Assembly (NCBI GenBank): GCA_019058275.1
Contig: JAHLVW010000062.1
Location: 96,001 to 160,000 of the forward strand
Direction of reading: 5' to 3'
DNA from: Candidatus Heimdallarchaeota archaeon
GTDB lineage: Archaea; Asgardarchaeota; Heimdallarchaeia; JABLTI01
DNA: 64,000 nt
Each line of letters opens with the position of its first letter. Within the stretch, counting starts at the first letter, position 1. Positions 1 through 64,000 of the stretch are shown here, one piece after another. A program made the translations under genes and the position numbers. Under the pieces are notes generated by a model that was given only the letters and a program-made list of their open reading frames with translations, was not told where the DNA came from and ran no database searches.

Positions 1-2
1 GA

Positions 3-251
3 CATCACGTGAAGTTCCTTCCAAAGAAAATGTCAGTGTGGGAACTTCAACAAGCACAGATTGAAGCACATAGGCGCTTCTATACCATTAAACAAGTGAT
101 TTTAAGATTGTTGAGAGGTCGTATCCAGGCTTTTTTTATTGGTATTTATGCCAACCAGCTCAATAGGAAATGGGTAAAATGGGAAAGTACATACTTAAAA
201 GGGCTTAAAAGCTTTAATGGAATCAAGAAAATCTTAGCAGTGATGATCTAG
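3..251 (+). CDS. C-terminal end of a B12-binding radical SAM protein (possibly Mss-like); 5' partial
   Basis: Frame is open from the window edge: HHVKFLPKKMSVWELQQAQIEAHRRFY, resembling the 'F.PK.MS..ELQ...FY' tail of B12-radical SAM proteins. Confidence 0.6.
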   Translation, partial: HHVKFLPKKMSVWELQQAQIEAHRRFYTIKQVILRLLRGRIQAFFIGIYANQLNRKWVKWESTYLKGLKSFNGIKKILAVMI

Positions 252-906
252 AGAAACAAAAGTAAAGCTGACAATAAAAACAATAGCTTGAAAATAGAAA
301 CCAATTAGCAAGTGTTATCTCATAGTATTCTATGTACCAGTCAAAAATCATGTTTCCGCCACTTTCAGCATAATTTCCTTCCATTGTTAAATCTTGGAAA
401 CCTGTCTCAGTTTGTATTTCACTAATAGCAGATTCATCAGCAAGATTTTCAAAACCTTCAAAATAGTCAGTATCCCAGAAAGGTAGAATAATCAAACCAG
501 TACCTTCTTCCACTGTATCTTCTATCAAGTTCCAAGCTATATTACCATAACCCTCAAATAATATTATAGGCTGGAGCATCTGAATTGCTAAACCAAAAGC
601 ATCACCAAAAAGACTTGATTGGTAAGTTTCTGTATATAATCCAGATGTGATATTCCAGTCTACATTATTTGCTTCATCAACAGCTGTTATTTCAACTACC
701 ACCTGTGTACCTGAAGAAAAAGAATGACCATCTAAAATGTACCCATCACCAGAGGCACTATTTGAATCAATTGTAACATCAATACTGGCAGTAATTATGT
801 CATATGTATATGTCATACCTGAAGAAATTTGATAATCAGCTCTAACCATTATTGGTGTAAAAATCACAAAAATTATAATTAGACATAAAAAGAATTTCTT
901 CAACAA
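223..906 (-). CDS. Secreted/surface protein, probably truncated or frameshifted at the C-terminus
   Basis: Likely TTG start at 906 after GGAGAG; signal peptide KKFFLCLIIIFVIFTPIMVRA; acidic body; aberrant Cys/Phe-rich tail overlapping the convergent gene. Confidence 0.55.
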   Translation of the reverse strand: MLKKFFLCLIIIFVIFTPIMVRADYQISSGMTYTYDIITASIDVTIDSNSASGDGYILDGHSFSSGTQVVVEITAVDEANNVDWNITSGLYTETYQSSLFGDAFGLAIQMLQPIILFEGYGNIAWNLIEDTVEEGTGLIILPFWDTDYFEGFENLADESAISEIQTETGFQDLTMEGNYAESGGNMIFDWYIEYYEITLANWFLFSSYCFYCQLYFCFSRSSLLRFS

Positions 907-1075
907 ATTTACTCTCCAAATAATTATAATATACAATATCTTATACAAAGAAAAAAGTAGTTGCGACAATATTAGCATTTCATCAATTACTTAGCTATTT
1001 CATCTTAACTTGGACAAATTTTAATAAACATAATTGTAATACAAAAAAGAATATAATAAAACGAGTGGAAGAATA

Positions 1076-3199
1076 ATGGCTGTTGTGGTACCATTAACTC
1101 TAATTATAGCTTTAGTGATTGGTGTACTTTCAATAATAGTAGCTATAATTTTCAGTATATTAATATTAAGAGAAGATCCTGGGAACGAAAAAATGGTCGA
1201 AATTTCAGGATACATCGAAGATGGAGCCAAAAAATTTCTTTGGGTTCAATATCGAATATTGTCAATATTTGTACTAGTTTTATTCGTGGTTATCTTACTA
1301 TTTTTACCATCCGATTTAACATCAAATAATGTTCCAGTTATCAGTGGCGATATGAACTGGGAGCAAGCTATAGCTTACATTGTTGGATCCGTTGCTTCAA
1401 TGTTTGCAGGATGGTTAGGAATGATCATTGGTGTGAAAGCAAACACTCGTGCAGCTCAAGGTTGCACAAAAAGCATAGACAAAGGGTTTGATGTTGCTTT
1501 CTTTGGTGGATCTGTAATGGGCCTTGCTGTTGTAGGTTCAGCACTTATTGGAATATCAGTAATCTATTGGATATTTCAAACCCCAGCAGTTGTTTTGGGT
1601 TTCAGTTTTGGTGCCAGTACCATTGCATTATTTATGAAATGTGGTGGAGGAATTTACACAAAAACAGCAGATGTAGGTGCAGATTTGGTAGGAAAAGCAG
1701 AATATCAGTTGCCTGAAGATGATATTCGAAATCCTGCAACAATAGCTGATAATGTTGGTGATAACGTAGGTGACATTGCAGGAATGGGAAGTGATCTTTT
1801 TGATTCATATGTTGCATCAATACTGGCTGCAATGATTTTGGCTAATCTTCTAATGTCAGGTGCAAGTGACGCTGTAAGGGGCACTTTTATTATATTTCCT
1901 ATTATTTTATCCTCAGTAGGATTGATTGCTTCTCTAATCGGTATATTGTTGATAAAAGCATTGAAAACAAAAGATCCTGGAAAATTACTTAATTTTGGAA
2001 CTTACATTGCAACTTTTATCTTTGCTGCACTAGGTGCACTATTTGTTTGGATTATGATATTAACAACAGACGGAATTACCGATGCACAGATCGTAAGGAT
2101 GTGGAAGGATTATGCATGTGTGGTCATTGGTCTTCTGAGTGGTGTACTCATAGGGTGGACAAGTGATATCTTTACTAGAGATGATAAAGCTCCTACAAGA
2201 AATATTGCTCGGTCAGCTCAAGAAGGTGATGCAGTAGTTATTCTCTCAGGATTTGCTTATGGTATGTTGAGTGTTGTTCCACCAGCACTTGGAATAGCTG
2301 TAGCTATGTCTCTTTCTTATTTCCTTGATGGTGTGTTTGGTGTTGCTATGGCTGCTGTTGGTATGTTAGCAATCGTAGGAACTGTTGTTTCAAATGACGC
2401 TTATGGACCTATAGTTGATAATTCAAGAGCAATAGCTGAACAAGGAGGTCTAGGAGAAGAAGTTATTCGAATAGCTGATAAATTGGATTCTGCAGGAAAC
2501 ACTGCAAAAGCTATAACAAAAGGTTTCGCAATTGGTGCTGCAAATTTGGCAGTTTTTGCTTTACTGTTTTCTTATGCTGAAGATGTTGGTGTAGATTTTA
2601 CTATGGATCTATTGAATATGAACATCTTAATTGGAGCATTTCTGGGTGTAGTAGCTCCTGTACTATTCTCTGCATTGTTAATTTTAGCAGTTCAACGAAA
2701 TGCTGCAAAAATGGTTGATGAAATCAGAGATCAATTTGAAAATAATCTCAAAATACTGGAGGGTAAAGAACCTCCTAATTTCCATAGTACTATTGAAATT
2801 GCAACAAAAGGAGCTCTAAGAGAATTAATTCTTCCAAGCATAATATCAATCTCATTCCCAATTTTGGTTGGTGCTATTTTTGGTGTCGCTGCGTTGGGAG
2901 CCTTTTTAGTAGGAGCGATTCTCTCAGGTTTTGTTTTTGCAATATTTATGTCTAATGCAGGAGGAGCATGGGATAATGCTAAGAAATGGATAGAAGATGG
3001 TAATCTGGGAGGAAAAGGCACTGCTACTCATAAAGCATCGATCACTGGTGATACAGTTGGTGATCCATTTAAGGATACTGCTGGTCCAAGCATTAATACT
3101 CTACTAGTTGTTATGGTTCTTACTGCAACCATCTTTTTGGGCTTGCTTCTACTGATTAATGGTGGAGCAGGTTGGCTGGGTCAATTTCTAACTCCATAA
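1076..3199 (+). CDS. hppA: Membrane-bound H+-translocating pyrophosphatase (K+-independent type)
   Basis: GGGIYTKTADVGADLVGK, DNVGDNVGD, DAYGPIVDN, GNTAKAITKG, GDTVGDPFKD motifs; many TM helices. Confidence 0.97.
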   Translation: MAVVVPLTLIIALVIGVLSIIVAIIFSILILREDPGNEKMVEISGYIEDGAKKFLWVQYRILSIFVLVLFVVILLFLPSDLTSNNVPVISGDMNWEQAIAYIVGSVASMFAGWLGMIIGVKANTRAAQGCTKSIDKGFDVAFFGGSVMGLAVVGSALIGISVIYWIFQTPAVVLGFSFGASTIALFMKCGGGIYTKTADVGADLVGKAEYQLPEDDIRNPATIADNVGDNVGDIAGMGSDLFDSYVASILAAMILANLLMSGASDAVRGTFIIFPIILSSVGLIASLIGILLIKALKTKDPGKLLNFGTYIATFIFAALGALFVWIMILTTDGITDAQIVRMWKDYACVVIGLLSGVLIGWTSDIFTRDDKAPTRNIARSAQEGDAVVILSGFAYGMLSVVPPALGIAVAMSLSYFLDGVFGVAMAAVGMLAIVGTVVSNDAYGPIVDNSRAIAEQGGLGEEVIRIADKLDSAGNTAKAITKGFAIGAANLAVFALLFSYAEDVGVDFTMDLLNMNILIGAFLGVVAPVLFSALLILAVQRNAAKMVDEIRDQFENNLKILEGKEPPNFHSTIEIATKGALRELILPSIISISFPILVGAIFGVAALGAFLVGAILSGFVFAIFMSNAGGAWDNAKKWIEDGNLGGKGTATHKASITGDTVGDPFKDTAGPSINTLLVVMVLTATIFLGLLLLINGGAGWLGQFLTP

Positions 3200-3545
3200 T
3201 ATTATGGAAAGCTCAACCAAAATTTTTCTTTTTTTTAGCTTCTTCTTTTTTTGGATATATCATTTAATTAAGGCATAAAAGAATCAAAAGGGATCATGTA
3301 AACTTAAATGGAGAGAAATAATAAGAAAAAGGATTTTATTGATTTCTTCTTTACAAAAATTTTTTATAAAAACTTCTGATATATTGAGTAGAAGGATATT
3401 TGTTGCTAAAATTACATTGATTTAAACTAGGAATATAGTTTTACCTTGGAGGGGTATCTTTCAAAATTAAATTCTGCTTTAAATGTTAGCTTAAATCGTA
3501 AGTTAATCAGTAAACACTACATTAAATCTAGGAGATAGATATTTA

Positions 3546-4565
3546 ATGAGAGTTGGTATACCCAGAGCATTGATGTATTATAAATTCGCAGACATGTGGG
3601 TAACATTTTTTCAAGAATTAGGTGCAGAAGTTATTATTTCTCCCAAAACAACAAAGAAGATAAAACAAGAGGCTGTAAATATAGCACCTAATGAGGATTG
3701 CTATTCTACAAAACTGTATTATGGTCATGTAATGGCCATTAAAGATCAAGTTGATTATCTTTTCATACCTAGATATGGTGCAAGCGATAAAAGGTATGTT
3801 GGTTGTCCGAAATTTATTGGCTTGGCTGAAGTTTTAAGATCTATGTTTCCTAACTTGCCACCAATAATTATGCCACATTATAATACTGCTAAAGGTAGAG
3901 ATGGAAAATTAAGCTTCTTCTTCAAAGCTATGAAAATAGGATCAATGTTTACAAAAAATCCCTTTAAGAAAATCAGAGCTCTTCGTTTAGCTTTGAAAAA
4001 ACACAATCAACACAAAAAGGATTTGGTAATTGATGAAAAGACCCTTTACAAATGGGAGCAATCAGAATTATTCTTGAATGATCCACCAAATTCTAATCAT
4101 GGTAAGAGACAGTTAAAAATAGCATTAGTTGGTCATTCTTATGTGTTAAATGATCCTTATGCATCGTTAGATATTCGTACAATATTAAAAGAACAAGAAG
4201 TGGACATAATTACCTCTGAACAAATGCCTAGAGAATTAATTGAAAAACAAATGGACAAACAGAATTTCCAACTATATTTTTACTATGAAAGAGAAATTTT
4301 AGGAACAATAATGCATTTCCTAGAGAGCAAGACTGTTGATGGAATAATCCATATTATGGTTTTTAGCTGTGGACCAGATTCCATAGCTGGAGAAATGGCT
4401 GCAAGATTTTCAAATAGAAATCCTGCGGTTCCTTTACTTCAATTAGTTTTTGATGAATTAACAGCAGAAACTGGATTGAAAACAAGGATTGAAGCATTCA
4501 TAGACATGCTGAGAAGAAGTATAGATGCGCAGATAACATTCCAAACTACAAAAGTGCATGTCTAA
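3546..4565 (+). CDS. CoA-activase-associated reductase subunit (DUF2229 / HgdD-like; PlsA/PlsR-type domain)
   Basis: MRVGIPRAL, EDCYSTKLYYGH, GCPKFIGL, FSCGPDS, DELTAETGLKTRIEAF. Confidence 0.85.
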   Translation: MRVGIPRALMYYKFADMWVTFFQELGAEVIISPKTTKKIKQEAVNIAPNEDCYSTKLYYGHVMAIKDQVDYLFIPRYGASDKRYVGCPKFIGLAEVLRSMFPNLPPIIMPHYNTAKGRDGKLSFFFKAMKIGSMFTKNPFKKIRALRLALKKHNQHKKDLVIDEKTLYKWEQSELFLNDPPNSNHGKRQLKIALVGHSYVLNDPYASLDIRTILKEQEVDIITSEQMPRELIEKQMDKQNFQLYFYYEREILGTIMHFLESKTVDGIIHIMVFSCGPDSIAGEMAARFSNRNPAVPLLQLVFDELTAETGLKTRIEAFIDMLRRSIDAQITFQTTKVHV

Positions 4566-4622
4566 ATGGAGGAAAATATTTAATCAAATAAAAACAAGAG
4601 AAATACCCAAGGGAGCATCACT

Positions 4623-5720
4623 ATGTCAATTTCATTTCCACATGTCGGAAGTTTTACTTATGTAATGGAATCTATAGTTCGAGAGATGGGTAGAACGGAT
4701 GTAGTAGTTCCAAACAAACCTACAAACAAAACTAAGCAGCTTGGTTCTCGTCATTCACCTGAATGGATCTGTACTCCATTCAAAATGCTTTTTGGATCCT
4801 TCATTGAGGTATTAGAACGCGGTGCATATGAATTAGTAGGAACCTTGTTTATTGATTATTGTAGATTGGGTTACTATACACCTATTTATGAACTAATCTT
4901 AGAGGATTTGGGTTATGATTTTGAATTTCTATACTTGAATTTTGATAACCCTATTGGTTTCATACAAGAGATGAAAAGGCGTACAGAGGGACTAACATAT
5001 CTACAAACATTTAGAGCATTCCAAATTGGGTGGATAAAAAATCGATACATAGACATCGCAGATAAATGTCTTTACAGCTATCAAGCTGTTGAACTAGAAA
5101 AGGGTGTATCACAAAGAGTTGCTGAAAAAGCTTATAGATTAATTGTGGAAACCAGGGGAATGAGAAACATCAGAAAATTGAGAAAGATTATTCCAAAGAT
5201 GTTTGAAGATGAAGTAGAAATCGATAAGAAAGCTGATCCACTGAAAGTAGTAGTTCTTGGAGAATTATACGCAGTAGTAGAACCATCAATCAATCTAGAT
5301 GTTATGACTAAATTAAATGAACTTGGAGTGATTTCTCATACTCCTATCACATTTTGCAGATGGATAGATATCGGATCAAGAGCAAATCCATTCAAAAGAC
5401 CTAGTTTTAAGACTGCAGTTAAAAAAGCAAAACCTTATGTAGAATATAGACTTGGTGGAAAAACGCAGGAATCTATAGGTTATTCAATCATGTATAAGGA
5501 AAAAGGTTGGGATGGTGTTATTCATCTTTATCCCTTTACATGTATGCCTGAAATCATTTCTCGAAGTATAATACCTCAAATTAGTCGTGAATATGAAATA
5601 CCAATTCTCTCACTAGTATTAGATGAGCATACTGGTGAAACGGGATTAAAAACTAGATTAGAAGCGTTTATTGATTTAATAGAACGCAAAAGGAAAGTCA
5701 ATGGTGATAACATAAAATGA
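4623..5720 (+). CDS. 2-hydroxyacyl-CoA dehydratase D-like / PlsR-like subunit
   Basis: SPEWICTPFK, CRLGYY, VLGELY, PFTCMPE, DEHTGETGLKTRLEAF. Confidence 0.8.
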   Translation: MSISFPHVGSFTYVMESIVREMGRTDVVVPNKPTNKTKQLGSRHSPEWICTPFKMLFGSFIEVLERGAYELVGTLFIDYCRLGYYTPIYELILEDLGYDFEFLYLNFDNPIGFIQEMKRRTEGLTYLQTFRAFQIGWIKNRYIDIADKCLYSYQAVELEKGVSQRVAEKAYRLIVETRGMRNIRKLRKIIPKMFEDEVEIDKKADPLKVVVLGELYAVVEPSINLDVMTKLNELGVISHTPITFCRWIDIGSRANPFKRPSFKTAVKKAKPYVEYRLGGKTQESIGYSIMYKEKGWDGVIHLYPFTCMPEIISRSIIPQISREYEIPILSLVLDEHTGETGLKTRLEAFIDLIERKRKVNGDNIK

Positions 5721-5742
5721 AATTTATGTAAGGTGTTAGAAA

Positions 5743-6717
5743 ATGAAAAATAAAGTAGACAAGTATTTTCTGGGAGTTGATGTTGGCTCAATTAGCACAA
5801 ATCTAGCTGTGATAAATAATTCAAAAGAACTAATCGAATCAGTTTATATTAGAACAGAGGGCAAACCAGTCAATTCTATTCAAAAAGGCATTAAATTGAT
5901 GAAGGAAAAAATCGATAATGGGATAGAAATATCAGGTGCTGGATCAACTGGTAGTGCGAGACAATTAACCGGAGTGATAATTAGTGCTGATATTGTCAAG
6001 AATGAAATAACTGCTCACGCTTTAGCTTCTTTGCATTATAATCCAGAAATACAAACTGTAATTGAAATCGGAGGGCAAGATAGCAAAATAATAATCATAA
6101 GAAATGGTGTTGCTGTGGATTTCGCGATGAATACAGTCTGTGCAGCAGGAACTGGTTCATTTTTAGATATGCAAGCCTCACGACTGGATATACCAATTGA
6201 ACAATTTGGTTGTTTGGCATGTAAATCAAATAATGCTGTTTCTATTGCTGGACGTTGTACAGTTTTTGCAGAAAGTGACATGATACACAAACAACAATTG
6301 GGTCATTCAACTGAAGATATAATTAAAGGTTTGTGTGAAGCATTAGCTCGAAATTATCTTAACAATGTTGGTAAAGGAAAGGATATTTTACCACCTATTA
6401 TGTTCCAAGGTGGAGTGGCTGCGAACGAAGGAATGAAGGAAGCATTTGAAAAATATCTTGGGCATAAGGTAATAATTCCAGAATATTATGACGTTATGGG
6501 TGCTATTGGTGCAGCAATTTTGGCTCAAGAAGAGATTATTAAACGTCCAAGAAAAACAAAATTTGTTGGATGGAATTTACCAGATTTGGATTTTAAAACA
6601 GTTGGTTTTGAGTGTAGTGACTGTTCTAATGCTTGCGAAATTGTTGAAATAATGAAGAATGGTGATGTTATAGCAAGATGGGGTAGCAGATGTGGTAAAA
6701 GAAACATGATTGATTAG
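5743..6717 (+). CDS. Acyl-CoA dehydratase activase (BcrA/BadG/HgdC ASKHA ATPase, 4Fe-4S)
   Basis: GVDVGSIST, IEIGGQDSK, MNTVCAAGTGSFL, RCTVFAESD, QGGVAAN; C-terminal FECSDCSNAC...GSRC. Confidence 0.93.
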   Translation: MKNKVDKYFLGVDVGSISTNLAVINNSKELIESVYIRTEGKPVNSIQKGIKLMKEKIDNGIEISGAGSTGSARQLTGVIISADIVKNEITAHALASLHYNPEIQTVIEIGGQDSKIIIIRNGVAVDFAMNTVCAAGTGSFLDMQASRLDIPIEQFGCLACKSNNAVSIAGRCTVFAESDMIHKQQLGHSTEDIIKGLCEALARNYLNNVGKGKDILPPIMFQGGVAANEGMKEAFEKYLGHKVIIPEYYDVMGAIGAAILAQEEIIKRPRKTKFVGWNLPDLDFKTVGFECSDCSNACEIVEIMKNGDVIARWGSRCGKRNMID

Positions 6718-6790
6718 TTTCGAATGCTAAAAATACTTAATGTGTACTGGAAGAAATTCAAATAAATACCAGTACCTGTAAAAAGAACTG

Positions 6791-7048
6791 GTGTTATTTA
6801 TTATTTTAATTCGTCAACTTAGTACAATAAAAAGTGAACCAGTAACTAATTATGGTTCAACAAAAACAAATATTCAATGGCTTATTAGCAAAGAACAAGG
6901 AGCTCCAAGATTTGCTATGAGACTTTTCACTTTAAAACCTGGGGCAAATATAGGCATTCATAGTCATCCAGAAGAACATGAAATCTATATCGTACAAGGT
7001 GAATGTGCTCTTATCTCTGAGGATGGAACAAGAATATATTATTTTTAA
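6791..7048 (+). pseudogene. Cupin-domain gene, 5' half (interrupted)
   Basis: GAPRFAMRLFTLKPG...HSHPEEHEIYIVQG is cupin motif 1; ends abruptly; motif 2 lies at 13198-13386. Confidence 0.88.
6964..7034 (+). repeat. Left copy of a 71-bp imperfect direct repeat
   Basis: 57/71 identical to 13197-13267 by manual alignment. Confidence 0.92.
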
Positions 7049-7118
7049 GCTATATTTATCTTAAGGGAAGAATAATAAAGTATTCTTCTTTTTTTTAAAA
7101 TGAATGGTGATTTAATAG

Positions 7119-9830
7119 ATGAAAAACAGGAATCTATTTACAATTTTCTTTAGAAGATATTTCACAAAAATAATTCCTTCCTTTATTGTAAGCTTTATGA
7201 TTTTTTGCATAATTGGAGCGATTTCAATACTGGTCGCACATCAATCAAATCTAGCATTCAAAGAAGCAATTTCAAATGGATATTCCGATTTAGATGGTAA
7301 AATATCATCACCAGGAGGATTTGAGGATCTAGATTTAGAGGATATTCCTTTAAAACTAAGTAATATATCAATAGATTCTAACCTTTCTGTTTGTTTTAGC
7401 GTAATCATTGCTGTCAACATAGTTGCAGAGAATAATGAAACTTTTACTATTCCTTTTTTTGGTCTTGATGATAATCTATTGACTAGAATGAACATTTCAG
7501 ATAGGAATTCAATTGTAACTAGAATGGACCAAGACTTGATTAATGTTTCCTCGATAGATGATAGCTCAAAAAACTACCAAATATCAATAAATGAGAATGA
7601 GAGTATAGTCAATGATTGGCTATTTTCAAGCATAATTAGAAAAACCCAAAGTTATTATAGTCTCCAATTAAAACATGATAAATATAATTACAGAAAATAT
7701 TTTCTAATGGGAAATCTAAGTTTTTGTATTGAGGTTGCAAAGGAATTAGAAATTACTGAAGCTAATGTAGGTAGTTTTTTCTATGGTTTTATTGATGAAA
7801 GTATTTTAGAGAATTTCTCTCCTGAAGAAGTACTTGACATAATAGATCAATATGAAAAAAATCTTTATTTGGAATTAGTTAGAATTGGAATAGACCCTGA
7901 TTACATAAGTATTTCTTCTTCAATAGATATAGATATACATAATACGTTGGTTTCAATTTATAGTGATATATATGATATACAATTGTTGTCAATTCCAAAT
8001 ATAGTACTTATATTCCTGCTAATTTTTACAATAGACGTAGGAGTTAATGGAATATTGAAAAGCCTAAGAAAGAAACTTTGGTTAAAAGGTTTCTCAGATA
8101 GAAAAATAAATACAATGTTCTTTATTATTGAGATTATTCCAGATTTGGCAGCATTTTTGTTGTCTATGCTTCTAGTTTTATTACTTGGACAAATTCTAAA
8201 CATAACAAATTTACTTAATATCACATTTGTAAAAACATTAGGTCTGACTTTTATAATCATCATTCTCTGTAAAGTTATTAATTTCTTCTTTCTAAACAAG
8301 ACTAAAAGAAATGGTACAACTGAAGAATCAGTTTCCAAAAGATTGTCTGATAGAACTCTCAATATTGTTAAAATTTCAAGTATTGTCTTATTGATGCTAG
8401 TTGTTTTTATGCAAATTGCTCGAGTATTTACTTCTCTTTTTTGGTTTCCACTTATTAACGGGTCAACAAAAATAATTTTCGATGTATTTACAGCGATAAT
8501 ATTACTTTTGATTATCATAATTTTATTTTCTTCTAAGTTTAAAGGGAAATCTGTTTTTTCTAAACAAAGTAAATTAAGAAATCTTTTCAAAAGATTGTTT
8601 ACAAATGAAAAGAAGAAGATTTTAGCTCAACAATTAATAGTTTTTAGCTTCTATTTATTATTGACATTTATGATTGTTAATTATCAAGCAATGAGTGTAT
8701 ATTCAAATAGAAATGAAAATATTTTTGATATAGAAATTACTTATCATGGTTCACAAGATACGGGTATAGATCTTTCTCAGATTCAGAATGTAACTACTGC
8801 TTTACCAGAAGTAAAAAATATGAGTCTTGAAGATAGATTAGATGCTAATGTAATTTTTGATTTAAAACAATGCAAGTCTAGAATTTGTGCAATAAATACA
8901 TCTATTTATTCAGAAAAGGATCTTGGTTGGAATCATTTTATAGGTATAACAGGCGATTCAAATAGGAATATTCTTAGCCAGATGAATAATGGAACTATTA
9001 TCATTAGCCAAAAACTAGCAGAAGAAATAGGTGCAAGAGTTGGTGACTATATTACACTAGATGATGAAGATTTTCTAATAGGAAATGGGACTGGTGTAGA
9101 TGTTATTATCGAAAACCTAGAAGTTGTAGGAATTTCTGATATGTTACCAAAACTTCACGGGAATGTTTATTATTCAAATCCTTGTGCTATTATTGATTTT
9201 AAAATAGTTGATGATTTAAGAAGAAATCTGAATTCAACAAGAATCGCTCAAACACTCAGATTTGATCTTGAATATGAAACGGAAAATGAAACCTTAATTC
9301 AAATTTTGCAAAGTCAGACTTTAGACTCTTTTATAGAAATATTGAATTTGGATTTATTGCCTTATGTTTTTATTACTATTAATTCAGCTTCTTATAACAA
9401 TCCTTCAAATGTAGGTCCTTCCTACTATGATATCTATTTAAACTTTCTAAGGTTCGAAATTGCTTTCGAGATTATTTTTTTGCCAATAATAACACTAATA
9501 TTCAATAAGAAAATTCTTAGCTCTATAAATTCAAAATTCCAAATTTTAGGTTCTCGTGGATTTGATGACAAATTGATGAGGAGACATTATAGAAAAGAGG
9601 TATTCTCTTCAATTATTGCAGGAAATATCCTTGGAATTGTTATTGGAATAACTGTCTGTTTAATGAAACTTAGTTATAGTTTACCTAGTTTATTTCTAAT
9701 TGGAAACTTTAGTATTTTAATTGAAGCAGCAATTTTAATTTTATTATCAATTATTATTGGATTAGGAACTTTGGGAATGCTGAACATAAGTCTTAACAAA
9801 AATCTAAAAACGCTAAAAGATGGAGGTTAA
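7119..9830 (+). CDS. ABC transporter permease, FtsX/MacB-like (duplicated architecture)
   Basis: Two TM + large extracellular loop modules; LKGFS and SRGFD motifs; adjacent to a LolD-like ATPase. Confidence 0.75.
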   Translation: MKNRNLFTIFFRRYFTKIIPSFIVSFMIFCIIGAISILVAHQSNLAFKEAISNGYSDLDGKISSPGGFEDLDLEDIPLKLSNISIDSNLSVCFSVIIAVNIVAENNETFTIPFFGLDDNLLTRMNISDRNSIVTRMDQDLINVSSIDDSSKNYQISINENESIVNDWLFSSIIRKTQSYYSLQLKHDKYNYRKYFLMGNLSFCIEVAKELEITEANVGSFFYGFIDESILENFSPEEVLDIIDQYEKNLYLELVRIGIDPDYISISSSIDIDIHNTLVSIYSDIYDIQLLSIPNIVLIFLLIFTIDVGVNGILKSLRKKLWLKGFSDRKINTMFFIIEIIPDLAAFLLSMLLVLLLGQILNITNLLNITFVKTLGLTFIIIILCKVINFFFLNKTKRNGTTEESVSKRLSDRTLNIVKISSIVLLMLVVFMQIARVFTSLFWFPLINGSTKIIFDVFTAIILLLIIIILFSSKFKGKSVFSKQSKLRNLFKRLFTNEKKKILAQQLIVFSFYLLLTFMIVNYQAMSVYSNRNENIFDIEITYHGSQDTGIDLSQIQNVTTALPEVKNMSLEDRLDANVIFDLKQCKSRICAINTSIYSEKDLGWNHFIGITGDSNRNILSQMNNGTIIISQKLAEEIGARVGDYITLDDEDFLIGNGTGVDVIIENLEVVGISDMLPKLHGNVYYSNPCAIIDFKIVDDLRRNLNSTRIAQTLRFDLEYETENETLIQILQSQTLDSFIEILNLDLLPYVFITINSASYNNPSNVGPSYYDIYLNFLRFEIAFEIIFLPIITLIFNKKILSSINSKFQILGSRGFDDKLMRRHYRKEVFSSIIAGNILGIVIGITVCLMKLSYSLPSLFLIGNFSILIEAAILILLSIIIGLGTLGMLNISLNKNLKTLKDGG

Positions 9831-9835
9831 TAGAA

Positions 9836-10498
9836 ATGACATATATAATCATTGAATCATTATACAAAATCTATCAAGGAACTGTTGAAACAGTTGCTCT
9901 AGAGAATTTCAATGAGAAAATCGATAAGGGTGAAGCTGTTGCTATTGCAGGCCCTAGTGGAAGTGGGAAAACAAGTCTTCTGTCTTGTATTGGTGGTGTT
10001 TTGAAACCAACAAGTGGAAGAATACTGATAGATGGTATTGATATCACCAAATTATCGGATGATGAGTTAGTTGATTATCGCAGAGATCAAGTAGGATTAA
10101 TTTATCAAGATTTTAATCTAATTGATGAATTTTCGATCTATGAAAATGTTGTTTTACCTATGCTAATAGCAAAAAAAACCAAATCAGAAATTGAAGCACG
10201 CGCTAATGAACTTTTAGAAGCATTAGATATTCAACGTTACATAAAAACTTTTCCAAATTACCTCTCAGGAGGTGAAAAGCAAAGGGTTGCTATTGCTGTA
10301 GCTTTAGCAAACGATCCGGATATTATCTTAGCTGATGAACCTACAGGAAATCTTGATTTAGCATCACGAGAGAATGTTATAGATATACTCACCACCAAGT
10401 GTAAAGATCTGAATAAAGCTCTTCTGATTGCTACCCATGATCCATTTATAATGAAAAAAATCGATCGTATAATTGATTTGCCAAAATTAATCAGGTGA
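9836..10498 (+). CDS. ABC transporter ATP-binding protein (LolD/MacB family)
   Basis: GPSGSGKT, LSGGEKQRVAIA, ILADEPTGNLD, ATHD. Confidence 0.96.
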   Translation: MTYIIIESLYKIYQGTVETVALENFNEKIDKGEAVAIAGPSGSGKTSLLSCIGGVLKPTSGRILIDGIDITKLSDDELVDYRRDQVGLIYQDFNLIDEFSIYENVVLPMLIAKKTKSEIEARANELLEALDIQRYIKTFPNYLSGGEKQRVAIAVALANDPDIILADEPTGNLDLASRENVIDILTTKCKDLNKALLIATHDPFIMKKIDRIIDLPKLIR

Positions 10499-10505
10499 TT
10501 CCTAT

Positions 10506-12839
10506 TTGAAAATATCATTGCTCTTCCTTAGGAGATATTGGAAGCTGTACTCTCAGCATTTCTTTTATATATTACTAAGTATACTGATAGTTTCTACACC
10601 AGCAATTGGAGGAGCAATTTTTGATAAATTAACAATTGCAAGTTTTTTAAATGCCCAAAATAATGACCTTGAAATTTCAAATGATTTGGAATTAGGATAT
10701 TCAGCAACTAATATTTCAGATTTAGAATCAGTTATTCTTGATTTGTCTAATTATAGTGAACAATGGAACAAATATTTTTCAAATTATTCATTGTTGTTAA
10801 TATCAGATTATGAAGTCAATAATTTAACTTTTACAATTGGAATTGATTTTTCAATAAGTTCAACTAATTTAAAAAATGCTAATTTTCCATTACACCAATT
10901 TAATTATTTTAATAATAACATATCTTTAGAGAATTTTCTTGCAAGCTCTGAAATACCTTTTGAGGTATCATTAATTTTTAGCTATGATTTTTTCCAAACT
11001 CTGGACCTTACAGCTCTTAGAATTATGTCTAAAGTATCATATATAGGTCAAATCATTGATTTTAACACAAAAAAAATTAGATCACCTGAATCATATTTGA
11101 AATTTATTGAGGAGTTACTCGATAAAATAGATTATTATTTATCGACTAATAATATTCCTCTTTACAGCTCAAATGAAGAAAGTTCTTTTCAGATTGAAGA
11201 CATTATTTTTTACAAGAATCAGTTCGACTCTTTAATTTTGTTAATTTCATTAGTCACACTAATTATTACAATTTGGCTAAGTGAATTCTTTAGTGATAAT
11301 TTCTCAAAAGAAATTAGGAGAAAAATTGACAAATTATATATAAGAGGTTTAGAACACAAAAGAGAAAAGATTATTTCAGTTTTCATTCCATTAATTGTTG
11401 ACTTGTCCTGTTTTCTTTTTATTGGAATAGTATTACTTGTTACAAATATCATAATAAGCTTGGATTTTCTCTTGACAATTATTATCATAGGCATTTTTTT
11501 AATTTTGCTTATTTACAGGAATTATAAGAAATACAGTAAATCAGATCAAACAATTTTGAATTCTAAATCAATAATTTTATTTGTATTAATATTGGCGATA
11601 GTCTCAATAACACCTATTTTACTAAGGCAATTCATCTTTACTCTCATCCCAGATACCATCTATTCATACATTATACTCTTCTCTCAAGCAATTCAATATT
11701 TCATTATTACATTGCTTATAGCGGAAATATTCATCAAGAAAATTGCTACTAGACTATTTAGTAAATTTGGGATAAAAAATCTCATTAACAAATTATTCAA
11801 TAAAAGGGAATACGTTTTTCGACAGTTATTTCATTCAACATTGCTTTTAATATGGGGCTCTACAGTAGTAACTGGCGGTTTTCAAACTTTCTCTACTAAC
11901 TATAATCTAAATTTTGGGATGGAATATCCAACAGATTTAGTGATTTCTACTGATGTTTATTTATTTAATATTTCATCTATACAAAATAATGACAATTTTT
12001 CTTCAGTTATACCAATATCTCATACACAAGAAAGTTTCTTTTTAAACTATGATCTTTATTTAATGAATATTTCAGTAATCCAAAAGCTAATACCTAATCT
12101 AAAGAAATACTATGGTTTATCTAAGCTAAAAGAAGGTATATCCTATATGTCAAAAGATTTTGCTAAAGAATTTAATTTTGTTGATGGAGAATATTTTCCA
12201 ACTAAAATGGGAGAAAATGAATCATCTGTATATATTGACCAAGAGATTAAGATTATAGATTATTTTCCATTTGTAAAGAAAATTGAAAATAGACCATTTA
12301 TTGTTTCATCTTTTAATTTGCAGTATAGTAACATAACTAGAGTATCAAAACTTTATTTGAATATGAATAATGAAATCAATAAAAGTGTAGCAATAGAATA
12401 TTTAGAACAACAATTAGATATATCTGTTCAGGAAATTGATATGCCTATTTATGTGAATTATAATTTTCTTATTGGTATCTTTCAAGCCTATTTTATATTA
12501 GTATCTTTAGCTATAGTTTGGTTAAGCATAAAACAATTATTAGCAAAAATACGGATTCCAATGAAAACATTTTATCAGAGAGGAATGTCAATTAGGCTTA
12601 TCAAAAAAAGGCAATTTAATAACTTAGCTTTAGTACTATTAATTTCAGCTCTATTGGGTGTTTCATTAGGAATTCTCTTTTTGTTTCTTCAGCTACCAAC
12701 TGCTGTGTACACTATTCATCAATATTATCCTATACAAATCACTTTTTGGTATAGTTTATTATTTATTCCAGTCTTACCACTACTATATGATTATACTATT
12801 ATTACTCAAAGGAATTTTCATTTCTCAAATAATACTTAG
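10506..12839 (+). CDS. ABC transporter permease, FtsX/MacB-like
   Basis: Same topology as 7119-9830 (IRGL, QRGMS); TTG start after GGTGA. Confidence 0.72.
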   Translation: MKISLLFLRRYWKLYSQHFFYILLSILIVSTPAIGGAIFDKLTIASFLNAQNNDLEISNDLELGYSATNISDLESVILDLSNYSEQWNKYFSNYSLLLISDYEVNNLTFTIGIDFSISSTNLKNANFPLHQFNYFNNNISLENFLASSEIPFEVSLIFSYDFFQTLDLTALRIMSKVSYIGQIIDFNTKKIRSPESYLKFIEELLDKIDYYLSTNNIPLYSSNEESSFQIEDIIFYKNQFDSLILLISLVTLIITIWLSEFFSDNFSKEIRRKIDKLYIRGLEHKREKIISVFIPLIVDLSCFLFIGIVLLVTNIIISLDFLLTIIIIGIFLILLIYRNYKKYSKSDQTILNSKSIILFVLILAIVSITPILLRQFIFTLIPDTIYSYIILFSQAIQYFIITLLIAEIFIKKIATRLFSKFGIKNLINKLFNKREYVFRQLFHSTLLLIWGSTVVTGGFQTFSTNYNLNFGMEYPTDLVISTDVYLFNISSIQNNDNFSSVIPISHTQESFFLNYDLYLMNISVIQKLIPNLKKYYGLSKLKEGISYMSKDFAKEFNFVDGEYFPTKMGENESSVYIDQEIKIIDYFPFVKKIENRPFIVSSFNLQYSNITRVSKLYLNMNNEINKSVAIEYLEQQLDISVQEIDMPIYVNYNFLIGIFQAYFILVSLAIVWLSIKQLLAKIRIPMKTFYQRGMSIRLIKKRQFNNLALVLLISALLGVSLGILFLFLQLPTAVYTIHQYYPIQITFWYSLLFIPVLPLLYDYTIITQRNFHFSNNT

Positions 12840-13025
12840 TGATTGTTTTTTAAAAATGAAAAAAATTAATAGATAAAGTCTAACTATTCTTTTGTAAGCT
12901 TTGTTCGAGCGTTCACACTAAAAACATTTTCTTTTTGTTTTTGATGTTATTTTTTGTTTTCATATAATATGATAAAATCCCAGCGAAATACAGAAAGACT
13001 CTTTCCTATACTCTTGGTTTATGAT

Positions 13026-13124
13026 TTATTTAATCAGTGGTTTCCTATTCATATTCTCGTCTTCAAAGAATTTTTTCAGTGCTTCACTTTCGTAAAGTTC
13101 CTGATACTTTCGTGTCTTAACCAT
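13026..13124 (-). pseudogene. 32-aa ORF with an SD-like site; probable 5' remnant of a lost gene at the island end
   Basis: AAGGT upstream of ATG; MVKTRKYQELYESEALKKFFEDENMNRKPLIK. Confidence 0.3.
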
Positions 13125-13196
13125 AGTTAATACCTTATTTTTTGCATAAATATACAAAGAATTCTGAGTTTATAAATTAAGTAAAGCTACCTTCGT

Positions 13197-13267
13197 TCAT
13201 CCAGAAGAACATAAAATTCACATTGTTCAAGGGGAATGTGATTTAATTTCGGAAGATGGGACAAGAA
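13197..13267 (+). repeat. Right copy of the 71-bp imperfect direct repeat
   Basis: Matches 6964-7034. Confidence 0.92.
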
Positions 13268-13386
13268 CCAAAGTAAAAGCAGCTGATTCCATTTACGTCC
13301 CTCCAGATGAAAAACATGGGTACGAAAACACTGGTTCTGAAACACTCAAATTCATTTGTGTTATTCCACTTCTAAAAAAAGAATGA
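13198..13386 (+). pseudogene. Cupin-domain gene, 3' half (no start codon)
   Basis: HPEEHKIHIVQGECDLISEDGTRTKVKAADSIYVPPDEKHGYENTGSETLKFICVIPLLKKE*; contains cupin motif 2. Confidence 0.9.
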
Positions 13387-13421
13387 ATATGATGAAATAA
13401 AAACTATCTATTCATCATTTC

Positions 13422-14774
13422 TTATTTCCAATTTTTAAATTCATCAATAACAGTGATAATCATTTTCATTCCATCTATGAAATCATCAATGTAAATATTC
13501 TCATTTGGTGCATGTGAATTAGTATTAGGATGTCCACAACCTAATGAAACAACTGGCATATGATCACCAAAAAGGTACATCGGACCAGAACCACCTGAAG
13601 TTGATTGAATTGTTGCTTCATGATCATAGACTCTTTTGTTAGCTCTTTTACAGAGTTTTACAAAATCATTATTAACATAGGTTTTAGATGGTGGATAACC
13701 ATTTGACCAATCGAATGTTAAATCGCTAAATCCATTATCATCAAGGTATTTTCGAAGATTCTTGAGTATTTTCTTAGGATCTTGGTTTTTAACTAATCTA
13801 AAGTCAATCTTTGCTGAGGCTTGTTTAGGAATGACTGTTTTTCCTCCTTCACCTTGCCAACCAGCTGTGAAGCCACAGAGATTACAAGTTGGTTTAGTAA
13901 AGTATGCTACTTTTGCTTCATCATCATTCATACCATAACGGTATTCATCAATGCCAAAGTGTTCTTTTGTTTCTTTAGGATAATTATTGTATTTTTCAAT
14001 AACCTCTAGCTCTTCTTTAGTTATCTTTTCAATGTCATCATAGAAATGAGGTACGAGGATTTTTCCATCTTTATCCTTTAAAGAGTTAATAGCTTGTAGC
14101 AATCTTTCACCAGCATTTGGTAAGTGTGTTGCATTTGCGGAATGCGAGTCAATATCCATTTGCTTTACAGAAAATTGTACATAAAGTATCCCTTTAACGC
14201 CTAGAATGAACTCCTGGAAGCCTTCACGGTTACTACCTCCAAATTCCCAAATACAACCATCAACATTCTTAAAGAAATCAAGATCTTTATCAAAATAATT
14301 TGTGAGATTTTTACTACTACTTTCTTCCTCGGTTTCTATTACAAATTTAATATTGCATGGGAGTTCTAAACCAGCATCCAACCAAGCTCTAACAGCATGA
14401 ATTCTACAAACAATTTCATCTTTGTTATCTGCTGTTCCTCTACCAAACATTCTTCCATCTCTGATACTTAGTTCAAAGGGAGGAGATTCCCATAAATCAA
14501 AAGGTTCCGCAGGCTGAACATCAGCATGATCATAAATCATCAAAGTTCGTTTTGCACCTACATCCATCAAACCTGTAACAACAGGTCCTCCACCAGTTTC
14601 ATGAATTTTAGTTTCAAAACCATTTTCCTTCAATAGTTTAGCTGAGAATTCAGCAGCTTCAACCAAAAATTCTTCCTTAGCAGAAACTGAAGGAATAGCT
14701 ATAAACTCAGCTAAATCCTTTATAGCTTTGTCCTTTCTTTCTTCTATTAATTTGTAAATTTTATCAAGTGACAA
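13422..14774 (-). CDS. M20/M25/M40 family metallopeptidase (DapE/ArgE-like)
   Basis: HADVQP, GRGTADNK, ETEEE, HS, HAPNE. Confidence 0.95.
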   Translation of the reverse strand: MSLDKIYKLIEERKDKAIKDLAEFIAIPSVSAKEEFLVEAAEFSAKLLKENGFETKIHETGGGPVVTGLMDVGAKRTLMIYDHADVQPAEPFDLWESPPFELSIRDGRMFGRGTADNKDEIVCRIHAVRAWLDAGLELPCNIKFVIETEEESSSKNLTNYFDKDLDFFKNVDGCIWEFGGSNREGFQEFILGVKGILYVQFSVKQMDIDSHSANATHLPNAGERLLQAINSLKDKDGKILVPHFYDDIEKITKEELEVIEKYNNYPKETKEHFGIDEYRYGMNDDEAKVAYFTKPTCNLCGFTAGWQGEGGKTVIPKQASAKIDFRLVKNQDPKKILKNLRKYLDDNGFSDLTFDWSNGYPPSKTYVNNDFVKLCKRANKRVYDHEATIQSTSGGSGPMYLFGDHMPVVSLGCGHPNTNSHAPNENIYIDDFIDGMKMIITVIDEFKNWK

Positions 14775-14852
14775 AATAAAATCATCCTTTTGCGTTTTGT
14801 TTCTATAAACGCATGAGCATTAATTAATTTTGGTACTTTCTTAGAAAAACAA

Positions 14853-15092
14853 TTAATTGAAATATAGTTCTTGTCCTCCAACATCGATAGCTGATAATGA
14901 CCATCCACTTATTGTTATTGGATTCTGTCTTATATCAATACCCAAAGTTGTTCTTGGATCTTTCATAACTGGTTCGCCAGTTTCTAAATAACGTACTAAT
15001 GTAGTTTTACCTGCTCCTGAAGCTCCTAAGATAACCAAGCTTGCTTTGAGCTCTACCTTTTTTTGTCCAAAAAGTTTTGAAAGCCAACTCAT
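14853..15092 (-). pseudogene. Arf/Sar-like small GTPase, truncated after G3
   Basis: Amphipathic N-terminus MSWLSKLFG, G1 GASGAGKTT, G2 PRTT, G3 DVGGQ, then stop; no G4/G5 in the 78 bp before the next gene. Confidence 0.85.
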
Positions 15093-15182
15093 GTTATTAC
15101 CTTCAGTAGTTTCAGTAAAGAAAGTATAACAAAATGGATTAATAAATTAATTCCTAAAAAATAAAGATTTTAGAAATGAAAA

Positions 15183-16757
15183 TTATTCATTTCTAATTGT
15201 TATATCTCCAGAAAATGTTGCAATGTTATAGATATATTGAATGGTTTTCTCATCGAAATTTGCTGTTTTGTAGTATTCTTGTTCATTTGGTAAAACAATA
15301 TTTCCAGTAGTTGTATCTGTAGTGACTTCCACTCCAACATCTAATTCGCTCATTAAATAACTAATATCAATAATGCCAGATGAAGAATCAATATCAAAAG
15401 TTGCTGTATGATTAATCAATGGAATGGATTCTGGATAAAGATCTAAAACAATATCACCTGAAAAGGTCTCAATAATCCAAGAAATATTATTGTAAAAGGT
15501 TACGCCAATACAATTTACAGTTATAGAACCTGAACTACTATCTAATGCTATATCGCTAAGATAAATATCAACAAACTCTTGGAAATCAACTATTATATCA
15601 TCTGAAAATGTAGTAATTATTAAATCAGAAGCATTAAAGATACTTGAATGGTCAATACCAAAATTAATGTGGCCTGAACTTGAAGAAATTGTGAAATCAT
15701 CTAAATTTATATCAGTGTTATCTTCAAAAACAATTTCAATATCACCTGAAAATGTTTCAGCGATGAAGCTTGTTGAATCAAAATTTAAACAATGAAGGGA
15801 ATAAAAGTCAATACTTCCAGAGCTAGTTTTTAATTTGAAGGTTGAAGTGATGATCTCTGCATAAGATCCTATTTGCATTTCAATATCTCCTGAAAAAGTT
15901 TCAATAGTAAAGTTAAGGGAGTTCACAAGGAGATTATTAGATGCAAAGAAATTAATCCTGCCTGAGCTAGAGTAGATTGATACTGCAGCATTTGTAGTGA
16001 TATTTGTGTATGCTCCTAGATTGACATCAATATCACCTGAAAATGTTTCAATATCTAGTTTCCTGATTTCAACATTAGGAGTATCAATCATGCTAATATC
16101 AATATAACTTGAAAATGATTTCAAATTATATTCAATTGCTATTGCTGGATTTATAGTTATATAGAGCTCATGACGAATTGAAGTTTTGTCCCAATAATTA
16201 AATTCATCTTCAGCAAAGGAAATTGTTGTTCGATTGTTAATCATATTTTCTGAAAAGGACTTAGCATCAGTGATGTTAGCTTGGGATTGACCATAAACTT
16301 CAATGGTGACTGATAAAAGAGTGGATAAACTATTATCATGTTTTATTCTTATGTCCCCTTGAAACATATCCAGATTTAATTCGATAATCTCTGTTGTTTC
16401 AGAATGATATGTGTAGTAAAGATCACCCATGTAGTAATAGGTCTGGGTACTTCGAGTTGAAAAGTAAACAATAGGTGTAATTATCCCTATTGATGTAATT
16501 ATTATAAAACTAATAATTAAGATGGAACTTAGTTTCCTTCCTTGAATCTTCTTAGGTACAGGTTCATAATCAGTAATGGGTTCTTGATGTAGTTTCCTTT
16601 TTTCTTCAGTAGATTCTTTTACTTCCTCAATGATTCCACCACAATTATGACAGAAACGTGAATTATCATCTATTCTTGCTCCACAATTTTTACAATATCT
16701 CATGAAAACACCAATTTTGTCTTTAGTTACTACTGGAGTAGTGACATATATATACAC
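15183..16757 (-). CDS. Zinc-ribbon + TM + DUF4097/adhesin-like beta-repeat membrane protein
   Basis: CKNCG...CHNCG, one TM helix, alternating TFSGDI / SSSGxI repeats; true start probably at MRYCKNCG. Confidence 0.8.
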   Translation of the reverse strand: MYIYVTTPVVTKDKIGVFMRYCKNCGARIDDNSRFCHNCGGIIEEVKESTEEKRKLHQEPITDYEPVPKKIQGRKLSSILIISFIIITSIGIITPIVYFSTRSTQTYYYMGDLYYTYHSETTEIIELNLDMFQGDIRIKHDNSLSTLLSVTIEVYGQSQANITDAKSFSENMINNRTTISFAEDEFNYWDKTSIRHELYITINPAIAIEYNLKSFSSYIDISMIDTPNVEIRKLDIETFSGDIDVNLGAYTNITTNAAVSIYSSSGRINFFASNNLLVNSLNFTIETFSGDIEMQIGSYAEIITSTFKLKTSSGSIDFYSLHCLNFDSTSFIAETFSGDIEIVFEDNTDINLDDFTISSSSGHINFGIDHSSIFNASDLIITTFSDDIIVDFQEFVDIYLSDIALDSSSGSITVNCIGVTFYNNISWIIETFSGDIVLDLYPESIPLINHTATFDIDSSSGIIDISYLMSELDVGVEVTTDTTTGNIVLPNEQEYYKTANFDEKTIQYIYNIATFSGDITIRNE

Positions 16758-16869
16758 CTTTTTCTATTCAAAATTGGAAAAAATATGGTTCAAATAGAAA
16801 TTTCCATGATAAATGTAAATTAGTTTCAAAGTTTCCTCTTTTAAACCTCTAAATTGTAATTAGTAATAT

Positions 16870-17280
16870 TTAATCTGGTTTTTCCTTTAAGTGTTGTATT
16901 TTTTTTACTATTAGCTCTAAATCTTCATGATATTTAGGAATCTCCATAGCTAGTGCTTTTAATAGAAGTAATTTCTCTAATGATATAATCAAATAATTTT
17001 CTTTTACTATTGCATTTTGATTTAGATCAAAATAATTATGCCAGCGTATTGTCTTCCAAATCTCGAAATCATAGATACAGACACCTTTGTCTCCAAAAAT
17101 ATCTTTTAAATTATTAGGGTATTTTTTAGCTAATTGAACATAATCATCTTTTATAACAATAATATCATTATCATTTCCTGCTTTCCTTAAACCATAATAT
17201 TCCATTGCTTTTCCTCCAACTAGCAATGGTTTCTTGATGAATTTGTAGTTTAATATTTCAAGGTTTAATTCCATCATCAA
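16870..17280 (-). CDS. Minimal nucleotidyltransferase-like protein
   Basis: LLVGGKAM..YGLR...NDNDII (GG...DxD signature). Confidence 0.65.
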   Translation of the reverse strand: MMMELNLEILNYKFIKKPLLVGGKAMEYYGLRKAGNDNDIIVIKDDYVQLAKKYPNNLKDIFGDKGVCIYDFEIWKTIRWHNYFDLNQNAIVKENYLIISLEKLLLLKALAMEIPKYHEDLELIVKKIQHLKEKPD

Positions 17281-17978
17281 TCCTCAGTTGATCTTAACAT
17301 ACCTATCATTTGCTTCAAATCATTTGGATTGTCAAGAATTTCTATTAATGCTTTTTCTGGGTCTTTTTGATTTTCTAGAAATCTTGTTGTTAACATTAAA
17401 AGATCTCCTTTAAAACCAATAACTCCATGAATAGGCATTCCACCTATGCTTGAAACTTCTTTTACAGCAATATGATCTGCAGGTAGTGTAATTACTTTAT
17501 CTGATGTCGATTCCTCAAATGCTATTGTTTTGCATGGAAGATTTTCATCCCAGTTACCTAAAGCTGTCAAATAGCTTTTACCAAGTGCTAAATATATGAA
17601 ATCAGGATTCTCTTTCTCGATAATTTCTTGATAATCATTAGGGATAGTTAGCATATTTGCACGGTTGATAAGCTCTTCTTTTCTCATTTCAGTGAAACTG
17701 CATTCATATGGTGGCATCATATCATTTTCATTAACGATACCAAATCCTGCAGATACAATATAGTATCCAACATCAAACATTTTTCTCAAATGTCTTACAG
17801 CAGCATTTACACTGATATTAAGTGAACCTCGATACATGTCTTTAGCTTTATGCTTTTCTGTAAAATTCGGTAGATAAGCTTTTCTCATTTCCTTGGAACT
17901 GATTTGTTGACATGTAGGTTGATTTGGATAGGAAACTGCTTTTCTCTTGCTACATGAAGCGAATACTAGTATTTTCAT
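17277..17978 (-). CDS. YaaA/DUF328/DUF6884-like protein
   Basis: SCSKRK, AKDMYRG, IVSAGFGIV, PPYECSF, LALGKSY. Confidence 0.7.
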   Translation of the reverse strand: MKILVFASCSKRKAVSYPNQPTCQQISSKEMRKAYLPNFTEKHKAKDMYRGSLNISVNAAVRHLRKMFDVGYYIVSAGFGIVNENDMMPPYECSFTEMRKEELINRANMLTIPNDYQEIIEKENPDFIYLALGKSYLTALGNWDENLPCKTIAFEESTSDKVITLPADHIAVKEVSSIGGMPIHGVIGFKGDLLMLTTRFLENQKDPEKALIEILDNPNDLKQMIGMLRSTED

Positions 17979-17984
17979 TTTTAT

Positions 17985-18851
17985 TTATACACCCGTTTCT
18001 TTATTATGCAGATCTAGCGTCGAGGTTACTAAATCTACTAGTTTCCTTGCAAAAGGATTATCCATATTAATACTAAATAAGTGCTCATTGGCAATAGTTC
18101 TTTTTACCTTTACTAATTCTTGTATATCTAATTCTTCCAAATAAGAGTTTACCATCATTAGAGGTATTTTCACTTCATTTGACAATTCTTGTGGAGAGAG
18201 TGTTTTCTTCGTAGCTAGTAAAGTAAAGATGGCTAGTCGATTTCTATTAGAGATGATTTCAAGTTTAGCTGGTTCCATTTTTACTTTATCATATACTTTT
18301 TTCTCTTTTTTCACTCGATCTAATGCAAATTGTTTTGCTCGTTCTAGTGCCTTTTCACTATTTTCTACAAGATAGACTAGTTGTAATGAACGCATTTTCT
18401 GAAATGTTGTTTCTAATGATGTAAAAACTTCAGATGAAACTCCACCAGCTTTTGAGTATATCACTACATGAATTCCTAAATCCACTGCAAGAGATATTTG
18501 TATCCTTGTTTCGTTTCCCCCACCAATTGCAATCAAACAGTCACAAGAATAGACAAATGACCAGCTATATTCACTTCCGATTATTGTTGTAGCAACTGTT
18601 ACATGAGAATCTTGATTCCCAACATCTTTGTAGTTTCCTGGAACAATATTAACATTTATTCCTCCAGCATCATTGACTCCTTTTGTAATAGCTTCTGCTA
18701 CACCTGTTGCTCCACTTACAAGAACTGCTATATTCAATGTTCTTCCTAAAGCAAAACCCAATTTGTATGAGAAATCCCAAGTATCCTTATCTTGTTCATT
18801 ATTCATATCAAGTGTTTTGCTGCCTACAACAGATATCTGAAGTTTTCTCAT
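17985..18851 (-). CDS. SLOG/LOG-family (TIGR00725-like) domain fused to an ArsR-type wHTH
   Basis: ISVVGS, SGATGVAEA, AIGGGNET; C-terminal ISNRNRLAIFTLL...SPQELS..VKIP helix-turn-helix. Confidence 0.8.
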   Translation of the reverse strand: MRKLQISVVGSKTLDMNNEQDKDTWDFSYKLGFALGRTLNIAVLVSGATGVAEAITKGVNDAGGINVNIVPGNYKDVGNQDSHVTVATTIIGSEYSWSFVYSCDCLIAIGGGNETRIQISLAVDLGIHVVIYSKAGGVSSEVFTSLETTFQKMRSLQLVYLVENSEKALERAKQFALDRVKKEKKVYDKVKMEPAKLEIISNRNRLAIFTLLATKKTLSPQELSNEVKIPLMMVNSYLEELDIQELVKVKRTIANEHLFSINMDNPFARKLVDLVTSTLDLHNKETGV

Positions 18852-18997
18852 GGATAGTAGACAAGAAACAAAGTATTTGTTTTTTTCGATTGAGATAGTT
18901 TGCTATTCTAATTATGGATTTATAAGGACAATTGATTAATACTTGATGAATGTTAGTTTGTCTAACAAAATTAAAAACATAATTTACAGGGATTAAA

Positions 18998-20320
18998 ATG
19001 ATAGTTCGAGATCCTGTCCATGGTGACATTAAATTCACTGAAAATGAAGCTCAAGTTATTGATTGTCTAGAAGTTCAAAGACTACGTGGTGTCAAGCAAT
19101 TAGGTACAACCTACTTGGTCTATCCAGGAGCATTACACACAAGATTTGATCATAGCTTAGGAACAGCTTACTTGTCCAAAATTATCATACAAAACATCAG
19201 AAAGAATGGATTTGAGATCGATAATGAAACAGAAGAACTTGTTTCAATTGCAGGAATAATACATGACATTACACATGTGCCTTATGGTCATACCTTTGAA
19301 GATGAAAGAAAAATCTTTCAAAGACATGACAAAAGTGATAATTTTAAAAATATTCTAGCAAGTGGACAGATTGGTGATTTATTAAATCAATTGGGTTACG
19401 AAACTAAATTGCTAAAAATGCTAACCCAAAAAGAAGATCCTACAATAAAATCCCGGGAAGATCCCTGGATGGGACAGATAATTAATGATACTATCTGTTC
19501 AGATTTACTAGATTATATTAGAAGAGATTGTTATTACACAGGCATTAACAAGAATTATGATAATCGAGTATTCAGCTATTTCATTGTTGAAGATGGAAAA
19601 TTAGTTCTTAATTTTGTGAAAAACAAAATGGAACGATCTGATGCCAGATCTGAAGTTCTTCATCTTTTACGATTAAGGTTCTTCCTTACTGAAAGAGTTT
19701 ATTTCCATCATGCAAAACTATCCTCTGGAGCAATGATCTCAAAAGCTGTAGAATTAGCAGTAATAGCTGGTCAACTTACTCGAGAAGGGCTCTACAAGTT
19801 AAATGACTGGACGTTATTTAGATTCCTAATAGGTGAACCAGATCCAAAACCAGTTGATTCTCCAATTCGCAAACTGATAGAACGTGTTCAAAACAGACAA
19901 TTATTAAAACGTGCTTATGTCCTATCAAGCGCAACCTTAAGTTCTAGGAAGAGTCGTGAGGATTTCATTCAGAAATTTAATCCACCAACAAATGAAAGAG
20001 AACAAGTAGAAGATATGATTATTGATCGTCTAAAAAATATTACAAAAGATAAAACCATCAATAAAGCAGATGTCATTATTCATTGTTTAAGCTCATCTTC
20101 CCTGAAGGAAGCAGAGGTTTTAATCAAAAACAAAGAGAGAAAAATTGTTCAACTTAATGTACGTCCCCATCCATCAGCTGATATTAAGGTTATTGAGGAT
20201 GCTTATGAAGATTTATGGCGTATGTATGTTTTTGCTAATCCTAAATATGCTAAAGAAGTAGGAAAAATATGTGAAGAAACCTTCGGACGAGATAATGAAT
20301 ATTCACCCAAAAAAATGTAG
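18998..20320 (+). CDS. HD-domain dNTP triphosphohydrolase (SAMHD1/EF1143-like)
   Basis: DPVHG, QRLRGVKQLG, HTRFDHSLG, HDITHVPYGHTFE, DLLDYIRRD, RVYFHH. Confidence 0.9.
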   Translation: MIVRDPVHGDIKFTENEAQVIDCLEVQRLRGVKQLGTTYLVYPGALHTRFDHSLGTAYLSKIIIQNIRKNGFEIDNETEELVSIAGIIHDITHVPYGHTFEDERKIFQRHDKSDNFKNILASGQIGDLLNQLGYETKLLKMLTQKEDPTIKSREDPWMGQIINDTICSDLLDYIRRDCYYTGINKNYDNRVFSYFIVEDGKLVLNFVKNKMERSDARSEVLHLLRLRFFLTERVYFHHAKLSSGAMISKAVELAVIAGQLTREGLYKLNDWTLFRFLIGEPDPKPVDSPIRKLIERVQNRQLLKRAYVLSSATLSSRKSREDFIQKFNPPTNEREQVEDMIIDRLKNITKDKTINKADVIIHCLSSSSLKEAEVLIKNKERKIVQLNVRPHPSADIKVIEDAYEDLWRMYVFANPKYAKEVGKICEETFGRDNEYSPKKM

Positions 20321-20335
20321 TTTAGTTATTGAATG

Positions 20336-21274
20336 CTACTTGTCTATCTTTCTGTCAATATCATTGTAGAGATCATTAAGGTGTATTTTGTATTTACCTA
20401 AATTTCCACCAAAATTACCTGCAGATATTTTCAGAACACCTTTAGATTTTACACCTACTTTTATTGCTAAACTCATAGCTTGTTTGACATCAACCATTGT
20501 TAGACCATTAATAACAATTTCAGGAATGCTAACAACACCCTCAGGAACAAGGCTCTCATCAATTTCCGTTCGCAAAGATGGACAGTATTGATGATTAGTT
20601 GTAGGTCCAATTTCAGGATGAGGTTGTCCTTTATAGACAGTTTTCGATCCTGCAGAGCAGATAGCGAAAGGAGTAACGATATTTTCTACATGTATTAAAG
20701 TATCAACTATTTTCTTACCAACTTTTAGGGCATTTTTCTCAGAATCGCACATCAACCAGATATTTCCACCAGATATGCCTGTTGTGTAACCAACATGACG
20801 TTCTATAAACCAATCACCCATCATTAAAGGGATTTTTATCATCTTACGATCAAATAATTCAACATCAGATTGGTAAACATCACCACAATAACCGACATTT
20901 TCCATTAAATCAAACTTGTCTTTAGATTCCAAGGCATTAAACACAGTTGTTGTGGGGATTACTAAAATACCTTGTCTAATTCTCAAACCAAGTTCTTTGT
21001 AGAATTTCTTCAAACTTTTCTCAGGATTTTCTGGATTCCACTCACCCCAAATCTGAGCAATAAAACCTGGGTTTTTATCGGGTGTTTTATCTCCTTGCAA
21101 CCATCGTTCTAAGCCTGCTTCTGTACGTCCTACAACTATTGATGGTAGTGCAGTACTTTGTGCTACTGTATAGTGCATAAGCTCTTCATCGCGAAGTGTT
21201 ACTAACAATCGAGTAACTATTCCTTCAAAAGCTTCGCAGTAAGTGTCTTCTATTTCTACTCCTTCAAGCATCAT
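20336..21274 (-). CDS. ftr: Formylmethanofuran:tetrahydromethanopterin formyltransferase
   Basis: GVEIEDTYCEAF, GGN, SAGSK, TTNHQYCPSLR, EIVINGL, ISAGNFGGNLG. Confidence 0.92.
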   Translation of the reverse strand: MMLEGVEIEDTYCEAFEGIVTRLLVTLRDEELMHYTVAQSTALPSIVVGRTEAGLERWLQGDKTPDKNPGFIAQIWGEWNPENPEKSLKKFYKELGLRIRQGILVIPTTTVFNALESKDKFDLMENVGYCGDVYQSDVELFDRKMIKIPLMMGDWFIERHVGYTTGISGGNIWLMCDSEKNALKVGKKIVDTLIHVENIVTPFAICSAGSKTVYKGQPHPEIGPTTNHQYCPSLRTEIDESLVPEGVVSIPEIVINGLTMVDVKQAMSLAIKVGVKSKGVLKISAGNFGGNLGKYKIHLNDLYNDIDRKIDK

Positions 21275-21368
21275 GAGATGAAACCTTCACTATTTATCCA
21301 TGTGCAATAATGTCATTGAAAAAGATTTTGCTGGTAAAAAATGTTGATTGGTAAAATGAATTTAATTT

Positions 21369-22153
21369 CTAGTTTGTTTTTGGTTTTAGTAATCCAATAA
21401 ATTCTGCTTCCTCAGCTATATTATCGACTGTTATTGGATCATATTTCTCAATTAAATGAATGGAATTTGTTCCATAGATTAAATTATCTCGAGCATTATG
21501 AAACATTGCTTTAGTATCTTCCAGATCCTTCTCTTCAACTAAAGTGTCTTTTGGTAAACCAACGCATAGTAACGGTATCTCTGGTTGAAGTACACATTCA
21601 GCTGTTCCCAATTTTTTTAATGTTAAATTATACTGCTTATGTATTTTTTTAGCACCATCTCTCTTGAGGAATTTAAACAATACAAAATAAGTGTCAAATG
21701 TCTTCTTACGTCAAATAAACATTGTTATTGGAAATGCTAAGACTAAGAGGAAAGCAAAAATCCATAAGAAGAACCATGGAAAGCTCATCATAAATTTCAA
21801 ACCAGCATCCTCTTTAATTCTCTTTGATGAACCAATGAGTACGACCTCTTGTAAACCAGGTACCTTTTCTCTATTCATCAATTCAATAATTAAACTGCCA
21901 CCTAAACTATGACCACACAAAACAAAAGGTTCCTTTTTTGGCAAATTAGCTTTAAGTTTAACTAAATGAGAATCACTATCAGTACATGTTTCATCCCATC
22001 TAATTACCTCTACATTATCTTCACCAAATCTCTTGAGATAATCAGGATATTCTCTTCCAGAACCACCAAATCCAGTTGCAATTATAACTCTAGAATCACA
22101 TTTAAGTAGTACATGTTCTTTTCCAGCTTCTTTTCCCAAATTCTCTTCCTCAT
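21369..22153 (-). pseudogene. Alpha/beta hydrolase, disrupted
   Basis: GFGG, GHSLGG; in-frame TGA at 21711-21713 joins the two ORFs; probable frameshift near the start (MRKRIWEKK from 22153). Confidence 0.75.
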
Positions 22154-22215
22154 ATGGTTAGTTTAAGTTATAAATTCATATAATTGATACTGGTTTTGCT
22201 TTTATGATTTCATTA

Positions 22216-23523
22216 TCATCTTTTGTTTTTTGGTTTTCTTCGCATGTTGTATTTTCTCGCCATTTGCATAGAGTTGATCATTGGTTCAATTTCAACATCT
22301 GTTTCTAATTGGCCAAGCATATTATCATCAATAAATAACGGATTTTCTGCATACATTGTACCTGCAAATAAATCTGGAGTATACTCTCTTCCTCTCCATG
22401 TTATCTTCTTTTTTATCACAAGTTCTAAAGCAGAAACACCAAGTAATATGCAAAAAAATACGAATACGATTGGATAAAACGTATATGTAACCCACTGATG
22501 TGCTCCTTTTTTATTCCAATAGATGAAAACAGACAAACCACATAGAACATAGGCTATCGAAGTTACAAGTATATATGGCCAAGTTGCATAGTTTGCTGCT
22601 AAACCTACAGCAACTGGTGCAAGCATACCCCAAAGGTACCAAAGTAATGCTCCAGTAATATTTCGTGGATGAGTCAATTTTGTACCTGGAAACAAGCATT
22701 TCTTCCAACCATTCCAACATTGTTTTGGAGAATCTGGATACATTCTTGTGTACACAAATTTTGTACCATCTATGAAGAATAATCGTTTTAATTTTGTTTT
22801 AACAACCCTTGCTAAGGCAAGATCCTCAACAATAGAACCCTTTAAAAATTCATGACCACCAAATGCTTCATAATCTTTACGTTTAAATAACATGTATTGA
22901 CCTGAAGCAGTATAGCTTTTGGGTTTATTTGGATTGTTAACGCTGTTTTTACCACCATATGTTAAATTTGAAGCAAAATAAAATACCGGATTGATACTTT
23001 CCCACCAGCTTTTGATACGCTGGAAAGGAAATACACTTACTAATGCTGCATTTCTTTCCAATGCAACTTTCATGAAATGTTTTAATGAATCTGGTGTATG
23101 TTCTGTATCTGCATCTGCAAAAAGCAAATAGTCTCCTTTTGCTTGCTGATATCCTAGATGGCAACCATAGTTCTTACCAATCCAGCCTTGAGGTAAGGTT
23201 TCATCTACAATTACTTTATCAATAAATGACTTAGCCATCTCTATAGTTCTATCACTTGATCCTCCATCTGAGACAATTATTTCAAATTTAGAGTAATTAA
23301 GCTCTTTCAATGACTGTAAACAAACAGCGATATTATTCTCCTCATTGTAAGTAGGAACAATGATACTTACAAATGGTTGTTCAAAATCATCATCTAGTGG
23401 AGTTCTAGGTAAGATGCCCTTTCTACCACTAATAGTTAGAAAAAAATAGAATAATGAAAAAAATACTAGCACAGCATATATGCTGCCAGCTATAATTAGG
23501 AATAGTGTGATTACTGATGCCAT
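22216..23523 (-). CDS. GT2 glycosyltransferase, membrane-bound (CrtQ/HpnB-like)
   Basis: VPTYNEE, DGGSSD, GWIGK, FADAD, EDLALA, RMY. Confidence 0.92.
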   Translation of the reverse strand: MASVITLFLIIAGSIYAVLVFFSLFYFFLTISGRKGILPRTPLDDDFEQPFVSIIVPTYNEENNIAVCLQSLKELNYSKFEIIVSDGGSSDRTIEMAKSFIDKVIVDETLPQGWIGKNYGCHLGYQQAKGDYLLFADADTEHTPDSLKHFMKVALERNAALVSVFPFQRIKSWWESINPVFYFASNLTYGGKNSVNNPNKPKSYTASGQYMLFKRKDYEAFGGHEFLKGSIVEDLALARVVKTKLKRLFFIDGTKFVYTRMYPDSPKQCWNGWKKCLFPGTKLTHPRNITGALLWYLWGMLAPVAVGLAANYATWPYILVTSIAYVLCGLSVFIYWNKKGAHQWVTYTFYPIVFVFFCILLGVSALELVIKKKITWRGREYTPDLFAGTMYAENPLFIDDNMLGQLETDVEIEPMINSMQMARKYNMRRKPKNKR

Positions 23524-23815
23524 ATTATCGAATCTCCTGATTACAATATGCTAGATTTACCTTCTGCATACTTTTACTGATAAACTTCCTTTATTCTGTT
23601 TAATACCAAACCTATGCCCTTGAAGTTTATCACATTGTTGAATCTCTAAGAGTTTACTTAAGCAATTAGCAATTGCTTATTTATAATTTTTCAGTAATTA
23701 GATTCTTTGAGTAGATGTATTATTTTATGTTTATAAAATATTCTGAATAAAATTTCTTTATGATTAGAATTATAAAGAGAGGATTATAATTAGTTCAAAA
23801 GAGGAAGTATATGTT

Positions 23816-24514
23816 ATGTTTTCATTTGGTTTAAACTCAAGAAAGTGGATAAAATCTGCACAAAAAACTGAAAAGCAAACCAAAAACTATTCAAAAGTTG
23901 CTTATGATACTTGGACGAATGTAATTAATCACTATGATGTTGATATCAAGATTTTTCTTGAAGAAATTGCTGAAAAGAGAGCAGAATATGAGAACTCATT
24001 GGTTTTTATGGAAATGCTTGCCTTCATGAAAAGGTTGGCTAATGTTCAAAATCTAGCTGTTTGGGGATTCTATCACTCAGCACTATTAGAATTACGATTT
24101 CTTTTGGAAACAACTACTTTAGCCTTTTATTTAGATCATCAATTACCAAATACCGATACTGCTGAAAAGTTGAAATTAATGCAGAAGCACAAAGGTGAGC
24201 TTTGGGGTACGAGATTAAGAAGACGAGCATATATGTATGACAAGCCATTTGGTGAAGAAGTTGAAAAAGTTGTTCAAGCTATAAATAATTCCATAGATGA
24301 ATACATGGTAGATAAAACAGTTGAAATGTGGGAAGAATCCAGTTTACCATTTAGTGAAAATGACTTTAATGAATGTGTTTTTCATACGAAAAATGCAACT
24401 GCATTGATAATTAGGCATTTTACAAAAACATTATTCAATTTCAAATATAATGGTGAATTGATAGTTACTTACAAGGATGAAACTCAAACTGAAACAAAGC
24501 AATTGGAAGAATAG
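23816..24514 (+). CDS. Hypothetical helical protein (weakly HEPN/DUF5677-like)
   Basis: 232-aa ORF with GAGGA SD; ELRFLLE motif. Confidence 0.55.
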   Translation: MFSFGLNSRKWIKSAQKTEKQTKNYSKVAYDTWTNVINHYDVDIKIFLEEIAEKRAEYENSLVFMEMLAFMKRLANVQNLAVWGFYHSALLELRFLLETTTLAFYLDHQLPNTDTAEKLKLMQKHKGELWGTRLRRRAYMYDKPFGEEVEKVVQAINNSIDEYMVDKTVEMWEESSLPFSENDFNECVFHTKNATALIIRHFTKTLFNFKYNGELIVTYKDETQTETKQLEE

Positions 24515-24629
24515 AAATCTAATTACATTTTGTAAAATTATGAAAAATCCTCGAATTTTTCTGACTTTTTAATTGAAAAAAAATTTAAACTACAAATTAA
24601 TAGAATTGAAGAAAGGGTGTAATAGAAAA

Positions 24630-26000
24630 ATGAAGTTCGAAAGAATAGTTTCTAAAGGGATTTCTAGTAATTCTTACTTTATTGCTGCAGATAATGAAGC
24701 AGCTGTGATTGATCCTAGAAGAGATGTTGATATTTATCTTGAGTTCGCGCAAAAATATAACGTAAAGATAACTAAGATTTTTGACACTCATAGAAATGAG
24801 GATTTTGTAAATGGATCGCCACAATTAGCTTACTTTACCGATGCTAAAATCTATCATGGACACAAGCTTGATTTTAAATATGGCGAACCTGTAAAAGAAG
24901 ATGATAAATTTCAAATAGATGAACTAAAGTTTGAAATCCTAGAAACACCCGGACATACACCTGAAAGCATTTCTATATTACTTAAAGCAGAATCAAATCC
25001 TACAAAACCTTTCATGATATTCACTGGAGATACTCTTTTTGCAGGGGATGTAGGTAGAATAGATTTTTATCGTGATGCAAAGAAGCAATTGGAAGCAGCT
25101 AAATGGCTTTATAAAAGCATATTTAATAAAATCCTAAAATTAAATGATGGAACTATAGTTCTTCCTGCTCATGGAGCAGGTTCAATCTGTGGAGGGGGTA
25201 TAACTAGTTTACCCTTTACTACAGTGGGATATGAGAAATTAACAAATCCAATGCTTCAATTGAAAAAGGATGAATTTATTGATTACAAATCGAAAGAGAA
25301 ATTCGAAATTGCTCCTAATATGTCTATACTTGAAAAATTCAATTTAGAAGGTGCACCAATTCTAAAAAGTAGTATACAACCCAAAGCACTAACCATTGAT
25401 GAGGTTAAAAATTTCATGCAAGAGGGAGCTCAAATTATTGATGTTCGAGAGCCCGAAAGCTATGCAGGAGGTCATATTCCAAATACTATTAGCATCTGGA
25501 AAAATGGATTACCAACATATGCATTATGGTTTTTGAATTATAACGATCCCATAGTACTTATCAAAAGCACTCATCAAGATGTAGATCAAAGTGTCAGATA
25601 CTTGATCAGACTTGGTTTTGATAAAATTGTAGGTTATTTGCGAGGTTTTCGTAATTGGTATATGAAAGGAGAGAAATATGAGGAAACATTGGTTTGGTCT
25701 GTGCACGATCTAAAAGAACATCTTGATGATGATCTTTATGTTCTAGATGTTAGAACAAATCATAACGTAGAAGAGAATGGCAAAATAAAGGGATCACATA
25801 ATGTGTTCTTAGGGAATTTACCAGAAAAGATATCAGAAATTCCTAAGGATAAGAAAATTGCTGTTTATTGCGATTCAGGATTTAAGACATTTTCAGGTGT
25901 TAGCTATTTGCTAAAAAATAAATTCAAAGATGTTATTGGTGTTTTCGGAAGTATGAGTGCTTGGAAGAATGCTGGGTATCCAGTTGAAGATGACAAATAA
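24630..26000 (+). CDS. MBL-fold hydrolase with two rhodanese domains (persulfide dioxygenase-rhodanese-like)
   Basis: THRNED, TPGHTPE, FTGD, PAHGAGS, IDVR..GGHIP, YCDSG; probable ATG at 24630. Confidence 0.9.
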   Translation: MKFERIVSKGISSNSYFIAADNEAAVIDPRRDVDIYLEFAQKYNVKITKIFDTHRNEDFVNGSPQLAYFTDAKIYHGHKLDFKYGEPVKEDDKFQIDELKFEILETPGHTPESISILLKAESNPTKPFMIFTGDTLFAGDVGRIDFYRDAKKQLEAAKWLYKSIFNKILKLNDGTIVLPAHGAGSICGGGITSLPFTTVGYEKLTNPMLQLKKDEFIDYKSKEKFEIAPNMSILEKFNLEGAPILKSSIQPKALTIDEVKNFMQEGAQIIDVREPESYAGGHIPNTISIWKNGLPTYALWFLNYNDPIVLIKSTHQDVDQSVRYLIRLGFDKIVGYLRGFRNWYMKGEKYEETLVWSVHDLKEHLDDDLYVLDVRTNHNVEENGKIKGSHNVFLGNLPEKISEIPKDKKIAVYCDSGFKTFSGVSYLLKNKFKDVIGVFGSMSAWKNAGYPVEDDK

Positions 26001-26105
26001 GCAAAAGAACTCAAATTATAACTAATAAACTTTCAAAGTCATGTGAATCTTATAAATCGAAATAATAATATATGCAATTTGTAACTAAAATATAAGCGAA
26101 TCTGA

Positions 26106-26456
26106 ATGAAACAAATTAACATAATAACTCAGGAGGGCTCTGGGATTACAAATAGTAAACTAAAAGATGAAATAAGTAAAAGATGTCCAAATCCACAATC
26201 ACCATGTACAATTATCTTTAGAATTGGTGAAAATCTTCAATCATTCAATGCTGTTGTAGATATATTTACAAAGAAAGGATTTATTGTCCAAGAATTCGTT
26301 GATGACTTTATGTGTGTTTTATCACGTGAAAAAGATGTAATAAATGAATCTGTAAAAATAGAGCGCAATCAAGTACAAATCCAAGCATGGAAAGATACAC
26401 TATTAGATTTGTGTGATGATTTAGCTGATCATTGCAAGGAATTTGTAGGCAACTAA
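26106..26456 (+). CDS. Hypothetical protein
   Basis: 116-aa ORF followed by a hairpin. Confidence 0.55.
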   Translation: MKQINIITQEGSGITNSKLKDEISKRCPNPQSPCTIIFRIGENLQSFNAVVDIFTKKGFIVQEFVDDFMCVLSREKDVINESVKIERNQVQIQAWKDTLLDLCDDLADHCKEFVGN

Positions 26457-26462
26457 TTCGCC

Positions 26463-26495
26463 TTGAAAAACTAGTTTATACTACTAGTTTTTCAA
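26463..26495. terminator. Perfect 13-bp inverted repeat (terminator or operator)
   Basis: TTGAAAAACTAGT-7 nt-ACTAGTTTTTCAA. Confidence 0.6.
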
Positions 26496-26562
26496 AAGCT
26501 TACGTTAGATTTATTTTAGGAACATCAAATAAATTTGAATATATATAGCAAAACCTACATAG

Positions 26563-27054
26563 ATGAAAATTGGAGTGTGTATTTTAAATTTGAATACAGA
26601 TGAAATTGTGTTTAAAATAAACAACACTGATAACAAAATGATCTTCTTGACGGGTATCTTTGAAGGATTTTCTGCTTACAATTTAGCTATTGATAATAAT
26701 TATTCTTATTTAGATTTCAATTCATTTCTAAAAGAAAATAGAATTGATTCAGAACATTTCAAATCCTCTGATGCTTCAAGAACAACAGGAATAATAATTA
26801 GTATAGATCAATGGACACAAAAGACAGCTTACAAAGAACAAAAGGCAACAATAATTATTGATGGATTTGACCCAAAGAAAATACCTGATCTATTAACCAA
26901 GAGTTTATTGATGCAAGATTTACTTTACTTATCAAAAAACAATGCTAAACTTAAAGCCAATTTAGTCTTTATTATTGATGAAAAAAACGGCGCATTAGAA
27001 GAACAAATACTGCCTAAAATTCTAACTAATAGTCATATCATAAATCTTGCTTAA
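26563..27054 (+). CDS. Hypothetical protein
   Basis: 163-aa ORF. Confidence 0.55.
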   Translation: MKIGVCILNLNTDEIVFKINNTDNKMIFLTGIFEGFSAYNLAIDNNYSYLDFNSFLKENRIDSEHFKSSDASRTTGIIISIDQWTQKTAYKEQKATIIIDGFDPKKIPDLLTKSLLMQDLLYLSKNNAKLKANLVFIIDEKNGALEEQILPKILTNSHIINLA

Positions 27055-27109
27055 AACATTCATGGTTTCATAACTTTGGTAAAATAAAGTAAATAGATAT
27101 GATGTATAA

Positions 27110-27913
27110 ATGAAAGATCAAGAATTAAGTAAAATTAAAACATTTCAAACAAAGATTTTTGACTGGTGGAATACAAACAAACGCGAATTTCCCTGGAGAG
27201 AAACCACAGATCCTTATTTTGTTCTGCTTTCTGAAGTTATGCTGCAGCAAACACAGGCTACAAGGTCTATTGAGAAGTTTAAGCAATTTGTCGAGTCATT
27301 TCCAACAATTGATAGTTTAGCTGAAGCTCAAAAATCTGAGGTTCTAAAACAATGGTCTGGATTGGGTTATAATAGAAGAGCACTGTGGTTACAAGAAGCA
27401 GCAAAACAAATAATTGAGTTGGGAGATTTTCCTAAGTTTCCTGAAGCATTACAAGCTTTGAAAGGTATAGGCCCCTATACAGGAAGAGCAATATTGATTT
27501 TTGCTTTTAATTATGATTTATCAACAGTTGATACAAACATAAGAAGGATTTTGATAGCAGAGGGATTTGCTTCTGAGACTAATACAGAGAAAGAACTTTA
27601 TGATATAGCATTCAAAATACAACCAAAAGGGCGTTCAAGAGATTGGTATAGTGCTTTAATGGATTATGGTGCTACTGTACTAACAGCTGCAAAAACCGGA
27701 ATAAAACCTGTAACAAGCCAATCAAAATACAAAAACTCGAAGAGATTCTTTAGAGGTAAGATAGTTAAATTACTAACAATTCGAGAGAAAGCAACAAAAA
27801 ATAGGATCAGTAAAGAATGTAAAATACCAATAGTTGAAATTGACACGATTTTAGAGAAACTAGTTTCAGATGGTTTAATAAAAAAAGAAAGAAAAAGCTA
27901 TTCTTTGCCATAA
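27110..27913 (+). CDS. mutY: A/G-specific adenine glycosylase-like HhH-GPD protein lacking the Fe-S loop
   Basis: FPWRET.DPY, SEVMLQQT, WSGLGYNRRA, LKGIGPYT, VDTNIRR, ALMDYGA; no CxxxxxxCxxC motif. Confidence 0.85.
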   Translation: MKDQELSKIKTFQTKIFDWWNTNKREFPWRETTDPYFVLLSEVMLQQTQATRSIEKFKQFVESFPTIDSLAEAQKSEVLKQWSGLGYNRRALWLQEAAKQIIELGDFPKFPEALQALKGIGPYTGRAILIFAFNYDLSTVDTNIRRILIAEGFASETNTEKELYDIAFKIQPKGRSRDWYSALMDYGATVLTAAKTGIKPVTSQSKYKNSKRFFRGKIVKLLTIREKATKNRISKECKIPIVEIDTILEKLVSDGLIKKERKSYSLP

Positions 27914-27926
27914 AAAGGAAAAAAAG

Positions 27927-27948
27927 AATGATGATAAAAATCATCATT
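27927..27948. terminator. Hairpin between convergent genes
   Basis: AATGATGAT-AAAA-ATCATCATT with an adjacent A/T tract. Confidence 0.5.
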
Positions 27949-30900
27949 TGACTTGTGCAAGGATTGACTCTAATTCTGATAAAATATCATTAAACCCTAA
28001 TTTCCTACACATTTTGATATCATGTTCGATTCTTTCTTTTATAGTACGAATATCTTTTGAAGTAACAATAGATGATTCTTTTTTATCTAGCCACGAATAG
28101 TATTCATCGATGTTTTTATCTAACATTGAACGAGAAGTTAAGTAGACACGATTACCTTCTAAAGTAAATCCTTTAGCTTCAGAGAATTCATTGATTGTTT
28201 GCTTTACTTCTCCTCTGTTTAGTTTCTTGTCTAGATAAGTGGATATCTCCTTAACAGTTAAGCTTTCAACACCAGAATCTCTTTGTTTTGCAAGGTAACG
28301 AAACATTTTCTGTTCGGGTTGTGTGGTCCAATAAATAGTAAAGAACACTCCTAGAAGTACAATAATACCAACTGCAATTCCTCCACCAATAGATACATAG
28401 ATCATTCTCAACCTTTGGTCAGGATTACTATTTGGATTGTTTGGATTAGTTCCAGCAGTGACTTCATCTAAATCTGATGCTCCATCACCATCAGAATCTA
28501 ATCTATTTGGATTTGTGAAATAGGTTTTCACTTCTTCTCCATCTAATAAGCCATCGTCATCGCTGTCTGCGTCTAAAGGATCAGTATTTGCTGCCATTTC
28601 TTCTATATTCGTCAATCCATCAACATCATAGTCTTCATTTGCATCAGCGAGAGAGGCATTAGTTCCAGCTTCAACTTCCCATTGATCACCCATACCGTCA
28701 GAATCCGTGTCTGAGTTGTGTGGATTGGTTCCTGCTTGATATTCTTCTACATTAGACAATCCATCGGAGTCATCATCAAAGATACCATCCTCAACAAGAG
28801 GATCAAAGAGATTGTCGACTTCCCATCCGTCAGACATTCCATCATCATCTGTATCACTTTTAGTTGGGTTAGTACCTAACAGATATTCTTCATAATTAGT
28901 AAGACCATCTAGATCATAATCAAGAGTAGCATCATCTTCCAATGGATTTGTATTATAGGTGATTTCCCATGCATCAAGCATTAAGTCACCATCTGTATCG
29001 TCGTTATTAGGATCGGGATGAACGTATCCAGTAGAATTTGCACCAGGATTATTTGTTTTATATAAACCGTAAACTTCTTCATAATCACTTAATTGATCAT
29101 TATCAGAATCACTATTGTTAAAATCTGTAAATAAATAACCTGTTAGATTTGCATCCGGATGATAGGGATTGTATATACCTAAAACTTCTAGACCATCACT
29201 TAATTGATCAGCATCCGTGTCATCACTTAAAGGACTATTTGTTGTTATCCAGCCAGTAGCATTAGCATAGGGATGATCTGGTGTATAATAGCCGAGAATT
29301 TCTTCTCCATCATTTAAACCATCAGAATCTGAATCATATGCATTCGGTCTTATGCCACCTATTAATCCTTCCGAATAGTTATATTCAAAATAATTGGTTA
29401 AACCATCACTATCTAGATCTAGATTAGCATCATCGCTTAATGGATCAAGTGTATAGTACACTTCATAGAAATCACGCATACCATCTGTATCTGTGTCATT
29501 TGATAAAGGATTAGTTCCCAAAGCGATTTCTTCTCCATCTTTTAATTGGTCATCATCGGAATCAGAATCGGTAGGGTCTGTGAAATAGGTATAAATCTCG
29601 ACATAATCATCCAAACCATCGGAATCTGAATCATCATTCATAGGATCTGTATAAAATCCATCTACTCCTAAGAAAGCTTCTTCAGAATCATAAATTGTAT
29701 CACCATCTGTGTCATTGTTTAAAGGATCTAAACCATAGAAATAGTCGTTAGTTGCGTATTTGTTATTTGGAGAATGTAAACCATAGAATTCAATACCATC
29801 AAGTAAGGTGTCGCCATCTGTGTCTGCGATTAATGGGTTAGTAAAAACATCATTAATCTCATAACCATCGTACAATAAGTCACTATCATTATCGAGTGAA
29901 ATGACCTCTAACCCATCAATACCATCTGATAGGTAAGCGAATTCATCTCTTGCTGTGATACCTAAACCGTCTCCACCATCATTGAATCGTCCACTGAATT
30001 CGATGTTTTGGACATCTGTAATGTTAAACATTCTTAATCCAATATCATTGTCATAGGAAACGAAAGCAGTATTGTTTAAAGTAAAGATGTCTAAAGCAAC
30101 ATTACCGTCAGTGTACCAATCGAGTATTGAAAAATCTGGGAAACTGTAAAGTGAGAGAATGTAAAATCCACTTTTATCTGCAACAAAAGCTCGATAATCA
30201 TCTCTAATATCTATACTATACACTCCTTCAGATAATCCCTCCTTATTCCAATAACCATTGTTCCATTGGGGACTGAGAGGATCAGTAACAGTATACCTTC
30301 TTACACCATAGTTGGCATCGGCAACATAAACGTAATCAGTAAATGTGTCAACATCACGGAAATCTACTTCAGAGGTATCAGATTTTGCTGCATAGACAGG
30401 ATTATCTGGATCAACGATGTCTATAGCAGCTAAACCTAATCCTCCACATGCAAGATAAGCAGCAGAACCTCTGATTGTTATAGCATAGCATTCATAACCT
30501 TGAAGATCTTCTTTCACATCTCCAATCTTTGTCGGAGCAGTAATCATACTTATGTCCAATATAACGAAACCATTTGATCCATAAGCTACAAACAAATAAG
30601 TTTCATTTTGCCATATACCTCTAGCAATTGCAATGGTACCATCTTGAAAAAAGCTTACTTCAGTGACATTTGCTTTGTCAGATATATCTAGAATTCTCAC
30701 ACCATCTGTTCCAGCTGCAACGTAAGCATAATTATCATCAACAACGACTTCATAAACTAAATCAGTTCCAGACCAATTACCTATTTGACTGTAATCATGT
30801 GGAATTGCATTTATACCTAACATCTCATCTTTTGACAGTATTTCTGTTTCTTCAAAATAGTCAATTTTTAATTGATTTTCATCCCTAATGCTACTATCTT

Positions 30901-30985
30901 GTTGGTGCGGTTGAAATGTACAACTTATTAAAACAAATGCTACCAACGAATAGAGCATTACTCGTTTTATAGTATTCAAAGTCAT
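27944..30985 (-). CDS. Cell-surface protein: LVIVD propeller + DxDxDG Ca-binding (TSP3-like) repeats + TM + cytoplasmic domain
   Basis: Signal peptide; YAYVA..G..ILDIS repeats; many DTDGD/DSDSDG-E-TNP repeats; TM helix near aa 865-890. Confidence 0.88.
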   Translation of the reverse strand: MTLNTIKRVMLYSLVAFVLISCTFQPHQQDSSIRDENQLKIDYFEETEILSKDEMLGINAIPHDYSQIGNWSGTDLVYEVVVDDNYAYVAAGTDGVRILDISDKANVTEVSFFQDGTIAIARGIWQNETYLFVAYGSNGFVILDISMITAPTKIGDVKEDLQGYECYAITIRGSAAYLACGGLGLAAIDIVDPDNPVYAAKSDTSEVDFRDVDTFTDYVYVADANYGVRRYTVTDPLSPQWNNGYWNKEGLSEGVYSIDIRDDYRAFVADKSGFYILSLYSFPDFSILDWYTDGNVALDIFTLNNTAFVSYDNDIGLRMFNITDVQNIEFSGRFNDGGDGLGITARDEFAYLSDGIDGLEVISLDNDSDLLYDGYEINDVFTNPLIADTDGDTLLDGIEFYGLHSPNNKYATNDYFYGLDPLNNDTDGDTIYDSEEAFLGVDGFYTDPMNDDSDSDGLDDYVEIYTYFTDPTDSDSDDDQLKDGEEIALGTNPLSNDTDTDGMRDFYEVYYTLDPLSDDANLDLDSDGLTNYFEYNYSEGLIGGIRPNAYDSDSDGLNDGEEILGYYTPDHPYANATGWITTNSPLSDDTDADQLSDGLEVLGIYNPYHPDANLTGYLFTDFNNSDSDNDQLSDYEEVYGLYKTNNPGANSTGYVHPDPNNDDTDGDLMLDAWEITYNTNPLEDDATLDYDLDGLTNYEEYLLGTNPTKSDTDDDGMSDGWEVDNLFDPLVEDGIFDDDSDGLSNVEEYQAGTNPHNSDTDSDGMGDQWEVEAGTNASLADANEDYDVDGLTNIEEMAANTDPLDADSDDDGLLDGEEVKTYFTNPNRLDSDGDGASDLDEVTAGTNPNNPNSNPDQRLRMIYVSIGGGIAVGIIVLLGVFFTIYWTTQPEQKMFRYLAKQRDSGVESLTVKEISTYLDKKLNRGEVKQTINEFSEAKGFTLEGNRVYLTSRSMLDKNIDEYYSWLDKKESSIVTSKDIRTIKERIEHDIKMCRKLGFNDILSELESILAQVK

Positions 30986-31157
30986 TGTTTATTTTACCTC
31001 GAGAAACTATTCATTTCTTCAGTTTTTTAACAACTTGTCTTGTATAAAAATTCTACTCTCTATTTTAATTTTTATATATCCTCGGAGAACCAGAGGTTTT
31101 ATTTAGTTTATTATTCATTCTATTAGACTATTAGAAAGTGATTCCAAGGTTTTTGTT

Positions 31158-32150
31158 ATGAGAGCATTAGTTACAGGTGCCACAGGTTTTCTTGGATCAC
31201 ATTTAGTTGAAGAATTATTAGTTAACGATTATCAAGTATCAGTATTAGTTCGTAAAACAAGCAATTTAGAATACCTTGAAAATCTGTCAGAACTAACTAT
31301 TCTCTATGGTGATCTAAACGATGTTAATAGTTTAGTTCTGGCATTTAGAGATCAAGATATCATTTTTCATAATGCTTCTGCCTTTAATGAGTGGGGTCCA
31401 TACAAATTCTTCCATCAGCACAATGTTGTTGGAACAAAGAATGTTGTAAATGCTGCATTGAAAAATAGCCTTGAAAAAATTGTTTACACAAGCACAGCTG
31501 ATATATACAAATATGATAAAATTGATTCTTATAATGAAAATTCAAAAATCAAACCATATGGCAATTATCAAAAATCAAAAATTAGAGCTGAAAAAGTATT
31601 AGATGAATGTAGTAGTGAATATGGTTTAAAAATATCCAAAATTCGACCTCCAGGAATTATGGGTCCAAGAAATGATTATATGGCTGCAAGAATTGCCAAT
31701 AGCGTTTCACAGAGAAGAGTTCCTCTTATTGGGTCAGGTAAACAAATAAAATCATATGTTGATGTTCGCGACGCAGCTTTTTGCTTAAGATTGGCAGCAG
31801 AAAATGAAAATGCATTCGGAAAAAACCTCAATGTAACTTCCTTTGAAGCTAATGTTACGGATTATTGGAGTACAGCTGCTACAATTTTGGAAAAGGAAAT
31901 TGAGTTTATTCATTATCCATATTCAATTGCTTATTTCTTTGGTTTTTTGTCAGAGGTTATTGGTAAAATTACTTTTCGAAAAAATGTTCCCAGAGCAACT
32001 CGATATAGAATTAATTACTTTGGAAAAGACTATATAATTGATTCAACTAATGCAAGAAATATTCTGAAGTATAAACCAAAATACAATTTCATTCAGTCCA
32101 TGAAGGACATGCTGCTTACATGGTTAAACAAGAATAAAGGACGAAATTAG
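31158..32150 (+). CDS. Extended SDR, NAD-dependent epimerase / 3-beta-HSD-like
   Basis: TGATGFLG, YQKSK, IRPPGIMGP. Confidence 0.92.
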   Translation: MRALVTGATGFLGSHLVEELLVNDYQVSVLVRKTSNLEYLENLSELTILYGDLNDVNSLVLAFRDQDIIFHNASAFNEWGPYKFFHQHNVVGTKNVVNAALKNSLEKIVYTSTADIYKYDKIDSYNENSKIKPYGNYQKSKIRAEKVLDECSSEYGLKISKIRPPGIMGPRNDYMAARIANSVSQRRVPLIGSGKQIKSYVDVRDAAFCLRLAAENENAFGKNLNVTSFEANVTDYWSTAATILEKEIEFIHYPYSIAYFFGFLSEVIGKITFRKNVPRATRYRINYFGKDYIIDSTNARNILKYKPKYNFIQSMKDMLLTWLNKNKGRN

Positions 32151-33464
32151 ATGAATGCCAATAAAACTAACACTAGTGAAACGCCAATGAGATTTAAAGC
32201 AGGAGCAGTTGACAAACTTACCTATGCATTACAAAAATTTGGTGATCAACAAATTCATGCAATTTTAACCTTTGATGGCACATTTGATGAATTGCGATTG
32301 AAAAAAGCATTTAGAATGATACTAGATGCAGAACCCGGACTTGGTAGTAAATTTGTATACCATCCTAAAAAGCCATATTGGGAGCGAAGAACAGATCTAG
32401 ATGAAATTGATTATCTTACACTCGTTAAAGTGAAAGATTTTCAAAAGCAATTATTTGATTTTATAGTTACACCATGTAATCCTGAAGTAGATTTACCTAT
32501 ACAATTGAGGATTTTGCGAGAAGAAAAACAAGACTCTTTAGTAATAAAAACTAGCCATGCAGTAATTGATGGTGGAGGTATTCAAGAATTCATAGCTTTT
32601 TTAGGATTAGTATACCAAGAATTGAAAATCGATCAAAATTATTCTCTACCAATTAATCACGGTAGTAGAGACCTTAAACAAGTGCTTAAAAGATTCAATT
32701 TCTTTCAAAAAATGTTTATTTTTCTAAAAAATGTGAGCTCAAAACCAAATTGGGCTTTCCCTTGGATTGGCACTAAACAAGAGAAACCGAACTATATCCT
32801 ACGTAGATTTCCACCAGAAGTTTTTCGCAAATTGAAAACATTTGGTAAAAAATTTGGTGCTACTATAAATGATATGATTCTAACAGTTTTCTATAGAGCA
32901 ATATTTGAGTTAATTAAACCTAAGCCTAGTAACAAATTAGTCACTGTTGTAACAATTAATTTACGATCCTATCTTCCAAATCAAAGAGGAGAATCTCTTT
33001 GCAATTTATCTACTGCTGCTTATCCTGAGGTATCATATATTCCAAATGAAGATTTTGATAAAACATTGGTAAGAGTAAGAGATGAAATGAAATTTAGAAA
33101 GAGTTCAGCACCAGGAATAGGTCCAGCAGTTTTTATAAATAATGTATTTAGAATGAGATTTGATAAAGTAGTTAATTCAATTAGGAAAAGATGCTTAAAA
33201 GATCTAAAAAGAAATGCAACTCATCCAGTATTTACTAATGTTGGGTTAATAAGAACAGAGGATTTTAATTTTGGAGATATTAAACCGTTTGATGGTTACT
33301 TGATGACTCCAATCATGAAAGCTCCTGGGTTTATTTTTGGGGTCATGACCTTTAATGAGAATTTATCTATATCCTCAGGATTCTATGAAGGTTCATACGA
33401 TAAAGCAACATTTGAGAAGTTCTTTGATTTAGTAGAAAAAGAACTAAAAGCAATTAAAGGATAA
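32151..33464 (+). CDS. Condensation-domain / CAT-fold acyltransferase (PapA/WS-DGAT/AATase-like)
   Basis: HAVIDGGG (HxxxDG), GATIND, INLRSYL, TNVG. Confidence 0.85.
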   Translation: MNANKTNTSETPMRFKAGAVDKLTYALQKFGDQQIHAILTFDGTFDELRLKKAFRMILDAEPGLGSKFVYHPKKPYWERRTDLDEIDYLTLVKVKDFQKQLFDFIVTPCNPEVDLPIQLRILREEKQDSLVIKTSHAVIDGGGIQEFIAFLGLVYQELKIDQNYSLPINHGSRDLKQVLKRFNFFQKMFIFLKNVSSKPNWAFPWIGTKQEKPNYILRRFPPEVFRKLKTFGKKFGATINDMILTVFYRAIFELIKPKPSNKLVTVVTINLRSYLPNQRGESLCNLSTAAYPEVSYIPNEDFDKTLVRVRDEMKFRKSSAPGIGPAVFINNVFRMRFDKVVNSIRKRCLKDLKRNATHPVFTNVGLIRTEDFNFGDIKPFDGYLMTPIMKAPGFIFGVMTFNENLSISSGFYEGSYDKATFEKFFDLVEKELKAIKG

Positions 33465-33517
33465 CATGATTTATTTTAATAGAAATTCTTTTAATCTTTC
33501 AACCAATTGAGTTATGC

Positions 33518-34321
33518 ATGAAGTCAGTGATAATACTAACACAGCCAAGAAGTGGATCATCGTTATTAGCTGGAATACTTCATAGATTTGGAGTTTATAT
33601 GGGAGAAGAAAAGGATCTAATGATGAGTCAGCACAAAAACAAATTAGGCTCGTATGAAAATCAAGCTTTTCTCAAATTAAGTCATAACATTCTGTTTAAA
33701 GCTAAAAGATTAATGCTATACTGGAAAAGACTTAGTGATGAAGATGGAAAAGTTGAATCTGCTGTTAAGGACTACGAAGAGGAATTAGTTAAACTTATCA
33801 AAGATACTGAACGTAATTTATGGGGATTCAAAGAAGCGGTCTTAATTTATACTCTGCCTTATTTTCACCATCATTTAAAGAATCCTTACTATATTATATT
33901 GAATCGTGACCCAGAAAGTGTAGCAAATTCGCAAGCACGAGCTGGAAAGTTAAGGAATTGGTGGCCGGAAATTAGAACTGAATTTTCTTATTTCAAACCA
34001 CATCAATGGTTTGTCTTGTTTGGTAGAACATTGCGAACTACATTTACCAAGGGATTTCTTTACAGAAATAAAAAATTCATAGCAGAGCTCACAAAAGATG
34101 GTCAAAAACGAATAGATGAATTTGTAAACGATAAAAAATATATCCGAATAAATCTTCTTGATTTAGTTAATGAACCCAAAAAAGCAATTGAGGAAATCGT
34201 CAAATTCTTAGAAATAAAACCAACAGATGAACAAATGAAAGATGCACTTAATTTTATTCATCCAGAATTAATAACATCAGAAATTGGTACAATGGACGAT
34301 AATTTAATAGGCAAATCTTGA
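33518..34321 (+). CDS. PAPS-dependent sulfotransferase
   Basis: 5'-PSB loop PRSGSSLL, WGFK, 3'-PB motif RDPESVANS. Confidence 0.88.
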   Translation: MKSVIILTQPRSGSSLLAGILHRFGVYMGEEKDLMMSQHKNKLGSYENQAFLKLSHNILFKAKRLMLYWKRLSDEDGKVESAVKDYEEELVKLIKDTERNLWGFKEAVLIYTLPYFHHHLKNPYYIILNRDPESVANSQARAGKLRNWWPEIRTEFSYFKPHQWFVLFGRTLRTTFTKGFLYRNKKFIAELTKDGQKRIDEFVNDKKYIRINLLDLVNEPKKAIEEIVKFLEIKPTDEQMKDALNFIHPELITSEIGTMDDNLIGKS

Positions 34322-34348
34322 AGTATAGGTCATTGAAAGTGGATTATT

Positions 34349-35172
34349 TTGATTATTGATGGACATGCACATGCAATAGCAGAATTAGCTGATACAGAAT
34401 CACTCGTTGAAATAATGGATTCCCTTAATGTTGATAAAGTAGTTTTATGTCCTGGTGGAACAACTGATACTAAAGCTAAATTTAGTAGACCAAAATTCAA
34501 AGAAAGTTTTTTCACAACTAGACCATTAATAATATTATTCTTTAATAGATTCCTTCGAAGGGTTTCTCGAGTATAAAAAATAGGGATACAGGAAACACAC
34601 TTGTTTCTGAGATAGCTAAGGAATTACCAAACAGAATAATTCAATTTTATTGGGTAAACGTTCTAGATCCGAAATATCTTGCTAAACTCAAAGAGTCTTA
34701 CGAGAAATGGAATTTCAAAGGTTTAAAACTACATCAATGTGTTGTACCATTTAAAATTGACTCACCTGAACTAGTTGGACTAATTGAATTTGCAAGAGAG
34801 AAAGGATTGCCAATTTTCATTCATATCTATAATTTCAAAGAAGCGAATAAATTTGTTGAATTTGTAAGAAGATTTCCAGAAGTAAATTTTATTTTAGCTC
34901 ATTTAATGGGATTGGAGAATTTCGTAAAGAAAGGTAAGGGTCTTAAAAATATCTATTTTGATATATCAACTTCTTACATAATAAACCAGAGACGAATAAA
35001 AAAAGCAATGAAACATTTTGGCGTAGATCATGTTCTTTTAGAATCCGATTCCCCAATAGGATATGATAATCTAAAAAACAATATTGAGAAAATCCAAAAA
35101 ATGAAAATCTCTAAATTGGAGAAAGAAATGATTCTTGGTTAAAATATAGCTAAATTATTGAATCTACTATGA
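34349..35172 (+). pseudogene. Amidohydrolase_2 family, disrupted
   Basis: IIDGHAH, GLKLH, PIFIH, ILAHL, SDSP; frameshift near 34570; premature TAA at 35140-35142. Confidence 0.85.
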
Positions 35173-35198
35173 TAAGATACTATAATCTAATCAAATCT

Positions 35199-35462
35199 TT
35201 ATAGCTTTTTTCCTTTTCTTTTAATTATATAGATAACAGTTCCATCTTCTTGTTCAGTAACGGAAGTAATTTCATGACCGAAATTTCGGCAGAACTTAGG
35301 GATACTATTAAATGCATGAGGAGTGTCAGTAAGAACTTTCAAGAATCCTCCCATTGGAACTTTTCGTATTCTTAATCTAACTCTCAACGACGGAATTGGA
35401 CAAGGAAGACCCTTGGTGTTGATAGTTAAATCAATCTTTTCTTCCTTTGACATCTCATTCAA
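35199..35462 (-). CDS. TusA/SirA-family sulfur carrier
   Basis: TKGLPCPIP motif, 87 aa. Confidence 0.9.
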   Translation of the reverse strand: MNEMSKEEKIDLTINTKGLPCPIPSLRVRLRIRKVPMGGFLKVLTDTPHAFNSIPKFCRNFGHEITSVTEQEDGTVIYIIKRKGKKL

Positions 35463-35581
35463 CTATATTATTGAATACAACTAATAAACTATTACTGTAT
35501 TTAGATGGATTTTATTGTCTATAGAAAATAACTCAAGATTACATAGATTCTAAATCCAGATTTTTTTATTCCATAAAAATA

Positions 35582-36274
35582 ATGTTTCTATTGTTTATTA
35601 TGAATAGAAAAGATCCATTGAAATCAATTCAATCACTTAAGAAATGGGTAGATAGTAATGGTAGAGTTGATTATCAATCAATAAAGAATGATGCTTGGTT
35701 CCAAGAGCATATTACAACTATAAAAAATACTGATCTCAGCAATTACAATTATAATGAGGAATTTGCATTTTGGCTCAATACCTATAATTTACTAACAATT
35801 GAAGGGATTTGTATTGAATTGAAACGAAAAAGTAATTGGAAAGGGAATTTAACACTATTATCAAAGTTAAAATTCTTTATTCTAAGGAAATTTAAAGTTG
35901 GTAATAGAAAATTAATTTTGAATTATATTGAACATAAAATACTTAGAAAAAAGTTCAAAGATCCTAGAATCCATTTCGTAATTAATTGTGGAAGTGCAAG
36001 TTGTCCATTTTAACCAAATCAACTGATATCTCCCGATAAAATTGATAAAACACTTGATGGTTTAACATCTTTTTTCATAAATTCTGGCAATGTAATTTTT
36101 AATAATCAAACAAATGAATTACACCTTTCAAAAATCTTCAAACGGTATAAAAGAGACTTTAGAAACAGTGGAGTTTTGAAATTCATACTAAAATATTGGA
36201 AAAAAGAAGTATTTTCAACAGACAATGTAAAAATTAAGTATGCTAAATATAATTGGAGTTTAAACTCGCAATAA
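35582..36274 (+). pseudogene. DUF547 family protein with an internal stop
   Basis: GRVDY, AFWLNTYN, DPRIHFVINCGSASCP; TAA at 36011-36013; frame continues with LSKIF...YNWSLN. Confidence 0.85.
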
Positions 36275-36300
36275 ATAGTACATTTTGTAAATTATTCCCA

Positions 36301-36370
36301 TTACTCAGATGAAAGATATCTTTCACCAGTATCTGGTAAAATAATTACAATCTTTTCTTTTTTATTCTTC
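36301..36370 (-). pseudogene. C-terminal remnant of cysteine synthase (CysK-like)
   Basis: KIVIILPDTGERYLSSE*, matching the CysK/CysM C-terminal motif. Confidence 0.7.
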
Positions 36371-36415
36371 CTTTTACATTTCCGATTCACAAAATGAAAA
36401 AAAAATGAAGAAATT

Positions 36416-37792
36416 CTAAGATTTTTTCCAATAGGTGTAGATTAAACCTAAAATCACAGTTATTGCAAAAAATCCAAGAATAATTCCGATAATTGTTCCA
36501 AAAATTACACCATAAGGTCCTTGCGTTGGAAAATTAGTAAAAGTATGATCTTGGTAAACTACAATATATATGTCATAATCACTTGTTGCATTATATCTAC
36601 TACCAATAGAATATAGTAGACCACTTTCTACAGAAATGTCACTTACACGATCACTGTATTCACTTCTATAACTAATATCCCAAAGCAATGTTCCATTTGG
36701 TAAAAATTCAGCAACAGCTATATAATCAGTACCATTCATGTAATCACAAGTACTAACTATAACTGGATTTCCATGTCGATTAATGTCAATTGCTTTACCA
36801 AAATCGTTATCCAAGTCCCAAGTAACATTCCAAATGATTTCTCCAGTTGTGGCATTAAACTTCACAAGTAAAGTATCGTTGTTGGTTCCTGGTAGTGAAA
36901 TTTCAGGTCCTAAACCTCCAATAACATAAACTGCTCCATTGAAAAGAATCATATCATTTCCGTAATCTGCTGGATTGGTTCCTCCATAGGAAGTATTCCA
37001 CACAAGATCTCCATTACTATCTAATTTTATTAAAACCAAATCTTGGTAGTTGACACCTGGAGTATTGTTAGTTGAACCACCAATGAAGATATTTCCACTA
37101 GAATCAATTTGCAAATCTCCTGGAAAAACTAGTTCTTTTGGTGCAGTTTCACCATGATAATAGGTAGTTTTGTATGAACCACTTGAATCATATTTTTGAA
37201 TAAAGAGGAATCCATTGGAATTATTTGTAGTTCCTGCAACGTAGATAATATCATTGCTAGCAACTGTCAAACAGTCTACAGTATCTTCTTGATCTGCTAT
37301 GTGTCTTTTTTCATCCCACAATAGAGTTCCATTTGGAGCGTATTTTAACAAGAAAGCATCATGAGTAAAAGTTCCAGGAGGAATTTGAGTCACAATTGTT
37401 CCAGCGATGTAAATATTGTTATTTGCATCAAAAGCCAAATCAGCTGGTCTAGCAAAATCATTTGTGGCCCATGATACATTCCACTGCAATTCATAGTTTG
37501 TATCATATTTTATAACGTAAACATCTTCACCAACTACACCAAAGGATTTAGAGTAACAAGTAACAACTAGATCTCCATGTGAATCTAATTTTCCAAAAAC
37601 ACTTCCTTCTTCTTGATCTCCACCCCATTTAATTATTTTAACGGGAGTATCAAAATACCCAAAGTGTTCTACATCATAAGCAACTACTTGGGTATTTAAA
37701 ACAACAAATAAATTTGATACAAATAAAAGAGACACGAGTATAATAAATGGGATTTTAAGTTTTATCTTCAAAATATGTCCTCCAGATTCCAA
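36416..37792 (-). CDS. Membrane-anchored beta-propeller surface protein (SBBP-like)
   Basis: Signal peptide, repeated 'D..GNIYIAG / LLKYD..G...W' units, C-terminal TM. Confidence 0.82.
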   Translation of the reverse strand: MESGGHILKIKLKIPFIILVSLLFVSNLFVVLNTQVVAYDVEHFGYFDTPVKIIKWGGDQEEGSVFGKLDSHGDLVVTCYSKSFGVVGEDVYVIKYDTNYELQWNVSWATNDFARPADLAFDANNNIYIAGTIVTQIPPGTFTHDAFLLKYAPNGTLLWDEKRHIADQEDTVDCLTVASNDIIYVAGTTNNSNGFLFIQKYDSSGSYKTTYYHGETAPKELVFPGDLQIDSSGNIFIGGSTNNTPGVNYQDLVLIKLDSNGDLVWNTSYGGTNPADYGNDMILFNGAVYVIGGLGPEISLPGTNNDTLLVKFNATTGEIIWNVTWDLDNDFGKAIDINRHGNPVIVSTCDYMNGTDYIAVAEFLPNGTLLWDISYRSEYSDRVSDISVESGLLYSIGSRYNATSDYDIYIVVYQDHTFTNFPTQGPYGVIFGTIIGIILGFFAITVILGLIYTYWKKS

Positions 37793-38067
37793 ACTACTTT
37801 CTGTAATGATTATAAAGTCATCTAATATTTTAGTAATTCCATATTAAATTGCTTTGCAGTAACTACAACTATTTTGAATCATTAAATAATGTGAAAATTT
37901 TAGAGAAAATTATTCTAAGATTAAAAAAAACCTTCTACCAATCTATTTTGGCAAAGTAGAAAACTAAAAATGTCTGACGAAACCATTTTATTGAATAACC
38001 TTTGCAGAGAGAAATAAGTATTTTAAAAGATTCTTATTTTATTAACCGTATTATATTTTAGCTAAAC

Positions 38068-40265
38068 ATGCATTTGGAATACAGGATAAAGATGGAAAAA
38101 GATACCTTACAAGAAATTGAAAGTTTACTTGAAACAGACGATTTTCCATCTGCAGATAAATTAATGAAAAAATTTGATATGGCTAATTTTTCAAAAGAAC
38201 AAAACATCAATATGCTGATTTTGAAGGGAAAAATCAAGAATGGTTTAGGATATCCTGATGAAAGCTTAACACTTTCAGATAAAGCACTTGAAGAGAGTAT
38301 TAACCTTGGTGAATTGAATCTCGAAATTGATTCATATATCAACAAACTTTCTGCAATGTTATCTCTAAATCAAAATGACAAATTCCTACTTATTTATAAC
38401 AAAGCAGAAAAAAAATTAGCTTAACAGAAGCAAATTGATTCTAGTGACTATTTGGTCCGAAAAGCAGAACTCGTGCAATTGAAAGGGATGTTTTTTGAAG
38501 AAATGGGTGAACATGATGAATCATTGAATTTGTACAACCAAGCAAATAAGATATTCAAGAAACTAAAATTGCTTAAACAAATAGCAATTTCAAATCAAAA
38601 AATACCCCATATAATTAGATTGAAAGGTGATCGAGACAAATCAATGGAAATTCTAAAAGAAACACTTCCAATTAGTGAAAAATCTCAATCAAGAAAAGCT
38701 ATTAGCAGTGTGATAGGTAGTATTGGGGTAATTCTTTGGTTAATGGGACAACACAAAGAATCCTTAAAATATACAGAAAAATCTTTGGAAATAGTCAAAG
38801 AAATGGGAAACAAGAGGAGTTATGCAAGAGTTCTAAATAATATCGGATCTGTTCATTATATGCTAGGTGAATTGAATTTATCACAAGATTACTATTAAAA
38901 GGCTATTTCCAATCTTGATGTTAAAAATGATAAAATGACTATAGCTTTTATTAATTATAATATTGGAATGATATAACAACAAAAGGGTGAACTAGATAAA
39001 GCACTAGATAATATGACTACTAGTTTAAGAATAGTCCAAAATGCAGGTAGAATAATAAACGTTATAGCATTCATGAATAGTATAGGTAAGGTATATCGCC
39101 AAAAGGGTGATTTTGAACAGGCATTAGCACACCTCCAAATGTCCTATCAATTAAGGGATAAGATTGAAAATAATCTTCCTGTTTCAAAAACTTTGTATTA
39201 TCTCATTTCTGTCTGTTTAGATGAAAATAATATATCCCTGGCTAAGAATTATTTAGAAGAATTACAAAGTATGGCTAAAATTGAAAACAATCAATTGATA
39301 GCTCAAAGAGCAATTATTTCTGAAGCATTGCTTCTAAAATTAGAGACGCGTTCAAAATACTGAGTTAAAGCTGAAGAATTACTCTATAAAATAATTAGAA
39401 GCGAAATTATAGATAATGAGTTATTTATTGATGCAACTTTGAATTAATCCGAGATGTTACTATTAGAGCTCAAAATGACAAATAATATTGAACTGTTGGC
39501 AGAAGTAAAATCTCTAACAAACAAGCTATTAGAGATAGCTAAAAAACAAAAATTGCAATCGCTTCTTGCTGAAGTATTTTGGTTACAATCACAAATTGCA
39601 TTAATTGAATTTGAAATTAAGGAAGCAAGACAGCTGCTAAATCAAGCTGAAATTATTGCAATAGAATTGGGGTATGAACGATTAGGCTATAGAATTTCAA
39701 AACAACACGATGTGCTATTTGATCAAATAGATGAATGGGAATTATTAGTAAGGCAAAACGCCCCCTAATTAAAAGAATGGATGCTGCAAAACTTGAAGAA
39801 TTTCTTTTGGGTATCTTCCGACAAAGGACATTCGATATACCTACTTTGCCAGAAGAAGAAGCTATAATGTTACTTTTCTTTAAATCTACAGGAATTCCTA
39901 TTTATTCTAAAAATTTCTTGCCTGAAAAGGATAGACTAGATGATTCACTAATAAGTGGATTTTTAACTGCAATAAATGCTTTTATTAGAGAAGCTTTTGA
40001 AGCGACAGGATCAGTTGAAAGAATAAAGCACAATGAATATACACTTATTATTCAATCATTTAATTCACTTCTAATGTGCTATGTTTTCAAAGGACAATCA
40101 TTTTCAGCTATGCGAAGAGCTTCCCAGTTTATTAGCTTAATGAAAAGGGATGAAACTCTCTGGCAGGATATTGTAAAAAAATTAGAATCAACTGAACCAC
40201 TTAGTGTTGAAAAAGAAGATTCATTAAACAAAATAATTGATAAAGTATTCCCAGTAATCTCATAA
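38068..40265 (+). pseudogene. TPR-repeat + C-terminal longin-like protein, disrupted
   Basis: One frame with stops at 38422, 38896, 38974 (TAA) and 39361 (TGA); frameshift near 39762; NNIG TPR motifs; C-terminal GIPIYSK..DDSLISGFLTAI. Confidence 0.85.
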
Positions 40266-40419
40266 CAAGTAATTTGATATCTGTCACTACTACGCGCCAA
40301 AAAATATCTAAATAATGAAAGGATAATCATAATGAAAAATTTCGAAATTTAATTTAAAAAATGAAAATTATAATATGAGAAAAGGTTCAAGGGATACTCC
40401 AAATATGGGAGCATAAAAC

Positions 40420-41886
40420 ATGTGCCCGAAAAACAATAAAGAGTGTTTTGCTAAAAAGAAATCTCAAGTGCAAAAAAAATCTATAGATAAGAAGAGTAAA
40501 AATAAGAATTCAATTAATCTTACGCTTGAGAATAGATACAAAAATCTTTTCGAATTGACAAATGATGCATTATTTATAATAAGTATCGATGGCATATATT
40601 TGGAGGTCAATCAAAGAGCATCTGAAATATTGGGCTATTCTATTGATGAGTTGATCGGCAAATCAGCTTTTGAATTTATTGCTTCTGAAGATAATAGCAA
40701 CGCAAAGAATGTTTTAGCATCTTTGCAACAAGGTAAAGCTTTTTCATTGTATGAAAGAAAATTTAAAAGAAAAAATGGTGAAGTTTTTCCAGCTGAAATT
40801 AATGTATCAGTTGTATTTGATAATGATGGTAAACCTGCGTATATTCAAAGTGCTGTTCGAGATATTTCAGGAAGAAAGAAAATTAAATCAGAACAGAAAA
40901 GAAGCGAGGAAAAATATCGTGCGTTGTTTATGCTTGCAAATGATGGTATTGTAGTCATTGATGCGGAAACAGGTATAATAGTTGATGCTAATCCCGAATT
41001 TGAACGACAGACGGGACGTTCAAAAACCGAATTAGAGAAATTTAGAATATGGGAATTACGACCTCTAGAACAACAAGATATTGCTAAAGAAAAATTTTAT
41101 GAAATTGTAAACATGGGAGCTGGTTTTGCTAGAAATTTAAATCTAATGAGACCTGATGATAAAATTACTCCAATAGATTTCACATCTAAAGTAATCAAAA
41201 TACATGATAAGAAATACATTGAAAGCATAAGCAGAGACATTTCAGATTTTAAACAAGCAGAAGAATTATTACACAAGCAAAAAGATGAATTGGAATCATT
41301 TGCATCTACGGTAGCACATGATATAAGTGGAAAATTACAAATAATATCTTTATACAATGAATTGATCAGTGATTCAATTTACACAGAGAAAATCAGTGAA
41401 CAAATAAATGATATTGTAAAATTTTTGAATGATCTATTATTTTTGGCTAAAGAAGGAGAAATAATTGGTAAGTTAGAAAGTGTTAATCTAAATAGAATGA
41501 TGGTTAACATAGTCGAAAAAGTCTTAACATTGCAACCAACTTTAGAAATTAAAATTAGTAATCTTCCAACTATAAAAGCTGATCCCCAGAAGCTAGAACA
41601 AGTTTTTGAAAATTTAATTATGAATGTTGTAAAACATGCGAAAGCAACTGAATTAGAAATCTACTCTAAAAAAGAAAAGGATGAACTTTTCATTTATGTC
41701 AAGGATAATGGACTTGGTATGACGAAGGATATGCAAGAAAAAATCAAACGTTCATGGGAAACTAATAAATATTCCACTTTAGGTTTAATGATTGCTAAAA
41801 AAATCGTCTATGCGCATAAAGGAAAAATTAGTTTTGAGAGTGAAGAAGGAAAAGGAACACTTTTTGTTATATTATTTCCAAAATAA
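40420..41886 (+). CDS. PAS-PAS sensor histidine kinase
   Basis: Two PAS domains, AHDI H-box, ENLIMNVVKH, KDNGLG, GKGT. Confidence 0.93.
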   Translation: MCPKNNKECFAKKKSQVQKKSIDKKSKNKNSINLTLENRYKNLFELTNDALFIISIDGIYLEVNQRASEILGYSIDELIGKSAFEFIASEDNSNAKNVLASLQQGKAFSLYERKFKRKNGEVFPAEINVSVVFDNDGKPAYIQSAVRDISGRKKIKSEQKRSEEKYRALFMLANDGIVVIDAETGIIVDANPEFERQTGRSKTELEKFRIWELRPLEQQDIAKEKFYEIVNMGAGFARNLNLMRPDDKITPIDFTSKVIKIHDKKYIESISRDISDFKQAEELLHKQKDELESFASTVAHDISGKLQIISLYNELISDSIYTEKISEQINDIVKFLNDLLFLAKEGEIIGKLESVNLNRMMVNIVEKVLTLQPTLEIKISNLPTIKADPQKLEQVFENLIMNVVKHAKATELEIYSKKEKDELFIYVKDNGLGMTKDMQEKIKRSWETNKYSTLGLMIAKKIVYAHKGKISFESEEGKGTLFVILFPK

Positions 41887-41925
41887 TTATTAGTATAATT
41901 TTGTAGACAAATTTAGTGATATTTT

Positions 41926-42911
41926 ATGTCAAAGATTCAGGTTATTTTTTTCAAGAAAGGGCAAGAAAACACTATTGCAGAAATACATAATGATGCATTT
42001 CACTACTCGATTGAAAAATTAGGTACGCTATAGGATACAAAAAAATAACAACTCAAGATGTAAAAGATTGGACAAACATTAAAGATAGTTTTATTTTAAT
42101 TGTATATTCGAATAATATTTCTGTTGGATATGTGCATTGTGGAATTAAAGATATAGAAGGTAAAGAGAGGAAACTTAGGAATCTTGTTTTTATTGAGACA
42201 AAAGAAAGTCTTGGGCAAAGTAAAATAGCTGTTATTAAAGAACATCAACGAAAAAAAAAAACAACCTCTAAAATGCTTGCAAAAGTGATTGAGACTGCCA
42301 AGGATTTTAATGCAGAAACTGCATTAGCTTTAGCGTATAACAAAAATATTGTAGCCAATAGACTTCTGACAAAATATGATTTTAAACATGAGAAATCTCT
42401 CTATTATGAACTTTATTCAAAAGAAAAACAATTTATTGGTGATTCTGTTTTAGCTGTATTCGATTTAAAGCAAAATTTACCTTCTATTAAGCTGAACAAA
42501 AATATAACAGTGAGAAGAATAGAAAATAAAGATTTAGTTTCTATGCAAGAGATTTTTGGTGAATGCTGGCTAGATGTTTTTGGAACAAACCCAAGTTATG
42601 CTCAAATAATGGATTGGTATAACTCCCGCTGGGGGGAATTAACCTTAGTTTCAGAATTGAGTGAGCAAGTTGTTGGGTGTATGGAATTTACTTCTTTAGG
42701 AGTTATAGGAATTCCCGGTGTTTTAAAGGAATATCGTAATCAGAAAATTGGTTCCGCATTATTTTATCACTTACTTTTAGAAATGAAAAATAAAAATCTA
42801 GAGAAGGCATTTGCAGATACAGGTTTCATTTTACAAGAAGCAATAAATATGTATAAGAAATTTAATTTCGATCTTTCAAGAGAATTGTGGGCTTGGTTCA
42901 AAGTTCTTTAA
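41926..42911 (+). pseudogene. Tandem GNAT acetyltransferase, frameshifted near the 5' end
   Basis: ATG at 41926 (MSKIQVIFFKKG), frameshift near 42030; V.KEYRNQKIGSAL and MYKKFNF motifs. Confidence 0.75.
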
Positions 42912-43118
42912 TTTAACAATTTTTAAAGAAAAAGTATCCATGGCATTTTTTCTGTTTTATATATAAATACTCAGAAAATAATCGCGAAGTATTTATACAA
43001 TGAAAAACAATAATAATTTGTGGAATCTGATTTAGATAACCGCTCAATACCTGTATTGAAAGTGTTAGGATGTTAGAAATGATGTTTCTATATCAAGTTG
43101 GTCTGGAGGTAAGAATAC

Positions 43119-43292
43119 TTGATTAAAAGAAAGAAAATAGTTAGATCAATAGTTAAAGAATATTGGGAAGAAATCTGCCCTCTTTGTGGAAATTCGGAAC
43201 AACCAATCGTGCAATATTCTGAAGATGACTTTAGGCTTCTGGTCGAACTTAAATGTTCAAAATGCGGTCTAACTGTTTCTTTCAAAAAGTAG
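43119..43292 (+). CDS. 57-aa CPxCG zinc-ribbon protein (Elf1-like layout), missing from the ORF track
   Basis: GGAGGT SD + TTG; MIKRKKIVR...CPLCG...CSKCG. Confidence 0.75.
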   Translation: MIKRKKIVRSIVKEYWEEICPLCGNSEQPIVQYSEDDFRLLVELKCSKCGLTVSFKK

Positions 43293-43533
43293 AATGCCAA
43301 TCCCACTTTTATACCACCAAAAAAGTCCCTGAAATCATTAAATCTAAAACTTAGCATTTTCAATACACTATTTTAGGAGTTAAAATAATCTTAAAGCCAG
43401 GAATGTGGAAATACGAATAAATTTACCAGAATGGTTTTTAATCATTATTGGATATTTTTCTTTAAGTTATATATATCGACAGAAAAAAATATTAAATACT
43501 AAATGTTAGATAAACCACTTCAAGGTGTAAGAA

Positions 43534-44043
43534 ATGAATAAAAAAACTAAAAGGATTATGCTATTCGGATTGGGGATTTTAGTTATCATTTGTAGCACTG
43601 TCTTATTCCAAAATGTAGCAGCTGATGATTATGATGAAACTCGTCATCATTATTACCTCTATTTTAACTACTACATTGAAGATGCTTTTTATGGCGACTT
43701 CGACGGAGACAATAACGAAGATGATATTAGAATCATTACTATCGTGTCTACTAATTTCGAAGGGCCAATCAATTCATTTATTCGATCAACTATAGTATTA
43801 CCATCAAGATTAACATTTATAATAAACTTTCATTTAATGCTCTTTTCTTCTGGAGATGATTTTCAAATCATAATTACTACCTACAATACTGCATTAGAAT
43901 CAGGACGTTATTTAACTAAATTATATGGCATTTTCTATTTTGGCGATTATCTCTGCTATACCTATGATTATTTTATCTTTGATCCACCCGATGATGGTGG
44001 CGTTGGTGATCCTGGCGTAGAAATTATAGTTGTTTATGCATAA
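43534..44043 (+). CDS. Small secreted acidic protein (module A)
   Basis: Signal peptide; YGDFDGDNNEDDI; C-terminal FDPP..G.GDP; paralog of 54220-54720. Confidence 0.8.
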   Translation: MNKKTKRIMLFGLGILVIICSTVLFQNVAADDYDETRHHYYLYFNYYIEDAFYGDFDGDNNEDDIRIITIVSTNFEGPINSFIRSTIVLPSRLTFIINFHLMLFSSGDDFQIIITTYNTALESGRYLTKLYGIFYFGDYLCYTYDYFIFDPPDDGGVGDPGVEIIVVYA

Positions 44044-44073
44044 AACTAACATAACTATTCGGAAAGTTGTCAT

Positions 44074-45183
44074 ATGATAGATGCAAAAGACATGGAAATA
44101 CTACTTACTATTCAAGACAATCCACTTGCTACATTATCTGATATTGCTTCTCAAATTAACTTAAGTATATCAAATACATCTGCTAGATTGACAAGGTTAG
44201 AAGAGATTGAAAAAGCTTTTTTTGGAGTAAAAGTCGGCTTGAATTTAAGTGCATTGGAACTAGAGACAAATAATTTCCTAATAAAACTAAATTCTAAAAA
44301 ATCTCTTAAGCTCTTTGAGAACAAATTCAGTTACTATCATCCATACTTAATGTATCGTGGTCGTTGTAATGGAAAATTTCCAGGTCTTTATTTGCAGTTT
44401 AGAACCCCAAAAGAAGGTTTAAACTATCTTGAAGAATTGTTTGGAATATTACTTTCAAAAGGTATTCTAGAGGATTTTGAATATATACAAAAACAACCAA
44501 ATGAAGCTCAAGTTCGAATTAATTCATCACTTCGTGGATGGGACCCTAAAAAACAAAGATGGATTTTTGATTGGAAGACATGGAAAGATAATTTTGAAAA
44601 CACTTCAGCTAAGTCTATACCAGAGAAATCAGGTTCTGAATCAATACTTGAGCAATTATCTGAGATGGATATCAAGCTTTTATCCGAATTAACATTGGAT
44701 GCACGTAGGAAAAACGTAGATATGATGAAAAATAGAGGAGTAGAAAATAATCCCGGAGTTGCACAGAAAGTTAGCAGAAGAATCAAATTTCTGAAGGAGA
44801 AAGCCATTTCAGATTATCGAATTTATCTCAATTGGTCAATATTCGATTTATATCAAACAATTTTGATTAAAGGTCAATGCCATAACAATGCTTCACTTAA
44901 ACTTCGAAATTATTTAACAGAAAGTAAATCAAGTATTCCATTTCAGAATATTTATTTTATTACAGATTATGGATTCTTGTGGTATATACGTGCTCCTCCT
45001 TCCCATTTAAGTGAATTAATGGATTTCATTTGGGATGTCTGTCCTGGGCATGAATTGTTTCTTATCGATTACAAATTCACTCGAGTGTATGGCTTATGGG
45101 ATCAAACTTTTAACGCTGAGAAGAAAAAATGGAAATTAAATTATGAATTTATGATTGATAATGTTGTAAAAAAAATTCTCTAA
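44074..45183 (+). CDS. Tandem wHTH Lrp/AsnC-like regulator (module A)
   Basis: DAKDMEIL..IQDNP and DIKLLSEL..DAR HTH starts; paralog of 53017-54168. Confidence 0.82.
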   Translation: MIDAKDMEILLTIQDNPLATLSDIASQINLSISNTSARLTRLEEIEKAFFGVKVGLNLSALELETNNFLIKLNSKKSLKLFENKFSYYHPYLMYRGRCNGKFPGLYLQFRTPKEGLNYLEELFGILLSKGILEDFEYIQKQPNEAQVRINSSLRGWDPKKQRWIFDWKTWKDNFENTSAKSIPEKSGSESILEQLSEMDIKLLSELTLDARRKNVDMMKNRGVENNPGVAQKVSRRIKFLKEKAISDYRIYLNWSIFDLYQTILIKGQCHNNASLKLRNYLTESKSSIPFQNIYFITDYGFLWYIRAPPSHLSELMDFIWDVCPGHELFLIDYKFTRVYGLWDQTFNAEKKKWKLNYEFMIDNVVKKIL

Positions 45184-45227
45184 AACATTGGCTCTTTAAT
45201 ATAAAACAAATAATTTAAATTTTTGAA

Positions 45228-47426
45228 ATGCTAACTTTTACTCGGAAGAGGTATAAGCTAATGACTTCTTTAATTCCTGATTATGAAATTTTTACTAAGA
45301 ATCTACCAGCTTTCTTTGTAAAAGAAGTAAAAGTAATGCGTTCAAGATTAAAGGAGAAAAATGATTTCATAGCTTATGCACAATCCATGGTTAAAGCAAT
45401 TATAAAATTCTGTTCAGAAGATTCTAACTATTCCAAATTAAAGCCTAAGATTTCTGATGAAGATTTCAATGAAATTATTAAAGCAGTTATAAGATTGCAT
45501 TTCTTTACTTATAATTCAGTAAATGCAAGATCATCAGACTTGAAAAGACTAAAAACTATTCTAAAAAGAAATAGTGATCCTATAATACAATCATGGTATG
45601 CTATTTTCTTTTTTGAAGAATGGCGAATAGAGAAACGATTTGATTATATTCAAAATCAATATAATAATTATCAGCAATTAGTAGCTGATGGGAAGGAATT
45701 TTCCTTTTTTGACAAATTGGATATACATCAGTTTCTGGGTTACTTAGCATTTCAAAAATATGATTTTCCAAAATTCAAAGAACTAACCCAAGTAATTTAC
45801 TCTATGTATGAATCAGAAGAAATGAGTGAGGATTTACTGCTATTAACGTATAAAACCATTTTCAGCAGCATTCTAGGTTATCACAATGCTCTTATTGGTG
45901 ATTTTAAAGATGCTGATTTCTTAATTGGAATTGCTGAAGCTTTTGCTGAAGAGCTAAATCTTCCATACTTAAAATCGCAAGTTAAAAGTAATTTAGGCAG
46001 TATTTACACATACAAAGGGAATCTTATCGAAGGAATAGAACAATTCAAAGAAGCACTAGTTTTAGCTCAGAAAGTGGGAAATGATTATAGTGCAGCTCGT
46101 ATAAAAGCAAATACAGGAGTAACTCAACTTTCATTAGGCTTTTATGATGAAGCATTAACATCTTTCTTAGAAGTTAAGAAATATGCTGAAGATGCTGTAG
46201 GTATTGCTCCTCTGAATTTCCATACAACAATTTTGTTGAATATAGCTGACACATACAAGGTCATGGGAAAATATCAAGAAGCAATAAATTTCTTAGATGA
46301 AGCTTTGAAAATGGAAGAGCAAAATGAAGCTATAACTGCAAATCTACTGTCCATTTACTACCATCAGATAGATGTGTTACTTGAAGCAAATAATTTATTA
46401 GAAGCTCGTAAAACACTTGAGAAACTCAAAAAAGCTATGGTGAAAATTGAAGCTACACCAATGGGCGCAGCATATAATTATATGCTGGGAATTTTGGAAT
46501 CAAAAGAAGCTAATTTTGCATCAGCTAAAAGAGTTTTATTAGAAGCAATAAGGCTATCAGAAGAACAAGCAGTAATGCATTTAGGTCCTATACGTCTTAA
46601 AGCATCCTTCCAGCTAACTAATGTTCTGTTAAACAGCTATAAGTTTACAAATAATACAGAAGAATTGCAACAAGCTCTATCACTATTAGAAAACTTGGTA
46701 AAAACCGCTGAAGAGAAAAATCTTATACCAATGCTTAGTGATTGTTTGATTGTACGCGCTTATTTAAATGAAATTCTTGATTTTAGAGAAGGAGCAATTA
46801 TGGATCTTGAAAAGGCTCAATCAATAGCAGAAGAATATAAACTACCTGTACATCTCACTCGAGCAAAGGAACGATTTGCATCACTTAGTAATAGTGATCC
46901 TAAGCTTTCAAGAACCGAGAAAGCAAATGGTTTGTTAGATTATTTAGGAGATACTCTTCCAGCCATCTTAACCTACAGAGTTGCTCATCGATCTAAAACA
47001 GATGAGAGTACATTGCTTGGTTTCCTTGTTATGACTGATATTGGTTTACCTGTATTTTCAAAGTATTATGATGAAGTTATCGAGACACAAGACATCTTAC
47101 TCTCAGGATTGATTTCAGCTGTTTCAGGATTTATACAGAATACTTTAACAAAAGATCAAAATGGTTCATTAAAAAGCATCAAACATGAAAATGTTACAAT
47201 TCTAATTGAGAGAATAAATCAGAAGCTTTCACTAGTTTTCTTTACAGAAAAGGATACCGCAGATTTACAGCTTAAACTTATACAATTAGCCAGAGAAATA
47301 GAAAATCAAGCAAAAGAGAAGTATCTTGACATAACATCTGATGAAGTATCACAAGGTGATCAAAGAAATATTCTAAAAGAAATCATTGAAAGTTCAATGA
47401 TACGAATTTTACCATCAATTAAATAG
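45228..47426 (+). CDS. TPR-repeat protein with a C-terminal longin-like domain
   Basis: SNLG/ANTG/LNIA TPR motifs; GLPVFSKYY..QDILLSGLISAV..SIKHE. Confidence 0.82.
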   Translation: MLTFTRKRYKLMTSLIPDYEIFTKNLPAFFVKEVKVMRSRLKEKNDFIAYAQSMVKAIIKFCSEDSNYSKLKPKISDEDFNEIIKAVIRLHFFTYNSVNARSSDLKRLKTILKRNSDPIIQSWYAIFFFEEWRIEKRFDYIQNQYNNYQQLVADGKEFSFFDKLDIHQFLGYLAFQKYDFPKFKELTQVIYSMYESEEMSEDLLLLTYKTIFSSILGYHNALIGDFKDADFLIGIAEAFAEELNLPYLKSQVKSNLGSIYTYKGNLIEGIEQFKEALVLAQKVGNDYSAARIKANTGVTQLSLGFYDEALTSFLEVKKYAEDAVGIAPLNFHTTILLNIADTYKVMGKYQEAINFLDEALKMEEQNEAITANLLSIYYHQIDVLLEANNLLEARKTLEKLKKAMVKIEATPMGAAYNYMLGILESKEANFASAKRVLLEAIRLSEEQAVMHLGPIRLKASFQLTNVLLNSYKFTNNTEELQQALSLLENLVKTAEEKNLIPMLSDCLIVRAYLNEILDFREGAIMDLEKAQSIAEEYKLPVHLTRAKERFASLSNSDPKLSRTEKANGLLDYLGDTLPAILTYRVAHRSKTDESTLLGFLVMTDIGLPVFSKYYDEVIETQDILLSGLISAVSGFIQNTLTKDQNGSLKSIKHENVTILIERINQKLSLVFFTEKDTADLQLKLIQLAREIENQAKEKYLDITSDEVSQGDQRNILKEIIESSMIRILPSIK

Positions 47427-47564
47427 GATCAAAAGCAATTTTGTGTAAGTTTTATAACAATCTTAATATTTGTGACGGGAATTTTTCTTTTTTCATATAA
47501 TTTGCATGTTTTACTGTTTATTAAATCACATCAAATTAATTGCTATTATTGAGGTATGTAAAGA

Positions 47565-50500
47565 TTGTCCAAAGAAATGCAAGAACAGGAAGCTAAAGAA
47601 TATAACTTCTCAATTCGAGAATTTCAGAAAACACAAAGTGATGCCCAACAACTAGCTGATTGTTATAATACATTTGATGACCCTGAATCTTGGCCAGGGG
47701 GTTTTGGTCATGGAGAACCTACAACTGCTGAAGAAATCTTAGAAAGTATGGAAAAACATACACCCTTATCAAAATTCGTTGCAATTTCTGATGGCAAAAT
47801 TGTTGGACATTGTGATGTATTAGAGAATGCAGCATTAAAGGATGTTTATTATGTTGGACTACTAGGTGTAGATCCAAAGTATCAAGGAAAAAAGATTGGT
47901 AAAAATCTGCTACTAAAAGCAAATGAACGTGTAATTGAGCTAGAAAAAGATGTTATAACATTGCATACATGGGGTGGAAACCTCAAAGGAGTTCCATTGT
48001 ACAAAAAAGCAGGTTATTTTTGGGCACCTGAAACTTCAGTCTATATGGAGAGCTTTATGCCTGGAATACTAAGACTTAAATTATTCAAGAGATTTTTTGA
48101 CAAGTATGATTGGTACACAACATATAAACGAACATTAAGCCTATTACCTGATGAAGAAAAAATCAGTAAGATGAATATTTACAATAATTATTTTGAAGCT
48201 GACAAGAACAACTCATTAAATGTAATGATAGACAGACATGCAAAAAAGATCTGTGGTTTTGAATTAAAATCTGAAGAAGGTTCTATAGGTGCAACTTGTC
48301 TAGTTGATAATCATATAGGTTATGTGGGCTATGGAAAAGTACTTGTAAAGTGGATTCTAAAAAATGAAACAAAACAAGAGAAACAATACGCTCTGTATAT
48401 TAACAAGACTAGTATTAATTTGGAAAAAGAACCAGAAGTAATGCATGTTTTGAAACCAGGTGAAACTAAAACAATTGAATCTTGGGCAACTTTAGAATTA
48501 GATGTTGAAACAAAATCAAATCCAAATGATGGTCATCTTCAAACAGAACAAATAATTGAAACACTAATTTCTTTTGATGATGAGGAAATAGATTTAACTG
48601 TTGGAATTATTCCTCTAGATCCTTTGGTTGTTGAAGTTTATCCAAGATATATTTCTGTAATACCTGGAGAGAAAACGAATGTTCCTCTTAGATTATGGAA
48701 TAGAACTGAAGATAAAATAAAAGGTTCAATAATAATTAATGAAATTCCAAATGTTGAATTTGAATCTAACACACTTTTACTAAACCTTGAGTCAAAGGAA
48801 AGAATTGATCTATCTATAAATTTCCAATTAAATGAAAATTATAATCATTCACTAGTATCATTAAAATTGAATATTTTCAAAGATCAAAAGAATGAAAGAA
48901 TTAAGCTCCCTGAGGAATTTATACAGATTCCTGTTATCGATTACTCAACAGGAACTAATTTAAAATGCTCTGGATATATAATTGAAAATAAAAAAGCAAT
49001 TCTTGAAAATAATACAATTAGATTAGAAATTAGTTTATCTGAATCATCAGTATTGAGAAGGATATTTGATAAAAGGGATGGAAAATTCTACTATTTTGGT
49101 ACTGCTCAACCTGATTTAGGTTTACCTTTTATGGGATATGCTAATGAATTCAAAAAGATTAAACATACAGCTGAAATTGTTAAGCAAAAGGAAAAAGTAT
49201 CTCTAATTTTAACAGCTACCTCTCTAAGAAAGAAAGGGATTAAATTACAAAGAACTTTCACAATTAAACCAAATAATGATCTAATAGAAATAATGGTAAA
49301 AATCGTTAATGAGTCTAGTGAAACTCACAAAGATATTGCTATAAGAATGTTGAGTGATGCTTGGGGTTGGGGTAGAATTGCTTTTGACTGTAAGACATAT
49401 CTTCCATTGAATAGAGGTTTAATGAAGGTCGATGATAACTTAGAATTTCATAGTAGTAGGCATTATCCAAAAGATGTTGATGAATGGAAGGAATCTTGGA
49501 TTTGTACCGAATTTGATCAAGCAAAATTATTTGGTTTTATGTGGGATAAAACATATCTAAAGAAAATTGAAGCAGGTATAGGTACTGCATCAACACTAGA
49601 ATATGATTTTGGAACACTAGAACCTGGTCAACATAAGCAGATAAAATACTTTATCTACTTTGGAAGAGGTAATTGGAAAGATTTCAGGAAATTATGGCAG
49701 GAGCAAATTGAAAAAGATAGTTCTTTAGCTTTGGATCCAATTGAAGAAACAATGACGATTCTAGATGAGTTTACAATTGAAACTGAATCATCTGTTTATG
49801 GCAAAATGAACTCCTTTAATATTCAACCAATAAACTATGATGATACATTAAATCTGATTGTGAATAACAATACATTAAGGAAAATTAAAGGGAAACTAGT
49901 AATGGAGCTGCCTAAAGGAGTTACATTTGAAGATAACACAAATATGTTCGAATCTGAGATTAATGAATTGGTAAGTGGGAAACCTTATGAAAACATATTC
50001 AAAATTTATGCAAATGAAATCTATTTTGGTAGAATTTTCTTTGTCAAATTGAGTATTGTTATAGAAGGAACATCATTCGATCTCTCATTTTTAGCTCAAA
50101 TACTCAATAAAGACTTCAAAATAAATATCCAGAAGAATGATGAAATTAACAATAAGGAACTTTATACAATAGATAACGGTAAACTACTCCTCTCTATTTC
50201 TAAAGATCATGGTGGCTCGGTTACATCCTTCAAAATTCCTACAATTTCCAAATCTGAGAATCTTCTAAGTTCATGGCCAGAAGTAAAAACTTTCATGTGG
50301 GATAGTCATTGGTTTGGAGGTATTGTACCAATAATTAGTAATCCATATTCTTGGGGTTCTATTACTCATCTTGAGGAATTCATTTCTGAGCAGATTGACA
50401 ATGGTCTAGAGAAAGGAATTAAGGTTACTTCGAAATTAAAATCAAAGGAACTTCTAGAGGGTCTGCAACTTGAAATTGATTATACAACATTACCTTTTTC

Positions 50501-50912
50501 AAATGCAATTAAAGCAACATTTAGGGTGCTAAATAACACAAAGGCTACTTTGAGATTCAGGGGAGGATTGGATGCAAATATTGCTGTTTCTGAACGAGTA
50601 ACAAACGATATTTTCTTTGAAATTAACGGAGTTTTACACAAAAGAACTTTTCAATCTCAAAAATGGATTCCTAAAATGAACAATAAATGGGTAGTTTTTG
50701 TTGATCAAGAATCAAAAATAGCGCTAGCAATCATAGGTCCTACTAAAAGGAATTTGAGATTAATTATAAGTGATGACGGTGAGTTGCTAAATTCAGCTAA
50801 TACAATAAATGAATTATTTATTCCAGCTAAAAGTAAAGTAGAATATGACGTACTCTATATTCTCTATCCATTAAATCATGAATTAATTGAACATCTCAGA
50901 GGAAGATTTTGA
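47565..50912 (+). CDS. Large protein: N-terminal GNAT + beta-sandwich/supersandwich domains
   Basis: GVDPKYQGKKIGKNL, LHTWGGN..GVPLYKKAGYFW; beta-rich remainder. Confidence 0.8.
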   Translation: MSKEMQEQEAKEYNFSIREFQKTQSDAQQLADCYNTFDDPESWPGGFGHGEPTTAEEILESMEKHTPLSKFVAISDGKIVGHCDVLENAALKDVYYVGLLGVDPKYQGKKIGKNLLLKANERVIELEKDVITLHTWGGNLKGVPLYKKAGYFWAPETSVYMESFMPGILRLKLFKRFFDKYDWYTTYKRTLSLLPDEEKISKMNIYNNYFEADKNNSLNVMIDRHAKKICGFELKSEEGSIGATCLVDNHIGYVGYGKVLVKWILKNETKQEKQYALYINKTSINLEKEPEVMHVLKPGETKTIESWATLELDVETKSNPNDGHLQTEQIIETLISFDDEEIDLTVGIIPLDPLVVEVYPRYISVIPGEKTNVPLRLWNRTEDKIKGSIIINEIPNVEFESNTLLLNLESKERIDLSINFQLNENYNHSLVSLKLNIFKDQKNERIKLPEEFIQIPVIDYSTGTNLKCSGYIIENKKAILENNTIRLEISLSESSVLRRIFDKRDGKFYYFGTAQPDLGLPFMGYANEFKKIKHTAEIVKQKEKVSLILTATSLRKKGIKLQRTFTIKPNNDLIEIMVKIVNESSETHKDIAIRMLSDAWGWGRIAFDCKTYLPLNRGLMKVDDNLEFHSSRHYPKDVDEWKESWICTEFDQAKLFGFMWDKTYLKKIEAGIGTASTLEYDFGTLEPGQHKQIKYFIYFGRGNWKDFRKLWQEQIEKDSSLALDPIEETMTILDEFTIETESSVYGKMNSFNIQPINYDDTLNLIVNNNTLRKIKGKLVMELPKGVTFEDNTNMFESEINELVSGKPYENIFKIYANEIYFGRIFFVKLSIVIEGTSFDLSFLAQILNKDFKINIQKNDEINNKELYTIDNGKLLLSISKDHGGSVTSFKIPTISKSENLLSSWPEVKTFMWDSHWFGGIVPIISNPYSWGSITHLEEFISEQIDNGLEKGIKVTSKLKSKELLEGLQLEIDYTTLPFSNAIKATFRVLNNTKATLRFRGGLDANIAVSERVTNDIFFEINGVLHKRTFQSQKWIPKMNNKWVVFVDQESKIALAIIGPTKRNLRLIISDDGELLNSANTINELFIPAKSKVEYDVLYILYPLNHELIEHLRGRF

Positions 50913-51118
50913 TTCATTTTCACTTTTATTCGTTTTTTCCGAGATGGGTTTTAAATTTTAACAGTGGAAACATCTTAAACTTTAGAATTTCAAAACCTTT
51001 AAAGATTATAAAATGAATTTTTTTCTTGTCCTGATGATAGTTTCTTAATGAGTATTTTATTGAAAGATTGTAGTTATTTTTCATTTGAATAGTAATTTAC
51101 CTAATAGGGGTGTTATAA

Positions 51119-52012
51119 ACGTTAGAACCAAAAATAATTGATGCTCATTCCAGTCATGTATTAAAAATAGATTTTACATTAGATAGCAAAGCATTAATTT
51201 CTGCAGGTATGGATAATGCCATTAGAATTTGGAAAACTGAGGATTGGGAATATTACTTTGAGCTAGATGGTCATACAAAGAGTGTAAACACATTTGCCTT
51301 GAAGAGTGATGAGAATATTCTCTTCACAGGTTCAAGTGATAAAACAATAAAGATTTGGGATCTAGTTGACCGTAAAGAAATCCTAACTTTAAAGGGTCAT
51401 AAGAAACCTGTTGTATCTTTAGCAATTTCACCTGAAGGATCATTACTTGCATCTAGTTCTTATGAAGGTGATGTTCGATTATGGTGTCTTGAAACACTCG
51501 AATCTTATGCAGCATTAAAAGGACACACAAGTCATGTATCAAGCCTAAGTTTTGCTCCTGATTGCTCTTATTTAGTTTCAGGTGCATTGGATGATAGTAT
51601 GATTGTCTGGGATTTACCTTCTGGCGATTTAATTAAGAAAATAAAATCTCATAAAACATCAACCTCTTCTATTCACCATTTCGCTAAAGGTAAGAAACTT
51701 CTAACTACCGGAGCAGATCAAACGTTAAGAATCTGGAGCACTAAAGACTGGTCTGAGGAAAATAAAATCAAGTTTAAAGAACTAGGTCTTCATTCAGTAA
51801 CTCTCTCACCAAATGAGAAGTATTTCGCAATTACAAGTGATAATAAATTTCAAATCTGGTCACTAAAGAAAGTAAGTTTATTGTTAGATCAAACAATAAA
51901 GCCCAAAGGTGTTTATACTACAGCGTTCTCATCCGATGGTAAATGGTTTGCAGTTGGTTCTGCTGATAAAAAGATTAGAATTTGGGACCTTAAAGAGCTG
52001 CTAAAGTTTTAA
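51119..52012 (+). CDS. WD40-repeat beta-propeller protein
   Basis: GH...GSSDKTIKIWD repeats; the first blade extends upstream to ACG at 51119, after a GGGGTG SD. Confidence 0.9.
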   Translation, partial: TLEPKIIDAHSSHVLKIDFTLDSKALISAGMDNAIRIWKTEDWEYYFELDGHTKSVNTFALKSDENILFTGSSDKTIKIWDLVDRKEILTLKGHKKPVVSLAISPEGSLLASSSYEGDVRLWCLETLESYAALKGHTSHVSSLSFAPDCSYLVSGALDDSMIVWDLPSGDLIKKIKSHKTSTSSIHHFAKGKKLLTTGADQTLRIWSTKDWSEENKIKFKELGLHSVTLSPNEKYFAITSDNKFQIWSLKKVSLLLDQTIKPKGVYTTAFSSDGKWFAVGSADKKIRIWDLKELLKF

Positions 52013-52111
52013 TGCAAAAGTAGTCCAGTGCTGTTTTTAACTTTAATCAATAATTGATGTAAACGATAAGGTTTTTTATATTAGATATTTACAAATAGAT
52101 TGGTTTAAACA

Positions 52112-52780
52112 TTGACACAAGAGAAAATTCAAGAATTAATGAAAAATCTAGAACCAAAAAATGATAAGATAATTAGAATGCGAGCAGCAATTGCATTAAG
52201 TGATTTAGGTGAAGAAGCAAAAGAAGCTATACCTGCTCTACTTTTGACTCTTAAAGAAGATGAAAGCTCAAAAGTGCGAGAAAATGCTGCAAAAGCTCTT
52301 GGTCAAATGGGAAAAAATGTTTTTGAGGTGGCAAAAGCATTAGTAAATAGTATGCATGATGATGAAGCAGAGAGTGTACGTTTGGTAGCTGCTGAGTCTT
52401 TAGGTGAACTTGGTGATGTAGCTGTTCCTGCTCTACTAACAGTTCTTAGAAGTGAAGATAATATTGGTGTATTAGAGAAAACAATTGAAACATTAGGTAA
52501 AATTGGTTTGTGGACCAAATCAGAAGAACCTGAGTTAATTAATTCACTTGTTTCTGAAATCCTACTTGTTATTGGAAAAAACACTATAGAATCTTTACAT
52601 ATTGTAGCAGTTGAAACGATAACGAAAATGGGTGAAGCAGCTATTAAACCATTACTTAAGGTTTACAAGTCTGAAGAAAGCATAGATGTTAAAACTGTTA
52701 TAAATGTAATTTTTGAAAGATTAGCACAGCTTTTAGGATACAGAAATGGAGCTGCGCTAATTAGAATACACGATTATTGA
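52112..52780 (+). CDS. HEAT-repeat (PBS-lyase-like) protein
   Basis: RMRAAIAL, VRENAAKALG, VRLVAAESLG. Confidence 0.88.
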   Translation: MTQEKIQELMKNLEPKNDKIIRMRAAIALSDLGEEAKEAIPALLLTLKEDESSKVRENAAKALGQMGKNVFEVAKALVNSMHDDEAESVRLVAAESLGELGDVAVPALLTVLRSEDNIGVLEKTIETLGKIGLWTKSEEPELINSLVSEILLVIGKNTIESLHIVAVETITKMGEAAIKPLLKVYKSEESIDVKTVINVIFERLAQLLGYRNGAALIRIHDY

Positions 52781-52910
52781 AGATGTTTACAACAAGTTGA
52801 CTTTATTGTATAAAATCCTCTAAACCTGTTTTTGATTCAATTAATTATTTCGATGAAATCGTGAAATAATTTAATAATTAAAATACCTTTTTTTATATAA
52901 TGTCTAGCAT

Positions 52911-53012
52911 GATATTGCTTTATTTATAGATGAAGGTAAACTAATCTACTCAGACACTGCAAAAGGATTAGAACAACTAGAATTAGCCAACAAATATCTG
53001 GGTCCAGTTTGA
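52911..53012 (+). pseudogene. C-terminal remnant of an ABC ATPase-like gene
   Basis: DIALFIDEGKLIYSDTAKGLEQLELANKYLG, resembling the LivF-type tail. Confidence 0.45.
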
Positions 53013-53016
53013 CCTT

Positions 53017-54168
53017 CTAAAGTTTTGAAATGATGTTATTTACCATAAAATCATCATTCATAATCCATCTTTTATTTTTAAAGTCAAAAGCTTGATCCCA
53101 GAGATTATATATCATTGAATATCGATAGCTAGTCCAAAATATATCATGTTTCGGACAAATTGACCAAATAAAGTCAACAAGTTCACTTAGATGGGCTGGT
53201 GGTGCTTTAACAAACCAGAAGAAACCATTTTCTGATATGTAATAAACACTCTGAAATGGAAATGAAAGCAATTTTGTTTTAGGTGAATAGTCTATTACCT
53301 TTTTAGTGTGACCACTTCCTAATAAAAGATAATTTCTAAATTTCCTAGCAATTGTTTTTGAACAATAACCACGAATTATGATAGATTGATATAGATTGAA
53401 AACTTCGTAGTTCAAAAAGATCCTATAATTATCCACCGCAAATTCTTTTAGGAAATTAATTTTACGACTAATTTTTTGAGCAATACCTGGTTCTTTTTCT
53501 AGATTTAATTTCTTTATAATATCAACATTCTTTTGACGAGCATCTAGTATTATTTCGTCTAATAATTTTATATCTAATTCATCAAAATTTGAAATAATTG
53601 ATTTAACGTTATTCGATTTAGCAATAGAAGCTAGCGAAATTGCATCAAATCCTTCTCGCCAACTATTCCAATCAAATTGCCAAGTATTTCTTTGAGGATT
53701 CCAGAATTTAATAGCTGATTTCAATGTTACAGATGTCTCGAGAGTATTTCTTTTAATATAGTCATAATCAATAACTACACCTTTGTCTTTTAATTTCTCA
53801 GCTAAATCAATCAAATAAGGCAAACCATTTACTGGAGTGCGATATTGTACATATAATCCAGAAAACTTCCCAAAACATCTCGACCTATAGAGAGTGTAAG
53901 GGTGATCATCACAAATAATTTTCTCTATCTTCTCTAATGATTTTCGGGAATCAATATTATAAAAGAAATCATGAAGCTCTAAATCAAGAGCTTTTAGATT
54001 TAAGTCAGTATGTACACGTTTGTAGGCTTTCTCTATATTAGCTATTTTATCAAGTCTAATAGCAGTTCCTGAAACGCTCATATTTACACGCTTAGCAATA
54101 GAACTAACATTAGCAATCGGATTTTCTTGTAAAGCGAAGAGTATCTCCAAGTCTTTAGAGTCTAGCGT
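53017..54168 (-). CDS. Tandem wHTH Lrp/AsnC-like regulator (module B)
   Basis: End-to-end similarity to 44074-45183 (HPY..YR.RC.GKF.GLY, W.FDW..W, APP.HLSEL.DFIW); the homologous start position is ACG at 54168 (alternative TTG at 54150). Confidence 0.82.
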   Translation of the reverse strand, partial: TLDSKDLEILFALQENPIANVSSIAKRVNMSVSGTAIRLDKIANIEKAYKRVHTDLNLKALDLELHDFFYNIDSRKSLEKIEKIICDDHPYTLYRSRCFGKFSGLYVQYRTPVNGLPYLIDLAEKLKDKGVVIDYDYIKRNTLETSVTLKSAIKFWNPQRNTWQFDWNSWREGFDAISLASIAKSNNVKSIISNFDELDIKLLDEIILDARQKNVDIIKKLNLEKEPGIAQKISRKINFLKEFAVDNYRIFLNYEVFNLYQSIIIRGYCSKTIARKFRNYLLLGSGHTKKVIDYSPKTKLLSFPFQSVYYISENGFFWFVKAPPAHLSELVDFIWSICPKHDIFWTSYRYSMIYNLWDQAFDFKNKRWIMNDDFMVNNIISKL

Positions 54169-54219
54169 ATAAATGACCCCCGGATCCTTCTTTTTTTTAA
54201 TAAAAGAAAATAAAGCTAT

Positions 54220-54720
54220 CTAATAAATAATTTCCATAGATGCTGTTGGATCGCCAGGACCTATTCCTGGAGGATCAAATTCAATTTCATCTTCTAGAAT
54301 AAGATATCCATCAATATCTTCCATGAAAAATATTCCTGTTAGAGTTGCTTTATACCAACCTGGTTCCTCTGCAGTGTTAAATGTAGTTATAATAATAGTA
54401 ATAGTTCTATCTGATTCTCTAATTGTTGCATCAAATGAAAAATGGAATATTTTATCTGATGGTAATTTAAGATTCAAATACCAATAGCTTTTCGCATAAT
54501 CTTCAATATCTAGCTTTAACTTGGCTTTAATAATGATGTCATCTTCTACATCATCATCATCAAAATCACCATAATTTGCATAGATTATTTTAAGAGTACC
54601 ATAAACACTATCATCATCATCTTTGTCTGCTTTGACATTAAGAGAAACAAAGAGCATACCAGCTAATATGGTTGCGAAAATGATAGAAAGTAAAATAGTT
54701 TTTTTAGTTTTGTTTTTCAT
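54220..54720 (-). CDS. Small secreted acidic protein (module B)
   Basis: Signal peptide; YGDFDDDDVEDDI; LPS; NTA.E.G.Y; FDPPGIGPGDP. Confidence 0.8.
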   Translation of the reverse strand: MKNKTKKTILLSIIFATILAGMLFVSLNVKADKDDDDSVYGTLKIIYANYGDFDDDDVEDDIIIKAKLKLDIEDYAKSYWYLNLKLPSDKIFHFSFDATIRESDRTITIIITTFNTAEEPGWYKATLTGIFFMEDIDGYLILEDEIEFDPPGIGPGDPTASMEIIY

Positions 54721-54727
54721 TTTATAT

Positions 54728-54762
54728 CTCCACCTATCTGGAGTTTAGTCCACCTAGACTAA
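54728..54762 (-). promoter_or_regulatory. Tandem hairpins over a duplicated SD-like sequence in the 5' leader
   Basis: CTCCA-cctatc-TGGAG and TTAGTC-caccta-GACTAA; TCCACCTA repeated at a 20-nt period. Confidence 0.4.
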
Positions 54763-54931
54763 TGGTTTTTGTCGGTAATTATAGATTTGTTAGTTATAAG
54801 TATTTCTTATTTAAAAAAAATGTTCAAAAAAAAAGCAAAAAATGAAATAAATAACGACAATAAAAGTTCTTTTTTGGATAGTCTTATTAATTCGTTAACA
54901 ATGAATAATCATTGAGAATCGGGGATAATAA

Positions 54932-55771
54932 ATGGAAAAAATTGTACGTATACAACCATATCCACATAGAAAAGATAGAGATTACCAACCTATTTTTGAT
55001 TTTCTAAAAAAAGTGATTATAATAATTGATTCTGAATTTCAGTTTAATGATACTTTAGTTGACGAATTTAAAGATGACAAACCATATGAATATCATACAA
55101 TTATTAAGAAGTTTGGAACAAAGGAAAGCGGTATTGAGGTTATTCAAGAAGCGGTATATGAACAAGTAGCAAGTGGTATTGCTATTGACAGAGTTGTTGT
55201 AAGAGCATTTGGTTTGAAACCAGGATTGGAAGCAGAAATTAAATCTATAAGAAACCAGGAAGACTCGCTGTTTTTGGAATTGAGAATAATTGCTTCAGAA
55301 GAAGCTGTTACAACAGTCGTCTCACAATTCTACAAGAAATTTGAAAGTACACCAATATTACAAAAAAAGTTGAGAAAAGAATTACTCATTTTAAACACTT
55401 CGCTAAAAAGAAGAGCTTGGTATGCAGTAGAAATGAGAGCAAAAAGTATTTTGAAAGATTTTCCTGGTCAACCACTAGCGCTATTCGCTTTCTCAATTGC
55501 TCGTGCAGCTCAAGGTGACTTAGATGCCAGACAGGAATTAGTTAAGCAAGTATCACAGTTAAAACCCGATCAAGAAGGCATTGCTCATGATCTAAGTGAT
55601 ATACAGAGGAAGAAAGAGGATAATGAACTTGCTTTAACAGAACTTAAACAAATTATACAACCTGAACCAGATAATCATCCTGCTCATTGGATGATAGATC
55701 AAGCACAAAAAGCTTTAGAAGAAATTACAGAAGCATTACGATCTTATGAAGAAAGTATTCAATGTGAGTAA
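54932..55771 (+). CDS. Hypothetical protein with degenerate C-terminal TPRs
   Basis: 279-aa ORF; 'P.NHPAHW' and 'EALRSYE' TPR-like segments. Confidence 0.6.
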   Translation: MEKIVRIQPYPHRKDRDYQPIFDFLKKVIIIIDSEFQFNDTLVDEFKDDKPYEYHTIIKKFGTKESGIEVIQEAVYEQVASGIAIDRVVVRAFGLKPGLEAEIKSIRNQEDSLFLELRIIASEEAVTTVVSQFYKKFESTPILQKKLRKELLILNTSLKRRAWYAVEMRAKSILKDFPGQPLALFAFSIARAAQGDLDARQELVKQVSQLKPDQEGIAHDLSDIQRKKEDNELALTELKQIIQPEPDNHPAHWMIDQAQKALEEITEALRSYEESIQCE

Positions 55772-55885
55772 TGACTGTTTTTTTTACCATCTATAAATGA
55801 TTATTAGTTAATTATAATTGTAATAGTTATAACTGAAAGTTTAATATTTCAGAAAGTGCAGTGTTAACTCTAAAAAGAAATATGG

Positions 55886-56392
55886 GTGTTAAAAATAAAA
55901 CCATTAAGCCTTTGCATATCAACTATGGGTACAAAGGGATTAGAAGTTGTTAAAGTTCATCCCAATATCCTTAATGAAAAAACTCTCAATGAAATTGCTT
56001 TGAAAAGTATGCCATTAGGTGCAAAGGAAAACGATTTTATAACTGTAACATTAGCAGACAAGAAGGTTTTTTCAGCACTTATCTTTACAGTTCCATTACA
56101 ATTAGGAAGAGATAATATTGTATCTTTAATTGCCGTTTTTGAATCAATCAATTATAATGCAGAAATTATTCAGAAAAATTTCGTTAAAATTATATCTAAT
56201 ATAAAAGAAATTTTTGATATTTCAATCGAAGTTGTTAGTAAACTACTTCATGATATTTTTGAAGGTATTAAAAGAGAGAAATTCAAGCTAAATTTACCAT
56301 CAAATATTACTATTGATCTGGATTTCTCAGGACTCGAACTAAAATCAAAGAAAGATAAGGTAAAAAATCTAACAAGTGATGTTTGGGGATAG
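55886..56392 (+). CDS. uDENN/longin-like domain protein
   Basis: LCISTMGTKGLEVVKVHP..L..IALKSMP pattern followed by a beta-hairpin and SLIAVF. Confidence 0.55.
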   Translation: MLKIKPLSLCISTMGTKGLEVVKVHPNILNEKTLNEIALKSMPLGAKENDFITVTLADKKVFSALIFTVPLQLGRDNIVSLIAVFESINYNAEIIQKNFVKIISNIKEIFDISIEVVSKLLHDIFEGIKREKFKLNLPSNITIDLDFSGLELKSKKDKVKNLTSDVWG

Positions 56393-56431
56393 ACCACAAA
56401 CTAAAAAAAAAAGCATTAGTATAATTATGGT

Positions 56432-57241
56432 ATGGAGATTACTATTTATACTTGGTATTTTCTATTTACTTCATTAATGATTTCATTAGCATTATTAGCA
56501 TTTATTGTAGTTTTAATTAGACATTATATTAGAACAAAATCTTTAGGTACAATACTTTTAGTACTTACATATTCATTAATTACATTCGCAGAAATCTCAA
56601 ACACTATAGGTTTATGGTATTATGTTTTCGTATAAGAGATAAGTCTAGTAAGTGGTTATTTTGAACTTAATTTCGCTTTCTTCTATGGGTTAGCATATAT
56701 ATTTCTTTACTTCTTTGCAAACAGGCATATTTTGGAGGATAATGATTTAGTTAAATCACTAACATCAGTTGGAATAACAGCTCTAGTCAGTATAACAACT
56801 GCATTAATGTTTATGGAGTTAGTAAATCAACCAACAAATCCTTTCTATTAAAATGAATTCATCATGAATGGACCAAATATTATACAATTTACACCTTCAT
56901 TGATAATAGGTTCAATCATATTTATCCCGATTTTTATTTTAGTACATTTGAGAATAATAATTTCATTAGCGAAATTAGGGAAATCAATAGAAGATAAGTT
57001 CACAAAAAGAGGAATTTATTTCATTTTATTCGCTGTTGTTAGTTTAGTTGCAGCTGCATTAGTAGCTAGTTTTTTCACATTACCTAATGTTGGCAACCAA
57101 CCAGCCATAATAACTTTGCTTCATACCTTGCGAATAATATTAGTGCTAATAGGAATCGGACTAAGTTATATCGGATGGACGATGCCAAATTGGATGAAGA
57201 AGCTACTATCAAGAACAAAAGAAGAAGAGAACATTGAATGA
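56432..57241 (+). pseudogene. Polytopic (about 7-TM) membrane protein with two in-frame stops
   Basis: One frame with TAA at 56633 and 56849; about 7 hydrophobic segments; C-terminal GWTMPNW. Confidence 0.75.
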
Positions 57242-57249
57242 TAGCAGTA

Positions 57250-58323
57250 TTAATTGAGTATTTTTGCTTTATCTTTACAGGCTTTAGCTTCCAAATCATT
57301 GCCCATCTCAGAATAGATTTCTGCTAATATCAACCAATTCTCCTTATTGCGAGGTTCAAAATTAGCGATTGATTTCCAGGTATTTAAAGCGAATTTGAAA
57401 TCTTTCTTATCCTTGTAATAATGTCCAACTCTCTTAACATATTTTAATCCCTCAGCCATACGTTTATTTTCGCTGTAATAAGTAAATAATTCAGTTAAAC
57501 CAAATAAATCATCGATTTCTAAAGATAAACCAAATTCACCAAACTCTTTTGCCTTTTCTCGTTGACCTAATGTTTCATAAACTAAAACCAAATCAAACCA
57601 GAAATTAGGATCTTTTGGGTAATCTTTGATTCTAACTAAATCTTTGAGAATATGATAATAGGTGCAATACATAATTTTGCGTATTCGGTCTGTTTCCATA
57701 ACAAACATCAACGTATCTTCCATTTTCCTCTTAATGTAAACAGGTAATTGGATTTGTCTTGAGGATTCGGAATGGTAGATGTAATATTTAGGAAAAAGCA
57801 AATTGAAGAAACGAATCACACTGTTAATTATGTCCTCTAATGATGACTTTTTGGTTATTTTATTATAATCGATAATTTTCGTGCTCCAAAATTTGAAAGC
57901 TTGTTCCCTGAAATCTGGTTCTTTATCAAAGGGTCGTAATCCAATCTCAGCTAATATTTCAGAATGCTTAGTAGGATTATCAATTTTAAGAATTGAAAGT
58001 ATCTGCAGGTAAGTTCTTCTAACATATTTTGTTAACATTTTTTCTTCTTCAGTAGCTGGTTCTTCTCTTGGAGCAAGAAAAACATCAAGAATATCAGAAT
58101 CTTTCTTTTCATACTTGAAAACATTAAAACTATTTTCTCCTTCATCAGGATTATATGTGTTAATTCTATAGTCAGGAAATTGCTCTTCAAAAAACCTTGC
58201 AACGTGAAAAACAATGTCTTCTAGGGATCTATATTTAGCAATTTTATTGGAAGAAATTATTCGGTTTGCCCATTCGTTCATTAATTCATCACTAGGTTCA
58301 GGAATTCCAGAAGTTTGATCCAT
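57250..58323 (-). CDS. Protein with an internally duplicated domain and C-terminal TPRs
   Basis: W..RII..NKI...SLEDI...V.RFF...FP.Y occurs twice; PKDPNFWFDL and EPRNKENWLILA TPRs. Confidence 0.7.
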   Translation of the reverse strand: MDQTSGIPEPSDELMNEWANRIISSNKIAKYRSLEDIVFHVARFFEEQFPDYRINTYNPDEGENSFNVFKYEKKDSDILDVFLAPREEPATEEEKMLTKYVRRTYLQILSILKIDNPTKHSEILAEIGLRPFDKEPDFREQAFKFWSTKIIDYNKITKKSSLEDIINSVIRFFNLLFPKYYIYHSESSRQIQLPVYIKRKMEDTLMFVMETDRIRKIMYCTYYHILKDLVRIKDYPKDPNFWFDLVLVYETLGQREKAKEFGEFGLSLEIDDLFGLTELFTYYSENKRMAEGLKYVKRVGHYYKDKKDFKFALNTWKSIANFEPRNKENWLILAEIYSEMGNDLEAKACKDKAKILN

Positions 58324-58398
58324 CTTTTACACCCACTATTTGAGGTTAATGTCGCATTGAAAATTAAGTTTTTCTTTTAAACTTAACTTCACTTTTTG

Positions 58399-58919
58399 TT
58401 AATTATCCAATAATAAATCACTGTAAGAATGATTTTGAATGTTATCGGGAGTTATTTTAAACAAATCAATATATAAATTAACAATATCATGAAGTTGTTT
58501 CATTTTTGTGGGATTCTTAGTCATTGCTTCAATTTCAATAAAATCATCTAAATCTCTTACTTCAACAATATTAAATTTAACATTTTCAATAAAATACATC
58601 TCTCTTTTCTTCGTCACCTCAATAAGAACTCCGAAAGCTTTCCTTAACATCTGCTCAAGTGTAATTTGATCAATTGATTTGTACAAATAAAATTCGCTGG
58701 ATTTAATATCCTTTATATTATCCCTTTTATAATACACTAAAGCATTTTCAATACTTCCTTTTCGAAGTTTTAAAAGACCATCAAATGTCTTAAAATAAAT
58801 GTCAGTTTGGTAATTTAATCCATAATAAGAAGTTCCTTTTGATTATAGTATTACTCTAACCTTATCTGGTTATCATATCTTGCATTTATTTCAATGTTAA
58901 TAAATTGTTTAATAACCAT
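58399..58919 (-). pseudogene. CYTH / class IV adenylate cyclase (CyaB-like), disrupted
   Basis: NIEI.AR, QTDIYF, LKLR, KKREMY, FIEIE, SYSDLL; frameshift and stop in the 5' part. Confidence 0.82.
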
Positions 58920-59009
58920 GAGATTTTCTCTATTAATCTAACTTTTTAAAAACAAAAGTTATTAATCATAAAATTATTATTATAACGTACTTTTTGGAGG
59001 GAATTTGAT

Positions 59010-60776
59010 TTGCAACTAAAAACAAAAAATGTTATTGTTTTTATTTTGTTACTATTAACACCTTTTGTTACAATTAACAATGATTCAAATGCAAAGGTGA
59101 TAATAAAGGAACAAGATATAGGAATTAATGCATTAGGAACTTTTTTGGATTGGGATTTTATAACAGGAGATTGGATTGGTTCTTCAGCTACTGTTGCTGA
59201 CCTTGATGCAGATGGTACACTAGAAGTTATTATTGGTTCAGCTGATGATAAGCTTTATTGTTTAAGTCATACGGGATCTGAAGAGTGGAGTTACACAGCA
59301 AGTGCTGATATTGTTTCTTCAGCTGCTGTAGCTGATCTTGATGCAGATGGTGATTTTGAAATTATCGTGGGTTCCGATGATTTTGGTATTTATTGTTTAA
59401 ATCATTTAGGAACTAAAGAATGGGACTATACAACTGATCAAATTGTTTGGGGATCTCCAGCAATTGTTGATCTTGATGCTGATGGTACACTTGAAGTCAT
59501 TATTGGTTCTGGTGATAGTAATATTTATTGCTTAAATCATCTAGGAATAAAAGAATGGAACCGCACATTAGGCGATGCCATGATAGCTTCGCCTGCAGTT
59601 GCTGACCTTGATGCAGATGGTACTCTGGAAGTGGTTATAGGAACAATGGATAACAAGCTTTATTGCGTAAGCCACTTGGGTATGATAGAATGGAGCTACA
59701 CAACAGGTGGTTGGATTGGTTCCTCAGCAGCTATTGCAGACCTTGACGATGATGATACATTAGAAGTACTTGTAGGTTCAAATGATAACAAGCTTCACTG
59801 TGTGAGTCATTTAGGAATAAGTGAATGGAATTTTACAACTGGTTTTTGGATTGATGGGTCACCTGCAATTGCTGATTTAGATAACGATGGAACTTATGAA
59901 GTGCTTGTGGGTTCGCAAGATACTAAGATTTATTGTCTTGATCACACTGGAGCTGAAGAATGGAGTTACATAACAAGCGCTGAAATACTTTCTCCCACTG
60001 TAGGTGATCTCGATAATGATGGCAATTTGGAAGTGTTAGTAGGTTCAAATGATTTCATAATGTATTGTCTTAATAAAACAGGAGATTTAGTATGGTTCTA
60101 CATAACAGGTGGTTTTCTTCGATCTACTCCTACAATTGCTGACCTTGATGCCGACGGTCTCAATGAAATTATTTTTGGATGTTATGATAATAAGGTATAT
60201 TGTTTAGGATTAACTGGAGTTGCTTCATCTGGTCCTCAACAATGGTATCGTCACAGAGGTAACAATTTTAACACAGGTCATTTAGATAGTGATGGCGATT
60301 ATATTGATGATTTAACGGAAGAAACTTGGTATCAAACAAATCCAAATGTAGTGGATTCGGATAATGATCAATTATCAGATTGGGAAGAAATATACTATTA
60401 TCATACTGATCCAGTAAGTTCAGATTCAGACAATGATGGATTAGATGATCATCAAGAAGTCATTTTCGTAGGAACCGATCCCAATGATCCAGATACTGAT
60501 GATGACGGTTTATTAGATGGAGATGAAGATTTCTTATACAGTACCAATCCTCTAGATCCTGATAGTGATGATGATGGAATCAATGATGGCGATGAAATTG
60601 CTAATGGTACAGATCCTTTAGATCCAAATGATCCTCCTCCACCCACAACTCCTACAAATACAACTACAGAGGAAACAGGTTACAAAAGTGGGTTGATAGC
60701 TGGATTTACAACCATTACCTTTGTTGCGATATTTGTCTTGGTTTCTAATCGACGAAGAAAAAAGTACATAGGATAA
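59010..60776 (+). CDS. Surface protein: FG-GAP/VCBS-like propeller + TSP3-like repeats + TM anchor
   Basis: Repeated SSPAIADLDADGTLEV.IGS.D.KLYC units; DSDxDG repeats; PT-rich linker; TM helix + RRRKK. Confidence 0.9.
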   Translation: MQLKTKNVIVFILLLLTPFVTINNDSNAKVIIKEQDIGINALGTFLDWDFITGDWIGSSATVADLDADGTLEVIIGSADDKLYCLSHTGSEEWSYTASADIVSSAAVADLDADGDFEIIVGSDDFGIYCLNHLGTKEWDYTTDQIVWGSPAIVDLDADGTLEVIIGSGDSNIYCLNHLGIKEWNRTLGDAMIASPAVADLDADGTLEVVIGTMDNKLYCVSHLGMIEWSYTTGGWIGSSAAIADLDDDDTLEVLVGSNDNKLHCVSHLGISEWNFTTGFWIDGSPAIADLDNDGTYEVLVGSQDTKIYCLDHTGAEEWSYITSAEILSPTVGDLDNDGNLEVLVGSNDFIMYCLNKTGDLVWFYITGGFLRSTPTIADLDADGLNEIIFGCYDNKVYCLGLTGVASSGPQQWYRHRGNNFNTGHLDSDGDYIDDLTEETWYQTNPNVVDSDNDQLSDWEEIYYYHTDPVSSDSDNDGLDDHQEVIFVGTDPNDPDTDDDGLLDGDEDFLYSTNPLDPDSDDDGINDGDEIANGTDPLDPNDPPPPTTPTNTTTEETGYKSGLIAGFTTITFVAIFVLVSNRRRKKYIG

Positions 60777-60787
60777 TTCAATGCATG

Positions 60788-60830
60788 ATGAGGAAAAATA
60801 GACTCCTCATTTTTTTTTATTTTTTATTTA
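60788..60830 (+). terminator. Hairpin + T-tract terminator
   Basis: ATGAGGA...TCCTCAT followed by a long T run. Confidence 0.6.
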
Positions 60831-60894
60831 CTTGTAGATTTGTAATTAACTAAAGGGTTTTTAGAAAATAATTTTAACATAGTAAATTCTTTGG

Positions 60895-61419
60895 TTGATT
60901 ATGATTTGTGTGGATATTGGTAAATGTACTGGTTGCAAAAGATGCGAAACTGCATGTGCTTTTTTTCACACACAGAGAGTTAGTAATCATCTTGCTAGAA
61001 TAAAAGTCTTGAATTTGTATGAAATTGGAATTGATAGCCCAGTTGTTTGCCAGCAATGTGAAGAGCGTTTTTGTTTAAAAAATTGTCCAACCGAAGCATT
61101 AAGTATTGGTTCTCTTGGAGAAATTGTTGTTAATATGGATATTTGTTCTTTATGTTTTAATTGCGAAGATGCATGTCCAATTGGAGCTATTCAGCTCTAT
61201 AAGGAAAAAGTAATTGTCTGCAATCTCTGTTCAGGGGATCCTGAGTGTATAAAAGCATGTACAGAAAAAGCTTTATCTTTGAGTTTAGATGAAAAACACT
61301 CTTCATTAGTTTCCTTTAAAGATGCTTCAAAAAACTATACTCCAAGTGAAAAAAGATTCGCATTTATCAAGAAGCAAGGAATTGAATTGCGAAAGAAATG
61401 GATGGATAATCTTGCTTAA
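60895..61419 (+). CDS. 4Fe-4S dicluster electron-transfer subunit (AorA/DmsB-like)
   Basis: CTGCKRCETAC, CQQC....C...CP, CSLCFNCEDACP, CNLC..DPECIKAC. Confidence 0.92.
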   Translation: MIMICVDIGKCTGCKRCETACAFFHTQRVSNHLARIKVLNLYEIGIDSPVVCQQCEERFCLKNCPTEALSIGSLGEIVVNMDICSLCFNCEDACPIGAIQLYKEKVIVCNLCSGDPECIKACTEKALSLSLDEKHSSLVSFKDASKNYTPSEKRFAFIKKQGIELRKKWMDNLA

Positions 61420-63208
61420 GTATGGTTTTGGTGGGAAAATACTCAGAATCAATCTTTCAGAGAAAGAATATAAAATTGAGAAATTTTCTTCAAGCTGGAT
61501 TAAACCACTTATTGGTGGAAGAACTGCAAACACGAAAATACTCTATGATGAATTAGATTTTGAATGCAATCCTTTGGGTGAAGAAAACATACTCATCTTT
61601 GGTATTGGTCCATTAACTGGCTCTATTCTTCCAGCATCAGCATATTTTACAGTAACAGCTAAATCACCTTTAACAGGAATTTTAGGTGACTCAGCAGCAG
61701 GTGGTTCATTTGGACCAGAAATGAAGCAAACAGGTTTTGATCAAATTATAATAACTGGAAAAGCAAAAGAATTACTATATTTGTTGATTAAGGATAATGA
61801 AGTAGAATTCCATCCTTCCTCTAATTTGGCTAGTAAGACAATTATTGAGACTACTAGTTATATCAGACAAAAACACAAGGATTATGCTATCCAAGTAGCT
61901 GCAATAGGTTCTGCAGGAGAGCACCAAGTTTTCTACTCAGCAATCGTCTCGAGCGGAAATCGAGTTAATGGACGAACTGGAATGGGTGCAGTTATGGGTT
62001 CAAAAAATCTAAAAGCAATAGCCGTTCGAGGTTCAAGTCCGGTAGAATATGCAAATCCAGTAATTCTTAAACAAGAATCAGAGAAAATACAAACAGCAAT
62101 TATGAAGCATAATGAATATACCAAAAGATACAATCTAGGAACTACCATGCTCATGAATGATTTAAACAGCATTGGTATACTGCCAACAAATCACTTCCAA
62201 GAAGGAGTTTGTAAATATATAGATGAAATATCAGGAGAAAAACTAGCAAGTACCTATAAAGTGAAAAATAAATCTTGTTTTAATTGTAATCTTCATTGCT
62301 CGAGATACTATATTTGTGATAACAAAGAAGCAGAGGGACCTGAATTTGAAACACTTTGTAGTTTTACTTCAAAAATAGGTAGCTCTAACCTTCCTTTTGC
62401 TCTTGAGATGAACCTTTGGTTAAATCAAATGGGTTTGGATTCTATTTCAACTTCAGAAGTTATTGCTTGGATAATGGAGTGTCAAGAACGAGGTTTAGTA
62501 CAACCAGAAGAACTAGAAGGCCTTGAATTAAAGTGGGGAGATACAGAAAAAGTTCGAGAAATAGTAAAGAAGATAACCTTTAGGGAAGGAATAGGTGACA
62601 AGTTAGCAAACGGTGCAAGAAATCTATCATTGGATTTCAGTGAAGAAGCACAAAAATTAGTTCTGCATGTAAAAGGTTTAGATGTAATTAATGGAGATCC
62701 AAGAGGGATTAAAGCTTATGGATTAACATATGCAATAGCTTCACGAGGTGGAGACCATCTAAGAGCTGAACCATTTTTTGAATTAACTAATCGAAAAGAA
62801 GAAGCTAAAAGGAGATTCGGAACTGAAAAAGCTGCTGATCGATTGTCAGAAGAAGGTAAAGCTGCTCTTGTAGTTTATTCAGAGAAAATCGCACTTCTAA
62901 CAGATAGTATGACCATGTGCAAAAACATTGGTTTGTGTATGGACATCTTAAATTTTGAGAATGTTTCTAATCTTCTGAATGCGTGTTCAGGATTGAATTA
63001 TACACCAGATTATTTACAGAGAATAATGAAAGAATCCATTGATTTACAACAAAAGCTCAATGAAAAATTTGGCATTACTCGAGAAGATGATACTTTACCT
63101 GAAAGATTTATTTCTGAAACATTAAAGCAGGGACCAACTATGGGTTCAACAGTTAATATTGAAAAGATGGTGGATGAATATTATAAACTACATAATTGGA
63201 AAAGTTAA
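61412..63208 (+). CDS. aor: Tungsten aldehyde:ferredoxin oxidoreductase family protein
   Basis: GKILRINLS, KSPLTG, GRTGMGAVMGSKNLKAI, CFNCNLHC, EFET, RGGDH, DDTLPERF; probable TTG at 61412. Confidence 0.93.
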   Translation: MLKYGFGGKILRINLSEKEYKIEKFSSSWIKPLIGGRTANTKILYDELDFECNPLGEENILIFGIGPLTGSILPASAYFTVTAKSPLTGILGDSAAGGSFGPEMKQTGFDQIIITGKAKELLYLLIKDNEVEFHPSSNLASKTIIETTSYIRQKHKDYAIQVAAIGSAGEHQVFYSAIVSSGNRVNGRTGMGAVMGSKNLKAIAVRGSSPVEYANPVILKQESEKIQTAIMKHNEYTKRYNLGTTMLMNDLNSIGILPTNHFQEGVCKYIDEISGEKLASTYKVKNKSCFNCNLHCSRYYICDNKEAEGPEFETLCSFTSKIGSSNLPFALEMNLWLNQMGLDSISTSEVIAWIMECQERGLVQPEELEGLELKWGDTEKVREIVKKITFREGIGDKLANGARNLSLDFSEEAQKLVLHVKGLDVINGDPRGIKAYGLTYAIASRGGDHLRAEPFFELTNRKEEAKRRFGTEKAADRLSEEGKAALVVYSEKIALLTDSMTMCKNIGLCMDILNFENVSNLLNACSGLNYTPDYLQRIMKESIDLQQKLNEKFGITREDDTLPERFISETLKQGPTMGSTVNIEKMVDEYYKLHNWKS

Positions 63209-63324
63209 TTTCAAAATCTTATGATACCATTGATTCATTATACAAGAAATCTTTATTAACAATGTGTATCTATTTTGGAGTATTAAGTGGGAATCTTATA
63301 GATGCTATTGTGTGGAGTTAAATA

Positions 63325-64000
63325 ATGAACTTAAAAAAAGAAAGTATTCTAATTGTTTTTATGTTTTGTATTTTGGTTTCTACTCCGTTTTTTTTGAAAA
63401 ATAATGAGCAGAAGAAATTTAATGATTCTATTAATATAATTGAAATAGAAAAAACATCTCCAGAAAAAGCTATTTTTGATGCTACACCTCCAGGAGATAA
63501 CATTACAGAATTAAGCGTATTAGATGATATTTATGGTGGAGTATCAAGAGATGTCTACATCAATGGTAGTTACGCTTATATAGCTACATCAGAAGGTGGA
63601 CTGGTCGTTGTTAATATAACAAATCCAACAAGTCCAACAGCAATTGATTATTTCTGGGATGAATTCGAAGCAGATGAAGTTTATGTAGAAGATGAGTATG
63701 TATATCTTGGACATAGACAATCAGGATTGCAAATATTCAATGCTTCAGATCCAAGCAACATAACAAAAATTGGTCAATACAGTTCAAATTATTGCGGTGA
63801 ATTTACAATTATTGATAATATAGCCTATATAGCAGGACAATGGACAGATTTAGTTATAGTAAATATAACTGATCGAACAAATCCAGAAAAGCTTGGAGAA
63901 TATAACAATGGTACAACAATATCTTATGGTATCTCCATACAAGGCAATTATGCCTATGTGACTCATGGAACATGGTGTGTTCACGTTGTAGATATATCAA
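63325..64000 (+). CDS. Secreted LVIVD-repeat protein, 3' partial
   Basis: Signal peptide; YAYIATSEGGLVVVNITNPTSP repeats; open to the window end. Confidence 0.85.
   Translation, partial: MNLKKESILIVFMFCILVSTPFFLKNNEQKKFNDSINIIEIEKTSPEKAIFDATPPGDNITELSVLDDIYGGVSRDVYINGSYAYIATSEGGLVVVNITNPTSPTAIDYFWDEFEADEVYVEDEYVYLGHRQSGLQIFNASDPSNITKIGQYSSNYCGEFTIIDNIAYIAGQWTDLVIVNITDRTNPEKLGEYNNGTTISYGISIQGNYAYVTHGTWCVHVVDIS

Follow-up and report, generated by a model that had tools for sequence, protein, structure and literature searches.

The operon and its activase

The window analysed here is a 64,000-nt stretch of a Heimdall-like genome, which agrees with the Asgard-like origin that a first-pass annotation of the sequence had suspected. 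Three intact, co-oriented genes on the plus strand were found at positions 3546-6717 in the ORF list of the window, exactly as that annotation had placed them (Table 1). They encode two catalytic subunits, termed Red1 and Red2, and an ATPase activase, and are separated by gaps of 57 nt (Red1/Red2) and 22 nt (Red2/activase). Orthologues that are 56-77% identical were present in over 100 Asgard protein clusters. Related loci were searched with a 12-sequence alignment; Red1-Red2-activase is the gene order of at least 58 among 80 loci, which come from Asgard archaea, Bacillota, Actinomycetota, Chloroflexota and Atribacterota. The three-gene operon is far beyond chance. A scan of the window for bacterial-type promoters and terminators gave no more matches than shuffled sequence, and a 40-bp element common to the two operons on another contig of the genome (C44) was absent from the window at up to 3 mismatches. 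The neighbouring genes encode an H+-PPase, an ABC transporter, a peptidase M20, FTR and a glycosyltransferase, and none of the neighbours out to 24.5 kb is a lipid gene.

Table 1 Features of the three-gene operon in the window
Feature	Position	Strand	Description
Red1, catalytic subunit 1	3546..4565	+	339 aa; DUF2229 N-part and HGD-D-like C-terminus
Red2, catalytic subunit 2, Red1 paralogue	4623..5720	+	365 aa; weak DUF2229 and HGD-D C-terminus
Single-domain ATPase activase, HgdC/BcrAD type	5743..6717	+	324 aa; C-terminal extension
Four-cysteine tail motif of the activase	6613..6693	+	CxxCxNxCE...ARWGxxC (C291, C294, C298, C317)

The activase was matched by Pfam BcrAD_BadFG (1.5e-48) and by the NCBIfam acyl-CoA dehydratase activase model TIGR00241 (5e-55). 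It also matched HgdC (1HUX) at 1.3e-37, with MbdQ and HadI likewise matched. It is built as an ASKHA-fold activator: its ATP (phosphate/adenosine) motifs and the cysteines C133 and C172, a pair for a [4Fe-4S] cluster that bridges the dimer, are all invariant in 50 homologues. The additional cysteine tail that had been noticed at the C-terminus is indeed present and reads FECSDCSNACEIVEIMKNGDVIARWGSRCGK. Residues C291, C294, N296, C298, E299 and C317 of this tail were invariant in the 50 activase homologues, and the motif was found in 56 of 59 activases encoded in operons with the same split into separate genes, the three exceptions being cut or partial ORFs. The same four-cysteine motif follows the second activase domain (Act2) of a fused 1463-aa paralogue encoded on another contig (C16) of the genome. 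The tail is a hallmark of activases that go with DUF2229 reductases, and it may form a metal or Fe-S site or a docking module.

Red1 and Red2 are a paralogous catalytic pair

Red1 was matched by the full-length Pfam DUF2229 domain (2e-42) and by the last third of HGD-D (8e-08), while Red2 gave a weak DUF2229 match (1.4e-07) together with the C-terminus of HGD-D (1.2e-06). The domains B (PF01869), D (PF09989) and H (PF06050) that build PlsA/PlsR and Ger are all present, as had been proposed. However, their assignment to one DUF2229-like and one HgdD-like gene has to be revised, because the two subunits share 33% identity over their C-terminal 150 residues and are paralogues, each with a DUF2229-like N-part and an HGD-D-like C-part. 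They are therefore the counterpart, in this system, of an HgdA/HgdB pair. Red1-Red2 fusion proteins of 690-770 aa also occur.

Nine positions of Red1 (C52, K56, H61, C87, Y199, C275, D303, R314 and E316) were invariant in 66 homologues. In Red2, C50, C80 and C307 were conserved in 100% of 92 sequences and invariant again in a second set (n = 53). An AF2 model of Red1 (pLDDT 94) was closest in fold to HadC, with DCCP and BzdO/MbdO also among the best, and its top Foldseek matches were 3o3m_B, 7yyl, 6eno, 8s02 and 9gai. The catalytic subunits show the HAD-beta/DCCP/BcrB fold, as modelled for Red1, and three cysteines are invariant in each of them.

Likeness to dehydratases and benzoyl-CoA reductases is confined to the fold

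The operon resembles HadBC/HadI and HgdAB/HgdC in having a two-subunit catalytic core with a separate single-domain activator, in the closeness of this activator (1e-37 to HgdC and HadI), in a Red1 fold nearest to HadC and in three-cysteine cluster sites. These features would suit a 2-hydroxyacyl-CoA dehydratase and its activator (HgdAB/C, HadBC/I or FldBC/I type) acting in amino-acid fermentation, and some database records do name relatives '2-hydroxyacyl-CoA dehydratase'. Nevertheless, such a function is improbable. Neither subunit contains a full-length HGD-D domain, the matches being limited to the last 70-100 residues (profile positions 237-342 and 278-341) with scores of 28-33 bits, near the cut-off of 28.4. 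A phmmer comparison with HadC gave E = 0.39, and the fold matches, at 11-16% identity, were equally good for DCCP and benzoyl-CoA reductase (BCR) subunits. The DUF2229 N-part, which carries a helical insert, and the four-cysteine tail of the activator set the window system apart from HadBC/HgdAB and are specific to the PlsA/Ger-like family. The system also lacks a CoA-metabolism gene context: CoA-transferase and 2-hydroxyacid dehydrogenase genes were absent from the recurrent neighbour clusters (at least 4 loci each) of 80 annotated loci, and neither was found at the Asgard loci looked up.

The fold class and the ATP-driven injection of electrons are also shared with DCCP/DCCP-R and with class I benzoyl-CoA reductases (BzdNOPQ, MbdONPQ). 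The NCBIfam double_cubane equivalog NF040772, however, scored 17.8 bits where its cut-off is 350, and the benzoyl-CoA reductase equivalogs of NCBIfam were far below their cut-offs. No grouping with amino-acid-fermentation dehydratases or benzoyl-CoA reductases was seen, which agrees with the first-pass annotation, whose reading such a grouping would have contradicted.

The operon belongs to a split clade apart from fused PlsA and Ger

All characterised forms, namely PlsA, PlsA-PlsR and Ger, are fusions of ~1400 aa with the order Act1-Act2-Red1-Red2 (PMC12838417, PMC13159169). PlsA/PlsR is exemplified by CPE1194/1195 of C. perfringens and by the single-gene PlsA of E. faecalis, L. cremoris and B. 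longum. The glycerol ester reductase Ger, from the same superfamily, is exemplified by Tmari_0479 of T. maritima and SHJ90043 of D. alkenivorans, with the architecture BBDH... (PMC13159169). The window operon has the same kinds of domain as PlsA/PlsR (BcrAD-type activase, DUF2229 and HGD-D-like) and, like it, is presumed to be an Fe-S enzyme of the BCR/HAD family that is sensitive to oxygen; the Asgard fused form used to represent that type has a four-cysteine tail behind its activase and a Red1/Red2 pair in common with the window operon. In contrast to PlsA/PlsR, in which tandem activase domains are fused to the first reductase (BBD), the window operon encodes three separate proteins of ~330, 365 and 325 aa, with Red1 and Red2 in different genes and one stand-alone activase in the last position. 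It differs from Ger as well in lacking the BB-D fusion, which was found to be conserved in all alkyl-ether producers (PMC13159169). PlsA homologues without activation domains were noted in 2026, and their role was called unclear (PMC13274423).

The Ger type of this genome is represented by the fused C16 gene rather than by the window operon. The C16 protein is 44-46% identical to bacterial fused forms. Window Red1 is collinear with its Red1 part (26% identity), Red2 aligns to its Red2 region, and the activase aligns with Act2 and the tail (35% identity). In Red1 trees, in which fused Asgard and bacterial homologues stand in for the characterised PlsA, PlsR and Ger sequences, window Red1 fell into a split clade apart from the fused type (FastTree, support 99). 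A quick IQ-TREE analysis under LG+C20 recovered the split clade with support of 99-100 and an Asgard split clade with 100. The window operon thus belongs to a distinct, conserved split clade of the PlsA/Ger superfamily, outside the branch with the characterised enzymes. Of the idea of a split PlsA/PlsR/Ger-like operon, the superfamily assignment stands, whereas a split copy of the characterised enzymes would be the wrong description for the operon, which falls into a separate large clade. This clade has a broad distribution among anaerobic Bacillota, Actinomycetota, Chloroflexota and Asgard archaea; NCBI names the three-gene family 'acyl-CoA dehydratase activase-related protein'. Taken together, the domains, motifs, fold, collinearity with the fused paralogue, shared tail, Red1-Red2 fusions and conserved gene order give good support to an enzyme of the BCR/HAD/DCCP superfamily.

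Altogether, this genome carries four split paralogues and one fused gene. Both types persist side by side in most Heimdall relatives as well, and they are therefore probably not redundant. Four split paralogues in one genome would fit several different substrates too.

Genomic context indirectly links the split clade to lipid acylation

In a Heimdall subclade that is sister to the window's and lies in the same Asgard split clade (support 100), the genes PLAT-DegV-PlsY-Red1-Red2-Act lie on one strand, an arrangement found in a genome of the same genus and in GCA_018238155.1. Relatives have a DegV, PEMT-like, AMP-binding, 2-oxoacid_dh-like acyltransferase or GDSL lipase gene nearby. In the subclade of the window operon itself, the split operon of Promethearchaeum is immediately preceded by an SCP2 lipid-carrier gene, a CDP-archaeol synthase gene lies ~2.6 kb downstream of it, and L. 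ossiferum has a 2-oxoacid_dh-like acyltransferase gene upstream. A cardiolipin synthase gene lies directly upstream of the split operon in one clostridial lineage. Across 151 Asgard genomes, DUF2229 was confined to families that also have PlsY. The genome under study contains a Dak2(FakA)-DegV-PlsY cluster, 11-13 PlsY copies and ~18-20 DegV copies. Of the genes for which a search had been suggested (plsC, plsY and gpsA), PlsY was accordingly found in strongly expanded form, while PlsC and GpsA, as well as PlsX, were not found in this 92.8% complete genome, which counts against a lipid role. The same applies to the window itself and to the nearest orthologues of its operon, which have no lipid genes nearby.

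Fervidicola ferrireducens lacks a fused system and carries two split ones, yet it makes plasmalogen-derived DMAs (PMC13274423 Table S1). Against a lipid role, neither DMAs nor alkyl ethers are listed for C. subterraneus, which also has two split systems; its listed compounds include fatty alcohols, wax esters and N-glyceryl alkylamines (PMC13274423 Table S1). Likewise, P. syntrophicum, the cultured Promethearchaeum, carries both split and fused types, and only phytane and biphytanes, which are isoprenoid lipids, were reported (PMC11316595).

These observations bear on a serious competing explanation, namely an enzyme of the same class whose substrate is not a glycerolipid ester or whose product is not an ether, with the paralogues having diverged in substrate. 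Acyl groups might be reduced to aldehydes or alcohols, or an unrelated oxygenated metabolite might be reduced. The compounds listed for C. subterraneus would fit this explanation, as would the number of paralogues beside the fused gene, the joint retention of both types in most Heimdall relatives, the uninformative neighbourhoods of window-type orthologues and the placement of the split operon between spoVAF and lysA in ~20 Bacillota loci, which is silent on lipids. On the other hand, the DegV-PlsY-Red1-Red2-Act operons, the co-distribution of DUF2229 with PlsY and the plasmalogens of the split-only F. ferrireducens all speak for a lipid ester, and ester-to-ether conversion is the sole chemistry known in the DUF2229 family (PMC13159169, PMC12838417). 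A different substrate or product is a real possibility, though the less favoured one.

A further proposal is that the enzyme acts on archaeal isoprenoid lipids, either in an 'acylate-then-reduce' ether route without canonical GGGPS or in the modification of archaeol-type lipids. A search for PcrB-type GGGPS found none in this genome, and its class gave matches that were weak or rare; the MK-D1 paper also reports GGGPS as missing (PMC11316595), and the CDP-archaeol synthase near the Promethearchaeum operon would be consistent with such a role. Yet family f13 has both GGGPS (28/29) and DUF2229 (28/29), families f15, f3 and f6 mostly lack both, and bacterial members of the clade occur in organisms without isoprenoid membrane lipids, so that an isoprenoid substrate is very doubtful. 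The distributions over the 151 Asgard genomes were not complementary, and DUF2229 as a replacement for GGGPS was not supported.

Proposed function and mechanism

The preferred explanation, held at even odds (probability about 0.5), is that the operon encodes, complete and able to stand alone, an iron-sulfur radical reductase/dehydratase of the split DUF2229 branch that is driven by ATP and reduces a fatty-acyl glycerolipid ester to an ether. Within this explanation, the lipid substrate and ether product of the split-type enzyme are plausible, with genomic context and correlation as their basis. By homology to HgdC/HadI, the activase (P0003) would dimerise, with C133 and C172 holding a [4Fe-4S] cluster that bridges the two halves. 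With ferredoxin or flavodoxin as its reductant, it would use ATP hydrolysis to drive a low-potential electron into the Red1/Red2 heterodimer. The three invariant cysteines of each Red subunit would fit a [4Fe-4S] cluster with one open iron, as in HadBC, at which the carbonyl or hydroxyl oxygen of the substrate could bind, and the four-cysteine tail may serve as a family-specific metal-binding or docking module. The likeliest substrate would be a fatty-acyl glycerolipid ester, for example 1-acyl-glycerol phosphate or a phospholipid derived from it via the FakA/DegV-PlsY system of the genome. Reduction and dehydration at its ester carbonyl would yield a vinyl or alkyl ether, the reaction type of PlsA/PlsR and Ger.

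Implications

The ether-lipid idea is not new for Asgard archaea, since a 2022 publication already described Ger homologues from Loki- and Heimdallarchaeota (PMC13159169). Those homologues are presumably of the fused type. What is added here is the placement of the operon in a split clade separate from the fused type, with a fused gene in the same genome as well, and the context and correlation by which the split clade is connected with lipid acylation by PlsY/DegV. The operon also offers a compact, expressible three-gene set, with DegV-PlsY partners known from the sister operons. It is a remote prospect that, in Heimdallarchaeia without canonical GGGPS, the expanded DegV-PlsY acyltransferase modules esterify glycerol phosphate and the split and fused DUF2229 reductases then yield part or all of the ether membrane lipids; were such an acylate-then-reduce route true, organisms closely related to eukaryotes would have membranes of a mixed or non-canonical kind. 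If the split systems reduce acyl-glycerolipids, Heimdall- and Loki-type archaea could add fatty-acid-derived ether or vinyl-ether lipids to their isoprenoid ones, which would bear on the move of the archaeal host to bacterial-type membranes in eukaryogenesis.

Organization of the operon

As the first-pass annotation had described, the operon consists of three co-oriented ORFs; all are intact, and the gaps between them measure 57 nt (Red1/Red2) and 22 nt (Red2/activase). The Asgard-like setting proposed there holds too, since the closest database relatives carry Heimdallarchaeota or Asgard labels. Gene labels follow the Act1/Act2/Red1/Red2 nomenclature of PlsA (PMC12838417). The description of genes 1 and 2 as DUF2229-like and HgdD-like was borne out at the domain level, but sequence comparison revealed the two to be paralogues, each matching both DUF2229 and the C-terminus of HGD-D. 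An inverted repeat and T-rich run were observed just past the operon stop codon. A neighbouring 85-aa ORF is probably a truncated gene remnant, because only the first half of the cupin domain was matched, and a more distant FTR gene fits an archaeal type of C1 pathway for the organism.

Coordinates of the operon, related DUF2229 systems and associated loci
Feature	Location	Strand	Description
Red1 (gene 1)	window 3546-4565	+	full DUF2229 (Pfam 2e-42), final third of HGD-D
Red2 (gene 2)	window 4623-5720	+	weak DUF2229, HGD-D C-terminus (Pfam)
Activase (gene 3)	window 5743-6717	+	BcrAD_BadFG (Pfam 1.5e-48); NCBIfam acyl-CoA dehydratase activase (5e-55)
Inverted repeat	window ~6768-6805		ACCAGT...ACTGGT, then T-rich run
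Cupin ORF	window 6791-7048		85 aa; Cupin_2 positions 2-37 of 70 only
FTR	window 20336-21274	-	formylmethanofuran-tetrahydromethanopterin formyltransferase
Window's split operon	contig C55
Two tandem Red1-Red2 pairs	C44:44597-50403 (L006 7597-13403)		one degraded activase common to both
Split operon	contig C96
Fused gene	contig C16		1463 aa; Act1-Act2-tail-Red1-Red2
PlsY/DegV expansion sites, own genome (G000)	C8:15871-19507, C70:9184-11291, C69:78183-80768, C52:56223-57856, and others
L. ossiferum DUF2229 systems	G001, C1: 3.42, 3.78, 3.95, 5.14, 5.18 Mb		three fused genes (1424-1435 aa), two split systems
spoVAF-lysA loci	L023, L024, L029, L030, L035, L046, L054, L064, L083, and others		spore-forming Bacillota
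Flavoprotein loci	L019, L021, L025, L040, L052, L056, L085, L088		GltD/NfnB-like gene 3' of operon

Conserved residues and proposed mechanism

An alignment of 66 homologues showed that C52, C87, C275, K56, H61, Y199, D303, R314 and E316 of Red1 were invariant. C50, C80 and C307 of Red2 were 100% conserved among 92 sequences, as a second alignment confirmed, and each subunit therefore contains one three-cysteine site. Such sites are the open-iron [4Fe-4S] pattern of 2-hydroxyacyl-CoA dehydratases (HadBC), and the sequence would fit either two cubanes or a double cubane. The nearest solved structures to a confident AlphaFold2 model of Red1 (pLDDT 94) were HadC, the double-cubane protein DCCP, and BzdO/N and MbdO/N of benzoyl-CoA reductases (TM 0.45-0.56, identity 11-16%). 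The predicted fold class is therefore clear, though no solved structure lies close to it. The activase retained its ATP motifs and two cluster cysteines (C133 and C172) in the homologue alignment, and matched HgdC, MbdQ and HadI at ~1e-37. The cysteine-rich tail quoted earlier was present at its C-terminal end; 56 of 59 activases from related operons carried its motif, CxxCxNxCE...ARWGxxC, the other three being cut or partial ORFs, and all four tail cysteines were invariant.

By homology with HgdC/HadI systems, an activase dimer would accept an electron from ferredoxin or flavodoxin, and ATP hydrolysis would push it into the Red1/Red2 core. The open-iron cluster could then bring the substrate carbonyl to a ketyl or hemiacetal state; dehydration would then yield a vinyl ether, which could be reduced further to an alkyl ether. 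[quoted passage not shown]

Split and fused systems in one genome

Five DUF2229 systems were identified in the 4.12-Mb genome (92.8% complete), four of them split into separate genes and one fused. Between the two C44 pairs, the activase was broken into 88-aa and 145-aa fragments, and a common ~40 bp element, not found in the window, preceded each pair. Within its near-paralogue group, only the window's activase was intact; speculatively, it might act in trans for the C44 pairs. The fused protein shared 44-46% identity over 95% of its length with bacterial fused proteins (Nitrospira, Planctomycetes), and its type was conserved across Asgard lineages, P. syntrophicum included. The window's proteins were collinear with it yet distant: Red1 was 26% identical, Red2 gave local matches only, and the activase shared 35% identity with Act2 and its tail.

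Most genomes of Asgard family f2 encoded one fused gene together with one to three split genes, and one of the two split systems of the cultured L. ossiferum was very divergent. This retention of both types side by side, like the four split paralogues here, points to non-redundant, possibly different, substrates. That the operon belongs to the same enzyme class and acts on some other substrate is a real possibility, at odds clearly short of even. Extra PlsA homologues without activation domains have also been reported, their role being called unclear (PMC13274423).

Possible links to lipid metabolism

Gene context and correlative evidence suggest that the operon may reduce glycerolipid esters, a reading to which we assign a probability of about 0.5. 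DegV proteins (FakB) bind fatty acids as part of fatty acid kinase, and the acyl-phosphate made by this kinase is what PlsY uses to acylate glycerol 3-phosphate. The sole split operon of a same-genus genome was located within a PLAT-DegV-PlsY-Red1-Red2-Act string, all on one strand, and this gene string recurs in GCA_018238155.1. Both belong to a sister Heimdall subclade, other members of which had upstream either DegV, a PEMT-like methyltransferase, an AMP-binding enzyme and a 2-oxoacid_dh-like acyltransferase, or a GDSL lipase. In the window-type subclade, the Promethearchaeum operon is directly preceded by an SCP2 gene, with CDP-archaeol synthase ~2.6 kb downstream, and the genes upstream in L. 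ossiferum encode an SDR and a 2-oxoacid_dh-like acyltransferase. A cardiolipin synthase gene directly preceded the operon in one clostridial lineage (L036, L045, L058, L077), which counts as one event since all loci come from that lineage. At the window's own operon, no lipid genes were found in the window out to 24.5 kb (H+-PPase upstream, ABC transporter downstream), and the neighbours of its closest orthologues were unrelated to lipids (NIPA transporter, DUF998, HEAT-repeat protein).

Among the glycerolipid genes named in the first-pass annotation, PlsY (PF02660) was strongly expanded, with 11-13 copies, and neither PlsC nor GpsA was found in the 92.8% complete genome. PlsX was not found there either. 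The PlsY genes often neighboured one of ~18-20 DegV/FakB-like copies, with one Dak2(FakA)-DegV-PlsY cluster; PlsY numbered six in the same-genus genome and one to three elsewhere in the class. In the 151-genome sample, DUF2229 was limited to Asgard families f1, f2 and f5 (the window's class), f13 and f24, and occurred in no family without PlsY, which is weak evidence because the genomes are relatives, not independent samples.

F. ferrireducens, which encodes two split systems and lacks a fused gene, yields plasmalogen-derived dimethylacetals, while these and alkyl ethers are both absent from the listed lipids of C. subterraneus, which has two split systems (PMC13274423 Table S1). The latter is among the 12 of 21 species genomes of Thermoanaerobacteraceae, the family of F. 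ferrireducens relatives, that are split-only; the other nine, including Thermoanaerobacterium, carry a fused gene too. P. syntrophicum possesses both types, and has yielded only phytane and biphytanes (PMC11316595). Two bacterial contexts were not lipid-specific. In ~20 spore-forming Bacillota, the operon lay within the conserved co-directional string dacF-spoIIAA-spoIIAB-sigF-spoVAC/AD/AEB/AE-spoVAF-[Red1-Red2-Act]-PLP enzyme-lysA, raising the possibility of forespore expression. At nine loci of Actinomycetota and Dehalococcoidia, the gene 3' of the operon encoded a GltD/NfnB-like Fe-S flavoprotein (Fer4_20 + Pyr_redox_2), a plausible candidate electron donor.

The remaining, smaller probability is shared by a 2-hydroxyacyl-CoA dehydratase, a role in isoprenoid lipids and other possibilities. 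PcrB-type GGGPS (PF01884) was not found in this genome, and most genomes of its class gave no match or a weak one (f2: 3/17), with strong matches in most other Asgard families. Substitution of the missing GGGPS by these reductases was not supported by their distribution over Asgard genomes.

Phylogenetic position of the split branch

Among species-representative genomes, those with split Red1 belong to Asgard archaea, Actinomycetota, Dehalococcoidia, Anaerolineae, Atribacterota and many anaerobic Bacillota, and at least 58 of 80 loci preserved the Red1-Red2-Act order. In Dehalococcoidia and some metagenomic relatives, Red1 and Red2 were also seen joined into single proteins of 690-770 aa. An exhaustive profile search (E <= 1e-30) returned 365 clusters. 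Of these, the best 150 comprised ~300-400 aa proteins or such Red1-Red2 fusions, never the 1400-aa form. Red1-domain trees, in which fused Asgard and bacterial homologues stood in for characterised PlsA/PlsR/Ger, parted split from fused forms (FastTree support 99; IQ-TREE LG+C20 quick 99-100). The Asgard split sequences formed a single clade (support 100) with three main subclades, namely the window type (to which P. syntrophicum and L. ossiferum belong), the "G112 type" and the C96 type.

The characterised enzymes are all of fused size and architecture, as in the C16 gene: plsA-plsR spans 4.2 kb and single-gene plsA forms 4.2-4.9 kb (PMC12838417), and Ger is BBDHDDH (B, activase; D, DUF2229; H, HGD-D), with homologues already reported in Lokiarchaeota, including P. 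syntrophicum, and Heimdallarchaeota (PMC13159169). The operon is a member of the PlsA/Ger superfamily, as first suggested, laid out like a HAD-type three-protein system. It was not filed as PlsA/PlsR or Ger, because it lacks the BBD fusion that defines them and does not group within the fused clade; instead, it belongs to a split branch that is recognised but uncharacterised. With fused forms as the outgroup, the Asgard clade was nested among bacterial split forms, beside Chloroflexota and Actinomycetota, which, on a root that rests on a paralogue, would fit acquisition of the Asgard split genes from bacteria.
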